This document shows positions 1 to 64,000 of a stretch of 64,000 nucleotides of DNA, piece after piece. The stretch comes from Octopus vulgaris (taxonomy: Eukaryota), in contig OX597823.1 in assembly GCA_951406725.2 (NCBI GenBank), positions 25,110,001-25,174,000 on the forward strand. The letters run 5' to 3'. Positions within the stretch are counted from its first letter, which is position 1. Every line of letters starts with the position of its first letter. Position numbers and translations under genes: made by a program. The notes under the pieces are model-generated. The model was not told where the DNA came from, searched no databases, and worked only from the letters and a program-made list of their open reading frames with translations.

Positions 1-517
1 GAAATTATATAGGAATAATATTCTCCTTGTTCAGTTAATGAGCTGTAACTTTGGTCATGGTTGAGAGTGAGAGTCAAATTAGTCAGAAGGCAAACAATAT
101 TTCAGTTTTTCTTTCCTATCTGTCTAAAATGGCACAAGCACTTTCATACATATATATACTCACAATGGAGTTCCCACCTTCTATATTCACCCACAAGGCT
201 TTGGTCATTTCAAGGCTATAGCGGAAGACACTTGTCCAAGATGCTGTGCAGCAGTACTGAACCTGAAACCATGTGATAGCTCTATATGTTTGCAAATTTA
301 TCACCTTGTACACACACATGTGCATTAACAGTGCTCACAGCCAAAATACATAGTAAACAATGAAATTCATTGTATGTCCTGATAAGAAGCGAAGGACTTG
401 GCTCTTAGATATTTTGGGGTATGAATGCTTGTGTGTGTATGTGCATGTGAGGGGGCATGATATATACACCCCTAATGATTTGTCTTGATTTGATATAATT
501 TTGTTTCTTTTCTTCAG

Positions 518-616
518 GAACCACTCATAGCAAATGATATATTGAATCATCGAGGATTTGTTCAGAAGAAACTCTGCAATAGATACAATGACCGAACTGT
601 TCAAAGATTCTATAAT
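518..616 (+). CDS. CACHD1: CACHD1 internal exon (first in window; gene starts upstream)
   Basis: ttcttcag|GAA...TATAAT|gtaagc; 99 nt, [33 protein letters not shown], resembling vertebrate CACHD1 EPLVANDILNH...LCN...DRTVQRFY as recalled. Confidence 0.93.
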
Positions 617-1195
617 GTAAGCTGTAAAACCTAAGTTTTGCTCTGCTCTTCATAAATAAGGAACATTCAAATCTCAAGTATTTTAAGTATTGCCACCTAT
701 GTTCACAATTATTGAAAGTTATGTATATAAGGAGAAAATTGTTACCAGATTTCACAGGAATTCATGTTGTGATTTCTTTATTTTTCATTACTTTTGTATT
801 AGTTCATAAATAAAGAAGCACAGTGGCTTCTTTATTTAGGTACTGGACTACTGAGCATATGGTGACAAGTTTGAACCTTCTACTATTCCAGAGTAAGATA
901 CACAAGTCTGCTTGCTTTAGTTAGCATAAGTATTTGAGATAATATAGGACAAGTTCACAAATTAATTAAATGTAATAATGAAATGACTTCAGGTTTGAAT
1001 TATAGTTTCTGAAAACAGAAGCAAAATCTTCAAATCACCATACCATCCTAAAAAAGGAAGAACATATTGAATAATGTGGACTAGATACAGTTTGCCTGAA
1101 AAAACAATGTTGATTAAGGCTAGATCACTTTTATTATCATTATTAACTTCTCATTAGATGAATAATTTTTCAAGTATTATTTAAAGCAGTCATTT

Positions 1196-1410
1196 CATCA
1201 TCATCATCGTTTAACGTCCGCTTTCCATGCTAGCATGGGTTGGACGGTTCGACTAGGGTCTGGGAAGCCAGGAGGCTGCGCTAGGCCCAGTCTGATCTGG
1301 CAGTGTTTCTACAGCTGGATGCCCTTCCTAACGCCAACCACTCCGTGAGTGTAGTGGGTGCTTTTTACGTGCCAGGCGAGGCTGGCAACGGCCATGATCG
1401 GTTGGTGCCA
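1196..1410 (-). mobile_element. SINE / RTE-tail-derived short retroposon with (ATG)n tail
   Basis: catcatcatcgtttaacgtccgctttccatgctagcatgggttggacgg...; near-identical copy at 9573-9802; degraded relatives near 13370, 36600-36790 and 44560-44635. Confidence 0.75.
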
Positions 1411-2166
1411 TACAATTATGTAATGGTTATAGTACAATTAATTAGAAAGGACATTGGCTTAGATGAGATGCACTCAGGTTGTAATTTATTGAGGATGAAA
1501 GTAAGAATATTTGAATAAGTTATGGGGAGAGAGAGAGAGAGATAAAAGCATGTAGAAATATATGGGCATACCCTATAATAGCATGTTACTGCATCCACCA
1601 TCTGTTGGTGACTCCCTACTCTTGGTGGATGGCACCAGTGCGCCACTCAGGCAGCAACCTTCCAATCCTTGGTGTTATTTGGATAGTCATTGCTAGTGAG
1701 GGTTTTGCAAGGTTGGAGTGCAAATCCTACCGCAACCTCTTTTAGTCAGGTCTATTTGACATGCTGGTCCCTCCATGCAAGCTAGGAAGAGACCACAAGA
1801 ACAATCCAACAATTGACTTTTTATAGATACGGTGATGTCATAGATATAAGGTGAAAGACTTAGATAGTATCAGAAAATAATGGTATGATAAAAATGAATA
1901 TAACAGTGAATGTTTTTATGACTGATCTAATTTTTGTGTGTGTAGTTGAGATTGACTGAAGTAGTGTTTCAGTAGTCAGGCTGTTGATGTACAGTAAAAG
2001 ATATTAATAACTAATATATAACATAATCACAAAATAGTAATGAAGATAAAATGAATTGTGTATGTGTTGTTATTGTTAGAGTGACTCTAAAATAAGATCT
2101 CAGTTCAAATCAGTTGATAAAGAAGTACAACTGAGAAATGTAATACTTATTTTTTTATATTTCTAG

Positions 2167-2232
2167 TTCAACACTAGTCTTGAAGGAGTCCTCACGAATT
2201 TGGTCCATGGAGAACATTGTGCTCGTTACCAG
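2167..2232 (+). CDS. CACHD1: CACHD1 exon
   Basis: ttctag|TTC...TACCAG|gtatgt; 66 nt, FNTSLEGVLTNLVHGEHCARYQ; phase 0/0. Confidence 0.93.
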
Positions 2233-5200
2233 GTATGTAAATATATTTATAATTGAGTGAAAGAATAAAGTTAAAATTTGATTGTGTGTATGTGTATCAT
2301 CAGTGTATTAATATCCACTTTCTCACACCTGCATGGGTCAGATGGAGTTTATTGAGGCAGATTTTCTCTGGCTGGATGCTGTTTCTTGTTGCCAGCAAAA
2401 TATTGAGAATGAATGACACTGCTTGCATGACAATAGCAATAATTTATAACTATCATGATATCAAAACAAGGAGACACAAATGCATGTCCGTACACACACA
2501 TACATGACAGACTTGTTTCAGTTTCTCTCTATTTGATCCACTTTGGGCAGCCCAGAGCTATAGCAGAAGACATTTGTTCAAGGTATCACACCATGGGACT
2601 GAACCTGAAACTATGTTGTTGGGAAGTAAACTTTGAGCTTATTGTATAGTGTTCAGGGGTATTACAACTCATTAGAAAAGGATAAAGGAAGGGACAGAAA
2701 GCCACAATAAATCGAGTAAAGACAGACAGCTATGGTAGCCCAAAGTGCATGCATGATACACACAATAAAACACAAAAGGGCATGAAAGTGAATAGTAAAA
2801 GAGCCATAAAGAGGAAAGGGTGTATAGGTATATCAGGAGAGTGTTGATGAATTTGTGGAAGCATGGAATTTTTCAAGGATGCCATGTATTTTAGAAAGCC
2901 TTTGAATGACTGACAAAAGTCTTACTTGAGTGATGCTAAGATGCCTTTAAAGCAGTTATATAAAAGCATCAAGTATATTATGTGAACCTGAAAGTATCAT
3001 GAACTTTGGTATATATGTACAGACACATAGTTATTGGATCTTGAGAGGAATTTCCTTGATCTCCACAAAGATGGAATGTATGTGGGCAGTGGCCATAATA
3101 TACACCTGTGAAGATGAATTTTGATTAATTATTTGATCTGCCCATTTAATGTTTTAAACAACATAAGAGAGAGAAGCCTCTTTGCTAGAAATATCAACCA
3201 TATCCCCAAATCGCACCCTCTTGTCTTAAATGGAAGGACATATGGGATATTTGTTGTTCTAGATATATTATTTGAATAAAATAAGAAATATCTGATCATA
3301 GGTTTGTTCCATATGGGCTGCCCTGGGTCTAAACATCTAAGTTCTAAAAGGAAGTATTACTTTACAGGCATCTTGCAGCAAATTTTCCTCAGTAAATTCC
3401 TTCTGACCCATGTAAGATGGAAAAGTAGACATTGAATGATGAAGCGTCCCACATTAAACATTACTTCAGTTGTTTTAATACTTTAGTCATTAAATATGTT
3501 TTCACCTAAAAGAACTGATTTTTATGATTTGTTTATTGCTAGTCAATATTATTGGGGATTTGTGGCTTCCTATGAGTTTCAACTTTCGGAACTACAGTTG
3601 AACTTTAAATTAACTGTTATATCCTTAATTAAGTCTCTAGCACTATACTTGAATGTATGGCTAAAACAAAAACTGATCAGCAGTATTTATGGCAATATAA
3701 TTCAGTATTTCAGAGGTTTGGGTTCCTTTTTTATTATAATTAGCTTGATGACAATGTAGAATAGAGAGAATGTTTTAGTCTCATAGTGGACAAGATAATT
3801 TCTTACTAGTGCTGGTGCCATGATAAGAATTACATTGTGATGTGGTTGGCAAACAAACCGTGACAATGTAGCATAACACAGACGTTTTGATTGTTATAGG
3901 GACAATGCAACCTCTCTAGTGTTGTTGTCTTGATAAAATGCATCTGGTACACTTTGGCAAGTGGTTGGTGAATGAATGGAAAGAACATAGGGCAAAGTGG
4001 GATGTTTAGTTTTTCTAGGGATGTGACATCCTCTCTTTCTAGGTACTGTGATAAAATGTAACCAGTACATTCTGTAAAGCAATTTATATTAGCAAGGGCA
4101 TCACACTGTAGAAATCATACCAGGAATGAAATGTTTAAATATGATCATCCTATGACCTGTCTAGGAAAGCAGTAACTCTGAATAAGAATTGATTTAGATC
4201 TTAACAACCTATCCAACCCATGTCAGCATGGAACATTAGATCTAAAATGATAATGACAACAGTATGTTAAATATGTAGTCAAGTAAAAGATGTGACAGTA
4301 AAATTATTGGTAAAGTAAGATTTATGAAAAGAAACTAGCTCAAAATGTAGATATGTGTAGGTGTGTATGTTTGTACTGATATATATTTGTGTAGTTTATG
4401 TGTATATATGTTTGTGAAGATATATATATGTGTAATTTATCCGTGTTTGTACAGATACATATGTTTAGAGATTGTGTGTAAATGTTACTGAGTACATGTA
4501 TGCAGGTGTTTGTGGGTATGATGCATTGTTCTGATTGTGTATGTGAGAAGTTATATCTTTGACCTGTTAAGCTTTAAGACTCATATCATACTCTTGTTAC
4601 CATTGAGATATCTTGTGATCAGTCCTTAAAATGTTTAAGCAATTGATTTTGATCACTCTTTTCTTTTACTCCTTTGCACTGTATAAGCATGTAGTTGTAT
4701 ACATGGGTATATATGCATATGCACATACAAATTTTGTATACATACTGAGACTGTTTCATGTTTTGTTGCATGTGCACATGTTCAAAATCAACTGCCCTAT
4801 AAAATTGTTACATAGGATAGTACGCTAGGACCTAGTTTCTGGTGCCACAACAAAAGGTACCCTGTTGAAATGGTAACCTACTTCCACCTACTTCCTAGAT
4901 CATATGTGCATTTACATACATAACCATTAATGTCCTTACTTCACCTATGTGATAGAGTTGTAGAACTTGTTATATGTATGTCTAGGTAACTGTGTCATTA
5001 AGTCCACACATAGTTTTGCATAGGTAGGTGGATGGGTACTGGAGTGTACAGGCTGTTTTGAGTACCTGTGGTCAAGGGAAACTCAGGAATGCACAGCAAA
5101 AAGTGTTGAGGTCAAGTATTTATATATTAAGGCACACAAATAAAATTACCAAAGGTCAATATAAGTAGTGATATGCTGTATAGAAAATATGTTCAACACA

Positions 5201-5513
5201 TAACATGTGAGAGTGATGACAGGAGCAGGAAAGAAGCTATGTTGTACCTACTGTCTTAACTGAAATGACACTACAGTACCTAAATAAAAGAGTGGATGGT
5301 TACAGCTGTACCATCTTTGATTACAAGACTGTTAGATTAATGGCCACGCTGAATTCCCTCCATTGTCTACCTTCACGTCAAATATTGAATATGTTATGGT
5401 TTTTAATCATATTCTTTTCTTGAAAATAGTTTGATTTATTTTAGTTTTTACATTTTATTTGTACTGTTTATTATATGTGTTATATTTGTTGTAACTTTTT
5501 TTTATATATATAG

Positions 5514-5600
5514 ATAACACAAATTCCTGGCACAAATGCTTTCCTTGGAATAGTCAACCATACTTGTGACACAGCAACTGCTTTCTGTCCTTGCAGCATG
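5514..5600 (+). CDS. CACHD1: CACHD1 exon
   Basis: tatag|ATA...AGCATG|gtgagt; 87 nt, [29 protein letters not shown]. Confidence 0.93.
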
Positions 5601-7145
5601 GTGAGTAAATATGAACAATAAATCCCCAAGTATTCAAGTTCTTTCTGGTAAACTGTATTATTGTAGGCTGTCGAATTGTAATGACCAAGTAGATATCATA
5701 CTGGACTACTGACCTGTAGTTCAAGTTCATCATGTATTTGAACAATACACTTAATTGTACATTAACTGCAGCTGATTTAACAAATGGTAAAAAAGATATT
5801 AGTAGATTATCTTAGAATGTTACTGTTACAGGTGATAAAATGTTATGTAGAATGGTATGAAATAGTTATTTTTTACCATGTTAACCCAATGACAGTGCTG
5901 AGGTGTAACTTTTAAAAGTCCCCTTAAGCTTGTGGAAACATTGATATTTTGCATGGCTTTCAATAAAACATAAGAGAAATGGCAAAGTTGACATAGTATT
6001 GGATTTACTAAATTATATGTCTTCAATTCAAATTCATTGGGTAGTAGTCTTAATCTGTCACCCAGTTAAATACTACCACCTGTGTGCTTTTAGTGGAGTT
6101 CACTCTGTTGCAAATATCCAGAGTAGGTCTCCAGTCTGAAGATAATTTACTTCATTCCTCTAATGGTGTACATGAAAATAAGTCTGCAGATTATTATGTT
6201 TCATAACCAGATGGGCAAGGCAGTAACCGTCCATGCCTCTTTTATGGGCCTCCAAGTTTGTTGAGAGGTAGGGAAGGAGTTATCTTCTACCAGCAATCTA
6301 GTCCAGATGCTTGCAACATTGGATTCCATTAAAGGCATCCAAGGTAACAAGTGATGGTATTGTTTCACTGTGTGAGATGCCTGTGCACTGAGTTGGGCTG
6401 TGATAGCTGTAAAAATCTTATAAGCTACAATAATGGTTGTTGGTACTGCTATCTGTTGGTGATTAAGTATATCTGCTGATATAGCAGCATGATGCATGGT
6501 TGAGAAGAATTAATTAATTTGGCTGACAAATACATTCATGAGTGTAAGTTTGTATTGCTGGCATGCCATGAATGTAGTTTACTCTATTACATGAGAAACT
6601 GGGACGGGTGTTTTTTTGTTAGATAATATATTTTTATTCTTTAATGGTTGCTCTTGCTACCACTAACCATCCAAATATAGGAGCAAAATCACTTTGTGTT
6701 CCTTTCTCAGGAACAACCCAATGGCTCTTCTACAATTTGAATCAATGGACCTGTCATTATTATAAAATATTTTCTGTTGCCATCTCAACTCAAGTTACAG
6801 TTTCTATTCAGACCATTACATTCTATACCACTTAGACATACTTAATCCAGTTATCTCTTCTTTATTTACTCTCTCTATTGTTTTACTCTGAGCACAAACT
6901 CAGTACTCTACTTTGTCTCCTCTCTACAGCTACAATTTCTGCAAGTTGTAGTTGAACATTAATCATATCATCTTTGTTTGTTTGAAGAAGTCTACAAATG
7001 TTATGGGCAGTGACCCTCATCTTCACCTGAGAGAATTTAACTGACAATATTTATATAACCTTTAATAGGCTCTTTGTCCTATAAATTCCATTATTCAACT
7101 AACAATTCTTCTCTTTTAACAATATTTCTGTTTATTCATTTGTAG

Positions 7146-7261
7146 ATTGACCGTCTGTGTCTCAATTGTCATCGAATGGAGCAAAGTGAATGCGAGTGTC
7201 CTTGTGAATGTCCCCTTGAAATGAACTTCTGTACTGGAGGCTTGTTACAAGAAGACGACAA
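7146..7261 (+). CDS. CACHD1: CACHD1 exon (Cys-rich)
   Basis: tgtag|ATT...GACAA|gtgagt; 116 nt, IDRLCLNCHRMEQSECECPCECPLEMNFCTGGLLQEDD, ends phase 2. Confidence 0.95.
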
Positions 7262-7483
7262 GTGAGTTTGATATTTTCCGTCTATAGAGTATTATGATTT
7301 TTAAATATTATTTTATGTGTGTATGTGTGCTTGTGTATGTATATATATATATATATATATATATTCTTGTTCAAAAATGATAAATCTCTACTCTACAAAA
7401 GTATAGAGTAACCCTTCACGTCAATGTAGAATTGTTTTTATTATAACTGAACATAAAGACAAACATTAATATGTATGTTTATA

Positions 7484-7517
<34 letters not shown>

Positions 7518-7608
7518 CACACGTATACACACATATGGTTACGTGTATATATATTTATGTATGTGTGTATATATATATACACACACATATATAAACACTG
7601 AAGATAAA

Positions 7609-7639
<31 letters not shown>

Positions 7640-8039
7640 TATAAAAAATAAAAAAATATATATAGAAGGACCTGCCTAGAAAAAGTTATATAAAAATCAA
7701 CTAAAGTTGGGGATTAAGTTGAATTATTAAAGCATCAATTGAGTAAAAAATTTACCTATCAATTAAAAATGTTTCAAAATAACCAGTTCTTTAAAATTAA
7801 GCAATCTAAGAGAGTTCCAAAACAGGTAAATCAAAATCCACATCTATGGCCATTTTGGGAGTTCAGTGACTCCTCTTCAGGATGAACAGAACTCTCTAGG
7901 AATTTCACAGTCAAGTAATTGACAAGAATTACAATATTGGCACAATTCTTATTTATAACCTTCAGCATGACCTGTGCAAAATTCCTAACTACAAAAAAAA
8001 AACAAAAAAAACACACACACAAAAGAAAAAAATGCTATA

Positions 8040-8428
8040 TACTCTCTTTTATTTGTTTCAATCATTTGACTGCGGCCATCCTGGAGCACTGCCTTTAGTC
8101 GAGCAAATCAACCCCAGGGCTTATTCTTTATAAGCCTAGTACTTATTCTATCGCTCGCTTTTGCCAAACCGCTAGGTTACAGGGACATAAACACACCAGC
8201 ATTGGTTGTCAAGCGATGTTGTGGGGACAAATACAGACATACAAACACAAACACATATATATATATACATATATATATACGACAGGCTTCTTTCAGTTTC
8301 CGTCTACCAAATCCACTCACAAGGCTTTGGTCAGCCTGAGGCTATAGTAGAAGACACTTGCCCAAGGTGCCACACAGTGGGACTGAACCCAGAACCATGT
8401 GGTTGGCAAGCAAGCCACTCCTGCGCCT
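8040..8428 (-). mobile_element. tRNA-derived SINE (octopus-type)
   Basis: Minus strand reads ggcgcaggagtggc...ggttcagtcccactgtgtggcaccttgggcaagtgtcttctactatagcc (Pol III A/B-box-like head); partial copies near 140-275, 2500-2640, 11500-11770, 13570-13740, 20880-21045 and 35840-35990. Confidence 0.75.
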
Positions 8429-9492
8429 AAAGAAATTATATTTTATTTTATGGCTAACCAGGTAGGTGGCTGCTATTCATAGGAATTCGTCTATCTGGTT
8501 TTGAAACTCAGTAAGCAAACTAAATATTATCTACCACATCTAGCTTTCTATATATGTTCAGAAAAGTAGAGGAAAACTTTTGGTTGCAGAAAGGGATCAC
8601 CTCTATAAATTTATTTGATGTTTTTCTCCCAAAGGACCTAAGGATGGCAAGAGATTCCCACATACATAAGTTACTCTTGTTAATATTAACACTAATTTAA
8701 GGGTCCCTTGAAATTATGACCATTCAAGAAAGTAACTTTTATCATTCCCCTTTAAACCATGTACATAAGAGACAAGTGTAGTGGAGTTGTAATATTTTTC
8801 GTTTGAAAATGAATTCATGTGGGCCCTGTACCTCACCTTAGAATTGACAGTACTGCCTATATAACCCCTATCCAAACTGTCCTCCTCTCAAACTACACAT
8901 TTATAAATTACATTTGTAATCAAACAGAACCCATAAAGGGGATATAACCTAGGGTTTCTGAAATTACAGGATTTACTAGAACCACCTTTATCCCTATTAC
9001 TGATACTAACATTATTTATCTGATTTCCTGCATTCTTCCTCTTGGATATCCTATTAATGGAGGTCGGTAATGCCGGTGAATGTAGATGGCTAGTAACACT
9101 AACCTTGGGCTTATTAGAGCTTACCAGCCCAATACCAGAGTTTCCAACAGAGGAATACTTCCAGTGCTCTTGCCCACTTAATTTGCTTCTATTAATAGAT
9201 GCAATAATGGAGTCCAAATTTAGCATTACCAAGTAAGAAAATTTAATGGAGGATTTGTTGCAGATAACACATAAGTGTCCTACTTATGATTCTTCGAGAA
9301 ATTCTTCTTCAGAATCTGGGAAGAACCAGATGACTTCCCACTTTGCTTGCAATATCTATTTCTAAAATCTCTTTATACGTATCTAATGGATGGCTTACAT
9401 TGGTTGCAATCAATTAATGCATTGTGCTTCTTGAGACTTCCTGTGACATGGTCAGATGGTAGACCAGTCAGCTTGTTCTTAAGTCTCGTGTT

Positions 9493-9494
<2 letters not shown>

Positions 9495-9560
<66 letters not shown>

Positions 9561-9572
9561 ATACATATATAT
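9495..9572. repeat. (TA)n microsatellite; others at ~7340, 7495-7635, 12027-12097, 12330, 25015, 29790-29842 and 49475-49523
   Basis: Directly visible. Confidence 0.95.
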
Positions 9573-9802
9573 ATCATCATCATCGTTTAACGTCCGTTCT
9601 CCATGCTAGCATGGGTTGGACGGTTCGACCAGGGATCTGGGAAGCCAGAAGGCTGCACCAGGCTCCAGTCCTTTTTGGCAATGTTTCTACAGCTGGATGC
9701 CCTTCCTAATGCCAACCACTCCGTGAGTGTAGTGGGTGCTTTTTACGTGCCACCCGCACAGGTGCCAGGCGAGGCTGGCAACGGCCATGGTCGGATTGGT
9801 GC
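9573..9802 (-). mobile_element. SINE inserted next to the Penelope-like fragment
   Basis: Same sequence as 1196-1410, preceded by a long (TA)n. Confidence 0.75.
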
Positions 9803-10610
9803 ATATAAGATTTGTTTTGAAGCTGCTTAAAATTAGAGCATTGTTATATACTGATGCATGTTGATTAAAAATCTCTTTGTTTGCAGATGAATTAGATATT
9901 CTGATTGAAATGGCAGTAACGATGCTATCAGTAGTAGATTTTGGATGATTGGAAGAGAGATTGATATATGAAATGGATTTATTTGGCTTACAAAATGGGT
10001 AGTATAAACTCGTATCCAAATTCAAAGTAATATCCAAGAAATTCACCACTCTACAGTTAACATCAAAAGTAATGTTAAAAAAACTTTTCAGAAACTTCTC
10101 AAAGATTTCTTTAATCAATTCAACACAGCTTTAGACTGGCCACTTGCTGGACTGGCTAGAATTGCACCATCCAGATATAATTCCCCAGTAAGAATGGGTA
10201 AGCTATCGCTAATCTGCGAAAGGAGATGCACACACTGAGTTGGTCACTTGTGGTGAATCTGAAGACCCCATAGTAATATCAATGAAATTGGTAGTGTCAG
10301 CTCTCCTCCAATTATGCTTGTTGAAGGAGATGAGGGTCTCCCTTGCTGCTAAAATGACATCAGTATCTGAACTAGAGATATTCACAAATTTCCAAGCGTA
10401 AATCAAAGCTTTATTTAGCAATATAGGGGAAATGGTGTTGCAGTGATTCAAAATATCGAATTGGATAAAGTCTAAATTAGAGCTATCAGTAAGAGAGTCA
10501 AAGCATAAGATAACATCCCTTGTAGATTTCCATAAGGGAAGCTGAACCTTATCCCGAACGATGGGAATAATCTGATAGAATTTTTCTATCTGGTAAAATA
10601 AGATCCAGTG
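9803..10610 (-). mobile_element. Penelope-like element (PLE) reverse transcriptase fragment, decayed
   Basis: ORF 10209-10649 has FIQFDI...ISPILLNKAL...ARETLISF...DITMGSSDS; ORF 9687-10118 has VNFLDITLNL...YPFCKPN...YINLSSNHP...AISIRISNSS...YNNAL; these are PLE RT core and thumb motifs. Confidence 0.85.
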
Positions 10611-10743
10611 AAACATTGTGGTCACTGTAATTAACTTCCTCCCTCCCACAAAATTTCAGGCCTTGTGTCTATAGTAGAAAGGATTATTATTATTATATAC
10701 CTTTGCATGCATGTACATGTTTGTACGATTGCACACACACACG

Positions 10744-10777
<34 letters not shown>

Positions 10778-12018
10778 AGCCGACAGGTATTTAAATGTGT
10801 ATATTCATTTATGCACACTTGCTAATATATATGAGTTTGTATTAATGTCTTATAGGTGTAATATGTATATATAGTTATCTGTATATTGTGCATGTATTAT
10901 GTGTTAATGTATATATCGTTGCTATTATGCAAAAGTGTCATAAGTCCAAAATGTTGCTTTTTCAGAAAATGAAAAAAATAAAAACTAGTTTCACCATTCC
11001 ATTTCTTTTTACATTAGCAACAGTTTCAGCTTAACAATACTTTGCTGAGTGCTTAAAATCATTCATGTATGATATTTTCAGTCAGAAATACTTTTGCAAA
11101 GCTGTTGTATGTGGTACTTCCTACACTATCGAAAATGCTAAACTGTAAACTGTTGTACTATACTTTGACAATTTTCATATCTTGGTATCTGAAGCAGCTG
11201 AAGATACAATAGTTTGTCCAAAAGAAATGATTTTCGCAAGCAAAATTAAATATTGAAAACAACGCATTTGGCCAAATTTGGACACATGACAGTTTAACAT
11301 AGTAGCAATGATATATATTCACATACATACATGTCTATATGTATGTATATGCATCTGTGTATGTATACTTGTTTAGTCATATATGAACGTGTGTGCAAAA
11401 TCGATCTACTTTTGTTTTGTCTTCCCCATTCCATAAAAATTAAGATACAGTTAACCATTTCATCTGGGAGTGTGATTGTGTGTATCTTTTTTGTCTTGTT
11501 GCCATCATTAGATTATGGCCATGCTCGGGCACCGACTTGATGAATTCTTAGCTGAATGAATTGACCCCAGTATTAATTTTTTGTTTTCATTTATGCCTGA
11601 TATTTATCCTATCAGTCACTTTTGCTAAACCACTAAGTTATGGGGGCATAAACACACCAACACTGTTTGTCAAGTGATGGTGGGGGACAAACACAAAGAC
11701 ACTTGCCCAAGGTGCCATGCAGTGAGATTGTACATGGTACCATGTGATTGGGAAGCAAACTTTGTGCCACACATGTATATATGGATGTTTAGGTGCAAGC
11801 ACATATTCACATATATACACACATACATACATATCCATGTTGGACCGTTGAACTCTGCACATGTTTTTCTCTCTCCGTTTTTTCCTCTTAATCCTTTCTA
11901 TTGAAGAGCGTAGGCTTCAAACATAAAAGACTTTTCCATTTTTCTCGAGCGTTAACCTAATACACCTACTTGTATTTTCTACACCTGTCTTCATCTTTTG
12001 TTTTCTGTAAACTTGAAC

Positions 12019-12098
<80 letters not shown>

Positions 12099-12307
12099 TG
12101 GGTGTGAGACAATATACTCATTTTTTATTTTATTTATTCTGTACATAAGTGTGCTAGTGTGTGTATACACGTGGGAATTTTTGTGTATATTCCCATACAT
12201 CTGAATATGTATGTGTGTGTGTGTGTGTGTCTATTTGTGTCTGTGCATATTTATGTATGTATATAACCGTGTATGTATATGTATTTAGATATACTTATAC
12301 ACCTATA

Positions 12308-12358
<51 letters not shown>

Positions 12359-12789
12359 TTGTTTCACTTCATAAATGTGTGAATCCATAATCATGCACAT
12401 ACAAGCATGAATGTATATATGTATACGTATTTATAGACTGTATTTATTATTCACTGGCACTCTCATCTTTATGTGAGTGTAAGTAAGCACAAATTTTCCT
12501 CATTTGTTTATTTATTGAACAGCATAACGGGCAAAATATTTGAAAAATACAAATTATCAGTGTGACATTGTAATTGATTTCATAATTGTTCCAGAGGTAT
12601 CCAGGGAAATACCATTATCACCAGGATATGAATTTACAACTCCTTGAATTGTAGTTAGTTTGATAAGTGCTAATGCATGAAACTCTTAGCCCTTGAGTTA
12701 CTCTGTTGCTTCTGCTAAATATTTTAAAAAATTATGTGTTTTTTTAGCTCTCTTTTTCCTGTTAGTATCACCAAACTAATGTTCATCCA

Positions 12790-13080
12790 TGTTCTCTGTC
12801 CTCTTTTCCTGGGTGGGTCATAGGAGTAGAGTCCTAAGTACTTCTTCCATAGGATCATGTCAGAAGCAACCATCATTAGACTTTCTGGCTGGATTCCCAA
12901 GCTGATGAGGCTATGAATATTATCCAACCATCTCATTCTTGATCTTACCTAGATCTCTGCTGGTTGGCATGGCCTGAGGTTTCCATCTTGCGATTCTTTC
13001 CTGTGACATTCTAATCACATATCCATAGTACCATAGCTGTGACCTCTCAATACAGAGAAGTAATGGCTCAGCCTAGAGGA
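12790..13080 (-). mobile_element. RTE-type LINE 3' fragment, degraded
   Basis: Minus translation gives QLWYYGYV...RM and ...RMRWLDNI...W, typical of the RTE ORF2 C-terminus. Confidence 0.5.
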
Positions 13081-14415
13081 ACTTAATGATATATAACATC
13101 TATTTTTTGTGTGTGTGGGTGTGCTTAAGTATAAACAATTCACATATGTATATATTGGCCTATGCTGTAAACAATTTGATAAGAGGTGCATCTAGCTATT
13201 ATAACCATTCCAAAAAGAAGGATCGACAGAGGAAACCTGGAATCCCCAAAGAGCAAAAATTGGCAGTTTCTTCTGTTACAAGTGTTAAGATATTGTCAGA
13301 CTAATCCAACTCATGCAAGCATAAAAGAAGTGGATGTAAAATGATGAGGATGTGCCTGTGTGTGTTATATAATCATCATCATTTTAACATCACTTGTCCA
13401 TGGTTGCATGTGTCAGATGAGTGTTAAAGCAGATTTTCCTATGGTTGGATGCTTTTCTTGTCATCAATCCTCACCTTCCAGTAATTGGACATGTTTTCCT
13501 GGATGGATTGTAAACAAATGGTATCGTTTGTGTTTGCAATTAGTATGCACTTATCAGGACAAGGCTAACTCATACACACACAACAGACTTCTACTTTCCA
13601 TCTACCAAATTTCACTCATAAGGCTTTGGTCAATCTACAGCTATAATATAAGACAACAGTTGAGGGTTGATGCTGTGGGAGTGAGACCTGAGCCATGTGG
13701 TTTTGAAGCAAACTTGTTTACTGTATGGCCATGCCTGCATCTATCTATCTATCTATCTGTCTGTCTGTCTGTCTCTCTTTAATTTTTGCTGTTTAATCAA
13801 CTGAACTAACAGGCCCAAGGAATTAGCATGTAAATGGCTGAATATTCCAAAGGACACATGTATCCTTAATGTAATTCTCATATGGAATTAGTGTGGCAAG
13901 GCTGGGCTTTTGAATTACTAATCCAGTTTACTTGACAATCATTTTTGTATGCGTGCCTGTGTGTGTATGTATGTATATATATATATAAAATGGTAAACAG
14001 TTCAATAACCAGTGTGATCAATAAATGAAAACCTGTTGTTTTGCCACTGCATTACATCCATTTTCTCAGGGAAAGGTTGATTTCTTTGTGTTGGCTTTTA
14101 CAACTGAATAATCTTTGTACTGTTAACCACTCAGCTGTAAAGTGGAGCATAAGAGTTTTTCTCTTCCTTTCCTCCTGGTTCGATCCAATAAATTATCAGT
14201 TTAATTATTCTAGAAGGAAAATGTGTTATGCCTCTTCAAAATCTCTCTCTCCAAATATAAAACTTATTTAAATATATTTATAATCATGAGACTCCTCACA
14301 TGTGTTTGTATGTAGTGTATGTACATTAAAACTACTGTACACTCTGAAGATGAAGTGTATAAACAAAAACTAACATAGCTGTACTTCACTGGTTTCACTC
14401 TTTCTTGTATTTCAG

Positions 14416-14532
14416 TAACCCAAGCTGTGTACGTTACCCAGAGGAAGGAAAGTTAGCTAAAGTCACACTAGAAATGACAGATAACCTTGTGCAGTGTTAT
14501 CTTCCAAAATGCCAAGATAGACCAACAAAAAT
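14416..14532 (+). CDS. CACHD1: CACHD1 exon
   Basis: ttcag|T AAC...AAAAT|gtaagt; 117 nt, (N)NPSCVRYPEEGKLAKVTLEMTDNLVQCYLPKCQDRPTK; phase 2/2 fits neighbours. Confidence 0.9.
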
Positions 14533-14699
14533 GTAAGTATTATTTCAATGTTCGTGAGAGCTGAGGGTTGGTAGAATTGGTAGAGTGGGAGATAAAAGAT
14601 CTTGCAGTTCTCATAAGTATTGGGGTAGTCAAGTATTTAGGTAGATTCAATTGCCTGTACTCTCTTGCAGAATGTGTGGTTGTACCTATGTTAAAAAAA

Positions 14700-15770
14700 A
14701 AGTGTACCACAGAGATCTGTTCTTGGCCACCTTTTATTTGTTGCATATGTTAATGATATAGATGCCAACTTAAAGAATGCCACAGTGCTGAAATATGCAG
14801 ATGACATCAAGCTGTACCTCGAAATAAAGAGGTCAGATCCTGTACACCATAGATCTCTATTGCAAACAGACCTGGACACAATGCAGCAGTGGATCATGGA
14901 CTGGCAACTCAAGCTGGCTGTGGACAAATGTACCACCATGCATTTTGGGAGGAAAAACCAGCGTCTACTTACTCCCTCCACAACACTAATCTCAAAAAGT
15001 CTTCTTGTAAATGTGACCTGGGCATTATTGTTGACAACGATTTGCGTTGGACAAAACACATCGCTAAAATTGCCAAGAAGTCTGAGGGTGTCTTGGCATC
15101 ACTCACCAAGTCCTTTGTGAGCCGCTCTCCGCCTATCTATCTGCAGCTTTATATAGCTATGGTACGAACTCACCTGGAATTTGCATCACCAGTCTGGAAC
15201 CCCTATCTTGCCCAGGATATTAATCGTCTGGAAGCCGTTCAGTGACATGCAACCAAGAGAATACTCGCCATCAGGCATTTGCCATATTCTGAACGCCTTA
15301 CTTCCCTGGGCATGGACACATTGAAACTCCAACGTCTGGCAGCTGACTTGGCAGACACCCATAAAATTATTAACCATCTTACAAACAATAACTCTGAGCA
15401 CCTTTTCAAACTCCACCTGTCTAACACCTGTGGACATGTTTACAAAGTCAGAAAACAGCACAGCTCCCATGACTTTTGGAAATATTTTTTCTCCTAAGAG
15501 TTGCTGAAGCATGGAACAGACTGCTGGCATCAGTTGTTAGTTGTCGGAACACTGCATCCTTCAAAACTTCCATGCTTCCTGAGATTTGCCTACACTACAC
15601 CTGATTTTCCCCTCTCCATACACACACAAGCATGTATCTGACTCGTACACTGTTTGCTTTCCAGGCATTTGTACATTACTGCATATACATTATATGCTCT
15701 TTTGACAAGTTGTGGTGCACCTGAGCATTGCATACAATAATTTCATTATTATTATTATTATTATTATTAA
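14700..15770 (+). mobile_element. CR1/L2-type LINE 3' end (RT, 3' UTR, (TTA)n tail), frameshifted
   Basis: PQRSVLGHLLFVAYVNDI...LKYADDIKLY...LQTDL...WQLKLAVDKC...DLGIIVDNDLRW...LYIAMVRTHLEFASPVWNPY...LEAVQ...YSERL; ends in attattattatt. Confidence 0.9.
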
Positions 15771-16648
15771 AAATCATACTCTTTGTGTCTGCTGGTGGAC
15801 AAGCAGAAGAAGTAATGCACCAAAATAATTACCTCTATGTTTTGAGTTCAAATCTTTCTATGGTTGATTCTGCCTTTTATTTTATTTATTTATTTTTTGG
15901 TTGTGGTTGCTAAAATCAGTCCTAGTCATGTTCTAGAACTGATTTTAATCATTTTAACTTCTATAATTATGGTTATAACCCTGAATAAGAACTGACAAAG
16001 CAGAGGGAACTTTTCTGTCTTCCTTGCACAGGACAAACTCTTCAATACCAGGGCATAATAAAGTGCAACTATTCTGTAAAACAGTTGGTGATGAGAAGGG
16101 CATCTAGCCATAGAAATCATGTAAAAGTGGAATGTATGAGCAAGATATGGATTCCACAAACCCTAATGCAGGCTACCAGTCTTGGCAGCCACTAACTCTG
16201 AATAAAAACTAATACAAAATAGAATGGATTTTGAACCCTTCTCACATAGAACAAATTCTTCAGTTCACTCTGACTACAGTCTTAGACATATAAAACACAA
16301 AAGTTTGGCAGTTTTTGGTTGTGTGTGCAAGATAATGCAGACTGACGACATATCTAGTGCATGCCAGCATGAAGAACAGATATGAAAGGATGATAATAAT
16401 TATAATATATACATGCTCTTTACTTCACATACTGATATATCCAATACCAAATAAATTTGACATCTATTTTGATGCCGCCATGAAATCATGGTATGGATTT
16501 AATGATGGAGTAACCTAAACACATACATATGTAATGATGCCTAAGTATGGTCACTGCAAAATAACTGACACCAGAACAAGTAATAAAGAATTTATTTTTC
16601 TATAAATTTTTGAATTTATTCTGATTGCTCCCTCCCCACCTTTCACAG

Positions 16649-16806
16649 GTCGTGCCTTGGAGTTCTTGGCTGTGAATGGTGTGAGATGCAGGATAAAGAT
16701 GGTATGATCATTCCATTGTCAAAGCCTCATTGTGCAACACAAGCCATTTGTTTCGGTGGGATACTTGGTGCTGAAACCCCCTATGGGGATCAATTACAAC
16801 AGCAAC
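16649..16806 (+). CDS. CACHD1: CACHD1 exon (PSI-like Cys motif)
   Basis: cacag|G TCG...CAAC|gtaagt; 158 nt, (M)SCLGVLGCEWCEMQDKDGMIIPLSKPHCATQAICFGGILGAETPYGDQLQQQ. Confidence 0.93.
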
Positions 16807-19800
16807 GTAAGTCTCAATTATATTTTCTTTCTTTTTATATACCCCCCCCACCTTTTTCTTCTTCCTTCCATGCCCTTATAACCATTAACACCAATATTAT
16901 TATCATCATTGTTTTTGTATACTATCATTGTTATTCCAGTGAAGACTTTTTCTTTGTATCTGCTTGCCTCACATTTCTAGCAGCAACATCTGTTCTCTTT
17001 CCAGGAAGGTCTTCCTTTAACTCTTAGATCTCACAAAATAGAAAGTGATAATTTTTTTAATGTATCAGAATTATGTCAATATGTAACCACATTGCAAGCA
17101 AGAGGCTTTTCATTGCTGCCCTATGTGGTGCATCTCTGCCCACTCAACATGTCTTTCATGTATTTCACACTACTGCTTGTTTACATCACCAGATAATAAT
17201 TGATTGTGTATGTAACTCAAACTTGCTTTCTAAATTCTTTATTGTTCCATTTTACAAGTACTTTCCATCACTAACTGAAAATACTATTTCAACTTGTGTC
17301 ATCTATTCCCATTAGACATGTCTGTACCAATAAATCTTTTCTGTGAATAAGACTATGTGGGGGAGAGTCTATGTAGTTGCTTGATTTGCAAGAAACAGCA
17401 GTCAAATCTGTCTCAAATTATACCCTTCATACCACCATCTATTTCACATACATATTCCAAAATCAGTCCCTTTCTCCAACTTACAAGTAACTTAATATAG
17501 AACATCCACTGGATTATATTGAATTTGTTACTCCCTAATTTTTTTAGATTTTAGTAGATTCTTGGTATTCTCATGTCTTGTCATAGTTGGGCCTTGTATA
17601 ATCTGTTCTTTTTACTGGAGAGACAGAGAGAGAGAGAGAGATTGACCTTTATTGTTGTTAAGCTCCATGTCAACTAGTAAGTAGATCTATGATTTAAGAT
17701 ATTCCAGCTAGGAACTATGATATTATTTATTTTTTTCTAGAGAATGTGTCTAGGATTTGTAAGATGTTAAGATATAATGTAAAGATTTGGCTGCTAAATT
17801 CAGCTCATCAAATTACCATAAAGAGTTATCCTTGTGGTCTCATAACACCATTTATTACCAATAAAGGTAGCTGTTCTGTAAAGTTTCACTGCTGCTCTGC
17901 TTTTGCAGGGACATTACAAGAAGAAACATTGTAAGTTCACTTTCTCTGCAAAAGCAGTGGTTAGCATCGTGGATCTCATAATTATCTTCTCCTTGTTGCT
18001 TTATCCTCTATATACCTCCCACCCCATACTAATCCCCTTTGCCTTCATCTTCTCCTTTATCATCTGTAGTCACATCTTTTTTGCTCTTCCTCACATTCAT
18101 TTCCGTCATTCTTCTCACTTTCATTCTTCTTCAATACATGTGTCATTTCATGCCCTTTCTCCCCACAGCATCCATTGTTGACCTTATAACCATCATACTC
18201 TGCTGGTTATTGCTTCTTTTCTTCCCTTTTGGCAGTGCTCTGTTCATCCATTGAGCCATTCCCATTTTCTTTTTAGCCTTCTCTGCTGCTTCATGTTCAT
18301 TACCTATATTTCACTTGCATAAATCATTGACGTCTTACATATGCAGCATATATATTCCCCTTCAGTATCAGCAACTCTCCTGTTCTCTTCATTCTAGCCA
18401 CTGTCACTAAGTTTAATCTATCTTTTCCATTCAACATGTCTGTTGAATAACAAAACATTTTCACACTTTCCTTCTTCATGCCTTCTCCAAGATCCAGCTC
18501 AACATTCCCTTCATCTTCAGTTCACACTCTACATGCCTTACATTTAAATGTTACTACCACATTAGTTTATAACTCTCTCTCATCCCTAAAATTTTCAGTG
18601 AACTCAACCACACATTTAATGGAGTTCATTGCAACACCTATCTACATATCACACACTGCCATTTTCTTGTTCTTTCCATCTTCGCCTGCTTTACTACTTG
18701 CCATCGTCTTTGTGTTTCCAGTATCCAATATCCACCTTTATACCTTTTTCCTCCACACTTTCCTTCCATTTTTTTCTTTTCTTTCAGTTTATTCACCTCT
18801 CTGTTGTTAACACTTGATTGTCTGTATATAGTAACTCCCATGGTTACTCCACCCTTCTTCCCCAATTAATAAAGAAAGTTAGTCATCACAAAAATGTCTT
18901 CTGTCAGTTAAATAGAGGCACCACAAGTAACTGTCTGTTTATCTGTCAGTCAGTGATGCCACAGATATGCCTTTTGTACAGAGAGCATTAATGTTTATAA
19001 TATCTAATACAGGGGAGAGGAGTATGTTTGATTAAATAAATCCTAGTTGTTGACTTATACTTATTTTAGTGATCCTTGGTAAGATGAAAACAAAGTTAAC
19101 TGCAGGATTTGATCTCAGAATGTAACAAGACAACTACATACCACAGGGTATTATGTCTACCGTTTTACAAATTCTGCTAATTAATCACCTTTAAAATGTC
19201 TAATATCATTACCAGTCTGTCTGAAAGAATGTTTCTTTGTGCCTTGTGAATCTTGTATTTTCTTGATATTCTCATTGTCCTTGATCTATCGTAAAAGGCA
19301 TTATTAGGTGCACTGTATCAATGACTACAATATCCTGTATACCCTGTATTTTCCTTTAGGAAGTTACACAACCATGTAAAATCTTCATCTTTCTCTATTG
19401 CTGATGTGAGGTGAAGTAGCACTGATGATCATGCAGTCCATTGTAAATTATTATCTTGTGTACTACCAGTCCTTGACACTCTTTTACAAATCTGTCACTT
19501 ATCTGTTTAACAAATGTTTAATACAAAAACTGAAGTTAAATACTGATATAATTTAAAAGAACCACCTTGTATTCTGTTACTAACATTTGTGAATTCAGCT
19601 TCAACTGGGTATTGAAACTGATTCAGTTCTTTAAAAAAAAAAAGCATGGGAAACAAAATTGAATGTAGGGTAATATATCTGTTTCAGATGTATGTAGGTT
19701 ACACTCATGCTGTATTTGTATAATTTGTATGTTGATATTAATTTTAACTGTATTAGTAGTTATACAAATCAGTCTCACTAACCTTGGAGGACTTTCAAAG

Positions 19801-20094
19801 GCCATGGACACTACACCATCTCCTGACTTAGTCACCAGACTCGGCTTATAATGATTATTGAGACTGCCCTTTCACTTGACTAAGTCATTAATCTCAGAGG
19901 GCTTGTCAAGGTCATTGGAATGTTCTCTCCACCTGACTAAGCCATAACAATTTTTTTTAAAATTCTAATATTTAAAAATTTTCAGACAGTTCTATGCAAT
20001 GTAATCCTTTCAGTTGTTGTTAGCTACTAAGTATTCATTAAAAGATTGCCAGAGGTTTTAAAAAAAAAATTCTTAACAGGTTTTCTGTTTTCAG

Positions 20095-20322
20095 CAGTGA
20101 TCCAAGATGCTGAGCCTGTAAATGTAAAAACTACTCCAGTTGGTCCTGTTGCTGGTGGAATCATGGGAATATTTCTGGTTCTTGCATTGAGTGTGTATTG
20201 TTATCGTCATCATGTCCACCGGTCTTCTCACCAGTATGTCACGTCTTTACCAGACAATCAAGCTCGTATGTCAAACTACTATGAAACAGAAGAACCTGAA
20301 CAACATGAAGAACTTGGTGCAG
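20095..20322 (+). CDS. CACHD1: CACHD1 exon encoding the transmembrane helix
   Basis: ttttcag|CAG acceptor (NAGNAG, exact start uncertain), GCAG|gtaggt donor; ...KTTPVGPVAGGIMGIFLVLALSVYCYRHHVHRSSHQ... with the CACHD1 PVGPVAGGIMG signature. Confidence 0.92.
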
Positions 20323-22627
20323 GTAGGTGAAGGGTCTCTTAAATATAAGAATATGAATGGATGAATTGATATGGTACTCTACAACTTGTTAATGGACATA
20401 AACTATTATCAGCACTGCATTGTGTCTGCAATAAAAACACTTAATTCACAAATGTCTTTGCTATAAATACATGCTGTAAGATAGGAACTACTCACTGCTG
20501 TAATACTTAGAGTACTGTGCGATTAGCAATTGCAGCAGAGAGCTTGTTCTTCCCCCAAAAAGATTAGGCTCTGTCAAGCTAACTTGCCTTGCATATATAC
20601 TACATGAAGAATAAGTTTCCACTGGTGCTACTTAGAGCCATCTGTTAATAAGACTAACCAATCCCTATCTGATATATGTCGATAGCTGCAGTAAATGTTG
20701 TTATAGTGCCTGGCTGACAATCAGTCAGATCAACAGATATATCTCAACTTCTCTGCTGATTACCTCATCAGGACACTTAACACTCTAGCTCAGTTGACCA
20801 AGCTACAAATACAGACTATACAGTGGTACAATTCATATTCATATACAACAAATATGCATGTGCATGTACACACACATGCACATAATGAGCTTTTTTCAGT
20901 TTCCAGCTGACAAATTCATTTACAAGCCTTTGCTTGAACTGGAGCTGTAGTAGAAAAAGCTTGCCTGAAATACCATGCAATAGAACTGAACTTAAAAGCA
21001 TGTAGTTGTGAAGTGAACTTGTTAGCCATAGAGCCATTCCTCTGCCTATGATATATATGTGTGTATGTTCATTTTCATGCAACAGTGTAAACAATGTAGC
21101 GGTAATAGGACTTGAATTTTATTTAAGCTGCTTTTGTCTGTTACAACTTATGTAACAGGTATCGCTTTGTTATGAAACAGTCATTGTCTGTGTTTTACTT
21201 ATTCCATTCCTTACCTTTTAAGATTTTTATTCTCATTTTTAACAACTTAAGTTAGTAAACCATGAGTTGTGTGGTGACATCAACTTATTGAAATTGTTTT
21301 AAATTTCAATATGGAACAAAGTGTGTAACTTACAAAGCTAAAGCTGGATTTGTGCAAATTTCCAGTTTTAGCTTTGGTATGGTGTTTCTGGTTGGATGCC
21401 CTTCCTAAATGTCAGCCACTTTAGTGTGTACTGGGTTTTATTTTCGTGCCACTGGCACTAATGAATAACTTAGCAAAAAAGACTGCAATGTTAACCCATC
21501 TGGCACTTTAATAATTTCTTCAATCCACCAACTTAAATGATGAACTTTCTTAATATTAACGAAATTAGTGTTAAAGTAATACAACTAATTGTGACAAAGG
21601 AAAGGAAATTAACTACACTGTTTCTACTCCACAAAGTGTAAATGGATGGCAGAATTTGTGGGGTGCTGAACAAAATGTCTTGAAAATGCATTTAGTTGAG
21701 TACTTCTGTGTTCTAATTTCAAATTCTGTGATGATCAATTTTCCATTTTATTCTCCCAGAGTTTTCTTTATGATGATGATGATATTCATTATATATATTT
21801 GATATCATAACCATGGTTATGCATATATACAATATAATCAGCTAAAAACTCTTGAAGGTGCTCCAGCTTGGTTACCCTCCACTGAATGAAACTCAAAATA
21901 GTCTAAAATAATTATGCTATTAATAGTAATGATTTCCTAACATCAGCACATGGTCAACATCTCTGAAGAAGGCATAGTTGATTAAATTGACATTCTACTC
22001 CAATACTTCAGCTGGTACTTATTTTTCAACTCTAAATGAATGAAATGCAAAGTCAAACAACAAATTTCAAACTTGGACTGTAACAGTACTTTGCAAAAGA
22101 CTGCAATGTATCTTATCTCTTGTTTTATCAATTTTATTAACCTACTCTGTTATTAATGTTATTGAACTTGAAGCTTTACCTGTTCCAGGATCGATTAAGA
22201 CTAATTGATCCCTAATCACTGTGCAAACATGATTCCCCACAACCCTTTCATTGTCCAATTGATATAACATTAAAACAGAAGGCTGAATATGAAATAATGA
22301 AGTAAAAATTCAGTTCCTTCCAAGTCAGGACCCATTACTATATTAGATATATAACTTTTTGTTTTAATATGTTTAATAATTAAAAAAAAATTAATTATAT
22401 AATTTACCTTTTACGCAGTGGTAAATCTGGCACTGGAAAAACTGTGGCACTCCCCTTTCTTGGTGCCTTAAGCATGTGCTTATTTTGTTTAATGAGTGAT
22501 CTAACCCTCATATCTGTAATACATACTTCTATTTGTTAAAATTAATACGCCTATGTTTATTTCAGTTCATATTTTATGATTACACATTTATGTTACCATT
22601 TAACAATTTGAGAAATCTATTTTGCAG

Positions 22628-23049
22628 GACACACCAATTTTGTTTTGGCACCATTTGAAAATGCTGCAAGTATTTCTCCATACCGCGTGAACACAACTTA
22701 TCGTCGACCAGCCGGAGGAGACAGCGACCATGGTTATAGTACAATGACACCTCATGAAGACAGTGAGCATGCCAGCCTACCATGCCTAGAACCACTACTA
22801 ATTGGGAAGGACCGCTTCAAGCCTCCAACATATCCTAGTACCAAAGCACCCGTTATTCCTCCGCCTCCAATCATTTGCAGCCGTCGCAGCCGCAGTCCAA
22901 CACCTCCCCAGGCTCGTCTCTCTTCCTACACCCCTATTCCTGAACAGACATTATTGCCCTCCCAACAGACTGTTGTTGCCAGTACGATCCCTGAGGGGTC
23001 TCATAGTGTCATAGCAAATGTGCAAGTCCATGTAGTTGATGCTCATTGA
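22628..23049 (+). CDS. CACHD1: CACHD1 terminal coding exon (cytoplasmic tail)
   Basis: tttgcag|GA CAC; (G)HTNFVLAPFEN...GGDSDHGYSTMTPHEDSE...VQVHVVDAH*; SDHGYSTM and terminal VHxVDA motifs match CACHD1; TGA at 23047-23049. Confidence 0.94.
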
Positions 23050-25011
23050 TAAACAAACATTCTCTTATCAAAATTTGCTTATAATGTCTTCTGAAATAAG
23101 AGACAAATATCAGCAAATGTGTCCTCTTATAAATGCATATTATAATACAGACACGTGCTATTTTGTGTATGTGTGTGTTAGTGGGGTAGGGATCAGAGAA
23201 GGAATGAGAGAGGGAGGAGGTGATGTAGGTATGTATGTGCAAACGTGTGAACAAAAGAGAAGAACAAGTAAAAATGTATTTACGTAAATACCAAAATAAT
23301 TGAAGTTGCCTCTTCAATATTAACTCATCAGCATTTAAAAATTTTTTTTGAGAATGGAAAGGATGATTATAAATAGGTATTGGGTCATTTTGAATTTGAT
23401 GCTGTTTCCAGCTTAGAGGTTAAAGCTATGAGCATGTTACAAAGTAGTCTGTGATTTAATTCTCCCTGTTATGTATGATAACTTTTTTTTTTATTTTGAA
23501 ATGGGAGCAGTGGAAACCCTATCATTTATATTTGAGAACCTTGTTAAACTTTTATTTAAAAAAAAAATCCAGAAAAAGAGACAAAAATATGAAATGAAAC
23601 AAAAACAAAAAGTGAGAAAAGCAATGAGCATTAACCTTACACATTATTTGTTTGTTCCTTTAACCCTTGCAAGTATACACCTTGACCACACACTCACACA
23701 CACACATTTGAAGCACCTCTACAGTTTCTTGACCTGCTAGATGTAGCAGCCAGATCCTTTCAAATAACACCCTATCATATATATAAAAAAAGAACACATT
23801 AAAGAATTTAGTCTTTATCTGAATATAATACATGGGGCTGGAACATCTTTGATCTGCTGGATGAGGATTGATCTGGAACTAAAAACAATAAGGGCACATT
23901 AGATAATGTAGTCCAAGACAAACATTGTCCACAAAAAAAAAATATGGATGGTCATGGCTAAAACATTTTTGATCATTGGTCTGCTCAATCAATGCTGACC
24001 TGGGGCTAAACAACTACATTTAAATCTGATAATAACCATTTGTAGCTAATTAGGTATCAAAAATATTAAACCACTCATTTTACTTAAACACCAGTATTTA
24101 TCTAAACATTAACAATGATTACTTCATTTCATGACATTATTAAAATCAGCAAGTGTGTGTGTTTGTGTCTTTTGGCATTTTAGTTTGAAATAATTATTTT
24201 TCTGTCCAGTATGAAATATTTAAAAAGCAAAAGATGAAATAATTCCTTTTGTCAAGTTTAATCTCATTGTATAATAATAATAATAATAATAATAATGATG
24301 ATGATGGATATTCTCCAAACTGCATCTCTGTAGAATTTTCTTAAGTTGAAAGAGAGATATAATTGTATTATGGTAGACAGAAAGATGTATTTTCTCATAC
24401 ATCTGCATTTGGATAGGAGTAATTGAACTACAGTTTTATTTCTCCGAATATATGAGGGCAAAAGATTTTTTTTTTATCACCCTACCAGAATTTCCCTGTT
24501 AATGTATTGTTACTTTCTCTCTCCTTCTGTGTATTAATGTCATTCTCTCTCTCTCTCTTTTCCTTCTCATACATTCTCTCACAACCAAAAAAAAAGTCTT
24601 TTCCCATCTCACTGTATATACATAACATGTCCAGTGTTCATTAAATAACAACCATAACCTTTAGCCAGAACTAAGTTTGATCAAACAGTTCCCAGATAAC
24701 CATTTATTTATATTGAACTTTCATTTATTCAGTTGAGACCTTTTCTCCTTTCAAATCTATCCTTTAATCCTCTCCCACCACTCTTCTTCCAGATGTATCA
24801 CAGTGATTGCCAGAAACAAATACATATTTTTTAATTTACAGCAGAAATCTGTAGATACTTCACGAATATTTTCAACAGCCGAAGTTTATTTTATGTCATT
24901 TCTTTTTTTTTATTTCTAATTTTCTTAATTATTATTTCATCATGATTTCATTGCCATCTAGTGAATATATATTCATCTCTGCTTGCATTCTCATATCAAT
25001 GATATATGTGT

Positions 25012-25052
<41 letters not shown>

Positions 25053-26355
25053 AAAGCACATAAGTGCAAAACTTTTGTATTGTTTCAAAAGTTCATTTGT
25101 GTCTAGTACACTAAGTTATAGTATATTTAAAGTTATATATTATGATGCATAAATATTTATATAAATTATATTTATCATACATATATAAGATACATATATT
25201 ACATATATATGTATATATAATATACAAATAACATATATCTGTGAATATAATTGTATAAGTTCTTCTAGAGATGATAGATGTTACTGAATGGTCTAAAACC
25301 TTTTATCTAAATTTTTCCCTTATTAATGTAGGTTCAGCAATTAATATATTATTATTAACTAGAAATCAATATTTGAAACATCTTTTCTTGCTAAGCCATT
25401 TCCATTTAGTGGTGATTGTATTCTTGTCAGTGTCCACCATATATTCCATGTAAGTCTGACAAGAAAATAAAATGACACACATATATAATAATAATAATAT
25501 TAATAATACAAAAATGTATTACTGTTAGCACTGTTGTGTCACTGAGGACTGAGTCTTTGGAATCACTTGTGTCACATTCCTGGCAATAATGTCTGTTAAT
25601 TTGTTAATTCCCTCCAGTTCTTCTTTTAATTTCAGTCAAGTCTTGTTATATAGATAAATAGGATTTAAAAAAAAATAATTAGATAATGTTAACTATTTCG
25701 ACAAATCAAAAAAAAAGTTATAAAAACCTTAATAAATGGGCAAACAAGTGACCCCCTACCTCTTCTTTTTACCATTTGATAATTACAAAAAATATCCAGT
25801 TAACACTTCTTTAAATACTGATCTCAATTCTCTCATTAAACTAACTATAATAAAACAGAACAGGTGTTTTGTTCTCTCTGACGATATTTGTTCTATTGAA
25901 TTCTACCTGACTCCATAATATCTTAAAGCAAGGTGATTGAAGGTGTTGGAAATTATGGAGAATCACAGCAAGCCAACTTCATAGAGTGGCAGTCAGAGAC
26001 TATCAACTGAAATATGGATTTGGAGATGCAAATTCTATTATCAATGCTGTGCTGTATCCATGCCCAACACTCTCAGTGGCTCATCTAGATGATATAGTTA
26101 ATAGACAGGGGCTCCTCCTTGCTCTATCTAATAGGAGTATTGTTGAAATTTGTAACTGTTTTGTTGATTGGGCTTGGCTAATATGTCTTGCCCTGGATAT
26201 ATGTATGTTACATGAAGTTTTCAATAGCCTATTGGATCACTGATATATATATATATATATCTTTATATAAATATGGATAAGATCGTTATTTAAATATCGA
26301 ACTTATCAAGTGGCCAGCATGGGAATAAAAACCTTTAAAGGTAATAATTATTATT

Positions 26356-26718
26356 AAAATTATAATTTAGGATATCTAAGAGATATCACCACACTTGAAA
26401 TAGCAGCCAAAACTTGACTCTAAAACCACATTAAAAGTTCATACAGCACCAGGAGAGAAGACAAAATATACACAGCACATAAATACAAGTATATATATTT
26501 GTATTTATGTGCTGCGTATATTCCACTGATGAGGCAAAGCATTTCTTATGCAGAGCCAGAAATCCAAGATCTGGAATTATCCACTAATTTTTTTACTAGT
26601 TTTGTCTTTTTGTCTTCTCTCCTGGTGCTGTATGAACTTTTAATGTGGTTTTAGAGTCAAGTTTTGGCTGCTATTTCAAGCGTGGTGGTATTTCTTAGAT
26701 ACCCTAAATTATAATTTT
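26356..26718. repeat. 111-bp inverted repeat (26356-26466 / 26608-26718) enclosing a 58-nt hairpin and a hammerhead motif; probable PLE pseudo-LTR remnant
   Basis: Arms are reverse complements with 4 transition differences; (TA)n runs on both sides. Confidence 0.9.
26520..26577 (+). ncRNA. Type I hammerhead ribozyme motif
   Basis: Stem I ATTCCA/TGGAAT; core CTGATGA; stem II GGC-aaa-GCAT-ttctt-ATGC-aga-GCC; one extra A; GAAA; stem III (A)TC-caa-GA(T); AUC cleavage triplet ending at 26571. Confidence 0.72.
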
Positions 26719-29700
26719 ATATATATATATATATATTCATTCATTCATTTATTTATTCAAAGTTCAGGCTTCCTTCTGTAGATATGAAAAAGCTCTACTG
26801 TTACCTTCTGTTTGTACAATCACACACACACACACACACACACAAGTATATATATTCTTGTGTTACTTGCCCTTAGTATACATGCATGTAGTTGAGATTC
26901 TGCAGGAGTTCATCCTATTTACCCAGTAGGTTAAAATATAAACCATTCTATTTACTCACATGATAAGCACTCAGAGAAATTTGTTGTTGTTTTTTTTTAT
27001 CATTGCTTCCACCTTGCCATTGGGGTTAGAGGGTGTGTGGGGGTAGGGCAGGGGTTCATTAACTTGTGTAGTTGTTACTGTAAAGACACACAAACAGTTA
27101 GTGCAGCACAGCAGTTTTGATTTTATTCAATAACCATCAGGGTTTTGACTTCAGCCTTCCAACCTTCAAGTTATGAAAGCAAGGGCTATGCTGATCCAGG
27201 GATTTGGTGGCAAAGTGCATCTCTTGCCTACGGGTAGAATTCAGTAGAAAATAGAAGCGGGGAAGGGAAAGCCTTTGTGTGGTTTCATGTTGTGTGGTGT
27301 TGTGTCTTTCGCTTGTTGTGGCTGATTCAATTTACTAATATGAAAAGAAAAAAATAAAAATAAAAATGAATGACTTGGTGGAAAAACAGATACCAAGTTA
27401 CCATTTTTCACTGGAGCAAAACAATAGACAGGATACTGTGGTTGTTGTGTTGATACCACTGCAATATACATCCTTCTATAGACCACAACATGGTGTATCT
27501 TTAATGGATTGCACCCATAACTGCAACAAGTTATGACCATTGGTCTAACAAGGAAATTAAATTTGAAGTTTGTTATACTTCAGATATGTTAATGTGTCAT
27601 TTATTTGGTCAGCTTCATACCAGGGCAAGATTTAAATTTAAATGAACTTCAAAAAATGTTTTTACGAGTAAATTTAATAAAAAAATTCATCTCATTTAAT
27701 TCCATGTTTGTGTATGGATTGTAAATATTTATATACCCCCATCCTCTCTCTCTCTCTGTAATGTATTTGTACAGCTATATGTGAAGGCAGTGAATGAAAG
27801 TGTTTGTAAATGTATTTTTGAGTGTGCGTTACTATAAATGCACATGTGTGTCTGTGCTGGAGTGAAATATCAAATACTGCATGGTTAAATTTATTGGTCA
27901 TGTTTGAAAACAACAAAAAGAAGTGGGGGAGGGGGATTATACATGTACACACACAGGATTATTAATTACTACTCAAATATTTACCAATTTTCATGTTTTT
28001 TTTTCACTTATGATTGTTGAATATTCCTCATTCTCATCTCCTCACCCTTTCCATACCCATCCCAATATTTAATTCTGAAAAATCATAAGTGCATGTATGC
28101 ACATACACACAATAATTAATGGCTTCTGATTTAGGCACAGGGCCAACAGTTTTGAGGGACGGGATTAGTTGATTACATTGACCCTAGTGCATGATTGGTT
28201 GATTTCAGTTAATAATAATAATGGTATTAGTAACAGATCTGTTTTAACATGAAATTTAAAAACTGATTGAATAATTGATATTTTTGTCAGGTTGTAGTTT
28301 TATTTTTTAAAATTTGTTTTTATTAACAATATAGTGTGTGTGTAAGAGAGATTGAGTGATTAAAAATTTTTAAAGACTAATTTTAATAACAACAGACATT
28401 CAATGCAAGTTTCCAATTACAAAAATGTTTCTCTTTAATGTATGATTACATAAATATTTCAAGGAATTACTGAACTTAATAGTAGTCTATGAGTGGTGAT
28501 GGTGGCCTGTGCACCTTACCAACTGTAACTGTTCTAAGAGTCTATGATTAGTGTACCATATTCTATGTTGTATGAGGTGGAGTATTGATGTGATGTAAGC
28601 TATTTTAGTTTATTGTGTGGTATACTGAAGTATATTAAACAATAAACATCAACGAACATAGTGTACCATGTTCATTGATGTATGCTGAAGTTTGTTGAGT
28701 ACCATGTGTAATGATATACCCCTAAATTTGTTGATACATCATGTTTTGTACCCTTAATGACTGTTGATGTACTCTGATGTTTGTCTATATGCTTGTGTTT
28801 CATGTACAAAAATGAACCATGGGGTGTGCAGTATGCATTATTACGTTCTATGTTTTACCCTAAAACTATATTAAGGAGGTAATAGTAGGGTCCTTAAAGT
28901 ACAGTTTCAAAATATCAGAGTATGTGATACACTGGAAGCTAGGCATCTTATGTTTGTACCCTGAGGTGTGTTGGGATGTTCTGTATCAGTTAAGTATTAT
29001 TAGGTATATTGCTTGATATGTTGGTTCAAATTATGGTGAAGTACCTTCAGGTATATAATTGTGGTGTGTAACATGAATATGAGGTTATAATGAATGTCCC
29101 TGTGATATGTTGGCTGTACATCCACCAAAATGTTGGCATGCCATCTTAGATCACCAAAATACTCACACTTTATACTTACATTTTTTATATATATTTAAAT
29201 GATGTCAGTCGTCTGTATCAAATATTTCATTTGTGTTCCGGTATTATCCTAGATCCACATAAATTCATTAGATCAAAGATTTTCTTTTACTAGTTCTGTT
29301 TTCTTAATTTTTTTTTTTTCACTTTCTTTAAAATAAATGTCTTTGGTTTTGTTGTTAAGATTGTAATAGTTGTTAGTGTTATGAAAAAACTGATTCATTT
29401 TCTTCATTTTCATGGCTTTTTATTATTTATTTGTTCGCTTCAGGAAAATTGTACGGGTATTAAAGAAGTGAAATAATTGTAGCATGTTAGAATTCACATC
29501 AGTGAAAGGCTATTTTCTATACACTCATGCATGTACACATATACATGCATGTGTCTGTAGTATTTATTCAAAATGAATTGCTACATACATATATAACATG
29601 TATAATTTGTAAATATATATGTATACAATCATATATATATACATACATACATACACACTCAGACATTTTGTGTCTGTAGATATGTGTATTATTTACCAGA

Positions 29701-29787
29701 ATATTTTGAATGCTTGCATGTTCCCTTATTTTGTATTGCTCTTTTATTGATTGTTGTCGTTGTTAACTATGTCGCTTACAGTAAATA

Positions 29788-29845
<58 letters not shown>

Positions 29846-30505
29846 TACACACATAGATGTACATATATATAATTCATATAAAATTAACTGTTTTCGTTTA
29901 AGAAAAAAATCTTAAAATTAGAAGTTGTCTATTTGAGCCCTTACACATTCCATATGACTCCCCACAAAATGTAAAGGAACTTTTGTGGGAACTTGGTATG
30001 TGACTTACTTTTTGAGTTAAGATTTTCTGCTGCCTTTCTCAATACTTGCCTTAATTAAGGCATACACTGTGTGTGTATGTATACTTCTCAACCAAATTAA
30101 GGGTTCTGTCCCATATCATACTATTTATATATAATTGCATGATATATAACCAGTATTTAGAACACCATGTACATTCTTATGTATAGCAAAAGAGGGAACT
30201 GCACAGAGGATTTGTGCATTATTGTCCAAGTTTCATTACAAGTTCTCCATAGTCAGAAAGATCACAAATTACATTCAGGAAAATACAAAGCTGGTGAATC
30301 AGTTTATGTCCATTATATTAAATGCTTTAGTGAAGACCTAGAAAACTTACCTGACCTGGATTGCATAATTCAGCTGTTAACATCACATTATTTATGAACC
30401 AACTCTCCAGTTTTGTTTTCAGTATATACACGTGTGCATGTGCAGATATACGTATGTTTTATGTAGTAAAATTGATAAAAAGAATACAGTAAACTTGCTG
30501 TGAGG

Positions 30506-30545
30506 AATAAAAAATCCATTGTTTTGGACTGTGTCGTTCTTCACA
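30506..30545 (+). terminator. Candidate CACHD1 polyadenylation signal
   Basis: AATAAA at 30506-30511 followed by a GU/U-rich tract (ttgttttggactgtgtcgttctt), just before the SINE-dense zone. Confidence 0.3.
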
Positions 30546-30714
30546 CAGAAAAGTTAAAAGAAATTGAGACACAGCAGAGTTTTACTATCACCAAGTTAAA
30601 AAAAAAAAAAGAGGCTTGTTAACAAAGCTTTTCTGCAGTTGCTGTAGTATTATAAATACAATGTAGAGTTTGCTAGATTATAGAGTGAGGTTCCAATAGT
30701 AGTTTGCTGCATTG

Positions 30715-31955
30715 TTCACTGGCTGAATTATTAGAATGTTAGACAAAATATCTTGCAGTATTTACAGCCCATTACATTCTATGTTCCATCTTTATAGGGT
30801 TAATAAAATAAAGTTCTGAATTCAATTGCTACTGACTTCCAAATTTGTGACTGTGTGTCTATGTTAGAAATTGTGAAGGTGAACACCAATAGATGACAAT
30901 TTATAAAACACTGAATTTCGTGTCTCAGGGTATTTAGTTCTGTCCTTTTTTTTTTTATCACTAAAATTTTCACGGAGTTCACTCTGCTTTTCATTCCTTC
31001 AGCATTGACGAAATAAGTGCAGTATTGGGGTTGATTAAATTGACTTTGCTCTTTCCCAAAATTTGAGGCCCTGTGCTGTTGTAATTATGAAGGTGACAGA
31101 AATAGATCATTGGGCAAGATGCTTGTAAGTATTTAGTTATAGCTTTTTACTCCAGAGTTTAAATTGTTTTGAGACTGACCCTTCATCATCTCAGAGCCAA
31201 GAAAATAAGTGTTTTCAATCAAATCAATTATGCCTTTTTTCTAAAAATGTGCAAATCTACTTTAGAAAATCATTAGTGCAGCAGGTTAGCAGAATTATTA
31301 GAGCATTGGCTAAAAATGCCTTTCAGTATTTGTTCCAGCTCTTTGTGTTCTGAGTTCAAATCCATCTGAAGTTGACTAGGTGGGATGGGGGGTCGATGTA
31401 ATCAACTAATTTCTCCCCTCTCAAGTTTACGGCCTTCTGCCTATTATTAATAGGGTGATGTAACATATGAAACTGAAAATGATAAAACCGAGAGCAGTTG
31501 CTTGGCAAAAGTAGCAGAGCAATAAACCTAAATATCTTTAGTTTACTCTTCTGTTCTCCTGCCTAGGTCAACTTTGCCTTATGGGCCAATAAAAGAATCA
31601 CTGTTATTTTGTAAGTTTGGCACACACACATATAGAGCATTGTACTTAAATGTCTTACAATTTGTTGTCTTGTTCCTCATGTCTTCTATATTCAAATCCT
31701 GCCTGGGTCAACCTTGCCATTTATCTCATTTGGGATGGGACTAATAAAATAAGTATGAAAATGAAGCTGGTAAGTTACAGAATTATTATTGTATTAACTT
31801 CTGTTTTACTTTCTCAGTTCAAATTCTACTGGGGTCAACTTTGCCACACCATCTGTTTGTGATTTGATTAAATAAGTACAGGTAATCTACTGGGGACTGA
31901 TCAAATCGGCTATATACTTCTGTCATTACAAAATTTGGCTCTGTGCCTAGTTAAA
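30715..31955 (+). mobile_element. Cluster of tandem degraded tRNA-derived SINE copies
   Basis: Repeated ...ttctgagttcaaat...gtcaactttgcc...aataagtac...tggggtcgat...ggccttgtgcc modules, all + oriented. Confidence 0.7.
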
Positions 31956-33040
31956 TATATAACAATATTTATAAACCATTGATTTTTTTTCTTTCTTTCC
32001 AACTCCTTCCCACTCTTCTCCATTTTCATTGTTTTGTCATCTTACCATTTCTTTACCTCAAGGTCATTCAACTGTTCAACCAACACTGGTTGAGCATCTG
32101 TTGTAATATTTTATACTTTCTGTTTCCACCATATTAATCCTACTGCTGCTACTCATGATGATGCTTTTTTTTTTATTTTGCAGCTAAAATTTATAATAAA
32201 ATTGATTATTGAAAAAATATTGTTTTCCAGTGTTTTCTTTTTCTCACATGCAGTCTGTAACTAAATTTTTTCTTTCTTACTTAACCCAGTGATTTAAATT
32301 AACTGCTGATTGTCAAGTGACAGAATGTCTTACAGTATTCAGAATACAAATAAATGTAACTATGATCAAATCCTGCTGGAATTGATAATATTTGCCCCAG
32401 ACATTTGATTGTATCTCTTAATATATCTATAACTTTTTGTCAAGTTTGAAAGCAACTTAATCCTTCCTCAACTAAAAATAATCAAACAATAATGAAGAGA
32501 TTTATCTATACAAATTCAATGACAAATAGTCAGTAATGTCATCACTGTTATAGGAGAGTCAAAACATAGTTAAATTAACCAATCAGAAGTCTGATGTAAA
32601 AATCATTTTATCAAATGAGACTTGTCTGATTTAAGTTGTAGATCCTAGTATGTTGTCATACTGACTTAAATAATTCTCAGTTCCAGTCAACTTAATAAAC
32701 ACCCAAGACCACCCTGGCAACTTAATAAACACTCAAGACCACCCTGGATTTATGATGCAAACTTCCTGTCTTAAAGTGATCTAAATTATAACTTCCATCA
32801 AAATTCCATGTTAACCTACATTCCAAACATCAGTTTCATAATAAAGTTTTATTACTACATACTTCATTATTTTCAGAATTGAAACAAAGGCAGTGTATTT
32901 CAAAATAGATTTGGTAACAAAAGGGTTAATGGGATAAAAAATAGTTTATTAAGATCTTCAAAATGAGGGAATCATTTCATGTATTCAATGATAGTCAGAG
33001 AATGGCATTCAGTTAAATGACTGCATTGAGAAATCCTGAT

Positions 33041-33180
33041 TCAAAGAATGGAACACTTTAGGTCAACAGAATGTTTCTTCTCCTTTTTACTTGTTCGAAG
33101 TCTTTTTTCCATGGAACGTAAGGAAATATCTTTTCTGTTGAATGCATTTCTTTTAGTTGAATACCAGCATTTTGGTAAAG
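33041..33180 (-). CDS. RAB23: Rab23 terminal coding exon (7)
   Basis: ttttttag|CT TTA...; (T)LPKCWYSTKRNAFNRKDISLRSMEKRLRTSKKEKKHSVDLKCSIL*; basic tail plus single-Cys CAAX, as in Rab23. Confidence 0.88.
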
Positions 33181-35168
33181 CTAAAAAAGGCCAACAAAAT
33201 AAAGTATTTATTGTCTATTGTTAAAGAATAATGTTTATTTGGTGTATTGGATTAGAAGAGATGGTAAAGCATTGAACAAAATGCCTTTCAGCCTTTAGTT
33301 ACATTCTGAGATCAAATCCCACTTGGGTCAACTTTGTCTTTCCATCCAGGGTTGATAAAGTAACATTTAAAGACTGAATTAATTTAATGAACTTCCTTGC
33401 CCCTAAGTTGCTAGCCTTATGCCTAAATTAGAAATTGTTATCTGAGAGCAAAGTATTAAGCTCATAGCCTTAAGAGATCTTCCTAGACTAGTGGAGCCAA
33501 TGTAATTACTGCTGTGTGTGTTATTTATTTGTAAAGTGTGGACAAGTGGCTAGAGTTGGCTGGTTTGGATGTTAAAAGCTTAGAGAACAAGTGGATGTTC
33601 TAATTACTCAAGTGAAGTAAATTACTCCACAGTTATGAGAAATGCAGTAATGTAAGTCTTGAAGCATTCTTGGATGTATAAAGGTTTTAGATTTGAATTT
33701 AAACATGGTGTTTTCTGACATACAGTCTCCCAAAAACCTTGAGCATTTAGATAGATATAATGAGAATGTACAGTTAACTTATGTAAGCTACAACTGGTAT
33801 GTGCAACTAAATCATCCCTTGATAAAATCTGTTACAGATTAGTTAGTGAGGAACCTTGTGACCAATGTAGACACCATAACTCCTGCAATAAGTTCTATAT
33901 CATTTTAAAATGAAGCAGACCTGATGGGCTAAATATTCTCAGTACTATTACATGTAAAGGCCTGGTAAACAACCCAGCAAGAGAGATATTTCAACCTTTA
34001 ATACCAGAAAAATTTGGATAAGCATATCATTCTATAATATTTCTTTTATCTGGTGCATGAGAGATACTGTGCAGTTACTTGACCAGCAAAAAATAACCAA
34101 ATTTCCCAAATCACATCCCTTTAACATTCAGATTACATTATCAAATGTAATACTTATTTATTCCATTGTTTTTGAATTAATCATGCATTATTTTGTTTCC
34201 AGATTTCAATGATGTGGCTGTTTATTTTTAGAATGACATTATAGAGTAGGTGTGTCAGGCCAGACCCAGCCAGTTTGAACATAAAACAGGAAGTGGTCAG
34301 TTTAAATGCTAAAGGGTTAAAGGAAAAAACATTAGATAATACAGTGATACAGTATAACTAGTGCTATGTCATGTATTGCTCACCTCCATATAGGAACAAC
34401 CAACAAACAGGACCTCAAAACTGCTACAAATACTATACCATCATAAAGGATCTGTACTGGCCACCTTATGTCCAAAACATAGCTTAAAATAAAAACAACT
34501 TTTACTGTGTCACAAAGACTAGCCATCATCTTCACAAAAGAAATTACTTCACTTCCTAACAAATAACTCTTAATAAAGCTAAGTAAACTACAACAAAAAG
34601 AGGTCCCTCAACCAATTAGCATGAATAGCTTCCACAGTAATGCTATCTTTTCTCTGACTTTTCTGCAAGTGTGACCTCTGCTCCTTAGAGATAGATGGTC
34701 TCAGAACACTCCTACTCAGGATCTCCTGTCCTCCTCTCATCATCCATCTGGTGCTTATTGCATGGTCTGAGGACCATACAATAAGCACTACACCTAATCC
34801 TTTTTTCCCAGAACCTCATTGCACTAAACTCCCTATCTGCCATAATTTTCCTGCAGCTGTTTAAAAAATATTAACCTTGTTGATTTCACTGGTCTTGGAG
34901 GGTTTGTGAGGGTCATGGAGTATAGCCTCATCTTCCAGTAAGATGAGACAGTCACAGCTGTAATGTCTTTAATCATAAATTTGCTTATCTGGGTTGACCT
35001 AAGGCTAAATAATCTTTTTGTACTTTTAGATATTCAGGGAAGGCAGGATAAAGCCCAGGATCCTTGCAAGCTTTCCAACATTGGTAAGATTAGCAAGAGA
35101 TAAAATGAGACAATGTAAGAATTCTTACCAAAAAAAAGAAAAAAGAAAAAAAAGAAATGAAACCTTAC

Positions 35169-35255
35169 TGGAACCAATTATTTTCTGGAAGGGAACATCT
35201 CCAGTTAGATGGAAATTCATTTCAGTGATATATTTCTCAGCTAAATACCTAAAAA
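35169..35255 (-). CDS. RAB23: Rab23 coding exon 6
   Basis: cctttag|TT TTT AGG...TCCA|gtaagg; (V)FRYLAEKYITEMNFHLTGDVPFQKIIGS; phase 1/1. Confidence 0.88.
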
Positions 35256-36958
35256 CTAAAGGAAAAAAAATAAACTCAATGTATCAAATAAATGCTTATT
35301 AGATTTGTTGTGAGAAGAAATATGGTCAATTTTTGGAAGGACCAATTTCTTCATTGGATATTGAAGAGAATAGAACTGAAAGAGTACACAAATGGAAGAA
35401 TATGGGGTGGTTATTATTATTATTAGAGCCACTGCATAGGTTTTTGGATTAACTGGTGTTACATTTCTTACAATAATGTCTTAATTGAAAGCTTTTTTTT
35501 AAAGTTACAAAGCACACAAGGCCTAAAATTGGGATGGGACAGAGGATGCATATCAGTTTCTAGACTTAATAACTTCCAGTTCCTGATTGGCACAACTTAG
35601 TTTTGAAAAAAAAAAAAAAATAACTATAGGTAGATATTAATATGGTGATCCATGTATTTAGAACATTGCTTTCACTTTTGTCATTCTACATTTAATACCA
35701 TTTTATTTTATTTAGCTGGTGAAGAACTTTCAGAACTTTTTGTACAGTATGAATTATTTTATGTTATAGGTTTTTGCTGCTGTTACATATAGACATACAT
35801 GTATGTATGTGTGTGTATGTGCACAGGTGCAGATATAACTGTGTTAAGTAGTTCATTTCCCAAGCAAGGGTTTCAGGTTCAGTCCCACAGGGCAGCAGCT
35901 TGAGCAACTGTCCTGGCCTATCAAAGCTTTGTGAATGAATCTGGTACATGGAAACTGAAAGAAGCTATATGTGTGTGTGTGTGTGTGTGTATTCCTCAAG
36001 AAAAATGAAGCTAGTATGCTCCAATGGATGTGCAACATCAGTATGCATGTACAACATAGTGCAAATGTTTTTGAGAGAAAAGTTGGGCATAAGAAGAATC
36101 AGATGTAGCTTCAAGAGAGAAGACTGTTGGTTTGGATTAGTTCTGGGAGTGCTGTGTCACATTAACTTACACAGCTTATCTCAAAGAACCAAACTGCATC
36201 TATTTTTCTCCTCTTCTTCATGCACTATGCTAACCTCTCCATCCCCACTCCTGTCCTCTTCACAGCCAACTGTATCATTGCTGTCTTGTTGTCCCCCACT
36301 ACCTCATATATCTGTTTCATCTCTCACAGTATATCCCCCTTTCCTTTCTCCCCTTTTTTGCACCTTGTGAACTCTCTACTCACACACTCTGGGCAATCTT
36401 CTACCATTCCATTTATATTCACATCCTTTGACCTACAGAATATGCACCAGTACATTGCTAACATCTCCCATTCTCACTCACTTCCTCCAACTGTGGTAAC
36501 CATGCGTCTCCTCTACAGCAAGACACCTGTTACTGTCCCTCTGCCATACTCTAATCTCTCATCAACTGGCACAAAGCCACCCCCTCTCACTTGGTGATCT
36601 TGCTGGTGTTGGCACTATGTAAAAAGCACCCTGTCTGCTCTGCAAAATCGTTGGTGTTAGGAAGGGATTCCAGCCATAGAAACCGTATCAAAGCATACAG
36701 TGGAACTTGGCAGTCTTCTGGCTTACCAGCTCCAATCACACCGACCAACCAATTCCAACATGGAAGACAGATGTTAAACGATGATGATGAGATATATTCA
36801 CACACATCATACATATATCTGTATGCGCATGTGGGTGTACATTTTATTTTATTTTATTTTGCCCCACTAGTGTGTTTGATCAAAATTAACTTTTGCTTTT
36901 GTGAAAGAGATATCTATAGAATTTAGTTTTTAGTCAAAATAAACCATTTTACACTTAC

Positions 36959-37041
36959 CTTCATTAACATTTAAATTATCTTTCACCGAAATTCTATAGA
37001 ATCTCAGCTGTAACTTCTGTGACAAAGCTTCAGCTTCTTGT
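36959..37041 (-). CDS. RAB23: Rab23 coding exon 5
   Basis: ctctcaag|A CAA...GAAG|gtaagt; QEAEALSQKLQLRFYRISVKDNLNVNE (G5 SVK motif). Confidence 0.93.
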
Positions 37042-38514
37042 CTTGAGAGAATCAAATGATAAAATAATAATAATAACATCAGTTTCTAAGCTTATTTACA
37101 ATTTTTTCTAGAAATAAATTCAATAATCAATTTTTAAGTATGGTGATACATAGAAATCTTATGAAATTTCTAAATAAGATAATTAAAGAGGTACAAGTGG
37201 AGTACTCTTATTGTACAATTTAACTTCTCCACCTACAACCTAGTCATATATTGTATGTTGATATATTTTTGCCCATACATTGTGTATATACTTATTTCAA
37301 ATTTTGGCACAAAGCCAGCAATTTTGGGGGAGTGGGTAAGTCAATTACATCGACCCCAGTGCTCAACTGGTGCTTATTTTATCAATCCCAAATGTATGAA
37401 AGACAAAGTCAACTATAGTATAATTTGAACTCAACAAAAGCAGACGAAATGCTGATAAGCATTTTGCCCAGTATGCTAACAACTCTGCCAGCTTTCCACC
37501 TTACATTGTGTATATATTAAAATTATAGTGATTACATTGTCATCACTGGAATATTACTGTTATTTGCTTTTGCAGCAAGTAATTGAAAGGCAAGCAAAAT
37601 TTTAAGTATGGAAACTAAACATGAATAACAGTTACAAATAAAACACATTGTACTTGAATTATGCCAATTTTCATTCAAGAAATTATTCACCAATTGTGTA
37701 CTTCATTTCCTGAGAAATACAAAGTGTTCTGTTTATCACTTAAACATTATGGGGGCAATGTGTGACATAATCAGTAGAGTTTTATGATTTTTACTTATGT
37801 TCCTTTGCTGAGTGCCTGCAAAAGTCACCAATAAAGCAAGTACCAATCAAGTACTAAGGTCGATCTAATCAACTACATCCTCCCTCAAAATTTGCCTGTG
37901 ACTTGTGCTCATATTACATATAAATTTTAGAAGCAACATCTAGAAATCTCTAGTATGAAAGTGATACTAGATAACATTGCCAGTTCACTTAGCAGGCATA
38001 GAGGTGCTGGCTGTCATGCCTCTCCAAGATGCATAGGTGATGAAATTATTCTTCATAAATTCATTTCATGTCTGAATATCACTGATATGTAGCAGTGTAT
38101 GTCAGATGGCTGTTACTTGATGTAAAAACTAACCAACCACATTTGTTTAGTAAAGGGAACAGACAGTAGTTTTTCTCCGTCTGGTGGGTCTGAGATAAGT
38201 TGTTGTACAATGGGCACATTCAAAAGATTATCTTTCTGACTATGCCCTCATACACTTCGCTTGAAGCAGAAGATAAGGATGAAGAACGAGGTTCTGTCCT
38301 GAGTAAATTTCATGAAAAGTGAATGCAAGTCATGAAAAAAACAGTATTTGAATTTTGTCTGGAGTATGTATCAGTATAGGGCAAGTGCCCAGAGATGGCA
38401 TTCAGAGTTTTGTGGTACCTGAACATGTTTGTAATCCTGGTGTATTTTCTTATGGTGCCCCTTTAACAAAAAAAAAGCCCAATTACTATTGTCATTATTA
38501 TTATTATCTTTAAA

Positions 38515-38945
38515 ACAGTGAGCTGGCAGAATTGTTAGCATGTTAGACAAAATGTTTACTATTTCTTCCAACTCTTTACATTCTGAATTCAAATTCTGCT
38601 GAGAGTAAACGTTGCCTTTTATCATTTCTGGAGTGATAAAACAAGTACTAGTTGAGTACTGGGGTCAATGTAATCAACCCCCTCTTGCCTGAAACTGCTA
38701 TTAATATTATTAGTAGTAGTAGTAAGGCAGCAAGCTGGTAGAATTGGTAGCATACCAGGCAAAATGCTTAGTGGGTGTTTTGTCTGTCTTTACATTCTGA
38801 GTTCAATGTCTGCTGTGGCTAACTTTGCCTTTCACTATTTTGGGATCAATAAAATAAGTACTAGTTGATTACTGGGATCAATGCAATTCCTTTACCTCCT
38901 CCCCCAAAATTACTGGCTTTGTGCTACAATTTGAAACTATTATTA
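38515..38945 (+). mobile_element. Two tandem tRNA-derived SINE copies
   Basis: gagctggcagaattgttagca...aaatgcttag...ttctgagttcaa...actggggtcaat...; same family at 37300-37500 (-), 41528-42005, 52010-52240 (-) and 52500-52720. Confidence 0.75.
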
Positions 38946-38954
38946 TTATTGTGA

Positions 38955-40886
38955 GGCACGCAGTGACCAACAACAGAATGAGGTTAGCATGGTCAGTTAC
39001 TTGCAGCTGGCTTTTATTCACTTGAGATTGTGTCAACTGTTTGAATCTACACAACAGAGTACACCTTTTGGACACATGAACGTGGTTGTCTTTGGTGATT
39101 TGTTTCAATTATCACCTGTTAAAGAAAAAGTGGTGTCTAAAAGAATCAGTTGCCATGATGCCCAAAGAGCATGCTTAGGCATTAGCAGCCACTACTTGTT
39201 GAGATTCTTTGATTATGATGAGTTGACAGTTAACATGTATCAGAAAGGCAATACGAAAAATTACGTTAACATGCTCAGCTGAATCAGATTGGGTTTACTG
39301 CTTGACTCTGACATCCAAATTCTTAATGAGCATAGAATTGAATCCAACGGCAAAGCTGCTCTCAAACAGGTTGCTTACAAAATGTGTGAGCTGACTCAGA
39401 CAACTGATTTGAGTATCATTTGCATTATACCTATGAACGACTCGGTAACAGCATTTAGCAACCTTATGCTTGTTAAATTTGGCATTAGTGCTGTCGAGAT
39501 TGCTGCCATTGATTCCAGCATGTGGCAAACCAAAGGTCAAAAAAAGAAAACTAAAAGTAAGAAGTTGACCACCCAGGCAAAAAAAAAAAAAAAAGTGTGA
39601 TACTGCTGGCCTTGAAACTGTCCTTAAAGTTGGTATTAATGCTTGAGTAATGCTTAAGCACAACATGGATGCAGACAGTGGTTTGTGCAATGGTGAGATG
39701 GGAACTGTCAAGACTCAACTACGAATTTGGAAAGATTACTTCCATTGACGTTCTCTTTGATAGTTTAAACAAAGTCTTTTTCCATCAAAACTATCAAAGC
39801 CAATTACGAATTGTCACCTGGTGTGTTCATCACTAGAGATCAATTTCCCTTGTGTATTGCATATGCAATTTCTATCCACAAATCACAGGGAATAAGTGTC
39901 AATAGTGTCATTGTTGATTTGGGGACCGGCGTTTTCTCCGACAGTATGGCTTATGTGGCCTTGTTCAGAGCTCGCAAACTGTGCAATGTTCACTTGATTG
40001 ATCTTGATCCATCGAGTTTGATCATGTGTGATTCCAGTGCTTGGAAAGAATATAACTATTTGAGAGAGTGTATTAATGTGGAACCACTTCCATTGTGTAA
40101 CGTGAGGCTTAAAATTATCAAACAAGCTAAAAAGGCAACTAAGGAGAGTAAAGTTGCCATAAATATGGATAGTGAAATCATCAACTTGCTGAAATTGAAA
40201 AAGGCTAGATTTGACAATACAGTTGCAAAGCCGTACAACGAGAGGAACACTTGTTTTGTGAACAGTATGATACAGGTTATCTGCCAGCTACCTTTGTAGG
40301 CCAAATATATGCAGTCCAGTAATGATATTGTCATTCATGAAATTCACAATATTACATCTTCATCTGGAACTAATTGGTAGCCAACTTGAGAAATATTATT
40401 GGCAGCAGGTTTAACAATGGTACTTAGCAGTGTGCGCATGATTTTTGGAAGCACATTTATTATTCACTGCCTGAAAATGTCAAACAAACATTCATGTTTG
40501 AGGAGAATACCTTGCTCAGGTGCACTAGAAAATACGAGGCCAATTGCCCCAAATTACACAATAACAAGTGTGATTGCGTATTGACCAATGGGTGTGGCAC
40601 TTCCATGAATACGGCCAACCTCAAGTCTGATCTGAAGTTGCATCCTATTAGTGGTTGGTGACAGTTTAAAAGCTTGCTCAAAAATGAGGCTTCAATTATC
40701 AAGAGGTGCAGTCTGTGTGGCATTGACACCGAGCACACTGGTATAGTGAGCCGTGTGTTCCCAAACACTATGTATTACCTGGTTGTTTATTTGAACAGAT
40801 TCAAATATATAGACAATCAGATGGTCAGGATTAATTCAGAGTTGATGAATTATTCTGTTGACAATAGGGATAACCTTTATGTTTGA
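38955..40886 (+). pseudogene. Decayed PIF1-family (Helitron/Helentron-like) helicase fused to a USP (peptidase C19) domain
   Basis: SMVS...IHLRL...PFGHMNVVVFGDLFQLSPV; ELTVNMYQ; TAGLETVLKVGINA*VMLKHNMD...GLCNGEMGTV; RDQFPLCIAYAISIHKSQGIS...AYVALFRAR; then in the same ORF NERNTCFVNSMIQVICQLP, and later QCAHDF and LVVYLNRF; contains stops and frameshifts. Confidence 0.85.
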
Positions 40887-40889
40887 CTC

Positions 40890-41500
40890 ATAGCCGCCAC
40901 ATCTTAGTGATTTCAATTCTCAGGTTTCCATATTTATCAACATTTTTCTCTTTCTTTCATGGTGATATGTTGATCTCCAGGCACTGCCATGTCAATTATT
41001 AGGCACTCTTGTTTGTCCCTCCTAAAGGTTACTATATCTAGCCTTTGGTGCTCTAACACCCTGTATCTGGAAATCAAAATCCCAGAGGATTTTTGCCTTC
41101 CCCTTTTCCATACTTATGGCATAATAGCCAGTTGAGGTTTTGGGCTACCTTGTCATGTCTAGACTTGTACTCTTTCTGTGCAAGACTTTCACGAGCACTA
41201 ACAATGTGTGTCACGCTTTCGACACTCTGCCGACACATTCTGTTAAGGTCTGTTGCACTTGTGTGATATATATTCTTTTTCATGGAGCTGGTATTCAATG
41301 CCTGGCCCTGGGCAGCAATGATTAGGCTTTCAGTATTCTTTTTTAGGTTACCCTTGTTGAGCTACCTCCATGATGCTTCCTAGTCTTTTAATTTGTTGGT
41401 TTCACGGTGGAACTGACCATGTAATTCCATATGGAGTAGGATTTCTTCTCTCTCATTGGCTGTTCTTGATCGAAATTCATGAGCACTCTCAAGTTCATTT
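40890..41500 (-). mobile_element. R4/Dong-type (RLE endonuclease) non-LTR retrotransposon fragment
   Basis: RMCRQSVESVTHIVSA...LAQKEYKSRHDKVAQNL (decayed CCHC knuckle plus RHD motif), followed by LWDF..I and PDIV/IIDMAVP-like motifs. Confidence 0.8.
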
Positions 41501-42059
41501 TTGTTTATTGTGGTGGTGATGGGTGATGGTGAGCTGACAAAGCTGTTAACATATCAGACAAAATGTTTAGTGGTATTTTGTTCATCTTTATATCCTAAGC
41601 TCAAATTCTGCCATGGTTGATTTTGCCTTTCATCCTTTCAGGGTCAATAAAATAAGCATCAGTCATGTACTGGGGGTTGATGTAATTGAGTATTCCTCTC
41701 CCAAAATTTCAGACCTTGTGTCTATAATAGAAAGGATTATTATAATGGTGACTATGTAGAGCACTGGAAAAAAGGCCATGCAGTATTTCTTCTGGCCCTT
41801 TATGTTCTGAGTTCAAATCCTGCTGAGGTCAACTTTGCTTTTCATTCCTCCAAAGTCAGTAAAATAATGTACTAGTTGAGATTGGGACTGATTTAATCAA
41901 CCCCTTCCCCACGAATTTCTGGCCTTGTGCTTATATTCAAAACAAGAGTGGTAGATAAAATACTTTGTAGCATTTAATTTTAGCTCTTTAAGTTTTGAGT
42001 TCAAACAAGGAAGTTAAGAGGATCTCCAAAAATTGGGTGTTAATTATTTTGGAAGATAT

Positions 42060-42720
42060 TCAATACCCAAGTACCAATCTCAAAATCTTAGCTGTTTCCA
42101 GCGGAGCTGTTTTATGAGCCTGCTCCCATGTCAATTCCGTTTTTCTGACATATTTCTCATACTTGGTTGTTAGCACTCTGAGTGCCCCTACAACTGCTGG
42201 GATAACAGACACTCTCCTCTTGGCCCACATTCTTGCAATTTCGTCTTTTAGTTGTCTGTACTTTTCCATCTTTTCTAGTTCTTTGTCACTTATGCATGCA
42301 TCCCTAGGTATTGTAATATCTATAGTCTTGGTTTCCTTTTTTTTTTATCTTCCATAACAATGCCTGGTCTCTAAGCATTGATTAGGGAGTCACATTGGAT
42401 TGTAAAATCCCACAGTATCTTATATTTATTGTGCTCGATGACTCCTGGTTCATGTTTGTACCATTTCTGTGCTTTGTTCAGGCAAAACTTTTCACATAGC
42501 CTCCAGTGGATGAACTTAGCCACATTATAATGCCTCCTTTTGTAGTGCTTTTGGGCCAGCTTGCTACACTCACTCACTTTTGCTGCCACACATGCTACAA
42601 AGGGGCAATTCACTGTTCTTATCTATTTAGAACTTGGTGTAATTAGTTCTCAGAGTTTGTTCTTGGGTGCTGCATACCAATGCCTCAGTGCATCCTTTCA
42701 GATCACTTTTTCTTAGTCAT
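42060..42720 (-). mobile_element. Second R4/Dong-type RLE retrotransposon C-terminal fragment
   Basis: CSKLAQKHYKRRHYNVAKFIHWRLC...ILWDFTIQCD...EKMEKYRQLKDEIARMW...VIPAVVGAL...ILRLVLGY*. Confidence 0.85.
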
Positions 42721-42730
42721 CACCAATAAT

Positions 42731-42756
42731 TGCTGCTGCTGCTGCTGCTGCTGCTG

Positions 42757-42812
<56 letters not shown>

Positions 42813-42848
42813 ACTACTACTGCTGCTGCTACGACAACAACAACAACA
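42731..42848. repeat. Compound (CTG)n/(CTA)n/(CAA)n microsatellite
   Basis: Directly visible trinucleotide runs. Confidence 0.95.
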
Positions 42849-43839
42849 GATAGACATAGATGTTAAGAGATGAGATGATATTTGGATTGTCCAGTTCAGA
42901 AATAATGTGTAATATAACATACTTTGCATATATTTAGTCATTTGATTTAGAACTACCATTTCAACTGCTCGTGCTCTTTTACCATTATTAGTATTATAAA
43001 TATTAAAGGGTTAAATTCTAGAACATACACTCCACTATGTGAATCAACATATTTGACACCATTCGTGTAATGAATACTTTCTAGAATTGTGTATCTTGTC
43101 AAAGATTTCACTCTTTAGCATCCATAATACAAATGGTGTTACATATGTTTTACATATACAGTAGCTTAGTTGTACCTTGTCCAAAGTTTAATCTTTTAGC
43201 ATTCATAAGACAGACAGCTATTGCTGAAACAACAGATTTTTTATAAAAGCTGTCCCAGCAGTAACCATTGTTTCTTATTGACTATAGTGTATCTAGGAGA
43301 TTTTTACGATAGTACAGAATGCTCTAGTAGAGATTTGGTTGTTATTTTTAGCAATTGTGAAAGTTCACTTGTACTGATAACTCTGACAGCATTAGATATA
43401 TTGATGTATAGCTATTGCAGTTTGATGATCAGCAATATGGAAATTCATGTAATTAGAGATGAGGAACTTGTGACAATAACCATAAACAGCTCTCATTCCT
43501 TGGCACTGAATACTGTTTTAAACTTCCCCCTGGTACATACATATGCTATACACAGATATATTGAAATATTCAGGTAAATTAAGACAATCTCTCTTGCATC
43601 CTTTGTGACGTTTAATGTTTATAACTTTAGACATGCAGTTTTCTCATAAAGTACAGTTATGAATATTAAAGGGTTTAACTTTAGATGCACAATTGTAGAT
43701 AGTTAGTTTTACTTTTATTTATAAAGTATTAAATGAACAAATACCCTCTTTTAAAATATTTAAAGAAGAAAAAAGATTAACTAAAATAAAAGTAAAAAGA
43801 TTTTTGAAGGACAAAATTGATAAATGAAATCCAATTTAC

Positions 43840-43919
43840 ATTTGTACAACTGCTTCGTCTATCAAGTCAATTTTGTTCTGTACAATAACAGTTATAATAC
43901 TGCCAACTTCCTCTTCGAC
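43840..43919 (-). CDS. RAB23: Rab23 coding exon 4
   Basis: cccatag|GTC...CAAAT|gtaaat; VEEEVGSIITVIVQNKIDLIDEAVVQ (G4 NKID). Confidence 0.93.
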
Positions 43920-44859
43920 CTATGGGAGAAAAGGAGATATGGGAAGGAAGTAATTAAAAAAGAATAAAAAGATGGAATAAATATAAAAACTATAAATTGT
44001 TTCATATATTAAACTGCTAGGATGAATTATTTTAAAAATAATTGTTAATTCCCAGACCACTAATCTCATCTTTTCTAATTCATTGCTCTGTTGTAATTCT
44101 GATTGACATCAGGAACCCTGTTCCAACATAGTTATCTGGGCCCATTTTGAACTCAGAATCTTATTTCAAATACAAAATTTCAATTCTATTAACAATGGTA
44201 TTACAGTTTCTCAGAATCTACGTAAATAATGATTTCAATTCAGAAATCAGCTCTGAAAATGTGTCATTATATTTAGGAATACAATAGCTAAAGATGATTA
44301 GATTAGAGAAAGGGTCAATCAAAAAATTATGTAGAATATAAGAACAAGAAAGATACAGTTGAAATTTTGTATAATGATTTCAATTTTATAGTTTTTTTTT
44401 TTAATTTGATATTTTTATAAATATTAATTTCTTATTCATTAGAATCAAGGTTACAAATTTAGAGGTGAGGATTTCTCAATGGCTTTAATACACATAGATA
44501 ATTTTCAGTATTTCAGATAATATGCCAAAACAGTCACAGAAGTCTAGTGCAGGCTTCTGCCTGGCCAGCTCCTGTCAAACCATCCCACCCATGCCAGCAT
44601 GGAAGGTGGATGTTAAACGATGATGATGATGATACATAGATCATTTTCAGATATCAGTGTACACACATACATGTATGAATATGTGTTCAGAAACTGTCGG
44701 CCTATGAACTCTGTCTCACTTTATTTGGATGAATGGATTCCTGTCAGATCACACCGTAGCAGTATGAACTGATGAGTCTCTACTAACCAGGCTTGATATG
44801 TAGAAAAGGAGTCAGTAATAATTATGTATGGTACCAAAACAGCTCTTGTACAGATGATG

Positions 44860-45570
44860 AGATATAATGGTAACATGCTGTTACAAACAGGCTGATAGAA
44901 AAGTACACTTCATATGTAGCAGATGCACAGGAGTAGTCAACAGTAACTTAGATTCTTTCAAATACCAGGAAGGTTTCCTAGAAATAATTGATAGCCTTTG
45001 TTTCCAATGTGATCTAATTAGCAGTAGAAGTAGATGTCCTGAAAGTATAGTAGCAAAATGAAGAATGGGGCTGAAATTTTCAGGGAGTGAGAGGTAGATT
45101 ATATATTTGTGTATGAAGCGTGATGTATGGCAGTGAGACACAGGCTTTGAATGCAGAGGATTTGCAAAGGTTAGAAAGAAATGACACTATGCATCTAGTG
45201 GGGCAAACATGATCTACTAGATATGCAATGTTGGGTATAAAAATAACAAAGTACAAATGAGCTGAGGGAAAAGCTGAATACATGAGGAATCAGATATAAT
45301 GAACAGAACGAGAAGGCTGCGCTGGTTATGGTTATATGATACACATGGAGGATATCAGTTGCATAAAGAAATCAGAAGTGTCAAGCAGTCAAAATAAATG
45401 GAACCTCTGGACAAAGAAGATCTAGAAAGGCAGGAGATAAAGTAGATAGTGAAGAGTAACTTAAAGAGACTGAACTTCACAATGCAAATGATAAAAAAAA
45501 AACATGGGAAATAGCAACACATGGTCCTGGAGAAGGCCCACCCAAGCAGGCAAGCATGGCAAAACAAGAT
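44860..45570 (+). mobile_element. RTE-type LINE 3' fragment, heavily degraded
   Basis: FICSRCTG...LEIIDSLCF..DLISS...CPESIVAK..., later RRLRW..G.V-like and RP..TW-like remnants. Confidence 0.55.
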
Positions 45571-45817
45571 AGTGATGGAGACTGGGATGCATAATATTTC
45601 TATATGTTCCTGTTCTGTCTCCCTCTATTACTCACCCAATCTCTTAACTTTCCTATCATTACTGTACCATACCATTAGTATAACAAGGGATGACACTGGA
45701 TCTGTCTATATTCAGTCATTGCTACCATCCTCCTCCATCGTGGTGCTGATGCAACAAAGGATGGCATTGATTTGTCGGTATTCAGTCCTTCAACTGTCAC
45801 TCTCCTTTATCACTCAT

Positions 45818-46840
45818 AATAATAATAATGAAATAATTGTGTATAGTGCTCAGGTGCACTACAACTCATCAAAAGTACATGTACAGTACATAGAATTATG
45901 TACAAAAGACAGGAAAGTGAACAGTGTAAGAGTCAGGGTATACATGTGTGCATGCGTATGGAGGTAGGGATATCAGGTGTAGTATTGGGGATTTTCAGGA
46001 AGCATGGAGGTTTTAGAGGATGGAATGTCTTGGCAACTAACAACTGATGCAGTTAGTTTGTTCCATGCTTCAGCAACACTGAAGTGTGAAAAAATGTTTC
46101 CGAAAGTCATGGGAGCTGTGTTGTTTTCTGACTTTGTAGGCATGTCCATGTGTGTTAGACACATGGAGCTCAAAAAAGTGTTCAAGGTGGTTGTTGGTGC
46201 AAAGGTTAATAATTTTGTAGGTGTTTACTAAGTCAGTTGCCAGATATTGGAGCTTCAATGTATCTCTGCCCAGGGAAGCAAGGCGTTCAGAGTATGGTAA
46301 ATGCCTGATGGAGGGTATTCACTTGGTTGCATGTCTCTGAAAAGTTTCCAGGAGGTCAATGTTCTGAGCAAGATAGGGGTTCCAGACTGGAGATGCAAAT
46401 TACAAGTGTGACCACACCATAGCCATATACAGCTTTAAATAGATAGCTGGAGAGTGGCTGACAAAGATCTTACTGAGTGATGCCAAGACACCCTCAGCCT
46501 TCTTGACAATTTTAGAGATGTGCTTTGTCCAGTGCAAATTGCTGCTGACAGTAATACCCAGTTCGCATTCACAAGAAGACTTCTTGACATTAGTATTGTG
46601 GAGAGAGTATGTGGATGCTGGGTTTTTCCTCCCAAAATGCATGGTGGTACACTTGTTCACAGCCAGCTCGAGTTACGACTCCGTGATCCATTGCTGCATT
46701 ACATGCAGGTCTGATTGCAGGAAAGATCTATAGTGTTCAGGAGCTGTCCTTTTTAGCTCAAGGTACAGCTTAATGTCATCTGCATATTTCAGCACTTTCT
46801 TTAAGTTGGCATCTATGTCATTAATGTATGCGACAAACAT
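45818..46840 (-). mobile_element. CR1/L2-type LINE 3' end, same family as 14700-15770
   Basis: FVAYINDIDANLKKVLKYADDIKLY...KCTTMHFGRKNP...LGITVSSNLHWTKHI...LYMAMV; shares the 3' UTR (gtgcacctgagca...atttcattattatt). Confidence 0.9.
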
Positions 46841-47722
46841 GGATATCCATCTCTTACAATCATCCATATTTATTGCCACTCATATCATCATCTATCACCC
46901 TGACCCCCTCATATCATTCTTTCTTTCCCCATAATGCCATGCTTGCTGTTTTCATTTTAATCTCCTTAACAATTTGCATGTGATTGTTTATTACTGATTC
47001 TTCTGTCTATCATTGTTTAATCTCACTATGTGATTTATCACTCTCTCTCTCTCTTCTAACTCTGGTTATCAGTCATTGCTCTCTCTCACTGTCTCCTCTA
47101 ACCCTGCTTATCTCTCAGTATTCCCTCTTTTCTATTCATGCTGTTATAGTCTGTTTTCTTTGTCTCTTATTACTCTCTATTTTCCCTATTTTCTCCAGTC
47201 AACTGTATTGAACAGAGATGATATAGGCTAAAGAGAACACTTTACTTATGCTGAGAACAAGCCAAGTTCTCTTGTGCTGGTGTCATAATAAAATGCCCTC
47301 AGTACACACCATAAAGTTGGCTGCCCTTGAAAGGGCATCAAGCTGTAGGAACTATGCCATAAATGTTAGGTACAAGGAAGACATGGTTCCTGAGCTGTCT
47401 AGGAGGGCAATTATTCCAAATAAGAGCTAACTTGGACCATGATGACCAATCCAACCAATGCCAGCATGGAAAGTGGATTCAGAATGTTGATGATGATGCA
47501 CTCTTATTCCTGTGTACTTACCATATATAAAAATCAGCTAGCCTGTGGTCCCACTCCACAGTAAAACCTGTCCAACCCACACCATTATGGAAAGTGGATG
47601 TAAAGGACATACATACACACACTCATATATGTCACTATCACCATTGCTCTTCAATAATGATATAGAATAGAAAAAAAATATATAAAACACGAAAGTGGGG
47701 AGAAGAGTACTGAAAGACTTAC

Positions 47723-47799
47723 TTTTTGTTTCCATCCTTCAATAGCCTCAAAAGATTCCCTGTCCACAGTGGAAAATACCAGAATACATATTTGAGCAC
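47723..47799 (-). CDS. RAB23: Rab23 coding exon 3
   Basis: tctgtag|GT GCT...CAAAAA|gtaagt; (G)AQICILVFSTVDRESFEAIEGWKQK. Confidence 0.95.
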
Positions 47800-48488
47800 C
47801 TACAGAAGAAATTCGAAAAACAAATAGAATGTTTTTTGCTCCTTGTGTGTGTGTGTAGTCCAAGGGCATAAAATTGAGAACAGAATTTGTAAACTGGAAC
47901 TACAACATATGTATTTATTATTTACTCTACAAAAGGTATAGTGTATATTTTTACTTTGTGTGTTTTTGTGTGTATGCATGAGTGTTTGCATGTATATTTT
48001 AATAGTAGTGTGTTTGCAAGTAATTATGAATACAGTAATATAATGAAGACATACACATATGATGTACCTGTAGATATGAATTGTGGATAAGCAATTTGGA
48101 TTTTAAGAGGTTCAGATGACAAGGAACTGTTATTCAATTGTTTAGCCCTAGGTCAGCCCAAATTTAGCAGATAGATGCTCGAAAACGTTTCAACTACAAA
48201 CATGCCTCTTCTATACAACAATACATTGTCCAAATGGTCTTTCCTTTTCTGTATGTAGATAAGGGATTAACCTTTTGGTTTAAATATCAGGAATTCAAAT
48301 CCATAGTAATCATTTTGTTCAATCTGTAGACAGAGTTAATAGGAAGGGTTACAAGATCATCTGAGAGTGCTATTTCCAATAGATTGGTGTCTTATCTAGA
48401 GGAAAAGTTATCTCACTCTTAAAGACCACCACCACTAAATTTAGATGTTTACATTTATTTTACATTGTGTTCATAGCCCAGGATAGAT

Positions 48489-48727
48489 CAGTCCACTTAG
48501 CTGTAAATAGGTATCACACAGAGGTGTAGTTCATTACTGTACCCACTCCATCTAGCTGTATGCAGGTACCATACAGAGGGACAGTTCACCAATGCACTCT
48601 GTCTGTGTGGCTGCATCTAAGTACCATATAATGGTATACTTTACTACTGTACCAGTCCACCTAGCTGTCTGTAGTTATCATACAAAGGTGCCTTTTCCCC
48701 ATTATACCCAACCTATCTAGTTGCAAC
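48489..48727. repeat. Degenerate ~55-bp minisatellite, ~4.3 units
   Basis: Units begin cagtccacttagctgt / cactccatctagctgt / ctgtctgtgtggctgc / cagtccacctagctgt / caacctatctagttgc. Confidence 0.7.
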
Positions 48728-49467
48728 AAGGTTGTTTGTGGATGTTAAACTTTACTATCGTAGTCAGAGAGTATTGTGTAATTTGTGAATGTTCAACTGA
48801 TTTGCAGTGTTGGGTTACCTGATGACGTATCTTGGCTAAACTCTCTTGGAGTCCAATAAGAATACTCATCCATTGATGGATATATCTGATTAGAAATAAT
48901 GAAGCACCTGATTCTATTGGTCATAATAAAGTGACAATAAATTATGATTTATTTGATCAAACATAAAGCCATATTTTACTTGGAAGTGTATATAGTGGAG
49001 TGATTGAGTCTCCAATATAAAAGCATATTGTAATTTGCTTAAGAATTACAAATGTGTAAATGATATAAATGTTTGAAAAAACATTGAGCAATACAAGTAA
49101 AAAGTTAGGCAAAATATGTAAAGTGATGCTAATAAATAAAAACAAAAAGAAAAGATATATTGTCATACATAGGTTGTTTAATGATCCTTCAAAATTTTGG
49201 GAAAGGTTCTCATTTTCAAGTAAAAGAAAGAAAACATATATCAGTATATTGCTAGTGGTTAAGCTCTTGATTCCAGAAGAATGACAAAGCTCATTAATCC
49301 AATTAAGATTTGAACTCATAATGCAGAGATAAAACTAAAAAGTGTAAGACATGCATTGTACATTTATTAGTAACTCATCCAACTCAGAAAAACAAATGCG
49401 AACTAATAAGGGCACCTCAATATAGTCACTTAACCTGTTAGAAATAACAGCCAAATCACACACTGGA

Positions 49468-49526
<59 letters not shown>

Positions 49527-49619
49527 TATGGTGATGCAAACAGGAAAAATAGAACTTACACACACACACATACATACTAATAGGTTTGACTCTAGAGTCA
49601 CTCTTGCTTCTGAGACATC

Positions 49620-50757
49620 TATGAGGGAGAGTCAAAAATTATAAATTATACACACTCTTGTTTTTTCAATGTATTTATACAAATGCAGGGGATAAACAAG
49701 TATATCATTTTTCTATATAGTCTCCTACCTTTCCAATGCATTTGGTCCAGTGGTCCACAAGCTTGCATATTCCCTCCAAGAAGGTTTTCAGTTGATCATG
49801 CAACCATTTATGCACCACTTCCTATGTGAACATCATCCATAGGAAATCGACAACCAAGTAAACCATCTTTGAGTGGTCCAAAAGATATGATAGTTAGAAG
49901 GGGCAAAATCTGGGCTGTAGGCAGGGTGTTCCAGCACCTCAAAACCCAGTTCATTAATGGTTTCAACAGTTTGGGTGACCATGTGTGGGCATGCATTGTA
50001 ATGAAACAACAAAACTTTCTTTGACAATAGGCTTTGGCATTTGGTGCAAATTGCTGGCTTCAGTTTGTTGGCCAGGAAGGCACTATATCTTGCACTGTTG
50101 ATCATAAACCCCTTTTCCAGGTAGTCTTCCAGTATAGGCCCTTTTGAGTCCCCAAAAGAGTTAGTCTCAACTTTCCCATGGAAAACTGAGTCTTGAATTT
50201 CTTCATTGCTGACGAGCCAGGATGTTTCAACTCCATACTCTGTCTTTTAGATTCTGCATCATAATGATGGACCCATGCTTCATTTGTGGCTAAAAATTCC
50301 TCATTGTTGTAGCAATCAAGTAAACATTTGCAGACCTCAAGACATTTGCACTTGTGCTCTACAGTAAGCTCTCTTGGCACCCATCTTGCACAGACTTTAC
50401 GGAATCTGAGCTCATTGTGGATGATTTGATTGGCAGAACCATGACTAATCTGCAGAGAATGAGCTACCTCATCATATGATAACTTGCTGGTTCACCATTA
50501 CCATCTCTAAAGCTTGCAGAATCTTCTCATCAATGGTGGAGGCTGACAGGCATACCCATATTGTGGTAAAAGCCTCTTATGAATTCCAGCACCTGACAGA
50601 CCTTCCAACCATAGAAATTGGAACATGATTAGGCTCAAACTTCAATCATGTGGCCACAATAGTACCAACTATAAGCACACATGCACAGAAGGCAGAGTGA
50701 CAATAATAAAGATATGTTATGGTGAAAGTGTGGATAATTTTTTTACTTCCCTTCGTG
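49620..50757 (-). mobile_element. Tc1/mariner DNA transposon, near full length, inactivated
   Basis: WVPRELT...NEAWVHHYDAESKRQSME.KHPGS...KKFKTQ; INSARYS...KLKPAI...HYNACPH...LGFEVLEHPAYSPDFAPSNYH; imperfect TIRs TA-tgagggagagtcaaaaattat / ataatttttttacttcccttcg. Confidence 0.9.
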
Positions 50758-51250
50758 TATGTATATATATATATATATACATACACACACATATATATAA
50801 CCGAGCAATTATAGATTACAATGTACAAACCATTATTGCTTGCTAATTGATAGATAAATAACAGCTTGATTTACTGGTTGACCTGATTAAAAATAGAATA
50901 CCAATGAAAGTCATACACCCAAACAAGAATTTGAACACTGCACTGCTAGCATGCGAAACACATTCCAAATTCACAGCAATTATTACTAACAACACTAAGT
51001 TCCTATTGTCTTATACCTAATTGAAAGTTATATATCTTAAGCATAGATGAATATATTGTCAGTGACAGAATGTGAATTATTGATTTCTTAGGTGATTGTC
51101 AAGGACTGACTTAAACAGCTACATTCTCCATGGACACAAAACATCTTGATCATGAGAAGAAGAAAAAAACAAAACTTCAGTTGTATTTGGGAAGTAATGA
51201 GGTGTTTGAGAGAAAAATACATGTTAGAAATTTAATGAAATATATTATAC

Positions 51251-51336
51251 CTCGATAATATGCCTTAGTGATGGCATCAAATTCTTCTTGGCCAGCTGTG
51301 TCCCACAGCATTAAATGTATATTCTGGGTACCTACT
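51251..51336 (-). CDS. RAB23: Rab23 coding exon 2
   Basis: atttag|A GTA...CGAG|gtataa; [28 protein letters not shown] (G3 WDTAGQE; [14 protein letters not shown] is Rab23-type). Confidence 0.96.
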
Positions 51337-53374
51337 CTAAATATAATAAAACAACTTAATAATCAATGTCTTCTTTTTTTAAGAAAGCTATTTGAGAAAA
51401 AAAAAGATGTTAATATGATGTTTGACTATTTCAGGACTATTTTCTTCCTCTTAAATGTTCATCATTGTAAATGATTCAAGGTTTCAGTCAATTTTCTCCA
51501 ATTGCCTTCAGGTGATATGTTCCTAAACAAGGCTTGGCTAGAATTTAAATCAGGAAACTATAATTATTACTGCTGACTATTCGCTCTGCTATTTTAACCA
51601 GTATTATTTGTCCAGATGAACTATTAACATGACTACTACACCATGCTCTGACCCAGCTCAGAAATGAACATATATAGTATTCAAAGAAACAGCAAAACAT
51701 TTTAAAATCATACCAACATGAGTGATAATGAACATCAAAGATTAGGAAAATAGTGTTATTAAAAATATAATTTGAAATATTTTTGAAGTGAAGCAAAGAT
51801 AATGTAATTTCAATGACTAATATTTTAATTATTTTATCAGTTCAACAAATATGGGAGAAACTCTGGTTATAATTTGACCTAATAAGACTTCAGCAGAACA
51901 CAGAACTCACTGTGTGAACCAAAGTATTGATGAGAGAATCACAAAGTGGATATGTATTTTACATGAGCAGATATTAAAAATCAATAGTAGTAATAATGAT
52001 GATGATGATTGTTTCTTATTTAGGCACAAGGCCAACAATTTTGAAAAGTGGTAGTGGGCAGGATAAGCCAATTCCATTGACAACAGTATTTGACTGGTGC
52101 CTCATTTTATCAACCCTGGAGGAATAAAAGCAATGCTGACTTTAGCATGACTTGAACTCAGAAAGGAAAGAGCCAAAAGATATATTGCAAGGCATTTTCT
52201 CTGATGCTCTAATGATTCTGACAATCCACCATGCTGATAACAATAATTGTTTCTAATCAAAGTACAAACCTGAACTTTGGGGATAGAGAATGGTATTTAC
52301 AGAGAACTTCAATGAAGGATTGGGTAGATATCAAGTGGGAGAGGGCATTAAATATGAGAAATGGTAGGGAGGTGGGCTTGGGTGGAGAGCATGTGTCATG
52401 AACTGTCAATGGAACAGGAAATTATTATTATTGATTTCTTATATTGGCATTAAAGTTTAAAGCAAAGATGTGGCAAATTAAACTGACTGGTACTATTCAA
52501 GGCAGTGAGCTGACAGAATCATTAGCATGCCAGGCAAAATGCTTAGCAGCATCTCATCTATCTTCAAGTTCAAGTTCCACTGAGGTCAACTTTACGTTTT
52601 ATCCTTTTGGTGGTTGGAGAGGGGGGGATAAAATAAGTACCAGTTGAACACTGGGGCTGATGCAATTGATTTGCTCCTTTCCCAAAATTGCAGGCCTTGT
52701 GCCAAAATTTGAAATCAATATGACTGGTATTATTTTATAGAACATGGAAAAATAAAAAGCAAAATTAAATCAGACTGTCATTGAAGTTCTCAGTACTAAG
52801 GAGAATGTTTTGCAAGATGACAGCTAAATCACAGAACATATGACAAGTGTACAAAGCATGTAGAGAAACTAAGAAGAATGTAAATAAATGAGTGAAATGA
52901 TTTAGGTTAAATATTGTGTGGTGTATGATTTAAACACATTCATTCACAATATAAATCATAATTTGTGAACCTTCTCCAACAATAACATGATTTCTAAGAT
53001 AAGCACACAATGTTGCAAACTTTAGAGAAAAGCTGTGGCTGATTTAATTCTCAATGTTCCCAATTAACTACAACCTTATATATCCTGTTCTACCATTAGT
53101 GTCTTGAGTTTGTCAGCAGTTACTGCATCACTGTTTCCAACAAGATTCCCAGAATTTATTGTTTCATGGGTCAGCTCCCAAATGATGATTTGGTGATTTA
53201 ATTGATTCCAATATCTGATTGTTGCTGATTACATGCATCCAACAATAAACAAATGACAAATTCTATGTTATAACTATTTCAGCTGTATCTCAATCAATCT
53301 TTCATCTTAGAATCAAGTCACTGCACTAATAACATGACTATACAAACAAGCAATAAATCCAAGGATAAACTCAC

Positions 53375-53529
53375 ATTATTTGTTTCTCCAAGAAATCAAC
53401 ACCAATTGTCTTCTTATATTCTTGTGTAAATATGCCTTTGCAGTAACGCTGGATCATGCTAGACTTACCAACACCACCGTTACCAACAACTACAATCTTT
53501 ATAGAAGTCTCAAAGTCTTCTCCATACAT
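53375..53529 (-). CDS. RAB23: Rab23 first coding exon (exon begins ~53545 after a ttaccag acceptor)
   Basis: MYGEDFETSIKIVVVGNGGVGKSSMIQRYCKGIFTQEYKKTIGVDFLEKQI|gtgagt; the seven exons sum to 708 nt = 235 aa plus stop. Confidence 0.96.
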
Positions 53530-53929
53530 TTTCTAAAATTTCAATCTGGTAATATAAAAAAAAAATTTAAATACCTGAGATGAGCTGTATTTAATAATTG
53601 TATTTGTATTTCTCAGATCATTTTCATCAGCCTTAACAAAAAACATTTTATTTTTTCAATTTATCAAATTATTATTAAATTTATTTAAAAAATAATTGTC
53701 TCATAAATTTTAATCATTTTTGTAAGACATTCCTTGATTTGAAGAGCTGACAGCTTACACTCATTAGTTTCTAACATTGGCACAAATTTTGAAAAATGTA
53801 AGAGAGAAACACTGATTCCAGTACGTGTCTGGGCCAAATCAGTTCAAATGAGGACTGAACTTGCAACAGAAAGGGAATTATTCTGCAACATGATAATACA
53901 AGGCCATATTCAGTGATGATAACCCAAGC

Positions 53930-54265
53930 AAAGATAAATTCATTAGGCTGGGAATCTCTACCTCACCTTCCTTATTCACCGAACCTAGCACCATCAGATT
54001 TTCACTTATTCAAGTTACTTGAACACTTCACAAGTGGAAAAACATTCAGAAGCAGGGACTGTTGAAACGGCACTCCAAACGCTTTTATCTTCAAAAGAAC
54101 TTGACTTTTTTGCCCAAAGTATAAGAAACTGGTTTTGACGAGGGGAAAATGTTATTGCTTTTGATAGCAATTATACTTTGACTGAATAAATATATTTAAG
54201 ATATGTTTTATGATGATTTGAACTCGTTACATGAAATAGAACATTACTTTCCAGAACCCTTAATA
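53930..54265 (+). mobile_element. Mariner 3' fragment (different family)
   Basis: LGWESLPHLPYSPNLAPSDFHLF; ends in a TIR-like attactttccagaaccctTAATA. Confidence 0.75.
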
Positions 54266-55789
54266 TATGTGTGTGCATATGCCAAGCTAAAGGATATTTT
54301 TAAAAGCATAGAAAACTGTGAACACTGACTGAAGGAAATGCAGAGTGAAATATTTTAAATAAACCAACAGGACTTTGAAGTTTCATCAATAGTTGGCCTC
54401 TGTGTGTGTGTGCATGTTAATGGTGATTTACTGGCAATTTACTGATTGTTGTGTGCAAAATAATCCTATTTTACTGAAATTTCTCACTGAGCTGGAAAAA
54501 GAAAACAAAGACCTAGTGGCAATAGTTTGGGACTCTCAAAAAGAAACAATATTAAGAAATTAAAAATCAATTTTTCATACAAATTTAGATGCTTAAGAAA
54601 AGGATCATTTTATTTTTATCTACATGCACGGGACAACTATAGGCATGCTTGTCAGTCAAACCTTATCAGCATTGTGTGTGTGTGTGCGTGTGCGTGCATA
54701 TGTGTGTGTGTGTGTGTGTGTGTGCATGCGTGTGTGTGTGTGTGTTTATGTATGTATATAATTTTTTATGTCCAATTTCTAAACTGGCATAGTTGGATCT
54801 ATGCCAATTCTGACTGGGAGCTACTACCTGCATAGATTGATGCTTACATTTCATTTTTGTCTTGATTTCAGTAGTTGGATGCCCTTCTTATCTCCAACAA
54901 TTTTTTAGAGTGTATTAAGAACATTTTATCAAAGGCTATCACATCCTAAGCAAGACAAGACTAAATGTTTTCCCTTTATGTTATACAATCAACTTTATTG
55001 TCAGCTGTTGAATCGCTTCAATACAGTGGTGATTTCCAACCATAATGTTAATGGTATAAAACTTATAGTTCAGGACCTGTAAACTTTTTTGCCTTAAATC
55101 TCTCTCTCTCACACACACACACCAATAAGGAAAAGTCTACATGTTTGCATGACCTGGATAGAAGATAAATCTCTCTGATTACATCTTATTATCGTAAAGA
55201 AAAGACAGACACATCGAAAACTGTGTTCCTAGATATTGTTTGATTGAAAAAAAAAAATGAGATGGTCACAACAAGTACACTTTCCACCATAGCTCTGGTG
55301 GCTAAATGTGGAAAATGAACAACACATATATACATACATATAATTGTCAACTTGATGCAACAAAATGCCCAGAATGCTATGCAATAGGATCAAACTCAGA
55401 ACCACATAGTTGTAAAATGAAATTCTTAAATACACAGCTATCTCCATTTGTATGTAGATGTGTTGGATGGCATATACATAGACTGGAGACAACTTAATCT
55501 ATGGATAAACAAAGAGGATAAATCTGTCTGAATATATCAAGAACAGCACTTAATAGTGCTACACATCAACAAGAAATGCAGGCAACTCAACTACTATTAA
55601 AAATTATCGTAAAATATATGATGTACATCTATGCTATTATCGACCAACAGAGAAACCATTTTATCTGATAACTAGCACTATGACCCAGTATGCTAGTGCA
55701 TGCATATACAGCTGCATGCGTGCATACATACACGCGAGTACTGTCCAAATATCCGACCAATCACATACAGCTAGCTGGCATTCAATTGG

Positions 55790-56030
55790 CGTATCAAGTT
55801 TTGGGCATTTTGACTGGGTTTTGGATAGAAAATTCACAAAAAAGTCACTTCTATTGATTTTTTAATGGCTTTGCGGGGTGACTGGGGAAATGTAAAGATG
55901 TGCACGACCACTCTTGGATGGTTTTGAATGACCATAGAAAGTGCGAGCCCTCTAACTGAAAAATTGTGGATTTGTATAAAGGATACGTGCACACACACAG
56001 ACATTTTGCCGTTTATATATATATAGAGAG
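55790..56030. mobile_element. Short non-autonomous interspersed element (Helitron/DINE-like)
   Basis: CpG-retaining stretch ending ...cacacacagacattttgccgtttatatatataga; a similar end architecture occurs at 62617-62685. Confidence 0.35.
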
Positions 56031-59000
56031 AGATGAGTGCATGCAATATCTCGGTTAATGCACCAGTACACTTTTTAGTGAATTGACCCAATTGCTTTTC
56101 AGTTTGCCATTTAATGAAATGACTCTCCAAACAGAAAGAAGCCAAGATACAAATTCAGCTGTCTGAGAAAATTGGTACTCCCCTCTCTACAATAATTACA
56201 AATGTCTACATGGAGCCTATATTGAAGAAACTGAATACTTTTCTATGCAGCTATAGAGTTGAACAACAAATTTACACAGTATTACCAAAAAAAAAAACTT
56301 AAAAAATATCATTCATTTATGTCAGTAGTTCTATAAAATATTACCGTAATTTTTAAAAAAAGTGATTTAATAATTCGTGTAAACATTCTTACACATATAA
56401 AGACATTTTTTGATTTTTGTGATTATCTGCTGGGATAGTTTATAATTAAATCTGTGGTAAGTGTATGTGATATTATTGAGTATAGCATTCACTATTAATG
56501 ATGTAGAATATCAGTTTTAGGTGGGGGGAAAAATCAATATAAAACCTGATAATTTTTTAAAAAATCATTTATTTATTGTACATGTATTAAGAAACAAGTA
56601 CTAGTTGATTGTGGTACTTTCCCACCCAGGTCAGTGCACTATTTCTTGCAGAACAGTTAAGAACCCAAACAACCGAAGAAAGTTTCCAGGGAGATAGCCA
56701 TGGCAGCAGAAATCAGCTCAAGGTGGTTGACATGAACCTTTTTACAGGCAAATGTTATTTTGGCCCCTGCTGTCGAAAGAGTAAAAAGCTGACCTTTAGA
56801 TATTTGCTGAAGTTACAGAAAAGTCCCTGACAATGCAAATGCCTTAATGAAAAGAAACAGGTTGCAACATCTTTAAATAGCTCCCACACTTTCCATTTGG
56901 TGAGAATCATCTCATGTTTATTCCATCCATTTACCATGTTGTGTAACTGGATTTATGTTTGTTTATATAACTACGTAAGTACAACCTACTCAGCTTTTTG
57001 GGTACCCCAGACTTTACATATGAAATAGAAAAATCTTCCAAAATACTTGACAGACCACTTTATTTTGGTTTCTGTGCACACACTAAGAATGTAGTGGTTG
57101 GTATGTGCAAAGAAATTTCAACATAATACCATTACAACTGTGACCAACCCATCATTTTTAAGGAATCAAAACTGTTTTTCAAATTAGTACCAACAAAAGT
57201 GATGGGCATACCATCTTTTTAAGGCAGCTTAAATCATGCTTAGTGTCCTTTGGGTATGGGGAGAATCCACTAGTAAAGATACAACATCAATCTGTCTCAT
57301 GACAACTCGACCCCACAAAGATGGTGGGTGACTCAACGAAAAAAAGTCTACAAGGACCAATCACGCAACAATGGTCTCCAGTAAACAATAATACAAAGCT
57401 CGTGACTGTGGTGACTAACGCTAACGGCGAAATTGTCAGTTCACATCCTTATACAGCCTGAGATCGATGTTGCCAAATGAACTTCGCTTTTACTGAAGTC
57501 GTAGATCAAAAGGACTGCATCAATCCTGACCCCTTAATCCAACCTTATCCTTCTAACCAATAATCCATATAAACTGAATTAAATTTCTTTGAATATTACT
57601 TGAATTTTAGTGCCTGTGCAAGAACCAAAATTAACCAGAGCGTCAAATATTTATGAGAGTTTCGGTGATCCAAATTGTTTTCAAAACGAAAGATCGCCAG
57701 AAATTCTTGTTTAGAACTGTAACCATTTTTTTTTAAGCTCAGGGAAAGTATTTACCATTTTAAACTATGTATATACGTGTCTATAACCACAGCACCCTGA
57801 ACATAGTCTTTTTATAATAGTTTACAAGTTTTGTGCGATGTCACTCTGGCTTACAGGTTCCCAACAGTGTCACGGCACACTTGTATATCACGAGATAAAG
57901 CTAGGGGCATTGCAGAAATTAAATATTTTAAGAAAACAGATAACTATAAGCTTAAAGTCTAACTATAAAGTTATGGTAACTGTGCTTCCTTTATTGAATA
58001 AAAAGAACTAAATAGTTACGAAAATATATAACTTTATTTTAAATACATTTTTTAAATTTTAGGATGAACGAATTAAGTCAAAATGTTTTTAGCTTGCTTA
58101 CGGTGCGTCACAAGTAAAACAAGTTTGGAAATCATGGACTTGCTGTTGCTAAAGAAACATTACGGTTGTTTATAACTTGATACTATTATAGAGATATGTT
58201 TTTCTTTTCTTTGTTATTGTAGTTCGTTGTTGACTACAGTTGTTATTCTTGTTTTTTATCGTTTGTTATCTCTTATCGTCTACTTTTGTTGTCACTTATT
58301 GTCTGTTGACGCGTGTACGATTGTGTATTATTATTATAGCCTGGCCAACTGTCAGGACATTGTTCACCAGTTAACAACAGGCTCCAGTACATGGTTACTA
58401 CCATTGAAAACAAATATCTTAAATGTCATTCTAATGATTGTCTATAATTTAATATAATTATTATTACTTTGTTTTTCTGAATTTTTTTCCACAAAGAAAT
58501 CCCCTTCACCACAATCACTATTATTATTATTAGCATTGTCGTCATTAAAATAAAATTAAGGAGAACAATTTACCTTGAATCATATTTGCAATACAGACTC
58601 CAGAATTTTCACAGTCGCTCCCCAGGAATAAATGTTTTCATACACAACAGATTACGATGTTTCAGGAGTTAATAGTGTAGACGATAACGTCGCAGTGCTA
58701 TGTATTCAAGAGAGTACCGCAAAAAAAGGTTAACCACACTGACAAACCATTGTTATATAGCTCGACATGTCAACACAAGTCTTGTCTAACACATCTTTTA
58801 CTCTCAGCATGGTTTCTTGTTTTATACTGGTCTTCTTTCATTGCCTTACTTGGCGAGTCTTGTCTTTTCTTTCGTAAAATATTTCGTTTTTTACTTCTTG
58901 TTACTCTCTTCTTATTTCCATATCGCCCTTTTTAGATTTATTTGTTATGTTTTCTTCCTACTTCTTATCGGTTACCATAGAAAAAAATCGTGTTTTATTC

Positions 59001-61805
59001 ATGTATGTATTCATGTATTCTCCAGGTGGACTTGGTTTCCTTGTATTAAGATTATTTTTGGCTTCAAGTAATTACAACATTTATAAAATGTGTATATGCC
59101 TGTATCTATGTAAGGTTGTTTTTTAGTCTTGAAATGTGTCCAACCAAGAAGCAGCTGGTCTACAGTAAATAAAGAAAAACAAAAGGACCCTAATTTGAAT
59201 TTAAGCAATTAATTATCTGTAAGCAAGTACTACAGTATGATATAGTTCAACAGACTGCAGCCATGGCTAAGAAACTTATCTTTCATCAGCACAGTCTATC
59301 AAGTTGCGAGCAGGTACCACAGGTACCTGCTTCTGTATCCATTACTGGCGAGCCAGTTACGTCATAGTGGGCAATGCTAAACCTGAGCCTAGAAAGTAAT
59401 TTGCATAATCAGCACATTGTCTCTTCTACAATGACACAAGAAATGCTCAGTTTGCGACACGTTTTGTGGATACTGCAGCTGACCAACATAGTCGCAGAAG
59501 TTAAATCTGGTAAATAATCGTACTCGAACTTGAGATTTTACCGGTGACGATACAACAATGACCAATGTCATCGTTGTGTATTTCGTTAACTGATAAGTTT
59601 AACTCCCTTTTTCTTTCTGTCGTTCCCAAGTCAGCATTGAATAAGTAGATCTATGATGAAAACATTCAAATTGTGATCATTCAGTCATGTTGCGGACTAT
59701 ATACTGCTAAGACCATATTATGCAGTATGTCCTTCCCTTTTCAGGCAATAGGGTGTTGTTACTTGAAGGAAATATCAATTATTTTTAGCATGTTAAAAAT
59801 AGTCTATTCTTAGAGGGTAAGTAGTTAGAGCAGAGAGTTATGAGTTCTGCCCAACTGATTGGCCATCATTACATCATAGCAGAGACTGCAGTTGGGTTTC
59901 AACAACCCAGTGAGTTATAGCGACTCACTTATACCTCGTAATAAATTGAGGTTAAAGTGGAATGTAGTGGACTTGAGAGAATAAAATAAGTGCAGAATTG
60001 AGTGGTACCTATCTACAGCTATGTAGACTAGGCTGTTGAGAGTCTAGTATCTTGGCTACAGACAAAGAATATGGATCACCAGCTCTTCAACTATGAGCAC
60101 TAGCACTATCAACTATGCTAGAGTCAATCTCATATTCTCTATCTCTCCTTTTCCAATGTCTCTAATTATTGCAGATCCAGCGACTACGTAAGAGGCTACC
60201 TCATAGTGATAGTCAGCACCCTATTCAAATATGGGCTTTAAGGGCCGTTGTAAATGGAAATATCACTGCCGACCTAACAGTAGTTACATTCCAGAGGCCT
60301 ACAAAGTCTTATTTTGGCTCTAGTGATAGTAATGATGGTTAAGTAAGTAATTTTGGAAAAGAAGTCAATGATGTCACTGTTTGCCTTGTTATTATTAGAT
60401 TGGTTAAGCAAACATCAGCCAACGAGGGGACCTCACCCTGTTAGAAATAGCAACCAACATTTCCACCAAGCCACTCTAAACAGACCTATTGTATAATATA
60501 TCCAATTGAAACAATATCTGAAAAATAAGTCGAGTGAGTCATAGCTCTAACATCTTTAATCAGGAGTCTATGACTGACCTGGAACTAAACAACAATAACT
60601 TGTCTACGACTCTATAATAGACAAGAACGCCGTCTCCTTTGTATTAAGAGCAATGCCACAAATAATAGAGTTCCCATTATATGAAGAGAAAAGGGGGTAC
60701 CATTGTTAGAGTACATGGAAATAGAACATAATATAGAATCAAACGAAATATTCTCTAGTTACAGTTAGTATTTATATAAGATGACGAAAACAGAAATTAT
60801 AATTAGTATCCAAAGTTAATAATAACAGTGGAGGGATTTGTTCTTAACATATTTGCAAACTGTTGCTTTTGAAGGTATGAAAGAATGAATGTAGAGCGGT
60901 GGGAATGGGATTATAAATAGTTGGCAGGGCGGCTTAGCTTCGAGATATGTCAGTAGAGTTCTTATACAACAGGAGGTAATTCAGTTCAGTAGAGGGTTTT
61001 TTTCCTCTTCTTTTTTTTTATGATATTCATTTAATGAATGGCAGGTGTATTATGAATAGGCGGTACATAGAAATATGGGAAAATATTTCATTTATTGGAA
61101 TTTTTATATCAAATCATAACATGTGTTCATTTTCTGACTGTAATAATCATCACAATAACGACAACGGCAACAATAACCTGAACAACAATAATTTCTAAAA
61201 TAAGCATAAGGACAAATTTTGTGGGTGAAGTTAGTTGATTAAATCGACTTCCATTATTTGGCTGGAACTTTATTTTCGACTTCGAAAGGATGGAAGGTAA
61301 AGCTGACCTCGAAAATTTCCCTAATTGGTTAATGATTGTAATAATTGCTATAATTCAGACACTAAACCAACAATTTTAGGAGGAGGGTGTTAGTCGATAC
61401 CATCAACCCTAGTACTTACTCGAGCGGGATTTAAACCCAGAAAGAGTAAGGCATTTTTCTTTGATGCTCTAACGAGCTAGCCGCTCTTATGGAATTAATA
61501 AAAATAAATTATCGTCTACCATACCTGTAGAATTTTTTTCAGGATATGTCAACAATAAATTTATGAATATTATTTATAATACTTAGAGTTTCATGGCCCT
61601 ACAATTGATATTTCCATTAATATAGTCGAGGACATTTTGAAAAAAAATTGCAAGCGTATTTTTCTTAAATTATGTGTAGCGTACAAACAACGATTAAACC
61701 AAATTGCTTGACTGAAGTCATGGGACGTCAGTTACACAAAATTTATGTTTGGATTAATTTATGTAGCTGTATATCTAATTGTTATCCTTAAACTGAAAGA
61801 ACACA

Positions 61806-62616
61806 TTCGGATCTTTTCCTTTTGAACGGCACTTTGTAACATAATTTCTAGGTAACTAAAAAGTTTTAAACTTCGTATACTGGTAGAATGTGTTTATAAA
61901 ACATCATTTTCTCTTGACTTTATTGAGAAAATTCTATAGTTTGTAAGATATTTCATCCGAAATTACTCGCATTTCGGCAATTTTAACCAATCACTGGAGT
62001 CCATTTAGGTAAATAACATTCTGTGCATAATGAATATGTCATTCCTTTAAGAAACAGATTGGGTTTATTTACATTTGTGAAGAAAAAAAGATACCCTTCC
62101 CCAACCCCTAACCCTAACCAACTCTAACCCTAAATCTAAAATAGATTGAAATGCAATAGATCGATATTAGGACCATAATTATGGGTGACATTTTCATTTG
62201 ACACCAGTAGAAAAAGATCCCATTTTCCGTAGCGGTGTCGTATGAAATTGTCACCCATAATTATAACCCTAGTATCGATCTATTGCATTTCAATCTATTT
62301 TAGATTTAGGGTTAGGGGTGGAGAAAGGGTATCTTTTTTCTTCACAAATGTAAATAAACCCAATCTGTTTCTTAAAGGAGGGACATATTCATTATGCACA
62401 GAATGTTATTTACCTAAATGGACTCCAGTGATTGGTTAAAATTGCCGAAATGCAAGTAATTTCAGACGAAATATCTTACAAACTATAGAATTTTCTCAAT
62501 AAAGCCAAGAGAAAATGATGTTTTATAAACACATTCTACCAGTATACGAAGTTTAAAACTTTTTAGTTACCTAGAAATTATGTTACAAAGTGTCGTTCAA
62601 AAGGAACAGATCCGAA
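61806..62616. mobile_element. ~810-bp palindromic (fold-back/MITE-like) element with (CCCTAA)n inside the arms
   Basis: ttcggatcttttccttttgaacg... is reverse-complemented by ...cgttcaaaaggaacagatccgaa over ~400 bp, with a tiny central spacer near 62210-62222. Confidence 0.9.
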
Positions 62617-62699
62617 ATCGGTTGGGTAGTTCTTGAGTTTTAGGGATTCACACACACATTCTCATCTTTATATATATATAGAAGATACGTGCATTCGAA

Positions 62700-63330
62700 C
62701 GTAGCAGGGAACAGCTAGCCTTTGGCCGCTATTTGGGTCCCGTTGTGTCCACTACTCTGGTTGGTATTGGCGCAATTTGTCTCTTACTCTGTCGTGCCAA
62801 CTCGCCGTGTATAACCAGTCGGACTAATCCCACGAGCACGTGGGATTAGTCTGTTTACCACCCTGTGGTAAGCCTACTGCTCCTTATAAAAACCCAACTT
62901 CTCGTTCCGAAGTCTTTGGTTCCAGACCATTTAAGGTCTAACCACTGACCACAAAGACACAGCCAGTTCCAGCGATAATGTCAGACGACCCCAACACCAC
63001 CACAGCAACAGTTACGTTGAGATTCACCAGGTTCGTCCAACAGCATTACGGTAAACTCCGTCGTCGCCACCATCATATCCTTCTTAACGTTGTCAACATC
63101 ATCTCTCCACGTACACAGCTCAGCAAGCAATTCACCCAGGTTCTAACACTTCACTGTTCGTGAATTACTTCACCATGGATCAACAGCGAATATACAACCT
63201 GCATGAATTCCTGTACCAAGTGACCCAGGCAGCAGCATCACTGCCACGACCTCACGTACGACATGTACCCGTAACCGGCTCAGCATCATGGCTGCAACCT
63301 CTTGATTCAGTATTTCAACTACCGTGTACT
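62700..63330 (+). mobile_element. Possible LTR retrotransposon remnant (LTR-like plus gag-like start)
   Basis: GC/CpG-rich block with TATAAAA at ~62885 and a downstream ATG ORF (MSDDPNTTTATVTLRF...); no pol motif seen. Confidence 0.25.
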
Positions 63331-64000
63331 ATTGACTACGAACAGGTATTCATCTTTCTTGTGTCTATGAATTTACTTCTCACTTCGATGGCTATAGACT
63401 TTTGCACTGTCTCTTCTTCATTGCCATCCTTATATGTTCTTAACACGCGCATACATCTATGCTTACATGCACACATACATGACGGCCTGTCTATTATTCT
63501 GTATACATGACGCACACACATGTTAACATATCAATAAATCTTTTCTTAATCATTCTGCGCGGTTGTGCCTCTCTTTTTCCAGCTGGCAAGTAAATGATTC
63601 TATCAATTTTTCTCTTTATTATATCGGCCGTGTGATGTACAAAAGTGCCATTCTCGTTACTCCACATCGCACGGCCCCTTACATGTTTCAACCCAGGTCA
63701 ACGTTGATTGAGCCGACCTAAAATGAAAGCCGTTCCAGCAGTGACCATCCCTAACGTGTATCCTTCCCATTTTAAAGATCATTTAGTATGATTTGAAGGA
63801 AATTTGGCTATAGCTCGAGCGACCACGCGAACAATGATAATTGGCTCCCTACTTTAGGGTATCTATTTGTCACTAGATGGAATGAATTATTTCAGAGTAA
63901 AGCATTTAGCGATCTTTCGAACTTTGCTCAGACATATAAGATGAAGGACAAAGTAAAACAAATGCACTGAATCAAAGTGACCGGTTAACAAATAATCGTT

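Follow-up and report, generated by a model that had tools for sequence, protein, structure and literature searches.

Results

A decayed Helitron copy lies antisense within Rab23

The window analysed here is a 64,000-nt stretch of the Octopus vulgaris genome (GenBank assembly GCA_951406725.2, contig OX597823.1, forward-strand positions 25,110,001 to 25,174,000), and window coordinates are used throughout. Coding exons of Rab23 were found on the minus strand near 53.4, 51.3, 47.7, 43.9, 37.0 and 35.2 kb, and exon 1 had its best match to Rab23 (E 5e-22, versus 1e-9 for other Rabs). Because the minus-strand exons near 43.9 and 37.0 kb flank the element described below, it lies antisense within coding intron 4, as an initial annotation made from the sequence alone had placed it. 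The element, which spans nucleotides 38949-40856, is a decayed and internally deleted copy of a Helitron (Table 1).

Table 1. Features of the Helitron copy and its surroundings
Feature	Position in window	Strand	Basis or remark
Remnant of the family 5′ terminus	38949..38980	+	family reads TCTGT.. after a preceding A; the C is lost in the window copy
PIF1 helicase portion between the end of Walker B and the A-run, including GDLFQL	38978..39595	+	Pfam PIF1, E 3e-5
Pif1 2B subdomain (TAGL..VMLKHN..GLCNG)	39596..39768	+	Pfam Pif1_2B, E 2e-7, above cut-off
PIF1 C-terminal motifs QFP, HKSQG and AYVAL.R	39769..40070	+	matches to UvrD_C_2 (E 3e-5) and Herpes_Helicase
Lys-rich linker, ~55 aa, in frame with both neighbours	40071..40234	+	open frame
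USP (C19/UCH) domain, 3′-truncated, His box absent	40235..40856	+	family profile versus intact HLE2 USPs
C-terminal fragment of a restriction-like-endonuclease LINE (RHDKVA, ILWDF, RLDIV, IIDMAVP, KVIPIV)	40857..41361	-	translation
Rab23 coding intron 4, which harbours the element	37046..43839 (37046 border approximate)	-	exon motifs and splice borders

The copy retains 31 nt of its 5′ end, two thirds of the helicase, and a ubiquitin-specific protease (USP) domain until just ahead of the His box. The 5′ terminus had been missed in the initial annotation. Alignment with 25 termini showed that it comprises the left hairpin arm and the greater part of the inverted repeat of the 5′ end, and it matched the 5′ end of a sibling copy (L021) at 94% over 31 nt. 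The remnant passes into mid-helicase DNA across a 3-nt microhomology, ATG (38978-38980), and this junction was spanned by none of the four matches examined.

The remaining PIF1 part was 84-85% identical at the DNA level to two other copies (L022 and L024), and it contains a stop codon at 39280-39282 and a frame break in the A-run at ~39590. The 2B subdomain carries a stop codon (39644-39646) and a 2-nt deletion near 39710, and a 1-nt insertion lies near 39777. Downstream, a stop-to-stop frame of 176 aa (39769-40299, with the stop at 40297-40299) runs from the PIF1 C-terminal motifs through the Lys-rich linker to NERNTCFVNSMIQ with no stop within, which bears out the initial claim of an unbroken frame from the PIF1 C terminus into the USP Cys box. 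The motifs on which that claim was based were found at GDLFQL 39094, QFP 39841, HKSQG 39877 and AYVAL 39949 in the helicase and at NERNTC 40237, CAHDF 40431, RCSLC 40704 and LNRFK 40791 in the USP. The USP piece has its Asn codon at 40237 and its Cys codon at 40252, with a 12-nt deletion immediately ahead of the Cys box; it retains a QQCAHDF-type motif, the finger CxxC and LNRFK, and is interrupted by stops at 40297, 40425 and 40659 and a 1-nt deletion near 40371.

On its 3′ side the Helitron meets a LINE fragment that we take to be of the R4/Dong type. This fragment was very high-copy in read contigs, and a Pfam search with it gave no relevant match. The initial annotation had the LINE interrupting the USP at ~40890; a LINE is indeed present there, but Helitron DNA ends at 40856, and the last residues assigned to the USP (VDNRDNLYV) are LINE sequence from the other strand. 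Since the 3′ end of the LINE is itself missing and the window has no further Helitron DNA beyond 40856, the border is a deletion junction rather than a clean insertion. Very high-copy short repeats occur just upstream of the element (38510-38930), and elsewhere in the window there are minus-strand fragments of what we presume to be another LINE C terminus (42060-42344) and a mariner-like transposase (49833-50246).

The helicase-USP junction is shared by other copies of the family

The window ORF gave 56 matches in the genome, and nine of these loci were fetched. Six of the nine (L021-L026) had the same helicase-linker-USP junction, at 73-89% DNA identity; among the other three, one contained PIF1 only and two were distant helicases. 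The Lys-rich linker was present in all six copies and in a protein of Octopus bimaculoides (XP_052827946) that is 81% identical and likewise continues from PIF1 into the USP. The RefSeq gene model of the latter does not include the catalytic Cys and terminates prematurely. Tandem units of ~180 nt form a long array adjoining one of the copies (L026:4700-8900).

The His box that is missing from the window was covered by six copies, which read ..ADSGHYTS..KWDIIDD..YLLFLEK followed by a stop codon. Across copies the catalytic codons were largely intact (Cys in 6/7, the upstream Asn in 7/7, His in 6/6 and the Asp of W..ID in 5/6), and GHY of the His box was intact in only 2/6. Once an alignment ambiguity at 40394 had been resolved, every frame break between QFP and the USP stop codon proved private to one copy. 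We therefore conclude that the template had a continuous PIF1-USP frame. The family ORF ends after the USP and lacks the C-terminal AP endonuclease of Helentrons in the strict sense.

Longer copies supplied the parts that are deleted from the window copy. One of them (L052) contains, in order, the 5′ end, an OTU domain (Pfam E 1e-3), a Lys-rich stretch, a CxxC..CC Zn-finger, an HUH Rep (Helitron_like_N, E 1e-10, above cut-off; HUH motif EYQMRGAPHVH), the USP and the 3′ end. The HUH Rep was found in L052, L176 and L199. These comparisons showed that the family is laid out as a 5′ end, a piece with OTU, Lys-rich stretch and Zn-finger that comes from an HLE1 Helitron, the HUH Rep, PIF1, the linker, the USP and ~1.4 kb of 3′ DNA ending in CTAG. 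We found no intact autonomous copy in this genome.

The family belongs with USP-bearing HLE2 elements

In tblastn searches the Rep and helicase of the family matched only the HLE2 query. A quick PIF1 tree with 36 rows placed the three family rows in a 15-row group (SH-aLRT 95) together with all eight known USP-bearing rows, apart from the four HLE1 rows. We classify the family as an HLE2-type Helitron on its Rep and helicase sequences. A protein of 1040 aa from the same tree group (P0003) has an HLE2-type helicase with a C-terminal OTU in the slot of the USP.

Intact relatives were found in other data sets. Two of these are unbroken single ORFs with the order DUF6570-Rep-PIF1-USP-USP (2509 aa, P0120, and 2461 aa, L193/P0143), and in two ant proteins (P0005 and P0010) PIF1 continues into the Cys box. 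DUF6570 lies upstream of Rep in P0120, P0143 and P0010; it is absent from the octopus family, and an HLE1 piece occupies its place in L052, L024 and L176.

The copies, the intact ORFs and the PIF1 tree agree with the proposal of the initial annotation that a rolling-circle transposon lineage, whose PIF1 continued in frame into a C-terminal C19/USP domain, left its relic at this locus. That annotation had also suggested looking for the fusion at other loci, for an upstream HUH Rep, a USP His/Asp box and Helitron termini, and for the grouping of the helicase in a phylogeny; each was found, the Rep, the His/Asp box and the termini at family level. We consider it likely that the window contains a dead, internally deleted copy of an HLE2-type Helitron whose transposase ended in an in-frame USP-like domain, and that in the active ancestor this domain would have removed ubiquitin from the transposase or from a chromatin target.

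The family has mixed ends and many short partners

The 5′ ends were preceded by A in 25/25 cases and began with TC in 19/25. Half of the 24 aligned 3′ stretches were true termini with unrelated flanks, and the other 12 were an inverted internal copy of the same end. The 12 true termini read CTAG in nine cases and one-letter variants of it in three, and the next letter was T in all 12. A 5′ TC, a 3′ CTAG and insertion between A and T are HLE1-type letters, and HLE2-type insertion into TT with T-rich ends was not seen in the family.

The secondary structure and repeats of the ends are of the other type. The first 62 nt fold as a hairpin (z -3.3 to -5.0 in 4/5 folded), with slight covariation (2/23 pairs). 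No 3′ hairpin was predicted in either of the two sequences folded (z +1.6 and -0.6), and a decayed HLE1 control also failed this prediction, so the lack of a 3′ fold carries little weight. A 13-nt repeat at nucleotides 26-38 recurs inverted ~34 nt ahead of CTAG, and a second block of 6 nt is repeated in the same register. The 13-nt repeat was found within two mismatches in 24/25 5′ ends and within three in 24/24 3′ stretches, and its inverted 3′ copy lay 33-35 nt from CTAG in 17/18. The family ends are thus mixed, combining TC, CTAG and the A-T target of HLE1 with the hairpin and asymmetric inverted repeats of HLE2.

At least 40 short non-coding elements share these ends. Genome searches gave at least 41 matches for the 5′ end, at least 40 for the 3′ region and at least 42 for the short-element interior, with sharp ends, and the interiors of 21 short or partial elements had no HLE2 coding match. 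A third subfamily with the same ends (L072, L079, L081, L084, L087 and L091) has a non-coding interior of ~0.7-1 kb that is palindromic in its TG/CA-rich arms and contains a 28-nt tandem unit. The last ~200-270 nt of the family occur twice, once inverted ~600 nt upstream with CTAG included (L086:2031-2155 versus 2485-2760), and the segment between these 3′ arms is flipped in some copies; the duplicated arms may reflect an old head-to-head insertion of the same family.

The 5′ part was derived from a co-resident HLE1 family

The OTU/Zn-finger piece shared 80-86% identity with the front part of an HLE1 family resident in the same genome (family A), which has 5′ and 3′ ends of its own. When 16 OTU-bearing loci were extended to 10 kb, 13 continued into an HLE1 RepHel beyond the Zn-finger, two showed the Zn-finger region only, and one (L176) continued into the HLE2 Rep. 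An HLE1 family with an N-terminal OTU ahead of RepHel occurs in this genome (L165, L166, L169-L171 and L178; at least 40 matches), and OTU has been reported in HLE1 in the HELIANO survey (PMC11417382).

The junctions of this graft are sharp. It begins after nucleotide ~230 of the USP family, the first ~230 nt being common to the short elements, and stops directly past the Zn-finger; 140 nt of the family A 3′ region follow and then the HLE2 Rep, with DUF6570 lost. Such an arrangement might also be explained if a non-autonomous TC...CTAG shell had acquired two Helitron fragments unrelated to each other, the HLE1 OTU/Zn-finger and the HLE2 Rep-PIF1-USP. No functional transposase would then have been encoded by the composite at any time, and its mobility would have depended on another element; the USP fusion would be genuine all the same, but the mixed ends would not have come from the HLE2 element itself. 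This explanation, which we hold to be possible and the less probable of the two, fits the sharp joints, the existence of at least 40 short elements that have the same ends and no coding DNA, and the absence of family DNA from all seven DUF6570 loci. Among the loci examined we found no copy with family ends and DUF6570 that lacked the HLE1 piece, and no graft-free coding copy; L199 is cut short upstream by another element. Against it, the ends carry HLE2-type signals (a 5′ hairpin, a bipartite inverted repeat and no 3′ hairpin), unlike those of family A; L077/L103 combines the 5′ end with post-USP DNA and a portion of the interior proper to the short elements, and has no family A piece; and no HLE1 RepHel was tied to the family ends within 1.5 kb in 50 loci. 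Because of the HLE2-type end signals and the graft-free L077/L103, we favor a graft into a native HLE2 element over capture by a shell.

The USP domain is highly divergent

Like cellular USP/UBP proteases (PF00443), which we take to be MEROPS family C19, the family domain has the Cys box, a QQD-like motif, finger cysteines, LxRF, a His box and W..DD in the same order and spacing. Unlike them it is minimal (~270 aa), is only 12-17% identical in structure alignments and has an altered QQD, the QQDAxEF motif reading QQC(A/V)HDF throughout the family. The Cys-His-Asp/Asn triad and the oxyanion Asn are kept at family level, and the window copy lacks the His and Asp.

The initial annotation had proposed a Pfam search, in which the PIF1 domains were matched. 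The Cys-box piece of the window gave a UCH match of E 3e-4 and 20.9 bits, below the curated cut-off of 23.9, and its middle USP piece gave none. A lone weak match of this kind could be due to chance, but XP_052827946 passed the cut-off with 30.6 bits, the value recorded for P0001, and P0141 exceeded it with 33.9 bits; the window pieces alone were below. A family profile compared with intact HLE2 USPs from Cys box to His box gave a probability of 99.2% (E 3e-19).

More distant comparisons returned less. A family-only profile retrieved no solved USP from PDB sequences (best USP47, E 0.38); matches to Hsc70 at E ~1e-3, above USP47, were rejected as spurious because they reflected one short chance motif. 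P0001 alone gave only weak PIF1 matches in PDB, and strong matches were obtained only when the profile also contained a more canonical USP (P0138); the cluster of P0138 includes a capping-enzyme fusion. A low-confidence fold model (pLDDT 45) had USP14 as its top match and USP entries filling the list, none at E <= 0.001. A representative search with the USP piece of L025 gave nine matches, including two unrelated repeat proteins (P0137 and P0140), and the USP region of L193 searched against longer proteins returned its own cluster alone (1/1395 candidates). As judged from these sequence comparisons, the USP of the family is very divergent.

Such divergence raises the question of whether the domain was already catalytically dead in the active ancestor, or was a non-ubiquitin module such as a ubiquitin-binding scaffold or a self-processing protease. 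The family-wide change in the QQD motif and the weak profile scores are in keeping with this, as are the pseudo-enzymes that occur in the clade, for the first USP of the sponge-like relatives P0120 and P0118 has no Cys. We nevertheless regard it as unlikely, since the Asn, Cys, His and Asp positions are kept, and the same Cys box is found in a second, 35%-identical USP lineage represented by P0141, which indicates long conservation. A USP-like domain that was catalytically competent in the ancestor remains our preferred reading.

The second USP lineage is 35-42% identical and is present in the octopus genome with ~14 matches (L054-L062, for example L056:7081-7720 on the plus strand). Its Cys box is mostly absent there, PIF1 traces lie upstream in L061, and the Cys box is intact (NRNNDCFVNS) in P0141, which derives from a sequencing-run contig. 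This lineage is probably a second USP-bearing Helitron family. In a separate case, a protein of 1527 aa from a 150-kb contig (P0147) joins a USP to the C terminus of an mRNA capping enzyme and N7-methyltransferase, and we infer that it probably comes from a large DNA virus.

The copies decayed neutrally

Family copies were 89-95% identical to the column majority, with a pairwise mean of 86% (44 pairs). This divergence is near that of a Helitron expansion at JC 0.09, which a recent study dates to ~25 million years in octopus (PMC13282606). Non-synonymous changes made up 578/818 (0.707) of the differences, compared with 0.706 ± 0.014 after reshuffling, and in the USP alone their share was 0.715 versus 0.708. 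The window copy and its siblings are under no selection, and decay has been neutral in both the helicase and the USP.

One frame break in the helicase A-run was common to four of six copies including that in the window, a fifth was broken differently, and L199 was in frame; the stop at 39644 was also present in the majority of copies. The common break and the majority stop indicate that many copies probably spread from damaged templates. A single frameshifted master as the ancestor of all copies was considered and dropped because L199 is in frame.

In two related organisms, contigs were found that extend across the 5′ flank and the junction with 3-4 differences, and a third organism gave none of this kind. 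This shared insertion, together with the RefSeq gene model of the O. bimaculoides copy, could be taken to mean that the element became a host pseudo-gene that is domesticated or expressed and plays a role at Rab23. We consider this very improbable: the window copy has five stops, four frameshifting indels in addition to the A-run break, no His box and neutral substitutions, and the RefSeq model is itself defective as described above. The stops, the frameshifts and the missing His box mean that the copy cannot make an enzyme, and as a protein it is without function.

Least probable of all is the endogenous DNA virus that the initial annotation had offered as an alternative: viruses do encode both PIF1- and USP-type domains, the element is intronless and P0147 has a USP fused to a capping enzyme, but the Helitron termini at an A-T target and the upstream HUH Rep refute such an origin, and the at least 40 short non-autonomous partners, the grouping of the helicase with HLE2 and the lack of any viral gene in any copy examined argue in the same direction.

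Discussion

Rep nicking and PIF1 unwinding drive rolling-circle transposition. In the reading that we favor, of a dead HLE2-type Helitron whose transposase ended in a USP, mobility of the ancestor would have relied on nicking of the 5′ end by Rep and unwinding by PIF1, and the USP would have been translated as the last domain of the same polypeptide. If its Cys-His-Asp triad was active, this domain presumably cleaved ubiquitin, and by analogy with the proposal made for Helitron VTDs it may have stripped the transposase, or chromatin proteins in its vicinity, of ubiquitin. The present copies would then have spread mostly as passengers from already damaged templates and decayed neutrally.

UCH in Helitron-like elements is documented by HELIANO (Li et al. 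2024, PMC11417382), as one of 20 domains that these elements stably carry. It occurs there almost exclusively in HLE2, with enrichment in subgroups c and d, whose members come chiefly from lungfish and axolotl, and it is counted as a separate ORF; Table S10 of that study includes HLE2 copies in cephalopods. Since the pairing of UCH with HLE2 is listed there, it is known rather than new, and the initial annotation overstated its novelty. An architecture already catalogued was among the grounds on which that annotation would have given up its claim, and the HELIANO entry comes up to this in spirit, albeit as a separate ORF. Like the UCH-bearing HLE2 of subgroups c and d, the octopus family has an HLE2-type Rep and PIF1 with UCH (PF00443); unlike them, as far as that description sets them apart, its USP is in frame at the RepHel C terminus. 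Our literature search for UCH in Helitrons found the HELIANO paper and its preprint only, and the published papers that it covered gave no account of the octopus family and none of an in-frame C-terminal USP, mixed ends in an animal or an HLE1 graft. What this analysis adds is the USP in frame at the RepHel C terminus, the mixed ends, and the 5′ part from a co-resident HLE1 family.

The mixture of ends is closest to that of the Phytophthora infestans proto-Helentron (Thomas et al. 2014, PMC4067079), which inserts between A and T and ends in a 3′ CTAG; its RepHel is HLE2-type and lacks AP endonuclease, and it has a 5′ stem-loop and inverted repeats of ~12 nt that differ at a single position. 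The octopus family differs in its 5′ TC rather than TT, its animal host, its C-terminal USP in place of separate SET/TIR ORFs, and the position of the 5′ inverted repeat, which lies inside the terminal hairpin instead of 3.6 kb away. Proto-Helentrons have so far been reported from oomycetes only (PMC4067079, PMC11417382), and HELIANO recovered nothing like them from 404 genomes (PMC11417382).

Resemblance to the Fusarium oxysporum Helitron2 elements (FoHeli; Chellapan et al. 2016, PMC5148889) extends to an asymmetric inverted repeat, whose 3′ copy lies 30-40 nt from the end in FoHeli and 34 nt in octopus, a 5′ hairpin, and the absence of a 3′ hairpin, as in FoHeli3-5. FoHeli end in ATTTT or CTCCTGT, whereas the octopus family ends in CTAG and carries a USP, a domain not mentioned for FoHeli in the text available. 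The same paper proposes that composite elements arise through nested insertion.

Other deubiquitinases are known from within RepHel ORFs. The Helentron-borne VTD and OTU domains (Nat Commun 2022, PMC9741609) lie inside the RepHel ORF; VTDs are active in vitro on K48 and K63 chains and were proposed to protect transposition proteins from degradation. Unlike the octopus USP, they belong to other protease classes and occur on Helentrons that bear AP endonuclease, and no Helitron USP was seen in the portion of that paper available. The literature searched likewise held no report of enzymatic activity for any Helitron USP.

The locus itself is a fossil, and its interest lies with the family. At least in this clade, the USP beside HLE2 transposases is the C-terminal domain of the transposase, and it would join OTU and VTD as a predicted deubiquitinase class built into RepHel. 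The intact natural USP domains of P0143 and P0120 make direct testing feasible. The mixed ends bear on how both Helitron clades recognize their ends and on why HLE annotation tools miss such elements.

As a tentative extension, to which we give less than even chances, the family may represent an animal lineage resembling proto-Helentrons, in which an HLE2 transposase with an active C-terminal USP is carried on TC...CTAG ends at an A-T target, and in which the N-terminal region was swapped in octopus for an HLE1 OTU/Zn-finger piece, so that two deubiquitinase classes came together from both clades. If so, the position that follows the helicase would be a site at which anti-ubiquitin domains can be exchanged, filled by USP in this family and by OTU in P0003, which would point to a general ubiquitin-based host defence against Helitron transposases.
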